Below are positions 1-64,000 of a stretch of 64,000 nucleotides of DNA, one piece after another. The stretch comes from a virus: the UHGV virus genome UHGV-0139776. One strand, written 5' to 3'. The position numbers were made by a program, and so were the translations under genes. Each line of letters starts with the position of its first letter. The first letter of the stretch is position 1. A model generated the notes under the pieces. It was given only the letters and a program-made list of their open reading frames with translations. It was not told where the DNA came from and did not search any database.

Positions 1-41
1 GAGGGCCACGGAACGGGCACACCAACGGGCAGCGCAGAGCC

Positions 42-67
42 TTCCCCCAAACCAACGTTTCTATGCC
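42..67. other. second crossover-like site (TTCCCCCAAACC-AA-CGTTTCTATGCC) overlapping the fibre stop codon; start of a further cassette
   Basis: Positions 1-55 are identical to 473-527; the minus-strand frame through 59..1 is open and encodes NVGLGEGSALPVGVPVPWP, the same junction peptide. Confidence 0.45.
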
Positions 68-2043
68 GCTCTTACGATGTAATTAAATGCAATATTACGC
101 GGACGAGCTGATACATAAGCCCACCAGTTATATCTTTGGGCACCTTTACTGGATGCATCAAATATCCACTTTTTGCCATTTATGGCCCCCCATTGATTAG
201 AGGTTAAAGTGTCACCAAATCCGTATTGTGTTGAGCTGAGTGAACTGATATCCCCAGTATCATTATCATCAAAACCGGAGACGATAGTGCCTTCCTGAAA
301 TGAAAGTATCTCTCGTCCTGCATCAATACCTCGTCCGTCATCCCAGCCACGGATAAATTCGCCCCGTAAATCCGGTAATTTATTGGTCGGATAAGCCTTT
401 GCCAGCCTGGGGTACATTTCAGAAGAAAATGCTGCGCCGTTACATTTCAGCCAGCCCGTTGGTGGTGTTGCTGAGGGCCACGGAACGGGCACACCAACGG
501 GCAGCGCAGAGCCTTCCCCCAAACCAAGGTAATCAAGAACGCTCTGAATACTGGTCTTACCAAGAATGGCGCGTCCAACACTTGTCAATGCAGTTAACGC
601 GGCACGATCAACACCTGTGAAATAAGGGAGTTTATCTGCTGCTGTAGCTAGTGCCGCTAGAGCAGTGAGCGTAGCGTCTGCCGCTTGCTTTCCATTAGCC
701 AAATCATATGCAGCCTTGACAGCTTTCGGTGTGGCGGCCAGCACTTCAGACGTACTGTTAGTGGCACTACTGAGCTGAGTGATGCCTTTCGCTGTCAATG
801 AAGCTGTTGGCACACCAGTGATCTGATTCCAGGGATGTGTATGACTGGATGGTGCCTTTCCGGCTGCTAGATCGTATGCAGCTTTAACCGCTTTTGGAGT
901 TGCAGCTAATGTTTCAGAAGTGCTGTTGGTGTCGCTACTGAGCTGAACTATCCCTTTTTGTGTCGTGGTTGCATCCTGGGCTGTATACTTCCCGTTAGCC
1001 AAATCATATGCAGCCTTGACAGCTTTCGGTGTGGCGGCCAGCACTTCAGACGTACTGTTAGTGGCACTACTGAGCTGAGTGATGCCTTTCGCTGTCAATG
1101 AAGCTGTTGGCACACCAGTGATCTGATTCCAGGGATGTGTATGACTGGATGGTGCCTTTCCGGCTGCTAGATCGTATGCAGCTTTAACCGCTTTTGGAGT
1201 TGCAGCTAATGTTTCAGAAGTGCTGTTGGTGTCGCTACTGAGCTGAACTATCCCTTTTTGTGTCGTGGTTGCATCCTGGGCTGTATACTTCCCGTTAGCC
1301 AGGTCATATGCAGCCTTGACAGCTTTCGGTGTGGCGGCCAGCACTTCGGACGTACTGTTAGTGGCACTACTGAGCTGAACTAATCCCTTTTGCGTTGTGC
1401 TTGCATCCTGCGCCGTATACTTGCTTTTCGCCAGATCGTAGGCTTTTTTAACTGCCAGCGAACTCGCAGCAACATCACTTCTGGTACTGGTTACAGAGTC
1501 TGAAATATCAATGCCGATCGTGCGGTTGATACGCTCGGATGTATCAATCATCTCTTGAGTAATGGTAGATACGCCAGCAGGGATATTCACCGTACAAACC
1601 AGCAGTTCCCCATCACCTAACTGATATGAATCGGTATAGGTTCTGGCAACAAATTCAGCTGCATGAATATGTGACGCGGTATTCACCTGATAGGTATCTT
1701 CTCCAAGAAGGTATCTTCCCTTCAGCACAATTGCATATTTCTTGCCTGCGTTAAGTGCAAGAGAGATATCCTTACGATGCTGAATAGTTACCTGGTAGAA
1801 TTCACCAATATCCACTGACGCCGCGCCAGCGGTTTTATCTCCATCCACTGAGGTGATTAACAGGTTCATTCCACCGCCAGGCTTAGGCAAGAAACCAGCA
1901 TAAAATCCTGGGTCAACAATTCCCCTGAATTTTCGGTTTAGAGCGGCTGACAGATATGGTTCGTGGTATTGCACATCAGCCACCAGAGCCAACGACTCGG
2001 GTGATGGGTAAGTAACCGATGTAACAACTGTAACGTCATTCAT
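61..2043 (-). CDS. tail fibre protein (S-like) with P2 gpH / Mu S-type repeat motifs and a variable C-terminal receptor-binding cassette
   Basis: ORF track 61..2130; preferred start ATG at 2043 preceded by AAGGA. Motifs LTAKGITQLSSATNSTSEVLAATPKAVKAAYDLA (repeated) and DATLTALAALATAADKLPYFTG are typical of Mu/P1/P2 tail fibres. Stop TAG at 61-63. Confidence 0.8.
   Translation of the reverse strand: MNDVTVVTSVTYPSPESLALVADVQYHEPYLSAALNRKFRGIVDPGFYAGFLPKPGGGMNLLITSVDGDKTAGAASVDIGEFYQVTIQHRKDISLALNAGKKYAIVLKGRYLLGEDTYQVNTASHIHAAEFVARTYTDSYQLGDGELLVCTVNIPAGVSTITQEMIDTSERINRTIGIDISDSVTSTRSDVAASSLAVKKAYDLAKSKYTAQDASTTQKGLVQLSSATNSTSEVLAATPKAVKAAYDLANGKYTAQDATTTQKGIVQLSSDTNSTSETLAATPKAVKAAYDLAAGKAPSSHTHPWNQITGVPTASLTAKGITQLSSATNSTSEVLAATPKAVKAAYDLANGKYTAQDATTTQKGIVQLSSDTNSTSETLAATPKAVKAAYDLAAGKAPSSHTHPWNQITGVPTASLTAKGITQLSSATNSTSEVLAATPKAVKAAYDLANGKQAADATLTALAALATAADKLPYFTGVDRAALTALTSVGRAILGKTSIQSVLDYLGLGEGSALPVGVPVPWPSATPPTGWLKCNGAAFSSEMYPRLAKAYPTNKLPDLRGEFIRGWDDGRGIDAGREILSFQEGTIVSGFDDNDTGDISSLSSTQYGFGDTLTSNQWGAINGKKWIFDASSKGAQRYNWWAYVSARPRNIAFNYIVRAA
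514..539. other. Cin/Gin/Hin-type crossover-like site (TTCCCCCAAACC-AA-GGTAATCAAGAA) at the constant/variable junction of the fibre gene
   Basis: Resembles hix/gix/cix half-sites around a central AA; identity with the copy at 42-67 ends exactly after the central AA dinucleotide. Confidence 0.5.
695..1380. repeat. perfect 300-bp tandem duplication (695-994 = 995-1294) plus a partial third copy, inside the tail fibre gene
   Basis: Direct comparison of the sequence lines: 300 bp identical, in frame (100 aa), third copy about 95 percent identical over 86 bp. Confidence 0.9.
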
Positions 2044-2054
2044 CAAGCATATCC

Positions 2055-2489
2055 TTATGCTGTAGTCGAGTTTATGGCCATAACTGCGGTATATGTTTTG
2101 CCCACATACAGCGAGTCTTCTTGGACACAAATAATGGCGATTGGCTTATTCTCGTTATCCAGAACAACCAGAGTGTTGAATGGGTAGTTTTTCCCTTCCT
2201 GCAACTGACTTTGATCAAGGTCCATTCGGACAGTAATTATCCCGCCTGAGTAGGTTGGAACGAGGTTGATGGTGCAAAATTGACTGGTCAGTTCTGCCAG
2301 ATCGAAAGCCTTTGGCAGTTCTCCAATCTCATAAGTGCCATCTCCTTTCTTAGTAACCAGTGAACTGGTACCGAAAACGGCCTTGCTGATTAAAAATCGA
2401 GAGCCTTTGTTAATGGACGATTCAGCGCGCCGCTGATAGTAATAGTCCAACAACTGACTCTTATAGAGGTTTGTTGAGACGTCAGACAT
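2055..2489 (-). CDS. tail-fibre-associated structural protein (R-like position), 144 aa
   Basis: ORF immediately upstream of the fibre gene in the same operon; no recognisable catalytic motif. Confidence 0.4.
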   Translation of the reverse strand: MSDVSTNLYKSQLLDYYYQRRAESSINKGSRFLISKAVFGTSSLVTKKGDGTYEIGELPKAFDLAELTSQFCTINLVPTYSGGIITVRMDLDQSQLQEGKNYPFNTLVVLDNENKPIAIICVQEDSLYVGKTYTAVMAINSTTA

Positions 2490-2567
2490 GATTTTCCCTA
2501 ATCAATGTTGTGAAGCCTCATTGTAAGATAAGTAACTTGTCACCCCGCCCTGCGGACGGGGTGATTG

Positions 2568-3407
2568 TCACGCATCGCTATCCAACAGCAAATCATCTGC
2601 GCGGGTGCGATCAAACGTAGGCGTTGCTTTCACAATAGTGCCGCCCGGCGTTGCAGTGATCGGGGCGTTAATCGACGTAACTTCAGTAAGCGAAGTTGTA
2701 TCCGAAGTTTCAAACCAGCAGAATGCTTTTTCGGTATCAGAAATCTCATTCAAAGTGATCATGTCGGCCTGTTCATTTACAACAACCGACAAATAGAGCG
2801 TAAGCCCATCAAACACTATATGCAGTGGCAGTAGAGGCTTTACGAACTGATTAAACTTTCTGAGAATTTCTTCTGTAATTGCGGACTGATCTATCGTTCC
2901 AGTAATACCCATTGTCCGGGCCAGGTCGTTTATGGGAATACTGATCATTCCTCTGGAAGTCAGAAACATCTCACCGAATGTGCCGCCGGTGGTTTCCAGT
3001 GTGCTTTCTGGAATCAGGACCGTGCCATAGGGATGACGTTCAAAGTCCACCGGAGCATATATGGGATCCCATAAAACCGATATACCGTTAAATTCGCGAT
3101 AAATTGTCTGGTTTATAGGGCGTTCAGTACCCTTAAAATGGATCTCATCAAACCGCTGTTGTAACAACATCGGAACGGAAGATGAATTCGACGTTCTGAT
3201 AGTAAAAAACTGGCCAAGTTCATTTGTCCTGGTCTCCAGATCCTCCTTGCTCATGGAGAAAATAGACTTCCGGTTGGTAATTCGCTCCAACCATGGGTCA
3301 ACAAAGGTGTCCATCATTGACTGAACCAAATCAGCCAATGATTTATAGAGCAATGACTTTTGCTTAGCTGATGTAAGCCGGTTATTAAACCAGGAACGTT
3401 GCATCAC
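2568..3407 (-). CDS. baseplate/tail structural protein, 279 aa
   Basis: ORF in the baseplate operon, 4-bp overlap with the upstream gene. Confidence 0.4.
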   Translation of the reverse strand: MMQRSWFNNRLTSAKQKSLLYKSLADLVQSMMDTFVDPWLERITNRKSIFSMSKEDLETRTNELGQFFTIRTSNSSSVPMLLQQRFDEIHFKGTERPINQTIYREFNGISVLWDPIYAPVDFERHPYGTVLIPESTLETTGGTFGEMFLTSRGMISIPINDLARTMGITGTIDQSAITEEILRKFNQFVKPLLPLHIVFDGLTLYLSVVVNEQADMITLNEISDTEKAFCWFETSDTTSLTEVTSINAPITATPGGTIVKATPTFDRTRADDLLLDSDA

Positions 3408-4837
3408 TCCTCCTCATACGAAATATTGAAGGTGGAGTTTCCTGTATCCAGATAAACGAAATCGTAAAAGCCGTTGGACTCATTCCACTCGACAAACTCC
3501 AGATAAAAGTCGCGGAAATAGCCCAACGTTTCGATAAACGCCCAAACGTCTTTTTTCTTAATCAGGATGTACTTTCCGACGCGGTTCGGATCAAAGAAAG
3601 TTGAGTCGCGCCCAAATTTTGTTTCCAGTGCCGACTTCAGCTCATCGGTCACGTTCTCAATGGTCAGGCTTGCCGATATCCGTCCGGTGATGGTTATCTT
3701 AAATGGTAGTTTTCTGACCTCTTTATAAGAGAATTTCTTGTTCAGTTCATTCGGTACCTTCTTAAAGGCAGTCAGGATCATTTCTTCAAGCTCTGACTGG
3801 CTTTTATTTGGATGCCATCCTGAAATAAATATCTTATTGATATTCTGAACATTATAAGCACCATCTAATTTCTCTTGCTGGCCTTCGCCCCATGCCTTTA
3901 CCCAGGACAGCCCCGGGATGTTACGAACCAGAAAATACGTATAGTCCCCGCCCCATACAACCTGATCATCATAGGCAAGGTAATATTGTGCACGGTTACG
4001 TGTGATCTCCGTTGTTTCAGCATCGGTACCTGCGGTTATAGGTGTCGTTGTCTTAACTGAAATCAAATTAGCTAAATTAGCCGCAGAATCGACAGGCGTC
4101 AGGTTTTGGCCAGCAACCAGGGTTATATCGCCGTTGGTGCACCATACCTTAAGCGTAATTGTCGAGCCTTCTGGCGGTATTTGCCCAATTAGCCCATCGC
4201 CGAATCGAACACCCAACTGTTCGGATGGTTTATAAAACTCAACGTAGACCTGGCTTTTACTACCAGCTAACCGGAACATTGTGCTGGAAGACCACTGCGT
4301 GGTCTTACCATCGGTCGTCACGAATACTTCCAGCTTATAGCAGACAGCAGTGAGAGCCTTTGATAACACGACTTCCAGAAATTCTTTGGCTGCCGTAACG
4401 GTATATGTCACCTCCTGGATTTCCAACTGTGCCACTTCTACCGTACCGGTGCCGTCAACCAACCTGCATACATCCATAGTCATGTAAGGGTACTGGTCGT
4501 CAGATATTAAAGGCGTGTTTTTGGGGATTACCGCTGGAGCATCTTCACTTGTGGCTGTGATCTCAACCATCCCGGATGACGGTGTTGGCTTGGTACCAAC
4601 GTAACTATTCGTTTCTGCCGCTGCCAGGATAGAGGAACGCCGCGTCGCGGTCGATATAAAGCCTTCAGCCAGTGCCGCATCGGCATACTGAAAGCACCTG
4701 TAGACAATCTGGGTAATAAACAATGTCAGCATCGAGACAAATTGAGAGCCGACAAACTTCGACCAGAATGAATCTTTCTCGACAAGCTCTTCAAACTCTG
4801 CACGAATACTGTCTTTAGTCGGTGTTGTTTTACTCAT
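3404..4837 (-). CDS. putative baseplate wedge (J-like) protein, 477 aa
   Basis: Size and position between a W-like small protein and the fibre genes; overlapping start/stop with neighbours. Confidence 0.4.
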   Translation of the reverse strand: MSKTTPTKDSIRAEFEELVEKDSFWSKFVGSQFVSMLTLFITQIVYRCFQYADAALAEGFISTATRRSSILAAAETNSYVGTKPTPSSGMVEITATSEDAPAVIPKNTPLISDDQYPYMTMDVCRLVDGTGTVEVAQLEIQEVTYTVTAAKEFLEVVLSKALTAVCYKLEVFVTTDGKTTQWSSSTMFRLAGSKSQVYVEFYKPSEQLGVRFGDGLIGQIPPEGSTITLKVWCTNGDITLVAGQNLTPVDSAANLANLISVKTTTPITAGTDAETTEITRNRAQYYLAYDDQVVWGGDYTYFLVRNIPGLSWVKAWGEGQQEKLDGAYNVQNINKIFISGWHPNKSQSELEEMILTAFKKVPNELNKKFSYKEVRKLPFKITITGRISASLTIENVTDELKSALETKFGRDSTFFDPNRVGKYILIKKKDVWAFIETLGYFRDFYLEFVEWNESNGFYDFVYLDTGNSTFNISYEEE

Positions 4838-5193
4838 AGCACCACGTCCTGTGTGATAGTTATATCCCTGATACGAATGGATATTTTCAACTTATCAAAA
4901 GCATCTCCCTCGGCTACTGACAAGCCAGAAATCGGTATGTCAGGTAAATCTACCGTCAGTTTTTGCAACAGCATTGCCTCAACCGCAATTTGAACATGCG
5001 ACAAGTTGGTCGGTTCGTGTTTAAACTGCGGTAAAACATTGCCCCATGACGGATCTCCGTATACCTCACCCTGATAAGTGTTTAGCCACTCATATAAACG
5101 AGCGCCCCAGGCCTCCTCCTGGGACTCATACGTTTTTACGCCGGATAACTCCAGCGTCAGCAAAGGATCAATTTCGTTATTGTTGGCCATCAA
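4834..5193 (-). CDS. putative baseplate assembly protein (GPW/gp25-like size), 119 aa
   Basis: Small ORF translationally coupled between sit and the J-like gene. Confidence 0.35.
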   Translation of the reverse strand: MMANNNEIDPLLTLELSGVKTYESQEEAWGARLYEWLNTYQGEVYGDPSWGNVLPQFKHEPTNLSHVQIAVEAMLLQKLTVDLPDIPISGLSVAEGDAFDKLKISIRIRDITITQDVVL

Positions 5194-8100
5194 TCAACTC
5201 TCGCGTAGTCATTCATCAACGGATCATCAATTGACAGTGGTACCGTGCGCATAACGCCCGGCTGAGGCGTGCTGACCTTTACGACAGTTCCCTGGCCTTT
5301 CGCCGAGTCTTTGGTGTGCTCTTCAATCCTGGCAAGCAATGAGGTCATCTGCGCAAACAGCCGCTTCGTTTCACCATCAAGTGAAACGGTATTATCAGCC
5401 AACTGCATTGTCGGCTTGGCACCGGAACCGCCAAGGTCACTAATAACCTGCCCGTCTATCTGCATACGACCGGTTGGTTGCTGCAAATCGTTGGCGGCAG
5501 TCGTCACCTGGGACGTGGAGGCTGGTTCAGGCGCATTATTTTTCCGCATCCCCGGCGAGTTGCGGAGTTTATCGAATAGTCCATCAATCCCCATTTGTGC
5601 GCCGAGTTGGTCAAAGTAACTTGAGTTGCTGGCCACCGGACGCGCCTCTTCAACTGGCATCGGAGTATCAACATACACATTGCCAGCTGCTGTTGCGGTC
5701 CCCTTCCCTCGTGCACGTTCTTCGAGCGTTCCCTGAACGACTTCCCGACGCATACCCCGGCCATTCATGAATTTGTTGACCAGATCGTTAACGCCAACAG
5801 CATTGCCGATTTTGTCTACCAGACCGCCTTTCTCAAACGGGCTATCACCAGGGGTAAACGCCAGACCAGTAGACTGATCGATAACGGCGTTATCAGGCAG
5901 TTGTCCCCTCACTCCATATTGCGCCCCACCCTGTGCTCCTGCCCCAGGTGTATAGATTTCACCACCTAAATAGCGAGCACGATGAGTATTGACCTTGATC
6001 GCGTACTCACGGTTTTCCTTCGATAAGTCACCGGTGCCTTTTTTCCACTTATTAATAGTGCCAAACCCAGCGTTATATGCAGTGATGGCCTCGTTTAAGT
6101 CTCCATTGGCTTGCTTCAGATACTTGCTCATGAGAAGAGCCGCAGCTTCTGCCGATTTCACAGGATCAAACGATTCACCTTCAGCTAAGCCAGTCTCTTC
6201 ACGAGCAATGCCCGTGAACTGAAACATTCCTAGAGCACCAGTTTGGGATTTTGCGTATGGATTACCACCAGATTCAGTTGCAGCAATCGCGTAAAGAGTG
6301 CCTTCAGGAAGACCATATTTATTCTCTAGTTCAGCAAAATACGGAGCTAACTTATCGAGATTTGCCTTACCTTCAGCGCCAAGGCTTCCGACTTTTACAT
6401 CTAAGTTGCCATTATTGTAGGTATCAGCAGCTTTCTGAATGTCATTCCCAGTGCCGGTGGTATTACGCGACGATGATGACGAGCTATTTTGTCCAATAGC
6501 TGAATCAATTTTCCGCACCGCGCTATTGCCCGTTTCTACGGCATTTGCATTGATAATCTGATTGGCAGTTTCTTTAACTGTTTTATTGCTATCTTTCGCC
6601 GTGTCCAGTGCCGCATTTATCACGCGGGTAGCAATATTAGTCTGTTTAGCATCGGATTCAGTTTTAGAATCAGATGTCTCCTGGTGGCTATTAACCGGAG
6701 CTTTTAACTCTGGAGTGATTTCTTTTGCATTAGCCTCGCCGATCGGATTGGGTATTTTTGATACAATCATTGCCGCTGGGGTATTTTTAACGGCATCAAC
6801 CGCTGCATCTAATGCTTTACCGGGTAAATTTTTAACCCCATCCCAAATATTACCAGCCGCCTCTTTAATGTGTTTCCCTGGGTTCTTAATGAAGTCAATT
6901 GCACTATCAATTGCATCACTGAAAACCTGTTTCAGGTTATCGACAGTAAAGAAGTCTTTTATGGCATCCAGCTTTTCAAGCAACTTATTAGATGTATCGC
7001 TAAACCATGCTGAAACAGCATCACCAATCTTTGCTGTGTAATCATCGAACTTGGTAGAAATGGTGTCGCCAAGGTTAGAAATATATGTTTCTAAGTTGGT
7101 AACCCCGCTATCAATGGCCTGGGCAATACTTTCCGTCGAAAATGATTGCAACATATTGCCGATATCCTCAAATCCAAGTGATTTGAGAACATCACCAATA
7201 GCACTGCTAATACCAGATACCAGTCCCCCCAAATCAAGAACATTGGCTAACGTATAAGCGGCTTTTTGCTGGAATGATGGATCTTGTCCTGATTTAAGCC
7301 CAAACGCTCGACGTTGCGCTTCTGTATCATTCCAACCGGTTACCGCATCATAAATACCTCCAGCCACTGTGCCGACTAGGGGAATTGCGCGTAACGCCCC
7401 TTTACCAACTGCCTTTAATCCAAGTTTACCTGCTGCCCGGGCAGCCAAATCTCCGCCTTCATGAGCGAGAGTCTTCTTGCCACCACCGCGTAGCATTCCT
7501 ACAAGTTTCTTTGCCCCCAGAGCGCCAAAAGCGAGTGCTCCAGCTTTTTTCAGCATGCCACGCCCCATTAACAACGACGCGACGCCACCGGCCCCCTTCC
7601 CTAACAGGCTAAATAGTTTGGACAGCAAGCCGCCCTTCTTTTTACCGGTGTTTTTGGCTATCTGATCAAGGGCGCGGAGAATCTTGTCATTGCCCTCTTT
7701 AATTTCGCTGGTCTGCTCCTGAAGTTCCTGAACCGTCCGTTTTTGGGTGTTAACCTGAACGACATCGGCACTATTTTGCGATTTACGCCTAAAAAAACCT
7801 TTTCTACGGCTGTTATCGTCATTGCCACGAATCACATCGGCAATAGACTTTCTGGCACCATTAAGCGATCCACCAACTTCTTTTGATATCCCGCCAAGCT
7901 CCTTCCCTGCTGCCCACAATGGACCAGCAACGGCATAACCTAACGCATCGACGGCACGAGTCTCTGAAGGGTTACCTATGCCTTCAGCTACTTTTGACAG
8001 TTTTTTTAATAAACCTGATTCAGCATTTAGACGCTCATCATCCTCTTTGCGCCTAGCCTTTTCAGCACGTTCAGCACGGGCATCTTCCGCTGCGGCCTTA

Positions 8101-8582
8101 CTCCCTGACTTTCCAATAAAACGACCACGCGCATCGCGTTGGTTTTGGCTTTTTTGCGCACCGCCTTTTTGACCGAACATTTCGCGAGCGTGTTCGGCTG
8201 CTTCGGTCCGTTGCGCCTTTACATCTTCTGTTATAGCCTTCTTGCGTCGTTTTTTACCCTTTCGCGTAGTTGATTTGGCCTGCGGTTCCTGTAGAGCAAC
8301 ATCCTCCTGAACTACACGAGAAACGTCCCCTAAATTAAGCCGTTTCATTGCCTCAACAATAGGGTCCACTGATGGCGCATTGGCCACAAAGTCTGGCCGG
8401 GAATTTTCGATTGTGCGATTTAATGCCGACACACTGCGAGAGACAGGATCAACTGTAGCAACTCGCCCCCCTTTCAAATCTTCAACGGCTTCCCGAATAC
8501 CTGCAAGCTCTTCCAGCTCTTTTGCGCTGGCGGTTTCAACCGTCCTTATCACATCGTCAATGTTGGCGTTTTTTCTTTCCAT
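5190..8582 (-). CDS. sit: tape-measure-like injection protein with a soluble lytic transglycosylase domain (Sit-like), 1130 aa
   Basis: SLT motif region LENKYGLPEGTLYAIAATESGGNPYAKSQTGALGMFQFTGIAREETGL...AYNAGFG; Gly/Ala/Lys-rich low-complexity segments; size matches my recollection of P1 Sit. Confidence 0.8.
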   Translation of the reverse strand: MERKNANIDDVIRTVETASAKELEELAGIREAVEDLKGGRVATVDPVSRSVSALNRTIENSRPDFVANAPSVDPIVEAMKRLNLGDVSRVVQEDVALQEPQAKSTTRKGKKRRKKAITEDVKAQRTEAAEHAREMFGQKGGAQKSQNQRDARGRFIGKSGSKAAAEDARAERAEKARRKEDDERLNAESGLLKKLSKVAEGIGNPSETRAVDALGYAVAGPLWAAGKELGGISKEVGGSLNGARKSIADVIRGNDDNSRRKGFFRRKSQNSADVVQVNTQKRTVQELQEQTSEIKEGNDKILRALDQIAKNTGKKKGGLLSKLFSLLGKGAGGVASLLMGRGMLKKAGALAFGALGAKKLVGMLRGGGKKTLAHEGGDLAARAAGKLGLKAVGKGALRAIPLVGTVAGGIYDAVTGWNDTEAQRRAFGLKSGQDPSFQQKAAYTLANVLDLGGLVSGISSAIGDVLKSLGFEDIGNMLQSFSTESIAQAIDSGVTNLETYISNLGDTISTKFDDYTAKIGDAVSAWFSDTSNKLLEKLDAIKDFFTVDNLKQVFSDAIDSAIDFIKNPGKHIKEAAGNIWDGVKNLPGKALDAAVDAVKNTPAAMIVSKIPNPIGEANAKEITPELKAPVNSHQETSDSKTESDAKQTNIATRVINAALDTAKDSNKTVKETANQIINANAVETGNSAVRKIDSAIGQNSSSSSSRNTTGTGNDIQKAADTYNNGNLDVKVGSLGAEGKANLDKLAPYFAELENKYGLPEGTLYAIAATESGGNPYAKSQTGALGMFQFTGIAREETGLAEGESFDPVKSAEAAALLMSKYLKQANGDLNEAITAYNAGFGTINKWKKGTGDLSKENREYAIKVNTHRARYLGGEIYTPGAGAQGGAQYGVRGQLPDNAVIDQSTGLAFTPGDSPFEKGGLVDKIGNAVGVNDLVNKFMNGRGMRREVVQGTLEERARGKGTATAAGNVYVDTPMPVEEARPVASNSSYFDQLGAQMGIDGLFDKLRNSPGMRKNNAPEPASTSQVTTAANDLQQPTGRMQIDGQVISDLGGSGAKPTMQLADNTVSLDGETKRLFAQMTSLLARIEEHTKDSAKGQGTVVKVSTPQPGVMRTVPLSIDDPLMNDYARVD

Positions 8583-8663
8583 GATCTTATCGCCTACCGC
8601 TTCGGTTTAAGTTTTTCTTCCAGTTTCTCCAACAGGAAAAACGCATAGGATTCAGTGAGCCTT

Positions 8664-9545
8664 TCAGCGTCCTGAATCGGTATACCCCCATACAAAACCA
8701 GGTTGGACACTAAGGTCTGATAGCTTTTCAATCCCCACCTGTGGAATGAAGTCGGTAGCCCGAAAGGGCACCCACAGACGGGTATACGCACCCTCTGTGG
8801 ACTCCTTTGTATCCTGGTTTGGGCATTTGTGCGGCGGGAGACGAAGACGCATTTCGCCTTTATCGATGTAGCACGGTAAACCATGTTCGAGCTTTTCATG
8901 AGCCAGCCGGATGTGTGCCGCCAGCTTCATAAATTCAGTATCAATGGCCATCCGTTTGATCGTTTCATAACGACGCTCAGCCTGCTCTTCACGAGTACCG
9001 CTAACATCGTTATAAAGTTCACACTGATAAGCGAATTCCCAAAAACGCAAATCAACGATCGCTTCTTTGAATTCCGCGTCGTCTTCAGGTGGCAATGCTG
9101 CACGGCGCATCTCCAGCATTTCCATTGCCCAACCATCAAGCGGCACGATACGCCATTGATAAGGCACGCCCTCTACAGACACCTCAATATCGTCAATGAA
9201 CGGTTCCACTTCCAGGACCTGGATATCTTCAGCCAGAGCATTCATATCGCAATCGTAATAATGCTCTTTACCGCAATGTTTACAGGTGTAGGTGAATGTC
9301 TCGACCGGTGTTTCACGGGAGCCAGTAAATATCCACCATAACGCGGTAATCCGGTCCTGCGCCGTCCATGTCAGGGGATCATATTTCGCGGGTTCAGCCA
9401 GCAAGACTTTTAAATACGCCGTTGTCTGTTGTTCTTGTTCCTCCGGTGTTATCGAGTTGAAACGCATCGCATCAGCAATATTTGGCTGACGGAACTGGAT
9501 CAATTCAGTTGGCCGCGATGGTAGCGGGAAAAGAGGTAAAAGCAT
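8664..9545 (-). CDS. hypothetical virion-associated protein, 293 aa (CKHCGKEHYYDC Cys/His cluster)
   Basis: ORF upstream of sit in the same orientation. Confidence 0.4.
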   Translation of the reverse strand: MLLPLFPLPSRPTELIQFRQPNIADAMRFNSITPEEQEQQTTAYLKVLLAEPAKYDPLTWTAQDRITALWWIFTGSRETPVETFTYTCKHCGKEHYYDCDMNALAEDIQVLEVEPFIDDIEVSVEGVPYQWRIVPLDGWAMEMLEMRRAALPPEDDAEFKEAIVDLRFWEFAYQCELYNDVSGTREEQAERRYETIKRMAIDTEFMKLAAHIRLAHEKLEHGLPCYIDKGEMRLRLPPHKCPNQDTKESTEGAYTRLWVPFRATDFIPQVGIEKLSDLSVQPGFVWGYTDSGR

Positions 9546-9559
9546 CCTTGCTCCTTAAT

Positions 9560-10171
9560 TCAAAGAGAAAAACTAAAGCCCAGAAGGGAAGCTAAAGAAC
9601 TTGAGGATTGGTTAAACGTGCTGTGCAATGCGAAGGTCATTGGGAATGACTTAAATTCCGTAACCTGATCCCGCGCATAGGTGACATCGCCGGTAGTGAC
9701 CGGGAATACCGTCATCTCATTTTCCAGTTTGGTTAAACCGGAGGACAGCAACCGATAAATACGCACATTGAGCAAATATTTAGACGGTATATTCCCGGTA
9801 CCGTCCGGATTGATAACCCGACCTTTTGCCGTCTTAAACCAGTCCAAAACGAGGCCATCAACGGTATCCCTGACCATCATTGTTATCTGCCCAGGCGAAC
9901 GCTCCGTTGGCTGAAGGATATTCCCTCCGCCGATTTTAATCGTTTCATATTCGATGCTGTAATCGTGGTAGGTAATGTCTTTAGCAAAGAAGTCTGCCCC
10001 CTCCAGACCATCAACTTCGACAGAGAACTGCCATCCTTGCGCGAACAGCATTTTGTTCATGATGATTGACGTCAGCTTACCAACTTCCCGCTCACCAACG
10101 CCGGAGCCAAATAATGTCGTCGTTAATGCCGAAGATACATAAGACTTTACTGAAGCAACATTAAGCCCCAT
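9560..10171 (-). CDS. hypothetical structural protein, 203 aa (possible tail tube)
   Basis: ORF in the structural operon; the size is compatible with a tube protein but no motif supports it. Confidence 0.3.
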   Translation of the reverse strand: MGLNVASVKSYVSSALTTTLFGSGVGEREVGKLTSIIMNKMLFAQGWQFSVEVDGLEGADFFAKDITYHDYSIEYETIKIGGGNILQPTERSPGQITMMVRDTVDGLVLDWFKTAKGRVINPDGTGNIPSKYLLNVRIYRLLSSGLTKLENEMTVFPVTTGDVTYARDQVTEFKSFPMTFALHSTFNQSSSSLASLLGFSFSL

Positions 10172-10181
10172 ATCAGCCCCC

Positions 10182-10772
<591 letters not shown>

Positions 10773-10806
10773 TTAACCGATTCTACGAGTAGTCATTTGT
10801 GACAGG

Positions 10807-11283
10807 TCATTTTGCGCGCTTCAGGCAGCCATCTTCAGGTGCCGCGTTGAAAAGCGCTGCGGCCTTACGTAGCGTAAATGTTGCGATTTTTTTTCCGTCT
10901 ACATATGCATCGAATGATTTAACTTCCATATCAGGGGTATCTGACCAAAAACCATACCAGTAACTATCACCTATAGAGGAACCGATAGAACTGATCGGAT
11001 ATTCATCATCACCAACTTTCAGTGTTATTTGTTCTTTTTCAGCATCAAATGACTCACCACCTGGTTCTGTTTTCATGAGTGTGAGTAGTCGTGTTCCTAC
11101 TTGATTGGGATCCGTATTATTAAATCCAACATCGCACTCAAATGTAAGCGTATAATTATCTTTGCTGGAAACAGCATAAGAACGAACACCATGAGTCTCG
11201 CCGGTTGACCATTTGCTTACATTTGCCATTGACGAAAAAGGAGTAAGCAAAGCAAGAATTAGAAAAAATCGTTTGATGCGCAT
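10807..11283 (-). CDS. secreted/periplasmic protein with signal peptide (MRIKRFFLILALLTPFSSMA), sim region
   Basis: Preferred start ATG at 11283 with an AAAGGAG RBS; hydrophobic N-terminal signal sequence. Confidence 0.5.
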   Translation of the reverse strand: MRIKRFFLILALLTPFSSMANVSKWSTGETHGVRSYAVSSKDNYTLTFECDVGFNNTDPNQVGTRLLTLMKTEPGGESFDAEKEQITLKVGDDEYPISSIGSSIGDSYWYGFWSDTPDMEVKSFDAYVDGKKIATFTLRKAAALFNAAPEDGCLKRAK

Positions 11284-11347
11284 TAATTTATCTCCTTTGG
11301 ATATTAACAATTATTATCAATATTTTAATTAATTACCCATCATATAT

Positions 11348-11995
11348 TTACCATTCATAGGGTAAATTAAGCGCTTTTAAACCTTGCTGGAAGGTATTAA
11401 GTGAGCCGTTCTTTTGTTGTTCCATTTTTTCGCGTGCCGCTTTCTCATACTGCTCCATCCGTTGGTTATACTCTTGCAATTCTTCTGGAGAGAGGTTTCC
11501 CATTGGGGAGTTTGTACCCGGCCCCCTGGCCCGCTCTTCAAGCGTACCCTGAACGTTTTGATGGCGCATTCCTGGGGCATTTCTGATTGAGTCAATGCCA
11601 TTTCTTCCAACATCTTCTTTATTAACGGCATTGCTCGCCACCAGCACCCCCCAGCTAGGGATAGCAAAATCAGGAGCGGTTTCGCATGCCTTTACCATAT
11701 AATCGAAAGAGCTTCGATTGATCTCGTTTGCGTCGGGATTTAATAGGCGAGAATATTGATATTTAGCATTTTCGTTGGTTGCGACTTTATACAGTTCTTG
11801 CTGCACCATCGCTTCAGAAAGTTTAAGGCGTTTCATATCTGACAGTAACTTCTTGCGCATGGATTCGTCTTGACTGACAGCAAAGCCGTAAACGTGCCCA
11901 AGGTATTTCGTATAATCGGTACAAATCTCCTTTACGCTTGATGCTGCATTAACAGTCCCAGCCATAAATAATAACGGTAGTAATAGTTTTCTCAT
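11348..11995 (-). CDS. Sim-like periplasmic protein (superinfection-exclusion candidate) with signal peptide MRKLLLPLLFMAGTVNA
   Basis: Start ATG at 11995 with a GGTGAGG RBS; signal peptide; position upstream of c4/icd/ant as for P1 sim; C-terminal motif shared with Sit. Confidence 0.45.
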   Translation of the reverse strand: MRKLLLPLLFMAGTVNAASSVKEICTDYTKYLGHVYGFAVSQDESMRKKLLSDMKRLKLSEAMVQQELYKVATNENAKYQYSRLLNPDANEINRSSFDYMVKACETAPDFAIPSWGVLVASNAVNKEDVGRNGIDSIRNAPGMRHQNVQGTLEERARGPGTNSPMGNLSPEELQEYNQRMEQYEKAAREKMEQQKNGSLNTFQQGLKALNLPYEW

Positions 11996-12091
11996 TATAA
12001 CCTCACCTGCCTTATAACTCATTTAGGGTACATATTTTCGCCTTTAAAAAAAAGAGGTTATTAGATCCAATTGTGTATTTATTAAGCATGC

Positions 12092-12108
12092 AATGCTCTA
12101 ATAAATTT
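12092..12108 (+). promoter_or_regulatory. C1-repressor operator-like site (16/17 match to ATTGCTCTAATAAATTT)
   Basis: Motif match; lies between the sim-like gene and the c4/icd/ant locus. Confidence 0.6.
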
Positions 12109-12295
12109 GTATTTTTAAGTCGCGAATGCTATCTTTTCGCATCATATTGACCTTTTAATCGTTCAGGCTTATAGTTCCGCCGTCGTAGCAAATTCTGCGA
12201 CCGGGTTTAGCAGCCTGAATGATTGTGCGGACAGCCGCAGATATCCGATATTGCGGTATTTTTGTGTCCGTAAAACCGCGTTACGCCCAAATTAT

Positions 12296-12372
12296 GGTGG
12301 GGCGTGATGGGGAGGCTTCGGCCTGCTGGTTTCACAATCGCCAGTCTGCTAACCCCGTCACGTCCTGCCACC
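12296..12372 (+). ncRNA. c4: candidate c4 antisense RNA (immunity I)
   Basis: Segment containing CACAATC and CTGCTAA, complementary to the repeated GATTGTG / TTAGCAG elements at 12205-12227 and 12373-12414 (the latter overlapping the icd RBS). Boundaries are approximate. Confidence 0.4.
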
Positions 12373-12422
12373 TGTTTAGCAGCGGGTAGCAGGTTGTTAA
12401 ACCTGATTGTGAGGCCGTAACT

Positions 12423-12644
12423 ATGGTTAATGCCAATCCTTGCGCACGCCCAGAATTCATCTGGCGTTTCTATTCCTGTAAAAAACACCACTATCACTTC
12501 GTTATCGCAGCAACTGAAGACGAAGCACGCTCTCAATTGCCTGATGGTCCCTGCATTTTTACTGCCCGTTTTTCTACTAACTCGCGCAATTCACTTAGTT
12601 ACTGGAACCTCCCCTTCTCTGCTGACGTTCAGGGGGTTTTATGA
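12423..12644 (+). CDS. icd: Icd-like protein, 73 aa, translationally coupled to ant
   Basis: 73-aa ORF; its stop overlaps the ant ATG (ATGA); RBS TGAGG overlaps the b2 target element. Confidence 0.55.
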   Translation: MVNANPCARPEFIWRFYSCKKHHYHFVIAATEDEARSQLPDGPCIFTARFSTNSRNSLSYWNLPFSADVQGVL

Positions 12645-13684
12645 AAAAACCTCTCGTCACCCGTAATGAAATAGCCGAAGCGATCGCCCTGCATACTGCC
12701 TGTATGCCGACACGGGAGATCCCCGGCGCAATTGCCAACTATTTCATGATAACCAGGCGTTTTTATACCCGAACAGATAAGGCTGTGATCAACAGGCTAC
12801 TGATAGCCGAGATCAGGGATTATTTGATTGAACAAGGACGTCTACGTTACGCAACGGTGGCAGCAGAAATGAGAAAGGAGGCACATAGAATGACCAGTAA
12901 TAATTTGAATGTTAAAAAACCAGCACCTGTTGCTTCAGCAACGTCAGCACCAGCCGTGAATGTCATCCCCACCACCGGAGACACAATCGACAGCCTGACA
13001 CTGTTAAAGATGGTCAATGAAGCGCGTAAGTTATGTGGGGAACCAGAGGTTCGGAACAACAAATTCATCGAAAAAATACTCGACGAATTAGAAGGTGAGG
13101 ACGGTTACACAAAAAGTGCAACCGTGCCGCCAGGTGGCGGTACGCCTATGGTTGTCATAACCATGACCTACAAACAAGCCCTGCGAGTCGCCGCGCGCGA
13201 ATCGAAAGCGGTCCGCCGTTCGCTGATCGACAAACTGGAAGAATTGCAGCAGGCAAACTCACCTACCCCATCGATCCCCCAAACATTACCAGAAGCTCTA
13301 CGCCTGGCTGCCGAGTTGGCAGAACAGAAAATGCAGTTGGAACAACAGCTGGTGGCCGCAGCCCCTAAAGTCGATTTTGCCGACCGGGTATCAGCGGCTA
13401 ATGGAATCCTGATCGGGAACTTTGCAAAGGTCGTTGGACTTAAGCAAAACGCCCTTTTCTCATGGTTGCGCCAGAACGGCATTCTCATGGCTTTTGGTGC
13501 GCGCAAAAACGTACCGCGCCAGCAGTACATCAACGCCGGATATTTCACGGTGAAAGAAGTGGTGCTGGATGATGAAAATGGCTACCAGATACGGCTGACG
13601 CCCCAATTAACGGGTAAAGGCCAGCAGTGGTTAACTCGCAAGCTACTTGATGCTGGTTTGTTAAAACCAGTAGCAATAGGTTAA
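12641..13684 (+). CDS. ant1: antirepressor Ant (C-terminal KilAC/Ant domain), 347 aa
   Basis: C-terminal IPQTLPEALRLAAELAEQK...GKGQQWL motif block shared with the next gene; an internal in-frame start (Ant2) is possible. Confidence 0.8.
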   Translation: MKKPLVTRNEIAEAIALHTACMPTREIPGAIANYFMITRRFYTRTDKAVINRLLIAEIRDYLIEQGRLRYATVAAEMRKEAHRMTSNNLNVKKPAPVASATSAPAVNVIPTTGDTIDSLTLLKMVNEARKLCGEPEVRNNKFIEKILDELEGEDGYTKSATVPPGGGTPMVVITMTYKQALRVAARESKAVRRSLIDKLEELQQANSPTPSIPQTLPEALRLAAELAEQKMQLEQQLVAAAPKVDFADRVSAANGILIGNFAKVVGLKQNALFSWLRQNGILMAFGARKNVPRQQYINAGYFTVKEVVLDDENGYQIRLTPQLTGKGQQWLTRKLLDAGLLKPVAIG

Positions 13685-13761
13685 CAAAAGAAAAAACCTG
13701 CCAGCAAACTGGCAGGTTTCTGAGCAGATCGACCAACCCGATCTGGATCGGGCCAGAAAAA

Positions 13762-13778
13762 TTTGCTCTAATAAATTT
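13762..13778 (+). promoter_or_regulatory. C1 operator-like site (16/17) upstream of kilA
   Basis: TTGCTCTAATAAATTT; the TTGCTC can serve as a -35 with TAAGTG 17 nt downstream. Confidence 0.6.
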
Positions 13779-13847
13779 CGTTTTCTAAGTGCAAAGAATC
13801 ACCATTTCGAGCTGGTGATTGAAGGTTGATGCAAATTTGGAGAAAAA

Positions 13848-14648
13848 ATGCAACAAACATTCAATGCGGATATGAATATATCAAACCTTCATCAAAATGT
13901 CGATCCTTCAACCACTCTGCCTGTTATTTGTGGTGTTGAAATTACGACCGACCGCGCTGGCCGTTACAACCTTAATGCTCTACACAGAGCGAGCGGACTC
14001 GGTGCCCATAAAGCGCCAGCTCAATGGCTAAGAACGCTGTCAGCCAAACAGCTCATCGAAGAGCTTGAAAAAGAAACTATGCAGAATTGCATAGTTTCTT
14101 TCGAAGGCCGTGGCGGCGGCACTTTTGCCCATGAATTGCTCGCTGTGGAGTACGCAGGCTGGATTTCTCCCGCGTTTCGGCTGAAGGTAAACCAGACATT
14201 TATCGACTATCGAGCCGGAAGATTACAACCTGCTATTCCGCAGAGTCTCCCTGAAGCTCTCCGTTTGGCTGCCGACCTGGCAGAGCAAAAGCAACGGCTG
14301 GAGCAAAAAATGCTTATGGATGCACCTAAAGTCGAATTCGCCGAACGCGTTGCTACCGCCAGCGGAGTTCTAATCGGCAACTATGCCAAAGTGCTCGGCC
14401 TGGGCCAAAACTATCTCTTCACCTGGTTGCGTGATAACGGAATTCTGATCGCAACCGGTGAACGCAGGAACGTCCCCAAACAAGAATACATATCCCGTGG
14501 GTATTTCACCCTTAAAGAAACCGTGATCGATACAAGCAATGGAAGCAGGATTTCTTTCACGACTCGTATAACCGGCAAAGGTCAGCAGTGGCTGATGAAG
14601 CGATTGCTTGATGCTGGTGTGCTGGTACCTGTCGCGGCAACGCGCTAA
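13848..14648 (+). CDS. kilA: KilA (KilA-N domain plus Ant-like C-terminal domain), 266 aa
   Basis: Size and order match P1 kilA; C-terminal domain paralogous to Ant (SLPEALRLAADLAEQK). Confidence 0.75.
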   Translation: MQQTFNADMNISNLHQNVDPSTTLPVICGVEITTDRAGRYNLNALHRASGLGAHKAPAQWLRTLSAKQLIEELEKETMQNCIVSFEGRGGGTFAHELLAVEYAGWISPAFRLKVNQTFIDYRAGRLQPAIPQSLPEALRLAADLAEQKQRLEQKMLMDAPKVEFAERVATASGVLIGNYAKVLGLGQNYLFTWLRDNGILIATGERRNVPKQEYISRGYFTLKETVIDTSNGSRISFTTRITGKGQQWLMKRLLDAGVLVPVAATR

Positions 14649-14677
14649 CAGACGTAGTAAGAACCACCAGCATTGTA

Positions 14678-15523
14678 ATGCTGGCTAAAGTCACTTTCCT
14701 GAGCTGTATAACGATGAGCGATTTTACTTTTTCTGGCTATGAATTGGCCTGCTTTGTAACACACTCCGGTCTATCCCGTAGCGCCGGGCATATCCTGTCG
14801 CAATGTGCAAATCTCGCGGCAACAACTAGTGAATACTTCATTCACAAGCCTCACCGCCTGATCGCGGCAGAAACTGGTTATAGCCAATCAACCGTCGTTC
14901 GTGCATTCCGTGAAGCTGTAAACAAAGGAATTCTGTCTGTAGAGATTGTTATCGGCGATCACCGTGAACGTCGCGCTAACCTGTACCGGTTTACACCATC
15001 CTTTTTGGCCTTCGCACAACAAGCCAAAAATGCGCTGATTGAAAGCAAATTAAAGATCTCTTCAGCGGCAACCAAGGTTAAAGCTGTTCTCGCTAAGACA
15101 TTGGCTTTATTTAATTTTTTATCCACACCCCCATGTCAAAATGATACCCCCTCCCCCTGTCAGGATGACGTGGCAATAAAGAATAAGAAGTCACAAGTTA
15201 AAAAAATAAAAAGATCAGTTTCCGGCGGTGCCGGAACGACCAGACTCAAAAAATTGACTTCATGGATCGCTGAGGCAAAAGCAAAGGCTGACAATCTGCG
15301 GTTATCCAAAAAACGCGCTCAAAAACATGAGTTCAAGCAGAAAGTAGAGGCGGCAGCGCGGAAATATGCTTACCTGAAGGACAAGCGTTCTCCTGATATT
15401 GGCGGGATATCAAACTTCGATAATCTGCCGCATTGCATGACGGTAAACGAAGCTCTTAATGCGGTTTTAGCCAAAAATAAAGATAACGAACAATGGGGTA
15501 TACCGGCAGGATTCAGAGGGTGA
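14678..15523 (+). CDS. repL: RepL lytic replication initiator, 281 aa
   Basis: Size and position after kilA; in P1 the lytic origin oriL lies inside repL (not verified here). Confidence 0.7.
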   Translation: MLAKVTFLSCITMSDFTFSGYELACFVTHSGLSRSAGHILSQCANLAATTSEYFIHKPHRLIAAETGYSQSTVVRAFREAVNKGILSVEIVIGDHRERRANLYRFTPSFLAFAQQAKNALIESKLKISSAATKVKAVLAKTLALFNFLSTPPCQNDTPSPCQDDVAIKNKKSQVKKIKRSVSGGAGTTRLKKLTSWIAEAKAKADNLRLSKKRAQKHEFKQKVEAAARKYAYLKDKRSPDIGGISNFDNLPHCMTVNEALNAVLAKNKDNEQWGIPAGFRG

Positions 15524-15573
15524 TAGATTGCTCTAATCTGGAGTCACCTGGCGTTTTCAGTTTGAGGTCGGAG

Positions 15574-15819
15574 ATGCAATCTGATTTTTTACAGTTAGCG
15601 ATCGCTTTTGCAGGATATGTTTGTATTGGCTTCTGTGTATACATGATCAGCCGAAAAATGCTTGTCGATATCGACCGCAAAGAACGAGCAGAGGAGATCT
15701 TAGTATGGATTTTCTTTGGCGCGGTCTGGCCATTAGGGATCATGTTTGCTGCAACATTTCTTCTGATGTGGATATTCACCCTTCCAGGTGATTTCTATAG
15801 AAAAAAAGCCAGACATTGA
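15574..15819 (+). CDS. small two-TM membrane protein, 81 aa
   Basis: ATG at 15574 with a GAGG RBS; hydrophobic segments. Confidence 0.4.
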   Translation: MQSDFLQLAIAFAGYVCIGFCVYMISRKMLVDIDRKERAEEILVWIFFGAVWPLGIMFAATFLLMWIFTLPGDFYRKKARH

Positions 15820-16230
15820 TACAATCGTTGCGGGTGCTTGAGGCTATCTGCTTCAGGCATTACCCGAAAAGCAGATAGAAGAAAGCCCCAGATAACATTA
15901 CGCGTCCTGCAAGACGCTTAACATTAATCTGAGGCCATATCTATGCTTAGCATACGTAGATTAGCCTCTTACCGACCAAAAGGTCAAGGAGAAGCAGGCT
16001 ATGAAGCAGCAAAAAGCGATGTTAATCGCTCTGATCGTCATCTGTTTAACCGTCATTGTGACGGCACTGGTAACGAGGAAAGACCTCTGCGAGGTACGAA
16101 TCCGAACCGGCCAGACGGAGGTCACTGTCTTCACAGCCTACGAATCTGAAAGGTAAGAGACCTGGCGGGGAGAGATCCTCGCCACTCTTCGTGTGTCAGG
16201 TATCCTCAATGCACCCTTTCCTCTCCAAAT

Positions 16231-16257
16231 AAAAAAGCTCCCGAAGGAGCTTTAAAA
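16231..16257 (-). terminator. rho-independent terminator ending the minus-strand structural operon
   Basis: Stem AAGCTCC/GGAGCTT with CGAA loop; T-run follows on the minus strand. Confidence 0.6.
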
Positions 16258-16272
16258 TACAAGGGATGACTC

Positions 16273-16782
16273 TTAATCCCACTCAATCCAGTTGTAGACG
16301 ATACGAAGTGACGGGCGCACAGCGGCAGTCACATCTTCGGTACTAAAGTCGATTGCATCACTGTAGATTTTGCAGTCCAACATTTCAATTGTTGTAGCAG
16401 CTTTTGTCACAGCGTTAACCCCGGAAGATTTGGATTCAGGGGTCGCAGCCATCGTGATATCAACATAGTCCTTCGCCGCAATGCGATCTTTAATGAACTG
16501 AAGAATATCGCCTTCGATAGTCTCCACGCACTGGACCTGGATTTCCCCAGAGTTTCGAATTGGACCGTGCTGGTTGAACTTCACACCATTCGGACCATAG
16601 TCCTCCACATCCTCGCGGGTCATTTCAGGAATTTGCGACGTGCGAACCAGTACGCTGATATCTTCATGGCCTGCAAAAGTGAGCTGGAATTCAGAAGATA
16701 CCAGTCGTTCGCCTTTGGCCGCGTTGGCAGTATAGCGGCCCTTAATAAATTTACGGTTTCCCTTAGTGTTATTGTGCCCCAT
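16273..16782 (-). CDS. virion structural protein, 169 aa
   Basis: ORF in the head/tail operon. Confidence 0.4.
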   Translation of the reverse strand: MGHNNTKGNRKFIKGRYTANAAKGERLVSSEFQLTFAGHEDISVLVRTSQIPEMTREDVEDYGPNGVKFNQHGPIRNSGEIQVQCVETIEGDILQFIKDRIAAKDYVDITMAATPESKSSGVNAVTKAATTIEMLDCKIYSDAIDFSTEDVTAAVRPSLRIVYNWIEWD

Positions 16783-16793
16783 ATAAAATCCTT

Positions 16794-17375
16794 TTACTGG
16801 AACGCCCGAACAATATCGGAGCTGTTATATATCGAAGAACCGGTCAACTGGAGGTTGACGGTGTTTTTCAGGAAATGCCCATTGCTGTCCCTGGGCGCAT
16901 CGAGATCGAAACTTATGTCCTGGATAGCGACATCAATGATGTTGATCCGGCGACCAATGTTTAGCGTCACACGCTCCGGGATTCGACCACCAATGCTGGC
17001 ATCTTTAAGTTCCGGGCTAATCATCGCTGACAATGCGGCGATAGCTCCTGAAACCTCCGTGAATGGGTCAAACAAAGCGATGAAAGTTACTGGCAGCGTG
17101 AAAGTCGGCGGTGTTCCCCCCTCCCAAACCATTAAGCTGTTCCAACGGGCCACCGACGTTGTTTCAGTACCAACCTGCGCAAAACCACTGAAAGCACCAG
17201 CAACAGACCCCATGGACATACCGGTAAACGGCGCTTCCCAATTCTGGGCCATGTTCATTGCTGCCCCCTGGCTGATATATCCGGTAACCTGGTACTGAGA
17301 GTTCGTTAAAGTAACTTTCAGAAATGGCGATACACCGTCAGCCTGGCTGTAAACCCCATAAGGTATAGGTGCCAT
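16794..17375 (-). CDS. virion structural protein, 193 aa (possible tail tube)
   Basis: ORF between the acidic 271-aa gene and the 169-aa gene; size about 21 kDa. Confidence 0.3.
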   Translation of the reverse strand: MAPIPYGVYSQADGVSPFLKVTLTNSQYQVTGYISQGAAMNMAQNWEAPFTGMSMGSVAGAFSGFAQVGTETTSVARWNSLMVWEGGTPPTFTLPVTFIALFDPFTEVSGAIAALSAMISPELKDASIGGRIPERVTLNIGRRINIIDVAIQDISFDLDAPRDSNGHFLKNTVNLQLTGSSIYNSSDIVRAFQ

Positions 17376-17410
17376 TCAAGTTAAAGGCCGGAGTTCTCCG
17401 GCCTCCTCCT

Positions 17411-18226
17411 TTAGCCAAGGCGCTTACGGCGCAGTTTCATTGACTTTTTGCGGGCAAGTTTTGCCGCGCCGGTCTGGGCTTTTCGACGCGCTTTTTTCAG
17501 CGCCGATTTTTGAGCCGCAGTCAGACGTTTTTTACGCAGGCGTTTACGGATGAGTTTGATCTCACCGTTACGAACAACCTTCTTAAATGCTTCAGTCAGC
17601 ATTTCATCAGAAGTGCCAGCAACAACAAACGCCGCTTCCAGTTCGTCGCGGTCGTCGCTATCTAAACCAGCGATAGAGGCACCAACATCAGCAGCAGCGT
17701 CGTCGTCTTCATCGTCAGCCAGTGCTTCGATCAGGTCATCATCTACACCGCATGCTGCGAGGAAGTCAGCAACATTTGCCCATGCTTCGTTATAGGCATC
17801 GTCCTGTTCTTCTGTAACTTCGGAGTCGTCGTCATCAGAGATACCAGCGATAGCCTGAACGAAACCATCAAGGGAGTCGAAAGTCAGATCACCGCTATCA
17901 GCCCAGGCGAAAACGGCGTCGGCCGCATCACTCAACGCATTCTGCATAGCACTTCGATTTGCAGCTTCCAGAATCATCTGGTGCGCCTGTTCGACGGTCC
18001 ATTCTTTACCGTCTTTCCCTTCCAGGATTTGCTCAGGAGCCTGGGCAGATGGAACGTTATCGTTAGTCTGTGCCGCCGGTTCCGGATTATTATTAATAAC
18101 CGGATCTGTTGGCGGTTCGGCGCTTGCTCGGGCAGACTCCATCAGCTGCACAGGATCAGAGTTCAAAGCGAAACGAGACAGTCCATTCCCCAAAAATGCC
18201 CCGGATTGAAAAAAGTTTTTGCTCAT
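17411..18226 (-). CDS. acidic protein with a basic C-terminal tail, 271 aa (scaffold or internal virion protein candidate)
   Basis: Asp/Glu-rich centre and a KRLRKKR...RRKRLG C-terminus. Confidence 0.4.
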   Translation of the reverse strand: MSKNFFQSGAFLGNGLSRFALNSDPVQLMESARASAEPPTDPVINNNPEPAAQTNDNVPSAQAPEQILEGKDGKEWTVEQAHQMILEAANRSAMQNALSDAADAVFAWADSGDLTFDSLDGFVQAIAGISDDDDSEVTEEQDDAYNEAWANVADFLAACGVDDDLIEALADDEDDDAAADVGASIAGLDSDDRDELEAAFVVAGTSDEMLTEAFKKVVRNGEIKLIRKRLRKKRLTAAQKSALKKARRKAQTGAAKLARKKSMKLRRKRLG

Positions 18227-18235
18227 TGTATTCCC

Positions 18236-19825
18236 TTACTTAATAAGCAGCGGTACGCCCTGGATACGACGGGCTACGCCAGTCGGGCAGCAGGCCCAGA
18301 CTACTTCCCATTTATCGAATTCCGCCTGCGTAACTTTCAGCACATACGGTTCTGTACCGTCAGCATCAGGATCACGAGGAGCCACCAGAGCGCCGGAGGC
18401 GACAAAGCGATCTAAAAGTTTGGTCATCCCTTTAGTCAGGCCAGCCGCAGTAATACCGTCCGGGCTATGCTTCATCTGTCGGGCTAACTGGACAAAGAAA
18501 CGGCTGATTGCATTCATCAGGGATGGGACGTGCTGGAAGTGCAGATAGTTATCCTGCGTGCAGCAAGTTAAAGCATCGTCGATGATCATCTGGCCAGAGG
18601 TGCCAACAGATACTTTATTGAGACGGCCCTTGACCATTGCTTCTTCGTCCGGGGTATCTTCCGGATACAGCGGTTGAATTGACGCACGAGCAATGACGGC
18701 ACGTTCTTCACCAGCCGGTGAGTAATGCCAACCGCCGACATCAGAGTTTTTCTTGACGCCACGAGCTTTCGCCGCATACGCCACGCCAGACAGACCAAAG
18801 ACCACACGGGATTGGGTCCATTTGTCTTTGCAGGAGAACGGGTAGTGATAGACAGAACAGCTTACATAATCGGTACCAAGTAAACCGGTATCCTCAACAG
18901 CTGGTAGTGCTTCTGCGTACGTTAATGTCGGTTTGACATCAAAGAAGCCATCAATCAGGCGATCTGCACAGATTCTACCTAATGCGGTGATAGCCGCATT
19001 GTCATAGCAGCCCAGGCCAAGAACAGCGGTGTACATGTACGGCGCATTGTTCAGCACTTTCACCGCACGCAGGTACGCAGCGGTTGAGATTTTCGACTGA
19101 TCACCGTTGGTACCACCAGTGAACGCCAACGATTTTTTGTTTGTTACTTTCGCTGTAGAAATCAGATCTTCATTAACAACCGCGCGAAGATATTTAGAAC
19201 GGGCTTCCAGAGCCGTAGGCAGATAACACAAGCGGCCCATGTCATCTTTCGCTTCTTCCGCCAAAGACACAGTGTGTGTCTCCAGGGTCGTTACCACACC
19301 GAGCGAAGTCGTCTGGGTCAGTTTTAAGAGGAAGCGTTCATTACCCGCGCTGTCCGCTGTTGCCGTTTCGATGGTTAACTCACGGGTAGGTGAAATACAC
19401 GGATCACCATCATCAACGTAGATAGCAAAGGCTTCGCCGCTATCAAGTTCAATTTCAGAACCGTATGGCAACGCACTGTAAGCCGGTTCGCCTGATTCAT
19501 CGAACATAATAATCGGGAACTTCGCATCATCCGGAACAGCACGGACAACATAACCAGACGTTTGCTGAATAGCTTCGTACACATGGCGAATTGGTTCGAA
19601 CTGTGAGCCGGAAGACGGCTTCAGCGGTTCGCCGAGAACATCTTCGTAATTGGACTCAGTAACCGCAAGAACAGTAAACGGCTTGCCACGCGCAAATACG
19701 CCAATACCAGCCCACAAGCTGCTATTTAATGCAACACCGGTAGATAACGTCGCATCGGCATTGATCGGGCTAACCGCGACGCCGGATGCATTACCTAATG
19801 ACTGTTGAATTGAATATTGAGACAT
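18236..19825 (-). CDS. putative tail sheath protein, 529 aa
   Basis: Size (about 58 kDa) and position downstream of the putative capsid gene; no motif-level proof. Confidence 0.4.
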   Translation of the reverse strand: MSQYSIQQSLGNASGVAVSPINADATLSTGVALNSSLWAGIGVFARGKPFTVLAVTESNYEDVLGEPLKPSSGSQFEPIRHVYEAIQQTSGYVVRAVPDDAKFPIIMFDESGEPAYSALPYGSEIELDSGEAFAIYVDDGDPCISPTRELTIETATADSAGNERFLLKLTQTTSLGVVTTLETHTVSLAEEAKDDMGRLCYLPTALEARSKYLRAVVNEDLISTAKVTNKKSLAFTGGTNGDQSKISTAAYLRAVKVLNNAPYMYTAVLGLGCYDNAAITALGRICADRLIDGFFDVKPTLTYAEALPAVEDTGLLGTDYVSCSVYHYPFSCKDKWTQSRVVFGLSGVAYAAKARGVKKNSDVGGWHYSPAGEERAVIARASIQPLYPEDTPDEEAMVKGRLNKVSVGTSGQMIIDDALTCCTQDNYLHFQHVPSLMNAISRFFVQLARQMKHSPDGITAAGLTKGMTKLLDRFVASGALVAPRDPDADGTEPYVLKVTQAEFDKWEVVWACCPTGVARRIQGVPLLIK

Positions 19826-19885
19826 AACTTTCCCTGTTATGCGCCCCGCACGGGGGCGCTATGTTAAACGGAGAACTTCCCCTGA

Positions 19886-21613
19886 TTACTCAGAGTCACC
19901 GGCATCAATCGTGTCGCCGCTTATGAAGTTAAGCCCGCCTTTTTTGGCCATTGTCAGCGTTACACGAGTGAAGTAATCAGCGCCGTTGCGTGGGTGCATA
20001 TCGTTGATAGCCGAACCCCACAGCGTGGTACGGTTGACCAGCGCCGGAGTGGTCGGATGCTGGAACGGGATGGCCGGGACAGCATCACCAGTCACGAAGC
20101 CTGCTTTACCTGGATTTTCATCACGGACGTAGCACAGCACATCCATCGAGCTGAACTGAATGTTCTCTGTCGTTAAGTTCTTACAAATACCAGCAGGTAC
20201 TTCGTACACTTTCACGTTACCGAACAGGGTACCGATGTAGTGAACATACGGAGTCTGGATATAGTCTTCGGCTGGCTGGAAGAAATCCTTCGGCAACTGT
20301 TTGAAGAAAGATGCTGCATCAGCACCAGCAAACATCCCCATCGCACCAGAAGATTTAACGCGCTCAATAATGTCGCGATATACAGTCTGGAATTTGCCAC
20401 GAATGATGGTTGCCCATACATCAAAGGACTGGTTAACCGGCAGAGCGATGTCAAAGGTGTCGGTCGCAAGAGTACGCCAGATCATGATGCGAAGACGCAG
20501 CATATCCTGTTCATGAGACAGGTATTCCTTCAGGGTGCGGAACTGTAGGGAACCCAGGTCCAGACCAAATTCACGCTGTGCTTCATACGCCGCCTGTACC
20601 GTGTGCTCAGCCGCGATAACGAACTGGCTTGGGAACAGGGTGTATTTCTTCATTTCGTGGTTGATCAGCGGGATCAGCTCAGGAGCGGCTTCAATATTGA
20701 TTTCCGTCTCAATTGCGATCTCAGTGCCTTTATCCGGCGCTTTGGAGAACGACAGGGCAATCTGACCAATGTTGTAGTTCAGAGAGCAGGTAACAGTGAT
20801 TTGCTCACCAGCAGCATTAGTAAACGAGTGAAGTAGGCTGCCGGAACCGTTATCAACAACAGACTTAATACGGTTAACGTAGATGTTAGTGCGACCTTTT
20901 CGGATTGGTACATTCTGGCCTTCGAAGTCTTCCATCTTGAAGGTTGCGGTTTTGCTGGTGCCATCGGAGCTTGCCACCAGCACATAGCGGCGGCGTAACT
21001 GGCTGTACACACCGACGGATTGCATGTCCAGAACATCACCAGCAGCATAAGAACCAAAAGAGGAACCTGCCACGTTAAAGACTTCATAGATGTCGGACTG
21101 GTCACGCGTAACCGGAATGAAGGTACACGCATCAGCGGTAGCTGCCCCCAACTGAACAGGCAGGATCATCGCGAGGAATAAAGGCAGACGCATAACACCG
21201 TCAGAAACGCTCATCATCTCTGCTGCGACAGATTCCAGCATCGCTTTATTAGTGGCATCCATGCTGTTGCGGGTGGACTCAATCAGGCAGTTTTCCAGCG
21301 TCTGGTGGCAGGAGGCCAGAATTTCCGGACGCGGCATAGATTTATGTGCTGCGGCGTAGTCAGCCAGTGCACTTGCCCACGCTGTAGCGATTTGAGCGGT
21401 GGCATTATCAGAGATACCCGCAAAAACCGGGTCTTTACGTGCAGCTTCAAGGATAGATGCGGCACGCGCGGCATCATCTTTAATGAATTGGTTATCAGTA
21501 CCGAACTGCGCAGTGCTTGCCCAGCCAAGCACAGCTTTAGAGCGTTTTGCGATATCTGCAATACGATTCTGGTATTCGCGTAAGTTACTCAATTTACTCT
21601 TCCTTAAACACAA
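19886..21613 (-). CDS. putative major head protein precursor, 575 aa (start uncertain)
   Basis: The ORF-track start is a TTG without a Shine-Dalgarno; internal ATGs exist. Adjacent to parB as I recall for P1 gene 23. Confidence 0.4.
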   Translation of the reverse strand: MCLRKSKLSNLREYQNRIADIAKRSKAVLGWASTAQFGTDNQFIKDDAARAASILEAARKDPVFAGISDNATAQIATAWASALADYAAAHKSMPRPEILASCHQTLENCLIESTRNSMDATNKAMLESVAAEMMSVSDGVMRLPLFLAMILPVQLGAATADACTFIPVTRDQSDIYEVFNVAGSSFGSYAAGDVLDMQSVGVYSQLRRRYVLVASSDGTSKTATFKMEDFEGQNVPIRKGRTNIYVNRIKSVVDNGSGSLLHSFTNAAGEQITVTCSLNYNIGQIALSFSKAPDKGTEIAIETEINIEAAPELIPLINHEMKKYTLFPSQFVIAAEHTVQAAYEAQREFGLDLGSLQFRTLKEYLSHEQDMLRLRIMIWRTLATDTFDIALPVNQSFDVWATIIRGKFQTVYRDIIERVKSSGAMGMFAGADAASFFKQLPKDFFQPAEDYIQTPYVHYIGTLFGNVKVYEVPAGICKNLTTENIQFSSMDVLCYVRDENPGKAGFVTGDAVPAIPFQHPTTPALVNRTTLWGSAINDMHPRNGADYFTRVTLTMAKKGGLNFISGDTIDAGDSE

Positions 21614-21649
21614 GGCACTTGTGTGAATCCCTTTTCGGAAGAGATTTTA

Positions 21650-21790
21650 TTGAAAGTCACTTGTTGACTTTCTCGTGACAAGCAATTTTTTTATTTTTTT
21701 CGGGAGTAGGGGAGGAAGGTAAAATCCAAGGTGAAATCGTGGCGATTTCACCTTGAAATTTTAGATGGATTTACTTTAAAAACAGTAGGT
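21650..21790. promoter_or_regulatory. parS: parS centromere: palindrome CAAGGTGAAATCG-TGG-CGATTTCACCTTG (21727-21755) with ATTTCAC (box A) and TCGCCA (box B) motifs
   Basis: Lies immediately downstream of parB; heptamer/hexamer boxes match the P1 parS organisation from memory. Confidence 0.75.
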
Positions 21791-21817
21791 TAATAGTGAA
21801 ATTTGAATGGCGAAAGT

Positions 21818-22819
21818 TTAAGGCTTCGGCTTTTTATCGAGGCTCTTTCTAAGGATATGCCCAATCATCCTGTCGAGTTCTTCCTGTAGCTCTTTTGAAA
21901 GTCGATTAAACTCATAAGAAAATGCACGGCCTTTCACGCGCTTTCTTGCAAAGCGATCCTTGTCCTCAAATTTCCATAATTCAGTAACTACGGACTTATC
22001 TTTAGAACCTTTATCCGTGAGTAGTGAGGCTTCCTTTGTTATCAAGCGCAGGATTTTATTTTTAACTTCATCTTCGGCCATTTCTTCAATGGATAAGATG
22101 TCGTTTATTTCCGGGGATATGTTTTGAATAAGCTGATCAAACTCTAAATTCTTGTTCCCCATTTCGTCGCCAACAGCACAAAGCGTTTTGTAGTCCGAAA
22201 AGGTTAATTCCGACTGCACAGGGAAAAGGGCGACTAATTCTTCCGGAGCACTCGCTGCCTGGAGAGCACGCGTGACCTTAGCCTGAGACAGCCCTTCTTT
22301 GGCTGCAATATCCTTCTGACTCATCCCATCATTTTTCATTCGCATCAAACGCAGACCTATTTCTCGAATGCTGTGCTGCAATGCTGTCTGAACGTCTTTC
22401 GCTAAATTTTGCGCTTCCTGAACGCTGATCTCCTGGTCCGTGACTAAAACCCGCAACCCTACGTTCTCTAAGATGGCAGAAGCTCGACGCCGGGAACCAT
22501 CCAAAATTTCAATTTTCCCTGTAGCCCGTCTAACACCTATTGCAGGGTAAAATTGCTGATGCTTAATAGTGCTTCGGATACTTTTTAATGATTTTGGCGT
22601 AAGAGATGCCTGGTCACGCCCGTTGTTATGCTGATCAACAAAGGTATCGCTTTCTACCTGGTTCGGAGGTATTACCTCTTCAATAAATGTGGCCTGGCGA
22701 CCAGTTGATAACTTGAATACCTGCTCGACTCGATCGCCAGAGGCTGAAGAACTATCAAATCCGCTTAATATTGAAGGATTAAGGGTTCGCCCAATTGTTG
22801 GTCTGTTTTTCTTTGACAT
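21818..22819 (-). CDS. parB: ParB partition protein, 333 aa
   Basis: Follows parA; ParB-like HTH region (GLSQAKVTRALQAA); size matches P1 ParB. Confidence 0.85.
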   Translation of the reverse strand: MSKKNRPTIGRTLNPSILSGFDSSSASGDRVEQVFKLSTGRQATFIEEVIPPNQVESDTFVDQHNNGRDQASLTPKSLKSIRSTIKHQQFYPAIGVRRATGKIEILDGSRRRASAILENVGLRVLVTDQEISVQEAQNLAKDVQTALQHSIREIGLRLMRMKNDGMSQKDIAAKEGLSQAKVTRALQAASAPEELVALFPVQSELTFSDYKTLCAVGDEMGNKNLEFDQLIQNISPEINDILSIEEMAEDEVKNKILRLITKEASLLTDKGSKDKSVVTELWKFEDKDRFARKRVKGRAFSYEFNRLSKELQEELDRMIGHILRKSLDKKPKP

Positions 22820-22835
22820 GGGGGTTTCTTACTCC

Positions 22836-24032
22836 TCAGTTAGATCTGATAAATTCAATACGGTCAAAAACTGCTTTAGCAAAATCTTCCGCGGCAATTC
22901 GCGCGTTCTTCAATGCATCAGCACTACCAACATACGTTGCCGGGTTAGCTGAAATAACAGTGTCAAAAGACTCGCCGCAACGTTCAAAACCGTCAAGGCG
23001 AGGGAGGACGACATCGAGCATATCCCCACCGAACACTTCTTTAGCCAGGCTATGGCAATACTTATGATCTGCCTTGTTACTCAACTTGGACATAAAACCA
23101 ATGTTAGTCGCAAGCTGGCACTCGCAGCCTTCATCCGAAATGAGTTTTACCAACTCAGGAAGGCGGGCAACGTATTTAAGCGATGAGTGGAAATCGACAG
23201 TTGCTGGCGGCAGAGGTGTAAACAGTATATTGGCCGAGGCCAAAGCATTTTTCAGGAAGGCGTCAAGGTGAGGACCACTATCAACGAGGATAAAGTCATA
23301 ATCGCTCTTCAGCTTATCAATCACATTTTCTTTCAGGACAGCATGGATGTTCTGACCCGGTAGATGCTCATTGCACAGCTCTCTCCAATCGGATGCAATA
23401 AAGGCATCGTCAATCGACGCAGGCATAACGTCAACCCCAGGTACAACAGAAGGAACAATAAACTCCTCTAACAGCTCTTCACGGCTTACATTCTGCAACA
23501 TAGCCTGTGCAGATGTTGCGTTTACGATACCAATAGAGTGTTTATGGCTTAAAAACATCGTTGCTGAAGATTGCGGATCAAGGTCAATAACCAGAATCCT
23601 TAAATCTTCCATCAGAAGATGAGGGTGGGCACGCATTGCATGCGCCAGAGAAACCGTCGATACAGTTTTTGACACACCGCCTTTAAGATTGGAGATGAAA
23701 ATCACATACGCTTCGCTGTAGCGATCCCGGTATTTTGGCACTCCGCGATGTTCATATATGTCAATGATGTTCTGAATTGACATCGCATATTTCATTGAAG
23801 AGCCAGCAGGGCGTTTATCGAAAACATAACCCTTTTCTTCCATTTCACTTACGGCATAGTCAACGTTCGCTCGAGTCAGTAGAGGCAATTTTGCCAGTGC
23901 CGCTTTCGCATAGACCTGGTAAAACTCGTTCGCGTGTAGCTCATCCTTTTGCAACTGTACTTGTTCAGTCAGAACATTGAGCATTCTGTTTGCTCTTTGA
24001 GCAACCTTGTGAAGCTGGCTGGAATCACTCAT
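22836..24032 (-). CDS. parA: ParA partition ATPase (type Ia, with N-terminal HTH extension), 398 aa
   Basis: Deviant Walker A motif NLKGGVSKT; N-terminus MSDSSQLHKVAQRANRMLNVLTEQ matches my memory of P1 ParA. Confidence 0.9.
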   Translation of the reverse strand: MSDSSQLHKVAQRANRMLNVLTEQVQLQKDELHANEFYQVYAKAALAKLPLLTRANVDYAVSEMEEKGYVFDKRPAGSSMKYAMSIQNIIDIYEHRGVPKYRDRYSEAYVIFISNLKGGVSKTVSTVSLAHAMRAHPHLLMEDLRILVIDLDPQSSATMFLSHKHSIGIVNATSAQAMLQNVSREELLEEFIVPSVVPGVDVMPASIDDAFIASDWRELCNEHLPGQNIHAVLKENVIDKLKSDYDFILVDSGPHLDAFLKNALASANILFTPLPPATVDFHSSLKYVARLPELVKLISDEGCECQLATNIGFMSKLSNKADHKYCHSLAKEVFGGDMLDVVLPRLDGFERCGESFDTVISANPATYVGSADALKNARIAAEDFAKAVFDRIEFIRSN

Positions 24033-24299
24033 CGAAAGTCATCCTTTATGCTGTATTTTTGAATTTAATTAAAAATGCTGCATAAAATAATAATGTATGC
24101 GTAGATGCTTGTATATAGCATTCTCTGCATGTTTACTCCTTTGCCAAGTGTGTCACAACATGCTTTGGCATCCTCCACGCATAAAGGACGCGGATTTCTT
24201 CTATGTTCAGGTTGTAGCCTGAATCATTTTGGTGATTTCCTGCTTCAACGAGCAGCCAGGCTTCACTCTCTATCAACTGGTGAGAACGGCTTGCCCGGC

Positions 24300-24590
24300 A
24301 GCTTCGATGTGTGCTGGAGGGAGAATAAAAGTCTAAGATGTGCGATAGAGGGAAGTCGCATTGAATTATGTGCTGTGGAGGGATCGCTGGTATCAAATAT
24401 GTGTGCTGGAGGGAAAGACAGAGAATTACATGTGCACTGGAGGGAAAAACGGATGGACAGATGTGTGCTGGAGGGAAAGTCTGAGCAAACTGCGGGGCGT
24501 CCCCCTCCAGCGCACATCAAAAACGGGAAATTGGACAAGCCTTCCCGGCAGCACACATTTTTTTGAATGCAGCTGCCCTCCAGCACACAC
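24300..24590. repeat. incA iteron array: nine GATGTGTGCTGGAGGG-type repeats, the last three inverted
   Basis: Copies at 24306, 24337, 24367, 24398, 24429, 24460 and inverted at 24502, 24546, 24574; downstream of repA. Confidence 0.85.
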
Positions 24591-25451
24591 TTATTCGGGG
24601 AGTTTCAGCTTTGGATTGCGAGAATGGACGATTACAAAACTTTCCCGGCCTTTCTTCTCAATTGAACAGTCGAGATAGCCGATTGTTTTAAGCTGTTCTA
24701 TCGCTTTCTTAATGATACGGTTTTGCTCGCCAACAGCTGACTGCAAAGCCAGGCGCTCACGGATTCGCGCGAACGATAGCGGCAACGGGTTCTGCGGAAG
24801 GCTTTCGATGAAAGTGTAAATGGCTTGTGCAGCTTCTTTCTTCGGAAGGGCACGCAAGGCGTGGTGTTGCAACAGAACGCGATAATCAAGCTGGAACAGC
24901 TCCCACAGCTTCGAATCAGCCTCCAGCTCTATCAGATCAAGGTCAGCATCAAAACGCCCGACCTTCAGCAGACCAGTCTGATAGCCGCCTTTAGCATCTT
25001 TTCCGCGCTTAAAAGCGATACCCTTGTTACGCAAGCGTCCAAGTGATTCATGAATGGTTAAACGCAGTTTCGCATCCAGACGTTTTGAGGGGAAACCACA
25101 GGCTTTAGCGAATTCCTGAAACGATAACTGGATGGTGTTTGAGGACAAGCCGTATTTGCTGAACGCGTAGATGACACCGATCCACGTTTTGAAATCAGTA
25201 TCCATATCGAGTCGAGGACCGGTGATTTTAATATCATCGTAACCCTCGGCTTTAGCTATCTCCAGCTGGGAAAACGCTTTGGTGGCATCAATCTCTTTAC
25301 TTTCTCCTTTGCTCTTTGATGGCTTCGGCACGAATACCCCCAAGCGCATCAACGCTACAGGCTGCACAGTGTTGTTTGAATTAACTGTTAGTTCTTTTGC
25401 CTTACTTTCAATGTCTGCGTAAAGAATATCGGAGATAAAAGATTGATTCAT
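24591..25451 (-). CDS. repA: RepA plasmid replication initiator, 286 aa
   Basis: Flanked by iteron arrays on both sides; size matches P1 RepA. Confidence 0.85.
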   Translation of the reverse strand: MNQSFISDILYADIESKAKELTVNSNNTVQPVALMRLGVFVPKPSKSKGESKEIDATKAFSQLEIAKAEGYDDIKITGPRLDMDTDFKTWIGVIYAFSKYGLSSNTIQLSFQEFAKACGFPSKRLDAKLRLTIHESLGRLRNKGIAFKRGKDAKGGYQTGLLKVGRFDADLDLIELEADSKLWELFQLDYRVLLQHHALRALPKKEAAQAIYTFIESLPQNPLPLSFARIRERLALQSAVGEQNRIIKKAIEQLKTIGYLDCSIEKKGRESFVIVHSRNPKLKLPE

Positions 25452-25504
25452 ATTACTTTTTCCGAATTATGTGGATAGCTTTTATAAGTGGTGATAACTA
25501 CCCA

Positions 25505-25735
25505 GGCTTTCCCGTCAGCACACATCCTATATCCCGCCAGCACACATTAGCAACCCGTCAGCACACATTTTTATCCCGCCAGCACACATCTTTTTCCCTC
25601 CAGCACACATCGCGATACACTTCTAAGCCAGACGTGGCGCGGCCTGCAACGATCAGGGATCTATATGGATCTAATTGGGATCTGTATGGACCTAATTATT
25701 GGATCTACCCAGTGGATAATGTGGATAAGTGAAAA
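25505..25735. other. incC iterons (five CCCNYCAGCACACAT repeats) and plasmid origin oriR (five GATC sites plus tandem DnaA boxes)
   Basis: Iterons at 25511-25610; GATC cluster 25650-25700; GTGGATAATGTGGATAAG at about 25710-25727. Confidence 0.8.
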
Positions 25736-25777
25736 ACCGGCCACTGAGGACCGATTTCTGTGAAGAGTTGAAGCGAA

Positions 25778-26179
25778 TTAGTTGTCGTTTTCCGTACCTA
25801 CTTCTTCGATCAACAAACTACTTGTATAGATGCGTAACGTATCACCTTTGTAGAGGAATTGATAACCAACACCTCCTATGGCAGGGAGGTCGGGGAACAT
25901 TTCAGAAGCAACCCCAGAGCAAATCACGGCGATACAGTCATCCCGCTGTACATCCTTACGCTCTGTACTCAAAGTTTGCTCTTCCCCGATTGCCTTTGTC
26001 ATCTCCTCATCTTCGTACGCAACAGGGATATATTCAATCGCATCAGGCGTTTTGATACCCAGTTCTTCAGCAATCTCGAACGCCTGTTTAAATTGATCTG
26101 ACCCAGGATATCCAACGGTAATACTCTCAATTTCGAACAAAGAAGTAGCGTTGTTTATTTCTTGTTTAACCGCAAACAT
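25778..26179 (-). CDS. hypothetical acidic protein, 133 aa
   Basis: ORF only. Confidence 0.4.
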   Translation of the reverse strand: MFAVKQEINNATSLFEIESITVGYPGSDQFKQAFEIAEELGIKTPDAIEYIPVAYEDEEMTKAIGEEQTLSTERKDVQRDDCIAVICSGVASEMFPDLPAIGGVGYQFLYKGDTLRIYTSSLLIEEVGTENDN

Positions 26180-26249
26180 GTTGTTTGTCCTTAGTGGCTT
26201 CCTGCCAAAGTAAAGTCATGAGTGTTGATATTACGATTTCTACAGTTGA

Positions 26250-26609
26250 TTAAATCTGCTCGCTGAGCTTTTGCTTCAGCAGATAACCTTCCAGCGGCCA
26301 GATTTTCTCAATGGCGTTCTTACGGGCCACCTTACGGCCAATCTCCGCGTCGAAATTTTTAGGGCTGGCACAGGCGCTTTCCCCGGTAACAATTAATCCA
26401 TTGCACAGCACCAAGACACAGATGGTCAGGCTACGCGTAGAGGGATGAACAGACAGCACCTCACGAACGCCTTCATGCGCAGCGCGAATGCCGTCAAAAG
26501 CTGTGAAATAATGCTCTTCGGCAATCACACTCTCGATGTGATCAGGAGTCAGGCGTGGTGCTGTTTTGCCTTTGGCCAGAATCTCTTTTTCAATTTCCAT
26601 ATCGGACAT
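26250..26609 (-). CDS. hypothetical protein, 119 aa
   Basis: ORF only. Confidence 0.4.
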   Translation of the reverse strand: MSDMEIEKEILAKGKTAPRLTPDHIESVIAEEHYFTAFDGIRAAHEGVREVLSVHPSTRSLTICVLVLCNGLIVTGESACASPKNFDAEIGRKVARKNAIEKIWPLEGYLLKQKLSEQI

Positions 26610-26620
26610 AGTTTTTCCTT

Positions 26621-26872
26621 TTAGTTACCGCTGATAGCGCGGTTGTAATCATTAACGTTGCGATTCTTCCTGTTAATCCCCATCAGCATCGTTTCTGTAT
26701 CGAGGATATACGCTGGCAGATCATCAAAATATTCACTGCTAAACTCTGGCATTCTGCACATAAATGCACTTTTGGGGGCAGGGTGGTTAACCTTTGTCGG
26801 CGTCGGCGTTAAATTCGCTGATCGACTCCCGGAGCAACCGCTGAGTGTCAGCAGGAATGCGCTGGCGAACAT
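26621..26872 (-). CDS. outer-membrane lipoprotein, o-spanin (Rz1-like) candidate
   Basis: Lipobox LTLSGC; proline-containing mature part; its start lies inside the 3-prime end of the upstream coiled-coil gene in another frame. Confidence 0.5.
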   Translation of the reverse strand: MFASAFLLTLSGCSGSRSANLTPTPTKVNHPAPKSAFMCRMPEFSSEYFDDLPAYILDTETMLMGINRKNRNVNDYNRAISGN

Positions 26873-27209
26873 TACCCGCCGCAACCAGTTGTTTCTGAAC
26901 TTCAGCTTTTCGTTCCATTTGCCTGTCAGCATATTTGGCTTGTTCTGATTCATTTTTCACTTCCTGGCTGTGAAAATGTTGATCTGCTTTGTTCATCGTC
27001 TCAATGGTCTGGTTAAGATCCATTATTGACTTATCACGTTCCTTAACAGCCTGATCAAGACTGCCAATTTTATCCAAGGCTTGCTTTAGCTGATGACGTT
27101 CCCATGCAAACCCGGCACCAACAAGTGCGCAAATCAGAACAAGAACACCAGTAGCAGCAAGTTTCTCCTTCAAAGACAAAGCTGTTTTTAACGTAGAAAA
27201 GAATGACAT
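26787..27209 (-). CDS. N-terminal-TM coiled-coil protein, i-spanin (Rz-like) candidate
   Basis: Start ATG at 27209 with an AGGAGG RBS; TMD VLVLICALVGAGFAW; C-terminal VAAGNVRQRI resembles lambda Rz VAAGRRRLHI. Confidence 0.5.
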   Translation of the reverse strand: MSFFSTLKTALSLKEKLAATGVLVLICALVGAGFAWERHQLKQALDKIGSLDQAVKERDKSIMDLNQTIETMNKADQHFHSQEVKNESEQAKYADRQMERKAEVQKQLVAAGNVRQRIPADTQRLLRESISEFNADADKG

Positions 27210-27248
27210 GTCTTCCTCCTGAAGAAAAATTATCAATGAAGTCCTTTG

Positions 27249-28037
27249 TTACTGTGCCGCTTTGTTTAATTCATCAAGAACAGAATCAGGAACCAAAGCA
27301 GCAACTGCGCTGGCTGTGCTGGCCTTATTTGCTGATGCTTCCGCAAGCGCAGTACCGATAGCATGGTTATAAGCAGTTATGGCTACATTGGCGCTTTCAT
27401 TCGCTCGTTCATACTGCTGTTGTAACGCAGTTGTGGGCGCTGTTGTCTGGTTGAAAACAACCCCAAACTGTTCAGTTGCTACTTTCAGAGATTCAATTTG
27501 CTCTTCTGTTAGTGCTGGTGGGGGAGTGGCAGTGCCGCCGCCTGAACCAGAGCCTGGCGAGCTTCCTGAGCCAGTGTTAAGGGTCTGGTTAATCTCCCCC
27601 ATTGCAGCGACTAAACTTGATGTATTAAGCGCGTTAACAGCGTCCTCAAGCGATTTAGTAATATTCACATCACCAATGGCAATAGAGATCGGCAGTTCTG
27701 AAACTTCTCGCTCATTAGCACGGCAGTAAACATCCCAACCAATATCGAGTTGAAGCAGCATTGACAGATCTGCATAACCAGCCAACAGGTCCGCGTGCTT
27801 AGTTGCCAGTTCTCCAATGTTCGTTAAGCCGGTTGTGGTTGTTCTGATCGTTGAAACATAGCTGGTAATAGTGTCGGGATAGACAATTGTATCCAGAATT
27901 AATCCGGTCAATTCTTCTGCAAGCAGTTTTGCTGTGTTAGCACTGTTTCGTGCCGATGTTATGGCACCAGGTGTTTTCATCCCACCGGCGGCGGCCAATT
28001 TTTTATATGCGGATAACTGGTAGTCTTTTTCCAGCAT
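27249..28037 (-). CDS. hypothetical protein, 262 aa, translationally coupled to the PAAR-like gene
   Basis: Start ATG at 28037 with a GGAG RBS overlapping the upstream stop; Gly/Ser-rich linker. Confidence 0.4.
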   Translation of the reverse strand: MLEKDYQLSAYKKLAAAGGMKTPGAITSARNSANTAKLLAEELTGLILDTIVYPDTITSYVSTIRTTTTGLTNIGELATKHADLLAGYADLSMLLQLDIGWDVYCRANEREVSELPISIAIGDVNITKSLEDAVNALNTSSLVAAMGEINQTLNTGSGSSPGSGSGGGTATPPPALTEEQIESLKVATEQFGVVFNQTTAPTTALQQQYERANESANVAITAYNHAIGTALAEASANKASTASAVAALVPDSVLDELNKAAQ

Positions 28038-28045
28038 GATATCTC

Positions 28046-28330
28046 CTAACTTACCTGAACCAGGCCGTCTCCGGACGCTACGGTAGATCCGCATGAAACA
28101 GGGTCACCAACGCATACGATCCCTTTACCATTGACGGTAAACCATGCCCTGGTTGATATAGCTTGCCCACCGTGCGTACTGTTTCCATCGGTATGCTGTG
28201 CATATTGCTTACCATCAACTAACACTTCGACTCCGTTGACTTTAAGTAGTGGTTCACTCTCTACAGGAGCCCTGGATGGGAATCCTCCGTGCCCCGAACA
28301 AATGCTGTCTTTTGTTGCAATACTTGCCAC
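28046..28330 (-). CDS. PAAR-like repeat protein (spike-tip candidate), 94 aa
   Basis: Repeated SGHGG / VNG / VGDPVSCG elements resembling PAAR motifs. Confidence 0.45.
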   Translation of the reverse strand: MASIATKDSICSGHGGFPSRAPVESEPLLKVNGVEVLVDGKQYAQHTDGNSTHGGQAISTRAWFTVNGKGIVCVGDPVSCGSTVASGDGLVQVS

Positions 28331-28411
28331 GTCATCACCAATTATTTGCTCTGATTTTCGTTATTTTAATTCAGGTTGTTTGTGGTCTACATGGAGTTCA
28401 ACTATTGCAAA

Positions 28412-28428
28412 ATTGCTCTAATAAATAT
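28412..28428 (+). promoter_or_regulatory. C1 operator-like site (16/17) with overlapping promoter (TTGCTC-N17-TATGTC)
   Basis: Motif match upstream of the uhr-hrdC-dmt block. Confidence 0.6.
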
Positions 28429-28499
28429 TGTTTTTTATGTCGTATTTTCGGTACCATTCAGCCATCGCCCTTCAATGGGCATTTGTTTGGAGTCGTCAG

Positions 28500-28784
28500 A
28501 TGCAGATGGAGCTAATAAGCCGCAAAGAGTTCGATAGCCGTGTAACCAGCGGTGAACTCGACAACTTGCAGGCTATCAAGGTGAAAGAAGGCTTTTGCCT
28601 CATTGGGAATCAGAGCGGAACAAATCGCGTTTTTATGCTTCGCCGTACGGATTTGAAGCCATTTGTCTGGAAGAACGAAATTGGTCCCAGCTCATACGCT
28701 CAAACGAGGGGGTGCCACAACCTGGCCTTTTTCTACAAAGACGAGCTTTCTGTGGTTGATATTCAAGGGTTACAACATGTTTAA
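28500..28784 (+). CDS. small protein upstream of hrdC, about 94 aa
   Basis: Start ATG at 28500 with a GGAG RBS; the earlier in-frame ATG would overlap the operator. Confidence 0.4.
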
Positions 28785-29682
28785 GCACTGGAAAAACATT
28801 ACTATTTATAAACTTTCTCGTGAGGCGGATCTGACCGACTTAGAAGATAAAAAGAAAATGATCCTTTTCACGCCATGCGGTAGTCAGGATATGGCTAAGT
28901 TCGGTTTTGTATCGCCATTTGGTGATAATTCCGAAGTTATCGCTATGCATGGAAATGGTTTTATCCTTGTTGAAGCAAAGCGCGAAACAAAAATTCTTCC
29001 CCCGCCGGTTATCCAGCGAGCTATTCAAGAAAAAATTGAAAAACTTGAGCAAGAACAAGCGCGTAAACTGAAGAAAACAGAGAAGGACTCCCTGAAAGAC
29101 GAAGTTCTGCATTCTCTTCTGCCACGGGCTTTTTCAAAGTTTTCTGTTATCCAGGCGATCTACGACGGTTCAACTAAACGTATCTATATCAATGCCAGCG
29201 CGCGGCAGGCAGAGGATATGCTCGCGCTTATGCGTAAGTCTCTTGGTTCTCTTCCTGTTGTTCCCCTGAGTGTTGAAAATCCCATTGAATTAACGCTGAC
29301 CGACTGGGTACGTGATGGTAGTGCTCCACAGGGATTTCAAATGGGGGATGCGGCAGAACTTAAGGCAGTGCTTGAGGATGGCGGTATTGCCCGAGTGAAA
29401 AAGCAGGATTTGGGAAGCGATGAAATTTCCACACACCTGGAAGCTGGCAAGCTCGTCACTAAGTTGGCACTCGACTGGCAGAACCGCATTAAATTTACAC
29501 TGGACCATAACTTCAGCCTTACCAGCGTCAAATTTGCGGATGAATTGCTTGAGCAGAACTCTGATATTGATAGTGAAGATGTTGCGCAGCGACTGGACGC
29601 AGATTTCTTCCTGTTAACCAGTGAAATTTCGTGCCTGGTTGATGCTCTGGTAAATGCCCTTGGTGGAGAGGCTAAGCAGTGA
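28777..29682 (+). CDS. hrdC: RdgC-like recombination-associated protein, about 301 aa
   Basis: N-terminus [16 protein letters not shown] resembles E. coli RdgC (MLWFKNLMVYRLSRE). Confidence 0.7.
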
Positions 29683-31943
29683 AAGAGCTGTGCTATGGAT
29701 CTGTTTGCAGTGGAATTGAAGCCGCGAGTATTGCCTGGGAACCGTTGGGTATGCGTCCGGCGTGGTTTGCTGAAATCGAGCCTTTTCCATCTGCCGTTCT
29801 TGCGCACCGCTGGCCCCATGTCGCCAACCTTGGCGACATGACAAAACTTGCCAAAAAAGTCCTGGCTGGGGAAATCGAATCCCCTGATGTGCTCGTCGGG
29901 GGAACACCTTGTCAGGCATTCAGTATCGCGGGCTTACGTGGTGGGCTTGATGATGAACGCGGCGCGCTAACTTTGAAGTATGTGGAGCTTGCAAATGCAA
30001 TTGACGACAAACGGTCTGAGTCCTTCCTCAAACCGACAGTTATCGTCTGGGAAAATGTCCCAGGAGTCCTGTCATCGGCAGATAACGCCTTCGGATGTTT
30101 CCTTGCCGGATTGGCTGGAGAAGATGCGCCATTTGAACCAGGTGATCGACCTGAATCAGGAAAAAGTAACGCGTTCTGGCGGTGGGATGGCAAAACCGGT
30201 TGCCATGCTCCAAAGTGGCCGCAGTGTGGTTGTATTTATGGACCGCAGCGAAAGGTGGCCTGGAGAATCCTTGATGCCCAATACTTCGGAGTGGCACAAC
30301 GACGCCGACGCGTGTTTGTTGTCGCAAGTGCTCGAACAGACCTCGATCCCGCAACGGTACTTTTTGAGTTCGAAGGCGTGCGCCGGGATATTGCGCCGAG
30401 CCGAAAAAAGAAGGAAATCGCTTCCGCCATTATTGCAAATGGCGCTGCAATCAGTGGCGAAAGCCTAAATCCATGCCTACACGCTGACATTCCACCCGGT
30501 ATGAAATCGACGAAAGCCGTAAACGCTTTCAGGATGGCAGCATTTGGGGAATATATTGACGATGAAACCGCATCGACAGTAAAGGCAAGAGATTTTAAAG
30601 ATGCCACTGACCTTGCCGTTTTTAGCAGCACAGGAGCAGGTTTTTGGTCAGAAGGGCATGGTACATTGCGGGCACGTGAGCAAGAAAGCCATGAGCATCT
30701 TGTTACATTGGCTTTTCCTGAGCGTATGAGCGGTACACAACATGCTGCAACTAAGAATACTTCACCATCTCTAATGGCTAAAAATCCAACAGCTGTTTGC
30801 TATGAAGTAAGAAACGCAGAAGTAGCTGTCCGCCGTCTTACCCCTGTCGAATGTGAAAGGCTGCAAGGTTTTCCTGATGGGCATACGTTGATCCCGACGG
30901 AAAAGCGTAAAAAAGTTAATTCAGATGAACTGGCATATCTTCGCAATCACTATCCAGATTTAAGCGAAGAAGAGGCCGCGATGCTTGCAGCTGACGGACC
31001 GCGTTACAAAGCGATCGGCAATAGTATGGCAATACCAGTAATGCGCTGGATTGGCGATCGGATTACTAAGGCCGTATGTCGGCAGAAAGAAGGAAGTAAA
31101 ACAAAAGAGCGAAAAGTTAAACCAGCGGCAGAATTCGAACGGTCCATATTCAAATGGGCTGGTGGAAAATTTGGTGTTCTGGAACAAATCTTTCGCTATT
31201 TGCCAGAAGGGAAGCGCCTGATTGAACCTTTCGTTGGTGGCGGAGCTGTCTTCATGAATGCCGGATACCAGGAAAATCTGCTAAATGATGTGAATGCTGA
31301 CCTGATTAACTTTTACAAGACTCTGCAACGCGAGGCGCATTCACTTATCACTCTGGCACATCGTTTCTTCCAGGACTACAACACACAGGAAGGATACCTG
31401 GCAGTACGGAATGCGTTTAACAAACAAGTCTATGATGATTTACATCGCGCAGCGGCGTTTTTGTTCCTGAACCGACATTGTTTTAACGGATTGACGCGTT
31501 ACAACCAGGCCGGTGAGTTCAATGTCGGTTATGGGAAGTATAAAACTCCGTATTTCCCATTACAGGAGATGGAAGCCTTCCTCGGTGCGGAAGGGCGGTC
31601 TGAGTTTGTATGCGGTGATTTTGCAGTGGTGATTGAAGCTGCCGGAGAAGGAGATGTCATCTTTTGCGATCCGCCGTATGAACCGCTTCCAAATACAGAG
31701 GGATTCACGAACTATTCCGGTCATGACTTTAAGTTTGAAGAGCAAAAACGCCTGGTGTCTCTGTTGACGGATGCTCATCGTCGAGGTGCAAAGGTTCTCA
31801 TTACTAACAGTGGCGCGCCAAATATCAGAGAGCTTTATCATGACAGTGGCTTCAGAGTGGAACCTCTTTTTGCCAGACGTTCTGTGTCTTGTAAGGGGGA
31901 CACTCGAGGTGTAGCTCATGACGTTTTAGGTATATTGCTCTAA
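29679..31943 (+). CDS. dmt: bifunctional DNA methyltransferase: N-terminal C5-cytosine MTase fused to C-terminal Dam-like N6-adenine MTase, 754 aa
   Basis: C5 motifs: GGTPCQAFS (IV), ENVPGVL (VI), QRRRRVFVV (VIII); Dam motifs: KWAGGK and CDPPYEP. Confidence 0.85.
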
Positions 31944-31964
31944 TAAATTTATTAGTGTAATATC
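31934..31964 (+). promoter_or_regulatory. perfect C1 operator (ATTGCTCTAATAAATTT) overlapping a near-consensus promoter (TTGCTC-N17-TAATAT)
   Basis: 17/17 operator match; -35 and -10 hexamers with 17-nt spacing. Confidence 0.65.
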
Positions 31965-31970
31965 GCCTCA

Positions 31971-32151
31971 ATGAATCGTGATTTATAGAGCGATTTAGCT
32001 GTTAGCCGCGACAGGCGCGGCGGTAAGCATGGCTGGGCCTAGTCCTCCCAGACAAACCACCGAGTTGCCAGGTTGACCATGCGCCTAAGTGGCAACTCCG
32101 AAGTGCGTTACGAGCTTCCAGTTTGCCCATCTTCGGGTGGGCGTTTTTTTT
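31971..32151 (+). ncRNA. candidate small RNA or leader transcript: promoter to UUCG-tetraloop terminator with no credible ORF
   Basis: Longest ATG-initiated ORFs that stop before the terminator encode 5 and 15 aa; bounded by the promoter at 31936-31964 and the terminator at 32125-32151. Confidence 0.3.
32125..32151 (+). terminator. rho-independent terminator (7-bp stem, UUCG loop, T8 run)
   Basis: GCCCATC-TTCG-GGTGGGC followed by GTTTTTTTT. Confidence 0.75.
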
Positions 32152-32327
32152 CAGGGTTTTCGTCATGGTTAGCGACTTTGCGGCGGTTTAGAAACTGACC
32201 ATTAAAGTAAATGCAAACGATGATCTGATGATGGTAGCGGCCTAAGAAGCCAGACGCCACGGGGTATGAGTCGTCCCCCGTCAAAAAATCGACCGCAGAG
32301 TGTCCCCGTCTGTGTATTAGGGAACGG

Positions 32328-32425
32328 GGAGACACAACAGGTAAGGGCGCTGGTGTGATTAACCAGATGAACGAGAAGGGGCCATCTGTTGGTCAGCGTC
32401 CTTTCCTGTTGCGTTTTCTTTTCAG
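32328..32425 (+). repeat. long imperfect hairpin, unit 0 of the ACAACAGGTAAGGG...CCTTTCCTGTTG family
   Basis: 5-prime arm CAACAGGTAAGGGCGCTGG pairs with TCAGCGTCCTTTCCTGTTG; followed by a T-rich tract. Confidence 0.5.
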
Positions 32426-32616
32426 CGTAACAGCGGTGCTTAACAGCACTTTGGGTACAGTTCCACGAATTTACGGGTATATCCCGTCATGCTGAAAGCG
32501 CTAATCACGCTGGAAGCCAGGGTTATGCATCCCCTGTTACCGAATTGCAGCCAGGGCGCGGTGCGCCGAAAAGCATACGGAGGTGGAAGCCCTCGCCGGA
32601 GACGTGCCCGGCAAGT

Positions 32617-32692
32617 GATGGTGTAGCTCAGCGGTTAGAGCGGTTGACTGTTAATCAACGGGTCGATGGTTCAAATCCATCCACCATCGCCA
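32617..32692 (+). tRNA. tRNA-Asn (anticodon GUU)
   Basis: Cloverleaf: acceptor GATGGTG/CACCATC, anticodon loop CUGUUAA, T-arm GGTTCAAATCC, encoded CCA. Confidence 0.85.
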
Positions 32693-32694
32693 AT

Positions 32695-32770
32695 GCCGGT
32701 TTAGCTCAGTTGGTAGAGCGCCTGCCTTGTAAGCAGGATGTCAGCGGTTCGAGTCCGTTAATCGGCACCA
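32695..32770 (+). tRNA. tRNA-Thr (anticodon UGU)
   Basis: Acceptor GCCGGTT/AATCGGC, anticodon loop CUUGUAA, T-arm GGTTCGAGTCC, encoded CCA. Confidence 0.85.
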
Positions 32771-33575
32771 GCACAACAGGTAAGGGTATTTTGCGACGTC
32801 GGAGATCGCCGAGCTTGGCAGAGGGTTCGAATCCCTACGAAGTACCCTTACCGTTGTGATGAATGCGCAGGCTGATGCGCGAAAGACATTGCAGCTATTG
32901 CGGAAAAGAGCTGTTCGGCGGGGCAATTAAACGCCCGTGAGAGTCTGAAATAACCGCAAGCCGGAGATCAGCACCGGTCATCACAACACAACAGGTAAGG
33001 GCATTCTCCCTTATGGGGCTTGGCTTAAATGCATCGAGTGCTCTTACCGTTGTGATGAAGTGCAGCTCTTTGAAGCAACCAGAAGATAAGCATCTGGCTT
33101 CACAACATAAACCGCAGGAACGACCAATAAACGGTAGTCCGTATGGAGAACACCCCGTTGAGGAAGAGGCCTGGCCGGAACCGTAACCGGCACTACAACG
33201 TTGAGAACACTGGCGTAACGGGGTCATATCCCAATCTACGAATAAATGTTGCGTTGCAGCGTGACAACCAGTGTTCTCAACATTGTGGTGAATGCACAGG
33301 CTGATGTGCCGCAACTACAGTAGTGCGCGCTTTGCGGGGCTTGCTACAACCCTGTGTCGGAGTTCAGCACCGACCATCACAGTTTGATTCTCTGGCATGA
33401 GCATAACGCTGAAATAAGTCCAGTCTGGTGCGGCCCGATCACCCGCCGTTAGCTCCACGAAACGGAGCACGTAACAGGTAAGAGCATTCTCCTGTAACGG
33501 GTTCATATCCCAATCTACAGGTCCACCAGGAATGCTCTTTCCGTTGCGGTGAATGCGGCTAAGCGCACGCGGAAC
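32771..33575 (+). repeat. array of four structured hairpin units (about 32776-32880, 32990-33066, 33194-33312, 33470-33572), each a long stem plus GTTGTGATGAATGC-type tail and short hairpin
   Basis: Conserved stem bases ACAACAGGTAAGRG / CTTACCGTTGTG, variable interiors, compensatory changes in the 3-prime mini-hairpin (GCGCA..TGCGC versus GCACA..TGTGC); unit 1 contains a T-arm-like GGGTTCGAATCCC. Confidence 0.5.
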
Positions 33576-33697
33576 AGTTAAAACAATCCTCCTTAATGGT
33601 TAAACATTCCGACGTTAATTGTTAACTGGTTAACGTCACCGGGAGGCACTCGGCACCGCAATCTAATAAATATGTCACTTTTATTGAGGGATAACCA

Positions 33698-34132
33698 ATG
33701 TTCGGTAAATTGTTCGGCAAGAAAGTCGCTTCTGCAAAAGTAGAGCTGAAAAAAGTTGAGAATCGCGATCTGATGGAGGCCATCATCGGTGGCTGTTTGT
33801 TGGTGTCTGCCGCTGATGGTGAAATCGAAAAAGAAGAAACAGCGAAACTTGATCAGCTTGTCCGCTCTAATCCGCGTCTTAGTCATTTTGGTAACGAAAT
33901 TACTGCAACAATTACCCGCTTTACCGAGCAACTGGAAGCTGGCTTCCGTGTTGGTCGCATGAATATCCTTCGCGAAATTGAAGATATCAAAAACGATCCA
34001 AAAGAAGCGGAAGAAGTATTCGTTAACATGCTGACAATTGCAGAAGCGGACGGTGAAATCGAGCCAGCAGAACACAAAGTACTGGAAGAAGTAGGCCGTC
34101 GTTTAGGTCTTCGTGTGGAAGATTATCTGTAA
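33698..34132 (+). CDS. tciA: TerB-like protein, 144 aa
   Basis: TerB-like duplicated motif (AADGEIEKEE ... AEADGEIEPAE). Confidence 0.65.
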   Translation: MFGKLFGKKVASAKVELKKVENRDLMEAIIGGCLLVSAADGEIEKEETAKLDQLVRSNPRLSHFGNEITATITRFTEQLEAGFRVGRMNILREIEDIKNDPKEAEEVFVNMLTIAEADGEIEPAEHKVLEEVGRRLGLRVEDYL

Positions 34133-34296
34133 TGGCAAGCAAGGCACGTATCGCAATCGCCATTGGTTTTCTCTTGCTGTCCGTGCTGGTGGATTTCACC
34201 AGCACAATCCTGTCAGTTTTATCGGACGGGGCGTTGGTGGCAGTAGCTGTAACATTGGTATGGCCGATATTAAAAACAGCTTCTAAGGATCAGTGA
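34132..34296 (+). CDS. small membrane protein, 54 aa
   Basis: ATG overlaps the tciA stop; hydrophobic. Confidence 0.4.
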   Translation: MASKARIAIAIGFLLLSVLVDFTSTILSVLSDGALVAVAVTLVWPILKTASKDQ

Positions 34297-34403
34297 TGGG
34301 CTTCTGGGATTTTGCTGACAAGCATCCAATTGTTCTCGTTGTCATTGCTGGCATAGTTGTAGGCGGTATTGCTGGCGTCATAGAAGCACTCAGGAAACAG
34401 TAA
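34296..34403 (+). CDS. small membrane protein, 35 aa
   Basis: Start overlaps the upstream stop; single TM segment IVLVVIAGIVVGGIAGVI. Confidence 0.35.
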   Translation: MGFWDFADKHPIVLVVIAGIVVGGIAGVIEALRKQ

Positions 34404-34406
34404 TCC

Positions 34407-34482
34407 GGCCCTTTAGCTCAGTGGTTAGAGCTGGCGACTCATAATCGCACGGTCACCGGTTCAAGTCCGGTAGGGGCCACCA
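34407..34482 (+). tRNA. tRNA with CAU anticodon (Met or lysidine-modified Ile)
   Basis: Acceptor GGCCCTT/AGGGGCC, anticodon loop CUCAUAA, T-arm GGTTCAAGTCC, encoded CCA. Confidence 0.8.
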
Positions 34483-34762
34483 TATTTGGTTGTAACACGG
34501 CGTCTGGCACATGCGTCGTTAGCGGTCTGGTGACGTTAAAAGGGGGGAACCTTGCCCCTAGCTCAGGCAACGAACCAGGTAGCCGGAATGTGCAAGCCAC
34601 CGTTTGTTGTTTCTCGGGTAAAGGGATTCACCATCCTGGCGATTCGGTGTGACAGCCGGGAAGAGTCCGGCGCATTAATCCTGATTTTCTGGTGATGACT
34701 CATATCGTTAGGAGTGATTTGAGTATGCCGATTATATCTGACATTCAGCACGCCTGGGTGGA

Positions 34763-36133
34763 GTGCTAATGTCTGCATCCCCTCTTGAATCCATGCCAAA
34801 TTCCCTTAGTGCAGAACAAGCTGTACTTGGTGGCTTAATGCTTGATAACTGCCGCTGGGATGAAGTTGCAGATCGTATAGTTGCTGATGATTTTTATACC
34901 AGTGCTCATCGTGAAATTTTCAGTGAGATGGAGAGGTTATTAAGTCATGGCAAACCGATTGATTTGATAACACTTGCTGAAGCACTTGAACAGAACGGTA
35001 AATTAGAACGCGCCGGTGGTTTTGCGTACCTTGCGGAGATGTCAAAGAACACGCCCAGCGCGGCAAATATTTGTGCTTATGCGGATATCGTTCGTGAACG
35101 CGCGGTCGTTCGTGAAATGATTTCCGTCGCAAATGAAATAGCCGAAGCTGGATATGCGCAGGATGGCAGGGGCAGCAATGAATTGCTGGATATGGCCGAG
35201 CGCCGCGTTTTTGAAATAGCTGAAAAACGACAAAAGAGCGGTAGTGGTCCAAAAGATATCGCCAGCATTCTCGATGCAACGGTATCTCGCATAGAAGAGT
35301 TGTTTCAGCGACCACATGATGGTGTAACGGGGCTTGATACGGGATTTACCGATCTCAATAAGAAGACGGCAGGGCTTCAGCCGTCCGATCTCATCATTGT
35401 CGCCGCCCGCCCATCTATGGGGAAGACCACGTTTGCGATGAATCTCGTCGAAAATGCCGCAGTCCGTAACTATAAGCCCGTATTGGTTTTTAGCCTTGAG
35501 ATGCCGAGCCACCAGCTGATGATGCGCTCACTGGCTTCTCTTGCACGCGTTGATCAGACTCGTATTCGAACAGGGCAACTTAACGACGAGGATTGGGCGC
35601 GGGTTTCTGGCGCAATGGGGATTCTGTTGGACAAGCAAAATATTTTTATTGATGACTCAAGCGCCCTGACACCTACAGAGCTTCGTTCCCGCGCTCGTCG
35701 TGTTTATAAAGAAAATGGTGGTTTGAGCATGATTATGATCGACTACCTGCAACTTATGCGCGTCCCCGAGCTGCAAGATAACCGAACGCTGGAAATTGCC
35801 GAGATTTCTCGCTCACTGAAGGCTTTGGCGAAGGAATTACAAGTACCGGTGGTGGCATTGTCACAACTTAATCGTTCACTTGAACAGCGTGCGGACAAAC
35901 GACCGGTAAATTCAGATTTACGTGAATCAGGAGCAATTGAGCAGGACGCAGACCTGATCATGTTTCTGTATCGCGACGAAGTTTATCACCCGGATAGCGA
36001 AATGAAGGGCATTGCCGAGGTGATTATCGGTAAGCAACGAAATGGCCCAATTGGCACGGTGAGATTGGCTTTTAACGGCCAATACTCACGGTTTGATAAC
36101 TATGCTGGTGCTGACTGGCAAGAGGATTATTGA
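34763..36133 (+). CDS. ban: DnaB-family replicative helicase, 456 aa
   Basis: Walker A ARPSMGKTTFA; DnaB N-terminal and RecA-like C-terminal motif order. Confidence 0.9.
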   Translation: MLMSASPLESMPNSLSAEQAVLGGLMLDNCRWDEVADRIVADDFYTSAHREIFSEMERLLSHGKPIDLITLAEALEQNGKLERAGGFAYLAEMSKNTPSAANICAYADIVRERAVVREMISVANEIAEAGYAQDGRGSNELLDMAERRVFEIAEKRQKSGSGPKDIASILDATVSRIEELFQRPHDGVTGLDTGFTDLNKKTAGLQPSDLIIVAARPSMGKTTFAMNLVENAAVRNYKPVLVFSLEMPSHQLMMRSLASLARVDQTRIRTGQLNDEDWARVSGAMGILLDKQNIFIDDSSALTPTELRSRARRVYKENGGLSMIMIDYLQLMRVPELQDNRTLEIAEISRSLKALAKELQVPVVALSQLNRSLEQRADKRPVNSDLRESGAIEQDADLIMFLYRDEVYHPDSEMKGIAEVIIGKQRNGPIGTVRLAFNGQYSRFDNYAGADWQEDY

Positions 36134-36435
36134 TGCAACGGAAACTAACTAAGCGTAATAAAAATTGGTTGAGCGACATGCTGAAAAAAGCCAATCGCAA
36201 CCATATGTACCTCAACGACTGGCTATCAATTAAAGGTAATCTCAGTGATGCAAAAATGATCGACAGACATGTTGCGCGCTATGGTGTTTCACTTGTCTTA
36301 GAAAAGGCTGAATTAGTATTTTCGGAATATTATTCCATTCCGCAAATTAGCTCCAAAGGAAAAATATGTGGCTATGTGCTCAAACATAAAAGCAAGCTGG
36401 ATGAGCTTTTAGTCAGGGAAAAGGAGACGCAATGA
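36130..36435 (+). CDS. hypothetical protein downstream of ban, 101 aa
   Basis: Translationally coupled ORF. Confidence 0.45.
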   Translation: MMQRKLTKRNKNWLSDMLKKANRNHMYLNDWLSIKGNLSDAKMIDRHVARYGVSLVLEKAELVFSEYYSIPQISSKGKICGYVLKHKSKLDELLVREKETQ

Positions 36436-37406
36436 ACATCCTGATCATTGGGCGAAAATTTGAAGCTATCAGTGATGTGAAAACATATACGGAAATGTGG
36501 GCTTACAACCTGGCCTGCGCCTTTAGTGAGGCTGGGGTAACATTGCAATACCATCGTCCATATTCCCCTGGCGTCGAAAGCCCCGAGGATTATGTTGAAG
36601 CTGTGTTGACTGCTGCGACAGCATGTTCTGCGAAGGCCATTTTGGCACCAGGATTGAGGTATTTTACTACGGTACCCAGGGAAATAGGCATGCAACTGTG
36701 TCGCCGATTCTCTGGATGGGTAGCCCAGGTATATGACGGTTCTATGCTGGATTCGGCACCAGTCGATATTACTTTTACTGTCCGCGATGATACCTGGCGG
36801 TACCTGGATAATCCCGGTCGGTTAGAACGTCATAATCGCTTTAACAAACATGTTGGATGGGCAGCGAATCAGGAGCTGTTCCATCTGGAAACCAAAACGG
36901 ACGATGTTCTGCGTATTTTTGTAGACCACGCTGCATTTGATGTTAGTGGTTTTGATCACTCCTTAAGTATCCTTATGAACCTTCAGCGTCTGACCGTTCC
37001 GTATGAGGCCAGAACGTTGACTGATGACGGATTGGTTACCATTGATCCGGGGAATATTTCGGTAACTCCATACAGGCGGACGCCGGTGCCAGCAACCGAA
37101 TTTGCAGCTGAATTGCGTAAGAGTGACGTTTTTATCGTTACGCATCCCGAAAGCCTTGGATTAACTGTACTTGAGGCGGCAATGTGCGGGGCGTTGGTAT
37201 TAACGCCTCCCGATTGCCTTCCGCCAGATCGCCTGGCTTTGGTGAACCATATGGTTATCAAGTCGCGGATTGATTGGGATGAGGTTATTGCTCGCGTTGA
37301 TCGCGTGAAAAATGCTGAAAAGGTCCAGTGTCACACCTGGTCGGCAATTGCGGAAAAGATGCTTGAGACGTTTATCACGCAGAAACCGTCGTGCGGTAAC
37401 GGATAA
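36432..37406 (+). CDS. GT-B-fold glycosyltransferase-like protein, 324 aa
   Basis: C-terminal HPESLGLTVLEAAMCGALVL resembles the EX7E motif of GT1/GT4 enzymes. Confidence 0.5.
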   Translation: MNILIIGRKFEAISDVKTYTEMWAYNLACAFSEAGVTLQYHRPYSPGVESPEDYVEAVLTAATACSAKAILAPGLRYFTTVPREIGMQLCRRFSGWVAQVYDGSMLDSAPVDITFTVRDDTWRYLDNPGRLERHNRFNKHVGWAANQELFHLETKTDDVLRIFVDHAAFDVSGFDHSLSILMNLQRLTVPYEARTLTDDGLVTIDPGNISVTPYRRTPVPATEFAAELRKSDVFIVTHPESLGLTVLEAAMCGALVLTPPDCLPPDRLALVNHMVIKSRIDWDEVIARVDRVKNAEKVQCHTWSAIAEKMLETFITQKPSCGNG

Positions 37407-37424
37407 AAAATTGAACCCGTCATA

Positions 37425-37452
37425 ACAGAAAAGCCCGAACGCCGGGCTTTTC
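37425..37452. terminator. bidirectional rho-independent terminator between convergent operons
   Basis: Stem AGCCCG/CGGGCT flanked by A-run and T-run. Confidence 0.6.
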
Positions 37453-40599
<3,147 letters not shown>

Positions 40600-41817
40600 T
40601 TATCCTTTCCGTTTACGGGCTTCGTTAATTTGTGTCTCAAGAATGCTTCGCGCCTGCGCAGTGGCAGCGGCCTTGTCCATTCCCTGACTCATGAAAAACT
40701 TTATGAGGTTGTTCGCCTGCGTTTGCAGGGCTTTTTTGAGAGCGTCGGCTTCAGCGCGAGCCTGGGCTTCCCTCACCCGCGATGCTTTTAGTTCGGCATT
40801 CTTCCTGTTTGCCGTGGTGCGAGCTTTTTTTAACAACCGGCGAACGTTGTCCGTGGCGCTATCTTTTGCGCGTAGTTTTTTGCCTAATGCATCCTGAGAT
40901 TTCAGATACAGCTCATACTCACGCGCAGCTTTAGCCTGATCCGTCGTTGTTGTCCGGTTGCGCGCGAGCGATTTAGCCAGTTCGCCTTTGAAATAGGTTG
41001 TTGTCTTCCGCTTGTCATCGCCGAAGGCTACCTGTTCAGCTGCTTTTTCCAGGGCAATAATGATGGCCTTGTGCCATGTGGGAGACTGAAAACGCGTCAT
41101 AGCGTGCAACACATGTTTGCAGGCTACACCAGTCAGATCAGGGTTGCGGATCTTGGGGAAGGCATACTCTTTTGGCGGCGCGACAGCATAGTTACCAGCA
41201 GTGGCCATATAACGATACCAGTATTGATGGCGTCCACAATCACAGTCGAAAGATACCCGGCCCTTGCAGAGATCGGCAGCGATTCGGGCTTTTTTCGCAC
41301 CGTCTTCAGCAATATCCTCAACGGCTTTATCCCATTCCTCAAATCGAATTCTGACACGGTGATGCTGGTGGACCGACTCATCTGAGGCATTAACAGATAT
41401 CAATGCAAGGTTGTGTTTTAGCCCGAGGAATGTCGCGGCTTTGATCCCTGTGCCATCAGAAACTTTGTTGTTAGCGCGTTTTATATCAATGCTGGTGGAC
41501 TGCGCCACCAACTGAGCATAGGTAATGCCGGGTACCGTGCTCTTGAATTTTGTTTTATGAGCCTGCCTTGAGGTGTTGAAGCTGCGTATATCTTCGGGCG
41601 TAAAGTAGGTGCCATCTTTCTTTTTCCCAAGGCTGAGGAATGCCTCAAGTTCGCGGTTACGCATCCCCATAATCCTTGGGGTGAGTGTACGTCGCGCGTT
41701 TCGCCGATTCTGACGCTGCTGTTTACGGATAAGATCGAAGACCTTGTTAAAGTCTTTTGCACTTAATCCATCAGTCTGATAGCGACCAAGGTTGTCGCGA
41801 GCATATTCAGTTGGCAT
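40600..41817 (-). CDS. hypothetical protein with a SWIM-like Cys/His cluster (CDCGRHQYWYRY...CKHVLH), 405 aa
   Basis: Cys/His spacing; basic coiled-coil C-terminus. Confidence 0.35.
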   Translation of the reverse strand: MPTEYARDNLGRYQTDGLSAKDFNKVFDLIRKQQRQNRRNARRTLTPRIMGMRNRELEAFLSLGKKKDGTYFTPEDIRSFNTSRQAHKTKFKSTVPGITYAQLVAQSTSIDIKRANNKVSDGTGIKAATFLGLKHNLALISVNASDESVHQHHRVRIRFEEWDKAVEDIAEDGAKKARIAADLCKGRVSFDCDCGRHQYWYRYMATAGNYAVAPPKEYAFPKIRNPDLTGVACKHVLHAMTRFQSPTWHKAIIIALEKAAEQVAFGDDKRKTTTYFKGELAKSLARNRTTTTDQAKAAREYELYLKSQDALGKKLRAKDSATDNVRRLLKKARTTANRKNAELKASRVREAQARAEADALKKALQTQANNLIKFFMSQGMDKAAATAQARSILETQINEARKRKG

Positions 41818-41826
41818 TCATTTCCC

Positions 41827-51176: not shown

Positions 51177-51925
51177 GCAAGATTGACTATCAGGCACTGC
51201 GTGAGGCGGCAGAGCGTGCAATTCCGGCAATGGAACGCCTGTTAATGTTGCCAGTTGATGATGATCTGATAAGCGAACAGGAACTTAAAGATTACGGCGT
51301 GGATATTGATGCGCTCAACGCCTTCAAATTTCTGACCGGACCAGAAACCGTGCTGGCGCTGCTGGATGAACGGGAAAGAAACCAGCAATACATAAAACGC
51401 CGCGATCAGGAGAACGAGGATATTGCGCTAACGGTAGGGAAGCTGAGAGTTGAGCTTGAGGAAGTAAAACAACACGCTGAAGAATTATCCGAAACCAAGG
51501 CTGTTCGTAACCAATGGCGGCCAGATATTTGCCCAATAACCGGACGTGCATTTTTCATGTGGATTGAGCATCCAACATTGGGAAATGTGCCGACATATGG
51601 TGGCCCATTAGATAGTTACACCATTCCAACAAAGGACGGTGACGGTGAGTTTTCATGTGAGCGTTACGATCATGATTTTGGCGGTTGGGTAGAAAGCGAA
51701 TGTCTTGGGGTATATCTGATTGATGATAGAGAACAATGCAGGGTCTACGAACTGGAGGAACGCGTTAAGGAACTGGATGCTCGGGAAATATCGCTCCCGG
51801 AACGTAGCAGCATGCTTCATCGAACAGATTTTCACGATGATTACCAAACGGTAATGGCATACAAAGTTTCTGAAGTCATCGCTGCAATCCGCGCCGCAGG
51901 CATTCGCATCAAAGGAGGTGAGTAA
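51173..51925 (+). CDS. hypothetical protein, paralogue B (N-terminus SKIDYQALREAAERA)
   Basis: GTG start with GGAGG RBS; tandem paralogue of the previous gene. Confidence 0.45.
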   Translation: MSKIDYQALREAAERAIPAMERLLMLPVDDDLISEQELKDYGVDIDALNAFKFLTGPETVLALLDERERNQQYIKRRDQENEDIALTVGKLRVELEEVKQHAEELSETKAVRNQWRPDICPITGRAFFMWIEHPTLGNVPTYGGPLDSYTIPTKDGDGEFSCERYDHDFGGWVESECLGVYLIDDREQCRVYELEERVKELDAREISLPERSSMLHRTDFHDDYQTVMAYKVSEVIAAIRAAGIRIKGGE

Positions 51926-52460
51926 TGCGTGTGGCATGTATCGGCTTGTTACCGTACCCGACTCGTTTTTGGGCTTCTGCGCTAATTGCAAAGCCGTATG
52001 TCCTGATGGCTGACAACATCATCCCGGCACCAAAGCGCCGCCATACCGGTATTGCAGCGGCACGACGAGCAGCAAAGAGACGCAGGAGAGCAAAGCGATG
52101 AAAAACCGTAAGGCAAAACGACTTTTTTTACAGCGACCTGTGCGTGTGGTGGAGCTGGTTATTAGCAACCATAAGATAGCGGTACTCCATCCATTTGGTC
52201 AGGTGGCTTTTGCCGCAAAGCGTAAGCCTACTGCGTCACAGAACAGGCGGAAGAAAGGGTACGCTGTAAGATGAAAAACCGTAAAGCAAAGATTCTGTTA
52301 GTTCGTAGAAACGCTCCTGGCGTCTGGCAGTGGGTGAGACTCAGCAACCGACGGATGGGGTTGATGAAATATTACGGGATGATGGATTGTGGTTTTTGCA
52401 AAAAGCCCAGCGCGGCGCAAAACCGCTGGAAAAACCACTTGCGCACTAAAGGAGAGTGAT

Positions 52461-52976
52461 ATGGCGTTAACACACCGCGAACTCTGTCAGATTGCGTATA
52501 AGTTCCTTAAGCGCAACGGGTTCAAGGTTTGTTTTCATGACCGCTTTATAGCTGTAACCAGTACCGGAGAACAGCCAGATGCTATGGGATTCAGAAATTC
52601 AGCATCATGCCTGATAGAGGCGAAGTGTTCTCGTGCTGACTTGTTGGCAGATAGGAAAAAGCGTTTTCGTAAAAATCCATCTCTTGGAATGGGCGACTGG
52701 CGATTCTTTATTAGTGAGCCGGGAATTATTTCAGTTGAGGATTTACCACCTGGCTGGGGATTACTTCACGTTGTTAACGGAAGAGTACGGAAAGTACATG
52801 GGTGGCCCAAGGGTAATTGCTGTTGGGGTAATCCTGACGATAAGCCATTTACTGGAAATAAGCAGGTTGAATGCGATTACATGTTATCTGCATTAAGGCG
52901 CATGGAGTTGAGAGGGCACCTTAATGAAATATATGACGGTGTAATTGTTAATAAGAAAGAAGGAAACGCGGCATGA
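52461..52976 (+). CDS. PD-(D/E)xK-like nuclease-fold protein, about 171 aa
   Basis: ATG at 52461 with AAAGGAG RBS; DAMGF...LIEAKCS resembles a D...E-x-K motif. Confidence 0.35.
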   Translation: MALTHRELCQIAYKFLKRNGFKVCFHDRFIAVTSTGEQPDAMGFRNSASCLIEAKCSRADLLADRKKRFRKNPSLGMGDWRFFISEPGIISVEDLPPGWGLLHVVNGRVRKVHGWPKGNCCWGNPDDKPFTGNKQVECDYMLSALRRMELRGHLNEIYDGVIVNKKEGNAA

Positions 52977-53776
52977 TCACTATTACCAAAGAGCGACTGC
53001 TGACAATCAAGCAGTGGCGCGAAACATACGGACCTGGTAGCAACGTTGTACTGCCAGCAGAAGAAGCGGAAGAACTGGCACGAATTGCTCTGGCATCGCT
53101 GGAAGCAGAACCGGTTGCAGTAAACGACGACATGGCTTACGCATTCCATCACGCATTGTCAGATTCATCGCTAGGCGCTGATGAAGTAGAGGAAATTAAG
53201 GCCGGTTTGCGTGCTGCCTTTGCCAACGTCACTATCCAACCAGAGCCGGTAGTGCCGGATGAAATCGAGTTAGCAATTGAAAACCTCAAGCAGAAATTAG
53301 TGGAATGCAATCGCTATAACTACTGCGCAGATGCAGTGAAGAACGTTGAGGATGCCTGCCACGCTGCCATGCTTCAGGGTAGCCAACCTGTAAGCCAAAC
53401 TTACAAGTTGCCAGTTAATACACCTTGCCAAGATGCGCCAGCCCATATCTGGCTGCAAACAGCTGGAGTATGGCCAGAAGATGGCGAGTTAAGCGAATTA
53501 ACGTGGTGCAGCCACAATCAGCACCATGATGACACGCTATATGTTCGAGCTGACCTTGTGAATGGCAACTATCCGGTAACTCCGGATGGTTGGATAAGCT
53601 GTAGTGAGCGAATGCCCGCTCAAGATGATTGGATTTTAATTTATTCAAAGCACGGCGAGTATATGGCAGGACAGGTACAAGGGGAATACGTGGAGTTGAG
53701 CGACGGCACTTTATCGTGGTTAGGGAACGCCTTGTACTGGATGCCGCTACCAGAACCGCCGCAGGAGGCGAAATGA
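52973..53776 (+). CDS. hypothetical protein, 267 aa
   Basis: ORF with overlapping start and stop. Confidence 0.4.
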   Translation: MITITKERLLTIKQWRETYGPGSNVVLPAEEAEELARIALASLEAEPVAVNDDMAYAFHHALSDSSLGADEVEEIKAGLRAAFANVTIQPEPVVPDEIELAIENLKQKLVECNRYNYCADAVKNVEDACHAAMLQGSQPVSQTYKLPVNTPCQDAPAHIWLQTAGVWPEDGELSELTWCSHNQHHDDTLYVRADLVNGNYPVTPDGWISCSERMPAQDDWILIYSKHGEYMAGQVQGEYVELSDGTLSWLGNALYWMPLPEPPQEAK

Positions 53777-54033
53777 TGGATGTAAAAGAGAAGGTTTTGC
53801 AGGTGATGCGTTCCCGGGCTGCCCTGCAAGATAAAGCTCTCGGCGGGGAATATCCATTCAGGATGGCAACCTGGAATCTGCGGTTGGCAATGGAGAAGGA
53901 ATTTCCTGATGAAGAATGGCGTTCGGCAGATTTGCGCAAAATTCTTATGGAGATGGCTAAAGATGGAACAGTATCCAAAGATACCCATGCCAGCCGGATT
54001 GGTCAGGCGGTATGGAGACTGGAGGTGAGATAA
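53773..54033 (+). CDS. small hypothetical protein, about 86 aa
   Basis: ATGA overlap with the upstream stop; CAGGAGG RBS. Confidence 0.4.
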   Translation: MMDVKEKVLQVMRSRAALQDKALGGEYPFRMATWNLRLAMEKEFPDEEWRSADLRKILMEMAKDGTVSKDTHASRIGQAVWRLEVR

Positions 54034-54118
54034 TGAGCTGGCCTGAAGCATTCGCAACGGTAGGAATTGTGATGGCGGCAGCACTGGGTTTGTATTCAAT
54101 TTGTCGCTGGTGGTAACG

Positions 54119-54352
54119 ATGGGAAAATTAACTTTTGTAGTCGAATTTGAGGATGGTAAAGAGCCACCTGTTAGCGCCAATCTTGATGTTGCTGGTGGCA
54201 GGCTTGTTTCGGTTCTATTTGGTGACTACCGAGATGATTTCTTCCAACCAGAAGAAGTTGATGTGGTGCGAGAGGCATTAAACGAGTTAAGTGTTGATAA
54301 CGATGATGCTCATGCGGAAATCATCCAAAAAATGGAGCTGCTAACTCACTAA
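54119..54352 (+). CDS. small acidic protein, about 77 aa
   Basis: ATG at 54119 (track shows a TTG at 54101). Confidence 0.35.
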   Translation: MGKLTFVVEFEDGKEPPVSANLDVAGGRLVSVLFGDYRDDFFQPEEVDVVREALNELSVDNDDAHAEIIQKMELLTH

Positions 54353-54530
54353 ATTATCAATTATGGTGCTATCACCTACGACACCGAGAGAAAATTTATA
54401 ATGTCAAAAGTAAATGTTTTGATTTTTTCAGCAATTGTTGGCTTTGGTTTTACTGCCGGAGTGCAGATTTATATTACGTGGGAAAAAATCATCAACTACG
54501 CATGGAGTTGTTTTATTAAGTGAGGTAAGT

Positions 54531-54824
54531 ATGTGGAGAGGTAATAGTCATGGCAAAAGCCAGATGATACTTACCGGATATCAGCTCGACCACAAAACCA
54601 ATAAATCACGTTCAGTATATTTGCTTCGCCACAATAGCCGCGTAAGGAATACCGTACTGGAGCAAAATCTGACCGTTGAAATGGATAATTACGGGGGCTT
54701 CAAGCCAACAATATCGCTTGATGATTTTCCTCGTGGTTTAAGCGAAAGAGAAGCAATGCTGAAATTAGCAGAATGGCTACAAAGATTAAGCATTGCTATT
54801 GAAGATAACTGGTCTGAACCTTAA
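54531..54824 (+). CDS. small hypothetical protein, about 97 aa
   Basis: ATG at 54531 with GAGG RBS. Confidence 0.4.
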   Translation: MWRGNSHGKSQMILTGYQLDHKTNKSRSVYLLRHNSRVRNTVLEQNLTVEMDNYGGFKPTISLDDFPRGLSEREAMLKLAEWLQRLSIAIEDNWSEP

Positions 54825-54830
54825 ATTTAT

Positions 54831-55205
54831 ATGATGACACTAAAACATTTTCTTGACCGCCCATTATGGGCGGCAGCCGCAGGCTATGACTTTAATTATA
54901 TGGATTGCATGTCTTATACTGCCAATGCATACGACCATTCGTTCAGCCTGCTGTTTAATTCTTTAAGAATATTGCCGGAAACAGAAGTTGGAGAGCTTCA
55001 TTTATGGCTATTGGGCTTTATCGCGGCTGTCGTTGGTATTGCTGTATGGCCTTTTATTTTCTGGCTGGTGGCTGTTGTAGTGTGGTTTAAGTGCAAGACA
55101 TACCGGAAAAAGTATTTCTTAGGTGATGGAATGACTGATATTGCCAAAATGAACATTGAAAAATGGATTAAGGAATGTGAAAAGAAATGGCGCAAAAAGA
55201 AATGA
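54831..55205 (+). CDS. membrane protein (two TM segments), 124 aa
   Basis: Hydrophobic segment LWLLGFIAAVVGIAVWPFIFWLVAVVVWF. Confidence 0.4.
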   Translation: MMTLKHFLDRPLWAAAAGYDFNYMDCMSYTANAYDHSFSLLFNSLRILPETEVGELHLWLLGFIAAVVGIAVWPFIFWLVAVVVWFKCKTYRKKYFLGDGMTDIAKMNIEKWIKECEKKWRKKK

Positions 55206-55837
55206 CCAGAATCACTGAAGAGCGTATATCAGAGATTATTTCCCGTATCGAAATGTATGGTCACGGTGCTGGATATACGGCAGATGAAGTATTGGAAATA
55301 GCCCAGCAGATGCTGGCCTTGAGACAAAAAGAGCAACATGAAAGTAATACGTGTAGATTGAATTTTGAGCAGTGGCTGGAACAGCAACGCGGAAAAATCG
55401 ATGTGGACTGTGGTTGTGTGTCCACTGAAACATTCATGCACTGGCTGCGGGTAGCTTACGAGGCTGGCAACTATCCGGATATTCCGGATAGTTCGGTGCC
55501 AGCGCCAGGAAAGGGCGTCACCGGTGAACGTATCCGCATTAAGCCGCATGTTTATCGCGAACTGGTTAACCGTCTCCACGATACAGCGATCAAGTGTGCT
55601 GGCACCCAGCAATTACGAGAAAGAATTAGCCGAGTTTTGGGCGACGTTATTACGCCAGATCATCATAAACAAGCCGAGAAAAGTGGCTTGGAAAGGTGTC
55701 ACCTTGAGGCGGCATTAAACATTAAGCCGGGGCATACGCTTGGCATTATTGATGCACTATTGGTTCATAAGATGGCCAGGGCTTTATTGCCGCTGGTGGC
55801 TGAAAAGCATGAGGCGGACCATGCCAACGAAAGCTGA
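55187..55837 (+). CDS. hypothetical protein, 216 aa
   Basis: ORF; the start could alternatively be 55202. Confidence 0.4.
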   Translation: MAQKEMTRITEERISEIISRIEMYGHGAGYTADEVLEIAQQMLALRQKEQHESNTCRLNFEQWLEQQRGKIDVDCGCVSTETFMHWLRVAYEAGNYPDIPDSSVPAPGKGVTGERIRIKPHVYRELVNRLHDTAIKCAGTQQLRERISRVLGDVITPDHHKQAEKSGLERCHLEAALNIKPGHTLGIIDALLVHKMARALLPLVAEKHEADHANES

Positions 55838-56105
55838 GTTACAGGCGCGCATAGAGATTCTTGAAAAAGAGAATGCGAGTCTAAAAGGAATGCTGGCGCG
55901 GGCGGAAAGGGAATTATCAGGAAAATTATTGCCAGAAGAGCTGCCACCAGCAGATATACCTGATCGAGTGTCCTGGTGGATGAAGTATTTCCGTGCACCG
56001 TGGGAGGCGTTTTGGTGCTACGACCATCGCAGATGGTGTGATGAGCTTGATAGCAGTTTCCCCTATTTTGCGGAAGGGAACTCTTGCCCTGAATGTAGGA
56101 GTTAA
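55821..56105 (+). CDS. coiled-coil plus C-terminal zinc-ribbon protein, paralogue 1 (about 94 aa)
   Basis: ATG at 55821 with GAGG RBS; C-terminus WEAFWCYDHRRWCDELDSSFPYFAEGNSCPEC. Confidence 0.45.
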   Translation: MPTKAELQARIEILEKENASLKGMLARAERELSGKLLPEELPPADIPDRVSWWMKYFRAPWEAFWCYDHRRWCDELDSSFPYFAEGNSCPECRS

Positions 56106-56413
56106 TGATGACCGGCGAGCTTTATTTTAAAATGGCACGGGAGCGGCGTGTGCATCTGGATCGGATATTTCATCTCCAGAAGAGAGTAGAAGAACTGGAA
56201 CGTCGTCTGAACTGTTATCCTGTTGATATGGTGTCTGCAATACCGCCGATTCCAATAGAAATGCAGATCCGCCTATGGATGGAAGAATATGGAATGCCGT
56301 GGGAGATATTTTTCTGCTTCGACCATAAACAGTGGGTAGATGAGCTGGATAATAGTTTCCCATATTTCACAGAGAACACATGCCCAGTATGCAGGAAGAG
56401 AAAGGAATCATGA
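56105..56413 (+). CDS. coiled-coil plus C-terminal zinc-ribbon protein, paralogue 2 (102 aa)
   Basis: C-terminus WEIFFCFDHKQWVDELDNSFPYFTENTCPVC; tandem paralogue. Confidence 0.45.
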   Translation: MMTGELYFKMARERRVHLDRIFHLQKRVEELERRLNCYPVDMVSAIPPIPIEMQIRLWMEEYGMPWEIFFCFDHKQWVDELDNSFPYFTENTCPVCRKRKES

Positions 56414-56667
56414 TTCTCCCGCGTCCGCGCCCACCGAAAATGGAGAAAAAAAGGATGATTAATGGCTATCAGCCGCATACCCCAGAAATACAAGGGAGCG
56501 AGGGGCTTAAACCACCACTAGCACCACGGAACGCATCATTACGGCGAGAGTTAATATTAACTTTGTCGCCCGTTCTGGCTGCCCGCCAGGATTGGGTAAG
56601 TAATGATGACCTGGCAGAAAAAATCACATCGCTGGTGGATAAAATTCTGCATAAAGCTGATCTCTGA
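56410..56667 (+). CDS. small basic protein, about 85 aa
   Basis: ATGA overlap start with AAAGGA RBS. Confidence 0.35.
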   Translation: MILPRPRPPKMEKKRMINGYQPHTPEIQGSEGLKPPLAPRNASLRRELILTLSPVLAARQDWVSNDDLAEKITSLVDKILHKADL

Positions 56668-56706
56668 TCACCATGCTAAAATCCCCTCAATTCACAGAGG
56701 GGATTT

Positions 56707-56979
56707 TTGTCTATGTTGTATAGAGTTTTATGGAAAAGCGTTATTGTCGGCGCGATACTGGCTATATCTGGGTGTGCAATGGTGCAATACAACGACGGTG
56801 AAAAGGTAAGCATACAGTCAGATGGTTGGTATGGCCTTGATAGCTTGCAAAAAACCGCAGATAAAGCCTGTCAGCAATATGGGAAGTCTAAAGCCGTATA
56901 TCAGCATAGCGCGAACGCTAATCCCCATCTCGCTCCCGGTTCGGGTGTTCAGAATACCATCTGGAAATGTGAGCTTTAA
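56707..56979 (+). CDS. lipoprotein, 90 aa (lipobox AISGC)
   Basis: Signal peptide plus lipobox. Confidence 0.5.
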
Positions 56980-56981
56980 AC

Positions 56982-57221
56982 ATGAGCAACTGCAATATTG
57001 CAGCTAAAAGCCAGGAAGAGCGAGACAAGGTGAACGTAGACCTTGCCGCCAGCGGCGTTGCTTACAAAGAACGACTGAATATACCGGTGATTGCAGAGCA
57101 GGTGGCCCGTGAGCAACCGGAAAACCTGCGCGCCTATTTCATGGAACGGCTACGGCACTACAGGCAGTTAAGCCTCCAGTTGCCAAAAGGGAGCGATCCG
57201 GCATATCAGAAAACAGAATAG
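56982..57221 (+). CDS. hot: DNA polymerase III theta-subunit (HolE) homologue, 79 aa
   Basis: [43 protein letters not shown] closely parallels E. coli HolE. Confidence 0.8.
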
Positions 57222-57232
57222 TTGTTAGGCTA

Positions 57233-57595
57233 TTACGCAATGCCCGCGCCATTCTTAGCGGGTTTTAAGCCATATTCACCGTTGTAGAAATTACTCATGT
57301 TCCATTCATTGGGAAGCTCTTTTCTGTCCAATGTATAGTGGCGCACGATATAACGATCTTCATCTTCTTCGATGGACAGGCGGACATAGCCAATGTGAAT
57401 TACCGATACGGGCGGCGTCCGTATTGCATAGATGTCGCGGAGATATACCGGTAGCTCGACAAATGCATCAGGTGTATCTGTGATGCTCATTTTTTCACAG
57501 TATTCATATAACGCATCGTTGATATCGTTAAGAGATTCATGATCGTATATTTCCAGGTAATTACCGCGATCGCGATGGTACTCGATTTTAGCCAT
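57233..57595 (-). CDS. hypothetical protein, 120 aa (second gene of the LexA-box-proximal minus-strand unit)
   Basis: ORF only. Confidence 0.4.
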   Translation of the reverse strand: MAKIEYHRDRGNYLEIYDHESLNDINDALYEYCEKMSITDTPDAFVELPVYLRDIYAIRTPPVSVIHIGYVRLSIEEDEDRYIVRHYTLDRKELPNEWNMSNFYNGEYGLKPAKNGAGIA

Positions 57596-58180
57596 TCAAA
57601 ATCCCCTGTTATCGTTTTGCATTTCTCTAATCCGGTTCAGAACTACTTCGTGCTGGGCTTGGATAGCGGCTTTTTCGTTTTCAAGCCGGGCAATAGACAT
57701 CTCTAATTCTTTGCTGTACCAGGCGAGTTGGGCCAGGTTCATCTGGTTGTGGTCGAGAGTTGGAGACACTTCGACGCGATCCCTTTCTTCTTGCTTTAAT
57801 GAGAAGAGATTCATCTCATCCCTTGAGGAAAATTCAGCAACAATTTCTTGTTGATGATCCGGTCGCTGCGGCATCCTCGCCAGTATAAATGGCGGTTCTT
57901 TTGAAAACATAAATGTCGGTTCAGAACGTGTTTTCACCCATCTAGCCTGCTGTCTTTCGGCAAGTTCACAGGCTTCATCATAGTTATTTGCCAAACCAAG
58001 CACGGATGGACGGTCCCACGCGCCACCATTCAGACAATAAACAACAATTTTCCCGTCAGGTTGTGTAACCCCATAGGGATGGTCCCACCAGGCGTCCAGC
58101 TGAGCTTTAGAGCGTTTCTCGTTAGGAGTGCAGTCAAAATTTTTGGGCAATACAGGATCGAGAGGAATGCGATTAGGCAT
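57596..58180 (-). CDS. hypothetical protein, 194 aa, divergent from humD
   Basis: ORF starting about 135 bp from the LexA box. Confidence 0.4.
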   Translation of the reverse strand: MPNRIPLDPVLPKNFDCTPNEKRSKAQLDAWWDHPYGVTQPDGKIVVYCLNGGAWDRPSVLGLANNYDEACELAERQQARWVKTRSEPTFMFSKEPPFILARMPQRPDHQQEIVAEFSSRDEMNLFSLKQEERDRVEVSPTLDHNQMNLAQLAWYSKELEMSIARLENEKAAIQAQHEVVLNRIREMQNDNRGF

Positions 58181-58315
58181 AGCTAATTCCTTATTAACTG
58201 ATTGGCAACGAGGTTACGCTGATCCGTTGGTGATGAATAGTAGCAAAGAGCACAAAATCATCAGCGGTGGTTGATGTACGTAACGCGTTTGCACCAAAGG
58301 TGTCTCTTTAATGTA

Positions 58316-58335
58316 TACTGTATAAATGAACAGTA
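58316..58335. promoter_or_regulatory. LexA box (TACTGTATAAATGAACAGTA) in the humD promoter
   Basis: CTGT-N8-ACAG palindrome 20 bp upstream of the humD start. Confidence 0.8.
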
Positions 58336-58354
58336 TTGTTGAGGTAAAAACGCT

Positions 58355-58744
58355 ATGGGCTTCCCTTCTCCTGCGGCGGATTATGTTGAAAGCCGAATTT
58401 CTCTTGATCAGCAACTAATCAGGCATCCATCAGCAACCTACTTCATGCGGGCAGCTGATAGCCATCACCGTGAGGGAATATTGCAGGGTGCTTTGCTGGT
58501 GGTTGATTCCTCGCTTACTCCGGTTGATGGTTCTCTGCTTGTGTGCGCTATGGAGGGTGAATATCGCATAAAGAGATACCGAAAGTATCCGCGCCAGCAC
58601 CTGGAGGATTTAAGCACCGGGAAGAAAGAGGCGTTACCAGTAGATGACGATGGTTACACGGGTAGTAATGCTGTTTTTGGTGTGATCACTCATGTCATCA
58701 ATGATGCCCGAAGTGGGGAATTTGATGATTGTCCGGTGATTTAA
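58355..58744 (+). CDS. humD: UmuD-prime-like protein, 129 aa
   Basis: UmuD C-terminal domain similarity; LexA-boxed promoter. Confidence 0.75.
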   Translation: MGFPSPAADYVESRISLDQQLIRHPSATYFMRAADSHHREGILQGALLVVDSSLTPVDGSLLVCAMEGEYRIKRYRKYPRQHLEDLSTGKKEALPVDDDGYTGSNAVFGVITHVINDARSGEFDDCPVI

Positions 58745-58816
58745 GCTGCAAAGTGCTGGTGCTTTATGCCTGTGAAGTTTATAATTGTGTACACATAACG
58801 AGTACACGAGGTGTTT

Positions 58817-59038
58817 ATGCAATCCATTAACTTCCGTACCGCGCGCGGCAACCTTTCTGAAGTGCTCAACAATGTTGAAGCCGGGGAAGAGGTTGAAATC
58901 ACCCGCAGAGGCCGTGAGCCAGCAGTAATTGTCAGCAAGGCTACTTTCGAAGCCTACAAAAAAGCGGCGCTGGATGCTGAATTTGCATCCCTGTTTGACA
59001 CCCTGGACTCCACCAACAAGGAACTGGTTAACCGATAA
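58817..59038 (+). CDS. phd: Phd antitoxin, 73 aa
   Basis: [39 protein letters not shown] matches P1 Phd from memory. Confidence 0.85.
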
Positions 59039-59418
59039 TGAGGCATATATCACCGGAAGAACTTATTGCGCTTCATGATGCGAATATAAACCGCTACGGC
59101 GGCCTGCCGGGAATGTCAGATCCGGGTAGGGCAGAGGCCATTATCGGGAGAGTTCAGGCCAGAGTTGCCTACGAAGAGATCACCGACCTTTTCGAAGTCT
59201 CCGCCACCTACCTGGTGGCTACAGCGAGAGGGCATATATTCAATGATGCCAATAAGCGTACCGCGCTAAACAGTGCGCTGTTATTTCTACGCCGTAACGG
59301 GGTGCAAGTATTTGATTCACCTGAACTGGCAGACCTTACCGTAGGGGCTGCGACCGGAGAGATATCTGTATCTTCTGTCGCCGACACGTTACGTAGATTG
59401 TATGGTTCCGCGGAGTAG
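59038..59418 (+). CDS. doc: Doc toxin (Fic-fold kinase), 126 aa
   Basis: Fic-like core [13 protein letters not shown]; overlapping start with phd. Confidence 0.85.
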
Positions 59419-59422
59419 ATTA

Positions 59423-59602
59423 ATGGCACGTAAATACAACAAATTGTCCCGTGAAGCGTTAAAGATGCTTCTTGATGGCGTGAGTCGCCGCAAGGTAAAG
59501 CAATACCTGGTTGGTAAGCAAATTGGTGCCAGGACCGCTATTGCTGTGTTATGCCGTCAGGAAATGGTTGTGCTTAAACAGAGAATGCCGGGCAGCAGAT
59601 AA
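59423..59602 (+). CDS. small basic protein, about 59 aa
   Basis: ATG at 59423 with GGAG RBS. Confidence 0.35.
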   Translation: MARKYNKLSREALKMLLDGVSRRKVKQYLVGKQIGARTAIAVLCRQEMVVLKQRMPGSR

Positions 59603-59629
59603 AGCCCAATCAGTGATGAAAGGTGTGAT

Positions 59630-60673
59630 GTGAAAGCCGTAATTACTCCCTTTGTACAGAAAGAGCTTGGCCTCGCCACGTTCAAAGTGGATCAGGAGGT
59701 CAGAAAGCTGGTGGAGGCTGGCCGTAAATTTATTATGGAGCCGGTGCCGCGTGAGTTAATCGAGCACATGGAAGACGGCCTCGTTGTTACCGAGCAAACC
59801 ATGGCAACAAATGAGGCGTTGCAGCCGTTTTTTAACAGCGATGAACTGTTTCGCCGTATTGGTGGAATTGACGCGCTGGTGGCGTGGTTGCGCAGGAAAG
59901 AGGGACAATGCCAGGCCGCAGATCGTAGCTGGTGTGACAACCATATTGTCCACGCAGAACGAGACAATAGCGCGGTGTTGTTGTGCTGGCATCACGATAA
60001 CCATTACCGGATGCGTGGTTTTAATGAGCTGAAAGAAACGCTGCATAATAATCGCGTTAACTGGATACTGGATGTCGCCCGTCAGGAAATGGGGCTTTCA
60101 GATGGCCATGATTTAAGTATTCAGGAACTGTGCTGGTGGGCTTTCATGCGCAACATGATGCACCTGATGCCGGAAGAAGTTTGCCGTATATCAATAAATA
60201 AGATGAAAGCCGCAACGCAGGATAGCGGACCTCTGAAAGAGGCGGATATTCGCCCGTATGACGATCGCGCTACAGCATATGTTCAGATGATGGAAGAACG
60301 CGCCGCGCCGATGCGTGCAAAAGTATGCCCTGTGGATGTTGACTCCGACCCTGGCATGGCGCATTTCAAAATACCAAAACTGCAATCGCTAAAATTACCT
60401 GAGTACATGGACTTTGTTGCTTCCCGTCCATGCTGTGGGTGTGGAGCTGCGGGAGCTGGCGCTCACATTACGCCTTATATCGTTCGTCATAGTCGATTAT
60501 GCGCGCATGACATTTATGCGATTCCTCTGTGCCAGTCATGCCAGCGTGATATTGAGCGTGACCGCGATAATTGGGAGAAAACACACGGCAGGCTGGCGAT
60601 GCATCAACGATTGTTCTTTGATTACGCGCTTGGAGTCGGCGCTATCACAAGTCATTCGTCGAGTGTTAGATAA
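59630..60673 (+). CDS. hypothetical Cys-rich protein, 347 aa
   Basis: ORF; multiple Cys/His clusters in the C-terminal half. Confidence 0.45.
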
Positions 60674-60674
60674 A

Positions 60675-60691
60675 ATTGCTCTAATGTGTTG
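60675..60691 (+). promoter_or_regulatory. C1 operator-like site (13/17) upstream of lpa
   Basis: ATTGCTCTAATGTGTTG; in P1, lpa is C1-controlled. Confidence 0.4.
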
Positions 60692-60761
60692 CTATTTCTT
60701 TAATCGAGGGTATTATATTCCACGTTGATTAGTTGACATGGGCTAATCAGTAGGTGACAGG

Positions 60762-61214
60762 ATGTTACTTAACTGGCAGGGACGCCACTTCATGGAAATA
60801 AATCACTCACGAATAACATCGTATGAGATTGCGGATTACATGATCCGCACTAAATCTCTTCTATCAGCGAAAGAACTCGCAGCAATCCTTGAAAAGGAAT
60901 ACCCGCATCTGGATGTCGATAAGCGCGACGTTTATCTGCGCTTAAAGGCTATCGCTGTGTCTAAGTATTCGTCTGTTTTGATTGATGACAGTACACGCCC
61001 ACGTAGATTTCAGATCCACTCTCTGAACCCTGAATTCTTTCGCCGCAGCCGCGCACCGCGCCGGTTTGATGAAAAACTCCAGAACGAACTCTATATGACG
61101 CAGGACGAAAAGGAACGCCGGGAGCACCAGCCTTGGGTAATGGCGCGTCAACTTTTCAATAAGGTGGCCCGTCAGCACCGTAATTACGGTAATGCCACAT
61201 CCGCACGTATCTGA
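60762..61214 (+). CDS. lpa: late promoter activator Lpa, 150 aa
   Basis: Size and position immediately upstream of pacA. Confidence 0.6.
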   Translation: MLLNWQGRHFMEINHSRITSYEIADYMIRTKSLLSAKELAAILEKEYPHLDVDKRDVYLRLKAIAVSKYSSVLIDDSTRPRRFQIHSLNPEFFRRSRAPRRFDEKLQNELYMTQDEKERREHQPWVMARQLFNKVARQHRNYGNATSARI

Positions 61215-61299
61215 TTGATTGCTTGCCCGTTCCGGGCCTTTTGACATGTGACTTTCGTTACCCTCGCGTCAAAAAGAGTTTTTACGAAAGGAAGCATAA

Positions 61300-62493
61300 G
61301 TGACCTGGGACGATCACAAGAAGAATTTTGCTCGCCTGGCGCGAGATGGTGGTTACACCATCGCACAGTATGCCGCCGAGTTTAATCTTAACCCTAATAC
61401 CGCACGTCGTTATCTCCGTGCCTTCAAAGAAGACACCAGGACAGCGGACAGCCGCAAGCCAAATAAGCCAGTCAGGAAGCCACTAAAAAGCATGATCATT
61501 GATCACTCTAATGATCAACATTCAGGTGATCACATTGCGGCGGAAATAGCGGAAAAACAAAGAGTTAATGCCGTTGTCAGTGCCGCAGTAGAGAATGCGA
61601 AGCGCCAAAATAAGCGCATAAATGATCGTTCAGATGATCATGACGTGATCACCCGCGCCCACCGGACCTTACGTGATCGCCTGGAACGCGACACCCTGGA
61701 TGATGATGGTGAACGCTTTGAATTCGAAGCTGGCGATTACCTGATAGATAACGTTGAAGCGCGGAAGGCCGCGCGCGCTATGTTGCGTCGGTCCGGGGCC
61801 GATGTTCTGGAAACCACTCTTCTTGAAAAGTCTCTTTCTCATCTCCTTATGCTGGAGAACGCCAGGGATACGTGTATTCGCTTGGTGCAGGAAATGCGCG
61901 ATCAGCAAAAAGCCGATGATGAAGGTACTCCGCCTGAATACCGTATCGCGAGCATGCTAAACAGCTGTTCCGCGCAGATAAGCAGCCTGATCAACACCAT
62001 TTACAGCATCCGGAATAACTATCGAAAAGAAAGCCGGGAGGCGGAAAAGCACGCTTTATCTATGGGGCAAGCTGGCATTGTTAAGCTGGCATACGAACGA
62101 AAGCGTGAAAATAACTGGTCAGTGCTGGAAGCGGCTGAATTCATCGAGGCGCATGGAGGGAAAGTGCCGCCCCTGATGCTGGAACAAATCAAAGCCGATC
62201 TGCGTGCTCCTAAGACAAATACCGATGATGAGGAAAGGCAAACTGCCGTCGGTGGCCCTTCTCTTGAAGATCTGGACAAAGTTGCGCGAGAACGGGCCGC
62301 CAACCGCCGCGCCGATGCTGCATTGTGGATTGAGCAACGTAGGGAAGAAATCGCCGATATCGTTGATACAGGCGGTTATGGAGATGTTGATACTGAAGGT
62401 GTATCAAACGAACCATGGCTGGAACAAGACCTGGACGAAGACGAGGAGGAAGACGAAGAAGTTACCCGCAAGCTATACGGGGATGATGATTAA
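61300..62493 (+). CDS. pacA: terminase small subunit PacA, 397 aa (GTG start), contains the pac site
   Basis: AAAGGAAG RBS before the GTG; pac hexamer cluster lies within the 5-prime part of the gene. Confidence 0.85.
61493..61651. other. pac: pac packaging site: seven TGATC(A/G) hexamers (four at 61493-61532, three at 61623-61651)
   Basis: Hexamer arrangement with Dam GATC sites matches the P1 pac architecture. Confidence 0.8.
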
Positions 62494-63977
62494 TGGCCAG
62501 AAGTTGCGTAACGGATCCACGTTGGCGCGAGCTGGTGGCGCTATATCGTTATGACTGGATTGCGGCCGCTGATGTTTTGTTCGGCAAAACACCTACCTGG
62601 CAGCAGGATCTGATTATTGAGTCTGTGCAGGAACAGGGTAGCAAGACATCTGTTTCGTCTGGTCACGGTACCGGGAAATCAGACATGACTTCTATCATGA
62701 TCATGTTGTTCATAATCATGTATCCCGGTGCCCGTGCCATTATCGTTGCGAACAAAATTCAGCAGGTAATGACCGGTATATTCAAGTACATCAAGATAAA
62801 CTGGGCTACGGCCACCAGCCGTTTTCCATGGCTTGCTGATTATTTTGTTCTGACAGAAACCGCTTTTTATGAAGTTACTGGTAAAGGTGTATGGACTGTA
62901 GTACCGAAGGGCTTTCGTCTGGGAAGTGAAGAAGCTCTCGCAGGTGAACACGCAGATCATCTTCTGTATATTATCGATGAAGCCTCCGGTGTCAGTGATA
63001 GAGCTTTCGGTATCATCACCGGTGCTCTTACCGGACAGGATAACCGCATCTTATTGCTGTCACAGCCTACACGCCCAAGCGGCTATTTCTACGATACTCA
63101 CCATAAACTGGCCAAGCGTCCTGGTAACCCTGATGGCGTTTATACGGCGATCACGCTTAACAGTGAGGAATCACCGCTGGTAACGCCAGCATTTATCAAA
63201 ATGAAGCTGGCGGAGTACGGCGGGCGTGATAACCCTATGTACATGATTAAGGTACGCGGCCTATTCCCTAAATCACAGGATGGCTTCCTTCTTGGACGTG
63301 ATGAGGTTGAACGTGCAACGCGGCGGAAAGTCAAGATTGCCAAAGGATGGGGCTGGCTTGCATGTGTGGACGTTGCTGGTGGTACGGGACGGGATAAGTC
63401 CGTTATCAATATCATGATGGTGTCCGGCCAGCGAAATAAACGCCGTGTAATCAACTATCGAATGCTGGAATACACAGACGTTACAGAAACGCAGCTTGCC
63501 GCCAAAATTTTCGCAGAATGTAATCCTGAGCGATTCCCAAATATCACCATAGCGATAGACGGCGATGGCCTGGGTAAAGCAACGGCGGATCTGATGTACG
63601 AGTATTATGGTATTACCGTACAGCGTATACGCTGGGGTAAAAAGATGCATAGCCGTGAAGATAAGAGCCTGTACTTTGATAAACGTGCTTATGCCAACGT
63701 TCAAGCCGCAGAGGCCGTAAAATCTGGTCGTATGAGACTGGATAAGGGTAATGAAACTATTGAGGAAGCGTCGAAAATCCCTGTAGGGATTAACTCCGCA
63801 GGTCAATGGAAAGTGATGAGTAAGGAGGATATGAAGAAAAAACTCAACCTGCACTCACCAGACCATTGGGATACATATTGTTTCGCTATGCTGGCTGATT
63901 ATGTTCCCCAGGATGAAGTGCTTAGCGTCGAAGACGAAGCGCAGGTTGATGAAGCTCTGGCATGGCTTAATGAATAA
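62493..63977 (+). CDS. pacB: terminase large subunit PacB, 494 aa
   Basis: Walker [10 protein letters not shown]; start overlaps the pacA stop. Confidence 0.85.
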
Positions 63978-64000
63978 CTCATTGACCATGCCGGATAGAA

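Follow-up and report, generated by a model that had tools for sequence, protein, structure and literature searches.

Why a phage operon should begin with a long leader in which tRNA genes are flanked by an array of hairpins is the question raised by this locus. The window (the whole stretch of 64,000 nucleotides analysed) is a P1-like phage-plasmid, and the array is located within the long, nearly non-coding leader of its C1-controlled ban operon.

Layout of the ban leader

The P1ban/P2ban promoters with the C1 operator ATTGCTCTAATAAATTT are predicted at 31918..31963 on the + strand, from P1 reference annotation transferred with a locus offset of +30599 and from an operator read from the sequence; the transcript bearing the whole array would begin at these annotated promoters. 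They are followed on the + strand by (i) the “dicF-like region” of the P1 annotation (32058..32159), which resembles the Qin segment upstream of dicF and ends in an intrinsic terminator hairpin; (ii) tRNA-Asn(GUU) (32617–32692) and tRNA-Thr(UGU) (32695–32770), both identified by ARAGORN and scoring 74.5 and 72.9 bits with the Rfam tRNA model; and (iii) tciA (33698..34132), an ORF of the TerB family (Pfam TerB, E 2e-14) and the first protein gene past the RNA array. The 1.7-kb leader from the ban promoters to tciA contains no conserved ORF. The + orientation of the hairpins agrees with that of the annotated ban promoters and of the tRNA, tci, and ban genes. A terminator scan revealed no intrinsic terminators behind the hairpin units; the only + strand sites were that of the dicF-like region (32121–32152), upstream of the array, and one inside tciA (33778–33794). 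The array is composed of five long hairpins (LH1–LH5), which alternate with four copies of a second module type, S.

Structure of the five long hairpins

An earlier note on this DNA had described five long hairpins in the same orientation. These were confirmed by folding (z −5.39 to −8.32; 200 dinucleotide shuffles per comparison, none of which folds as well) and by the covariance model R1, which was trained on 18 elements of lambdoid prophages and on none of P1-like phages. The top + strand R1 matches in the window are exactly LH1–LH5, and the next match has E = 0.3. The stems, described in the note as 9–19 bp long, are basal helices of 20–23 bp, each of the five interrupted by one bulge or mismatch, and the arm sequences are shared across units as it had claimed. 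The + strand is more stable than the − strand by 6–10 kcal/mol in every unit.

LH1 (+ strand, as are all units and modules described below; 32331–32415; −40.2 kcal/mol, z −5.39) was matched by R1 (25.3 bits, E 5e-5) in its basal arms only, and its apex is a further irregular helix in which no tRNA-like piece was recognised. LH2 (32771–32859; −41.6 kcal/mol, z −5.44; R1 E 5e-3) begins 1 nt past the CCA of tRNA-Thr, and its apex bears a T-arm-like hairpin, AGGGTTCGAATCCCT (32822–32836), stacked on the stem. A T-arm-like GGGTTCGAATCCC had been assigned to the first unit; the hairpin is real but lies in the second, at 32822–36. LH3 (32985–33056; −33.6 kcal/mol, z −5.94; R1 E 1.3e-2) has a homologue in the lambdoid Klebsiella phage 5 LV-2017, in which the apex sequence is kept and the arms are altered compensatorily. 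The full R1 model was matched by LH4 (33191–33290; −47.9 kcal/mol, z −8.32; 37.1 bits, E 1.4e-8) and LH5 (33468–33551; −35.0 kcal/mol, z −6.33; 45.6 bits, E 3.6e-11). LH4 is a three-way junction with a P3 hairpin at about 33246–33266; LH5 has no P3. Their P2 arms end in AC-GGG-GUCAUAU-CCC-AAUC (33218–33236, CAU at 33225–33227) and AC-GGG-UUCAUAU-CCC-AAUC (33497–33515, CAU at 33504–33506), respectively.

S modules between the hairpins

The S module is a separate, STnc100/PasD-like module of 60–135 nt closed by GTTGTGRTG...CAYCACAAC. The GTGATGAATGC tail and its short hairpin, which had been counted with the hairpin unit, form the 5' end of an S module, so that two module types had been merged. 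The tail itself (GTGRTGAAKGC) is present, but behind units 2–5 instead of 1–4, the first unit having none. The compensatory change in the short hairpin (GCGCA/TGCGC versus GCACA/TGTGC) was found as described.

S1 (32853..32987), identified by folding, comprises the closing helix GUUGUGAUG/CAUCACAAC, a 5' hairpin GCGCAGGCTGATGCGC, and a 3' hairpin CCGGAGATCAGCACCGG; copies 98% identical to it are located directly downstream of the repressor gene in lambdoid phages. S2 (33049..33107) is a short module with the closing helix GUUGUGA/UCACAAC, recognised by its fold (weak alone, z −0.76) and by the direct-repeat families D1 and D3. S3 (33282..33385), identified by its fold and the same two repeat families, has the closing helix AUUGUGGUG/CAUCACAGU and a 5' hairpin, GCACAGGCTGATGTGC, which is the compensatory variant of that of S1. 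S4 (33543..33662; fold z −3.1), directly upstream of tciA, is nearly identical to the Qin dicF–dicB spacer element. The first 6 nt of S1 are the last 6 nt of LH2, and because the last 6 nt of an LH are common to the S closing helix, both helices cannot be complete simultaneously.

The Rfam STnc100 model (RF02076) scored S4 at 42 bits (33545–33660, E 2.9e-7), below its gathering score of 47, and the Qin and D6 homologues at 34.4 and 39.6 bits; in the same Rfam search, S1, S2, and S3 gave no STnc100 match. The S modules are thus related to STnc100/PasD in architecture and are not members by the Rfam criterion. By its position, the put RNA of HK022 may be a further relative of the S module.

The long hairpins are members of an RNA family

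The hairpins belong to a widespread family of structured RNA modules, previously unannotated, that temperate enterobacterial phages carry. The LH architecture was found in 2809 of 5426 complete E. coli genomes and in 1025 plasmids. When genome contigs were scanned with a 16-base 3'-arm pattern, nearly all matches were due to chance and lay in unrelated phyla; the cross-genus survey is therefore based on viral contigs, plasmids, and E. coli genomes. Rfam, at gathering and permissive thresholds, contained no family for the hairpins and returned only microRNA-type chance matches, and full-text literature searches for the motif sequence and for an initiator anticodon mimic in phages found no prior description.

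In an ungapped spliced alignment of 46 distinct elements, 91.2% of the cells were paired compared with 78.0% in shuffles (0 of 500 shuffles reached the observed value), and changes on both sides occurred in 18 of 31 pairs. The covariation score was 0.379, compared with 0.161 for shuffled alignments and at most 0.145 with partners slid. This covariation in relatives bears out the claim that the structure is under selection. The alignment was retrieved partly via the anticodon-like motif, so that the conservation of that motif within it is partly imposed by the search. G-U pairs outnumber A-C pairs (151 versus 58, with one fixed C-A accounting for 26 of the latter), which indicates an RNA on the + strand.

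The strand bears on two other explanations of the region. The P1 reference annotation has it encode the minus-strand proteins Plp and Upl, and ORFs of 139 and 63 codons do exist and are annotated in some records. However, there are in-frame stops in Ro157c2YLVW; in P7, D6, SJ46, and CMS-2020a no more than 38–107 residues can be aligned, the alignments breaking off at module borders; P7, D6, and SJ46 have no Upl; neither protein belongs to a Pfam family; and several recent annotations omit both genes. With frames stopped, truncated, or absent in relatives and a G-U bias that favours the + strand, protein coding is extremely improbable, and the preference of the earlier note for an RNA-level function stands. 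Alternatively, the inverted repeats might work at the DNA level by extruding cruciforms, binding proteins, or serving as recombination sites at which cassettes are exchanged. Tips are indeed swapped between identical arms, which suggests recombination within the arms, but the excess of G-U over A-C and the strand-asymmetric stability indicate RNA, and arms that are free to diverge in sequence while pairing is kept are unlike a protein-binding or recombinase site. We consider a role in DNA highly unlikely.

The length of the basal helix is constant at 21 positions across the 46 relatives, and the position of the mismatch or bulge in it differs between P1-type and lambdoid-type elements. The upper stem (AGAGCA/UGCUCU) is conserved in sequence, while the rest covaries; this conservation, which plain RNase III recognition does not explain, suggests a sequence-specific partner. 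In another explanation, the dense structure would mainly shield the 1.7-kb untranslated leader from Rho-dependent termination and decay, and the upper 3' arm (UGCUCUU) might also be a boxA-like site for Nus factors, as in rRNA operons. The conserved upper stem and the lack of a conserved ORF in the leader accord with this explanation, and the 3' arms, UGCUCUUA or UGCUCUUU, resemble the first 8 nt of boxA. Yet no arm lies within 3 mismatches of TGCTCTTTAACAA, the 13-nt rrn boxA; the window contains 27 matches compared with 22.9 expected, which is at chance level; the boxA-like bases are paired in a stable helix; and protection from Rho leaves the fixed helix length and the tRNA-like tips unexplained. 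Such a role is therefore improbable.

Constant arms, exchangeable tips, and neighbouring RNA genes

At least 8 different tips were found on the same arms: the scaffold formed by the basal arms stays constant, and the tips can be exchanged. The scaffold occurs in the ban-operon leader of P1 and in lambdoid leaders downstream of the repressor or late antiterminator gene. In P1-like phages, LH elements start 1–2 nt past the last tRNA of the cluster, and in related contigs the hairpin lies behind tRNA-Thr in 108 of 111 cases and behind tRNA-Ser in 38 of 39. In lambdoid prophages, the LH is placed behind the terminator of a DicF-like small RNA.

Two tips are near-exact copies of the anticodon stem-loop of initiator tRNA: those of LH4 (33218–33236) and LH5 (33497–33515). 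Both have the initiator hallmarks of three G-C pairs, a 7-nt loop, U33, CAU, and A37. The interior motif GTAACGGGKTCATATCCCAATCTAC, previously ascribed to units 3 and 4, is indeed shared, but by the fourth and fifth units, and it is the tRNA-fMet anticodon arm. The lambdoid version, CGGGCTCATAACCC, is identical to E. coli metY over 14 nt. The exact motif was present in 113 of 123 elements that were retrieved by the arms alone, and between phage groups only loop positions 32 and 38 vary, U33-CAU-A37 being fixed. Two other cargo types carry T-loop hairpins. A GC-rich phage contig, L167, bears the motif on another scaffold, about 250 nt upstream of a tRNA gene. We know of no described mimic of the initiator anticodon arm. 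The link to tRNA proposed earlier is thus borne out by the initiator anticodon stem-loop copy in two units, the T-arm in one, and a hairpin abutting a tRNA 3' end.

The units themselves are not tRNAs. ARAGORN found only three true tRNAs and recognised no hairpin unit, the tRNA model (RF00005) matched neither any unit nor a lambdoid relative even at E up to 10, and tRNA and tmRNA detectors returned nothing on the hairpin units. The lack of tRNA-model matches speaks against the suggestion that the hairpins are degenerate tRNA relics, that is to say, functionless debris of tRNA genes and of recurrent recombination within a tRNA island, retained only through the youth of the region. Such an origin could account for the tRNA-like pieces in some tips and for the variable copy number (one LH–S unit is absent from the P1 reference and from D6), since long direct repeats are present in the array and could drive such changes. 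However, the architecture is kept with many compensatory changes across P1-like, lambdoid, and other phages, and it is common in E. coli genomes and plasmids; because of the covariation above all, we regard this explanation as very unlikely.

Another possibility is that the tips hold the main function, as tRNA-fragment decoys or competitors, for instance against VapC-type anticodon-loop nucleases; the array would then be a counter-defence locus, and RNase III would only release its products. The identity with metY, the anticodon-loop-like conservation in which only positions 32 and 38 are free, the T-loop hairpins of other cargo types, and the recurrence of the motif on another scaffold near a tRNA gene all suit such decoys. 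The tRNAs encoded nearby by the phages include tRNA-Asn and, in relatives, tRNA-Tyr, and both are targets of colicin E5. VapC of Salmonella and Shigella cleaves the tRNA-fMet anticodon stem-loop and accepts similar structures in other RNAs (review PMC7180214). Against this, three of the five units (LH1–LH3, which have no copy of the initiator anticodon) and most cargo types are without a recognisable tRNA piece of this kind; a conserved AC/AAUC internal loop stands where tRNA-fMet has its two base pairs above GGG/CCC; the 13-nt hairpin is precisely deleted in one P1-like phage, and e14 of K-12 has AAU in place of CAU; and no link to any nuclease was found. We therefore hold decoys as the principal function to be doubtful. 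The same tentative standing applies to a broader proposal, in which the arrays consist of RNA cassettes released by RNase III whose tips would be decoys or inhibitors of tRNA-targeting proteins (e.g., VapC-type initiator-tRNA nucleases) or of the initiation machinery, and which, together with the phage tRNAs and a neighbouring tmRNA-message-like module, might form an RNA-only counter-defence island in about half of E. coli genomes.

Proposed processing by RNase III

[quoted passage not shown] RNase III processing sites of its dicBF operon have been reported (Faubladier et al. 1990; Ragunathan et al. 2023, bioRxiv 10.1101/2023.04.14.536235; Balasubramanian et al. 2016, PMC5069750). The top R1 match in the Qin dicBF locus is a hairpin upstream of dicF (L011 2172–2259, E 1e-4), and the RNase III-dependent 5' end of the 190-nt DicF precursor maps in the 3' arm of this hairpin, at 2246 by length or at about 2250 by “position 813/814” counted from a start near 1438. 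The 3' end of the 72-nt DicF, which is also made by RNase III (PMC5069750), maps at about L011 2454, within the S closing helix, and an RNA-seq candidate RNase III site, 1649470, lies in the same Qin S element with only 26 reads. These sites were placed on the LH and S modules from published fragment lengths and an inferred transcription start instead of the authors' coordinates. All five units of the array have the nearly unbroken duplex of roughly 20 bp or more that is typical of RNase III processing hairpins, in which a single internal irregularity is common. Among the functions listed by the earlier note, which had not settled on a single mechanism, processing sites are the best supported, through the mapped cuts in the Qin homologues.

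The structures, family membership, covariation, strand, context, and tRNA-fMet identity were established directly here. We consider it somewhat better than an even chance (roughly 55%) that RNase III cuts the long hairpins and so separates tRNAs, small RNAs, and genes from one another, with tRNA fragments as cargo. Copies of the LH would punctuate long, mainly untranslated phage transcripts. Host RNase III would cut near the middle of the basal helix, which spans about 21 bp and in most cases has one mismatch or bulge at its centre. The cut would release the preceding tRNA or small RNA at its 3' side and detach the downstream part; the S closing helix would serve as a second RNase III site. 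The leader would thereby be divided into tRNAs, S-derived small RNAs, hairpin tips, and the tciA–ban mRNA. The apical part of the LH would be an exchangeable cargo, such as the initiator anticodon stem-loop on a three-way junction (LH4 and LH5) or the T-arm (LH2), and cleavage would release the tips as tRNA-sized RNAs of 60–75 nt.

If this is true, a stretch labelled hypothetical (plp, upl, ymfH) or left blank in P1 and E. coli annotations is a structured RNA family that thousands of prophages and phage-plasmids carry. Such modules would account for the release of tRNAs and of small RNAs like DicF from the long early transcripts of phages, and for the region being a hotspot of modular exchange. 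The copy of the initiator anticodon arm would be a testable candidate for a new class of phage RNAs mimicking a component of the translation apparatus. The analysis would also supply a covariance model ready for annotating LH elements.

Comparison with known systems

Some known RNAs place part of a tRNA on a long helix as the LH does: the thrS operator carries a copy of an anticodon arm, and YrlA (RF02553) combines a long stem with a T-arm/D-arm module. The YrlA model did not match the hairpins; its sole match (25.6 bits, gathering score 69) is due to chance and spans the true tRNAs. Phage tRNAs that act against tRNA-cleaving defence, for example the T5 tRNA against PARIS (PMC11455837), share the setting of a phage tRNA island and possibly a common purpose with the LH; by contrast, they are complete, functional tRNAs, whereas the LH units are not tRNAs by any model.

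The S module matches positions 31–147 of the STnc100 model, with agreement in the closing helix and in the 5' and 3' hairpins, and STnc100/PasD and the P1 S modules are alike in their prophage location beside TerB-family genes. The P1 copies differ in that they do not have the 3' terminator part of the model, and the long hairpins are outside the STnc100 family.

The host RNase III stems of the 16S/23S rRNA and of the metY–nusA–infB leader (the rimP–metY site) resemble the LH: roughly two turns of RNA duplex, commonly with a single internal irregularity, lie directly beside a tRNA or rRNA in a polycistronic transcript. The early-region sites of phage T7 are a further example of RNase III stems. 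These stems have no sequence similarity to the LH, and they are without conserved exchangeable apical domains or copies of tRNA fragments.

A close counterpart is the Qin dicBF operon, in which homologous modules are arranged in the same order around a stable RNA, with the LH upstream of dicF and the S module between dicF and dicB. The Qin sites were described as single cleavage sites and not as a repeated family, and the tip of the Qin hairpin is not tRNA-like. The P1 modules, by contrast, form an array of five long hairpins and four S modules that flanks tRNA genes.

Genomic setting of the hairpin array

The window is a P1-like phage-plasmid, and the region is 97–99.9% identical to P1, JL22, RCS47, and P7. 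A C4 antisense RNA with its a1/b1 targets (12169–12375) and a sok antitoxin RNA (15832–16006), both scoring above threshold, are known P1 RNA genes and ordinary for such an element. The P1 reference places the C1-controlled P1ban and P2ban promoters directly after dmt, and the stretch from these promoters to ban lies entirely on the + strand apart from the minus-strand ORFs "plp" and "upl", in the order "dicF-like region", tRNA-Asn, tRNA-Thr, about 900 nt (in which plp and upl are the only ORFs), tciA (a TerB protein), tciB, tciC, tRNA-Ile(CAU), and ban. With P1ban/P2ban placed at 31918–31963 (+ strand) by transfer from the P1 reference, the five hairpins are within the long leader of the ban operon. 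Between tRNA-Ile(CAU) and ban, directly behind the tRNA gene, lies a stretch (34483–34560; TATTTGGTTGTAACACGGCGTCTGGCACATGCGTCGTTAGCGGTCTGG...) that also occurs in the non-coding DNA downstream of the repressor gene of lambdoid phage mEp460 (L003 2745–2815); it is another non-coding module that P1-like and lambdoid phages share.

Structure of the five long hairpins

Folding placed the five long hairpins on the + strand at 32331–32415, 32771–32859, 32985–33056, 33191–33290, and 33468–33551. The five same-orientation hairpins described in the earlier note are thus present and not due to chance: their fold z-scores range from −5.4 to −8.3, with none of 200 shuffles as good, and the + strand fold of each unit is 6–10 kcal/mol more stable than the − strand fold. 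A repeat search revealed four copies of the common 5′ arm ACACAACAGGTAAGGGC, four copies of the 3′ arm plus tail, and two copies of a 25-nt interior motif. Several details of the original description needed correction: (i) the stems are 20–23 bp long rather than 9–19 bp; (ii) the T-arm-like piece is in the second unit, not the first; (iii) the shared interior motif is in units four and five, not three and four; and (iv) the tail follows units two to five, not one to four.

Selection acts on RNA structure

Selection acts on the structure, and on the + strand. In 46 distinct elements aligned without gaps and with the variable hairpin spliced out, 91.2% of cells were paired compared with 78.0% in shuffles, a level reached by 0 of 500 shuffles; both sides changed in 18 of 31 pairs (153 cells versus 38.6 in shuffles); and the covariation score was 0.379 versus 0.161 for shuffled alignments and at most 0.145 with slid partners. 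The three G-C pairs of the tip show no covariation, their sequence being fixed. In a model-based alignment, G-U pairs outnumbered A-C pairs by 151 to 58, 26 of the latter representing one fixed C-A, and a function at the DNA level or on the minus strand would not give such a bias. Many alignment sequences were fetched by the interior motif, so the conservation of this motif is partly imposed; among the matches listed, 113 of the 123 elements fetched by the 3′ arm alone carried the exact motif, and the remainder had single changes.

The protein-coding reading (plp/upl) was rejected. The minus-strand ORFs (139 and 63 codons) have in-frame stops in phage Ro157c2YLVW, and in P7, D6, SJ46, and CMS-2020a they are alignable over only 38–107 residues, with breaks at module borders; upl is absent from three relatives, and a search for a Pfam family for these ORFs found none. 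These results uphold the previously proposed preference for an RNA-level function over a protein.

The hairpins belong to a large family

In lambdoid prophages, an element of fixed geometry lies directly 3′ of the terminator of a DicF-like small RNA: a 21-position basal helix (P1) is followed by a 7-bp second helix (P2), AC-GGG-NUCAUAN-CCC-AAUC, the P2 return, a variable hairpin (P3), and the P1 return. We ran R1, a covariance model trained on 18 such lambdoid elements only, on the 64-kb window with filters off. Its best five + strand matches were exactly the five units. Units four and five matched the whole model (E 1.4e-8 and 3.6e-11), and for units one to three the match was confined to the basal arms (E 5e-5 to 1.3e-2).

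BLAST with one lambdoid element as the query found it in 2,809 of 5,426 complete E. coli genomes, where it has no RNA annotation and is sometimes labeled "hypothetical protein" or ymfH; the P1-type array is present in 1,025 plasmids of Escherichia, Klebsiella, Salmonella, and others; and Rfam 15 holds no family for the long hairpin. Viral contigs were scanned once by arms and once by interior motif, and the family counts from these scans are lower bounds. In the K-12 prophage e14, an S module (described below), a DicF-like small RNA with its terminator, and a long hairpin are all covered by the "ymfH" ORF (L242 3070–3381) and share its strand. The retron-Sen2 toxin RcaT was reportedly triggered when "ymfH" was overexpressed (bioRxiv 10.1101/2020.06.22.160242), an effect that the e14 RNAs, rather than a protein, might produce.

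Alternating S modules and tRNA genes

The GTGATGAATGC tail and short hairpin, formerly counted as part of the hairpin unit, are by folding the beginning of a separate module, S. Its closing helix (GUUGUGRUG...CAYCACAAC) encloses a 5′ hairpin, middle hairpins that vary, and, adjoining the helix, a 3′ hairpin (CCGG...CCGG). The four S modules span 32853–32987, 33049–33107, 33282–33385, and 33543–33662. Many lambdoid phages carry a segment with 98% identity to S1 shortly after the repressor gene, at the start of the genes running on from that gene, a position that we take to correspond to the early leftward (pL) operon. S4 is almost identical to the dicF–dicB spacer of the K-12 Qin prophage and matches Rfam STnc100 below threshold (42 bits; gathering score 47). 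A recent preprint relates STnc100 to PasD small RNAs, with TerB genes nearby.

A long hairpin ends in the same 6 nt (GUUGUG or a variant) with which the closing helix of the next S module starts (32853–32858, 33049–33054, 33282–33287, and 33543–33548), and the downstream S partner CACAAC abuts the CACAAC of the next long hairpin. Because these 6 nt are shared, the two helices are mutually exclusive and never both complete, a sign, perhaps, of ordered folding or of a switch.

In related contigs, a hairpin begins 1–2 nt after the CCA of the last tRNA in the cluster (108 of 111 cases for tRNA-Thr(UGU), 38 of 39 for tRNA-Ser(UGA)). The second hairpin of the window begins 1 nt after tRNA-Thr, and in D6 and P7 a tRNA-Ser lies between an S module and a hairpin; the general order is therefore S, an optional tRNA, and a hairpin, repeated. 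Between relatives, the array varies in steps of whole units (one hairpin–S pair is missing from both the P1 reference and D6), which fits recombination between the repeated arms.

The tRNA set of the island is variable. Extra array tRNAs in relatives (L005 2307–2393 and L006 2317–2403 in D6 and P7; L004 1797–1883) are a tRNA-Ser(UGA) and a tRNA-Tyr(GUA), and some contigs carry tRNA-Arg(UCU) instead. The 87-nt tRNA-Ser(UGA) also scores 43 bits on the Rfam tRNA-Sec model (gathering score 47).

Beside the array, 32139–32245 resembles the message part of tmRNA, with weak matches (26 bits; gathering score 47) and a tag frame at 32213–32245 (GCA AAC GAT GAT CTG ATG ATG GTA GCG GCC TAA, ANDDLMMVAA*) that lacks any in-frame start codon downstream of the preceding TAG. 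This module is conserved in about 90 P1-like contigs; no tRNA-like domain was detected in it. Another phage group encodes ANDDVVLMAA* with different codons and its own promoter, the stop codon again being in a hairpin loop, and in both groups a long hairpin of the studied family follows directly.

Exchangeable tips include a copy of the initiator anticodon arm

At least eight different tips occur on identical basal arms. Of these tip types, two bear T-loop hairpins (AGGG-UUCGAAU-CCCU in the window, GUAGAG-UUCGACU-CUCUAC elsewhere), and that of units four and five contains an anticodon-like hairpin. The E. coli metY anticodon arm is TCGGGCTCATAACCCGA; lambdoid elements carry ACGGGCTCATAACCCAA, a 14-nt identity to it, and P1 versions carry ACGGG(G/T)TCATATCCCAA. 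Phage groups differ only at the two ends of the loop (positions 32 and 38, tRNA numbering), and U33, CAU, A37, and the three G-C pairs are constant between them; the K-12 e14 element has AAU in place of CAU. Since the stem of the phage's own tRNA-Ile(CAU) is different and elongator tRNA-Met also lacks the three G-C pairs, the copy is initiator-specific. A GC-rich phage contig has the same 21 nt on another scaffold, with a tRNA gene about 250 nt further downstream.

The fifth-hairpin homologue of Ro157c2YLVW (L004 2607–2677; GTAAC|AATCTAC) has lost exactly the 13-nt GGGTTCATATCCC hairpin with the rest intact, and is a natural deletion mutant of this tip. In the window (33166–33190) and at two further loci (L235 10645–10668; L187 about 5265–5285), a small hairpin, GCCGGAACCGTAACCGGC, lies upstream of the anticodon-type long hairpin. 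As this arrangement recurs in an unrelated phage group, the long hairpin may be only part of a larger conserved composite.

No earlier description of an initiator anticodon-arm copy in phages was found in the searchable literature. VapC toxins of enteric bacteria cut exactly the anticodon arm of tRNA-fMet (review PMC7180214), which makes a role of the mimic as a decoy for these toxins testable; alternatively, its loop may serve as a U-turn loop for RNA–RNA pairing.

Relation to RNase III processing of DicF

In the Qin dicBF locus of K-12 (L011), the best R1 match is a hairpin upstream of dicF (2172–2259; E 1e-4). RNase III is needed for the 190-nt DicF precursor, whose 5′ end was placed between positions 813 and 814 (Ragunathan et al., bioRxiv 10.1101/2023.04.14.536235). 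The length of 190 nt, taken back from the 3′ end of DicF (2435), puts this 5′ end at L011 2246, and counting 813 from an inferred start near 1438, about 7 nt after a TTGACC-17-TAATCT promoter, puts it at about 2250; both positions are in the 3′ arm of the Qin long hairpin, near the middle of the basal helix. The 3′ end of the 72-nt DicF is also made by RNase III (Balasubramanian et al., PMC5069750) and falls at about L011 2454, within the closing helix of the S module, on its 5′ strand; the same S element contains a candidate RNase III site from an RNA-seq screen, with few reads (1649470; L011 2471). Because these Qin fragment ends, placed by length rather than by the authors' coordinates, fall inside a long hairpin and an S element, homologues of both module types appear to be cut by RNase III.

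Two features were unexpected: the mimic of the initiator anticodon arm and the cassette-like behavior. Our best reading is that the hairpins punctuate a phage stable-RNA operon as RNase III sites and carry exchangeable tips, which partly imitate pieces of tRNA.
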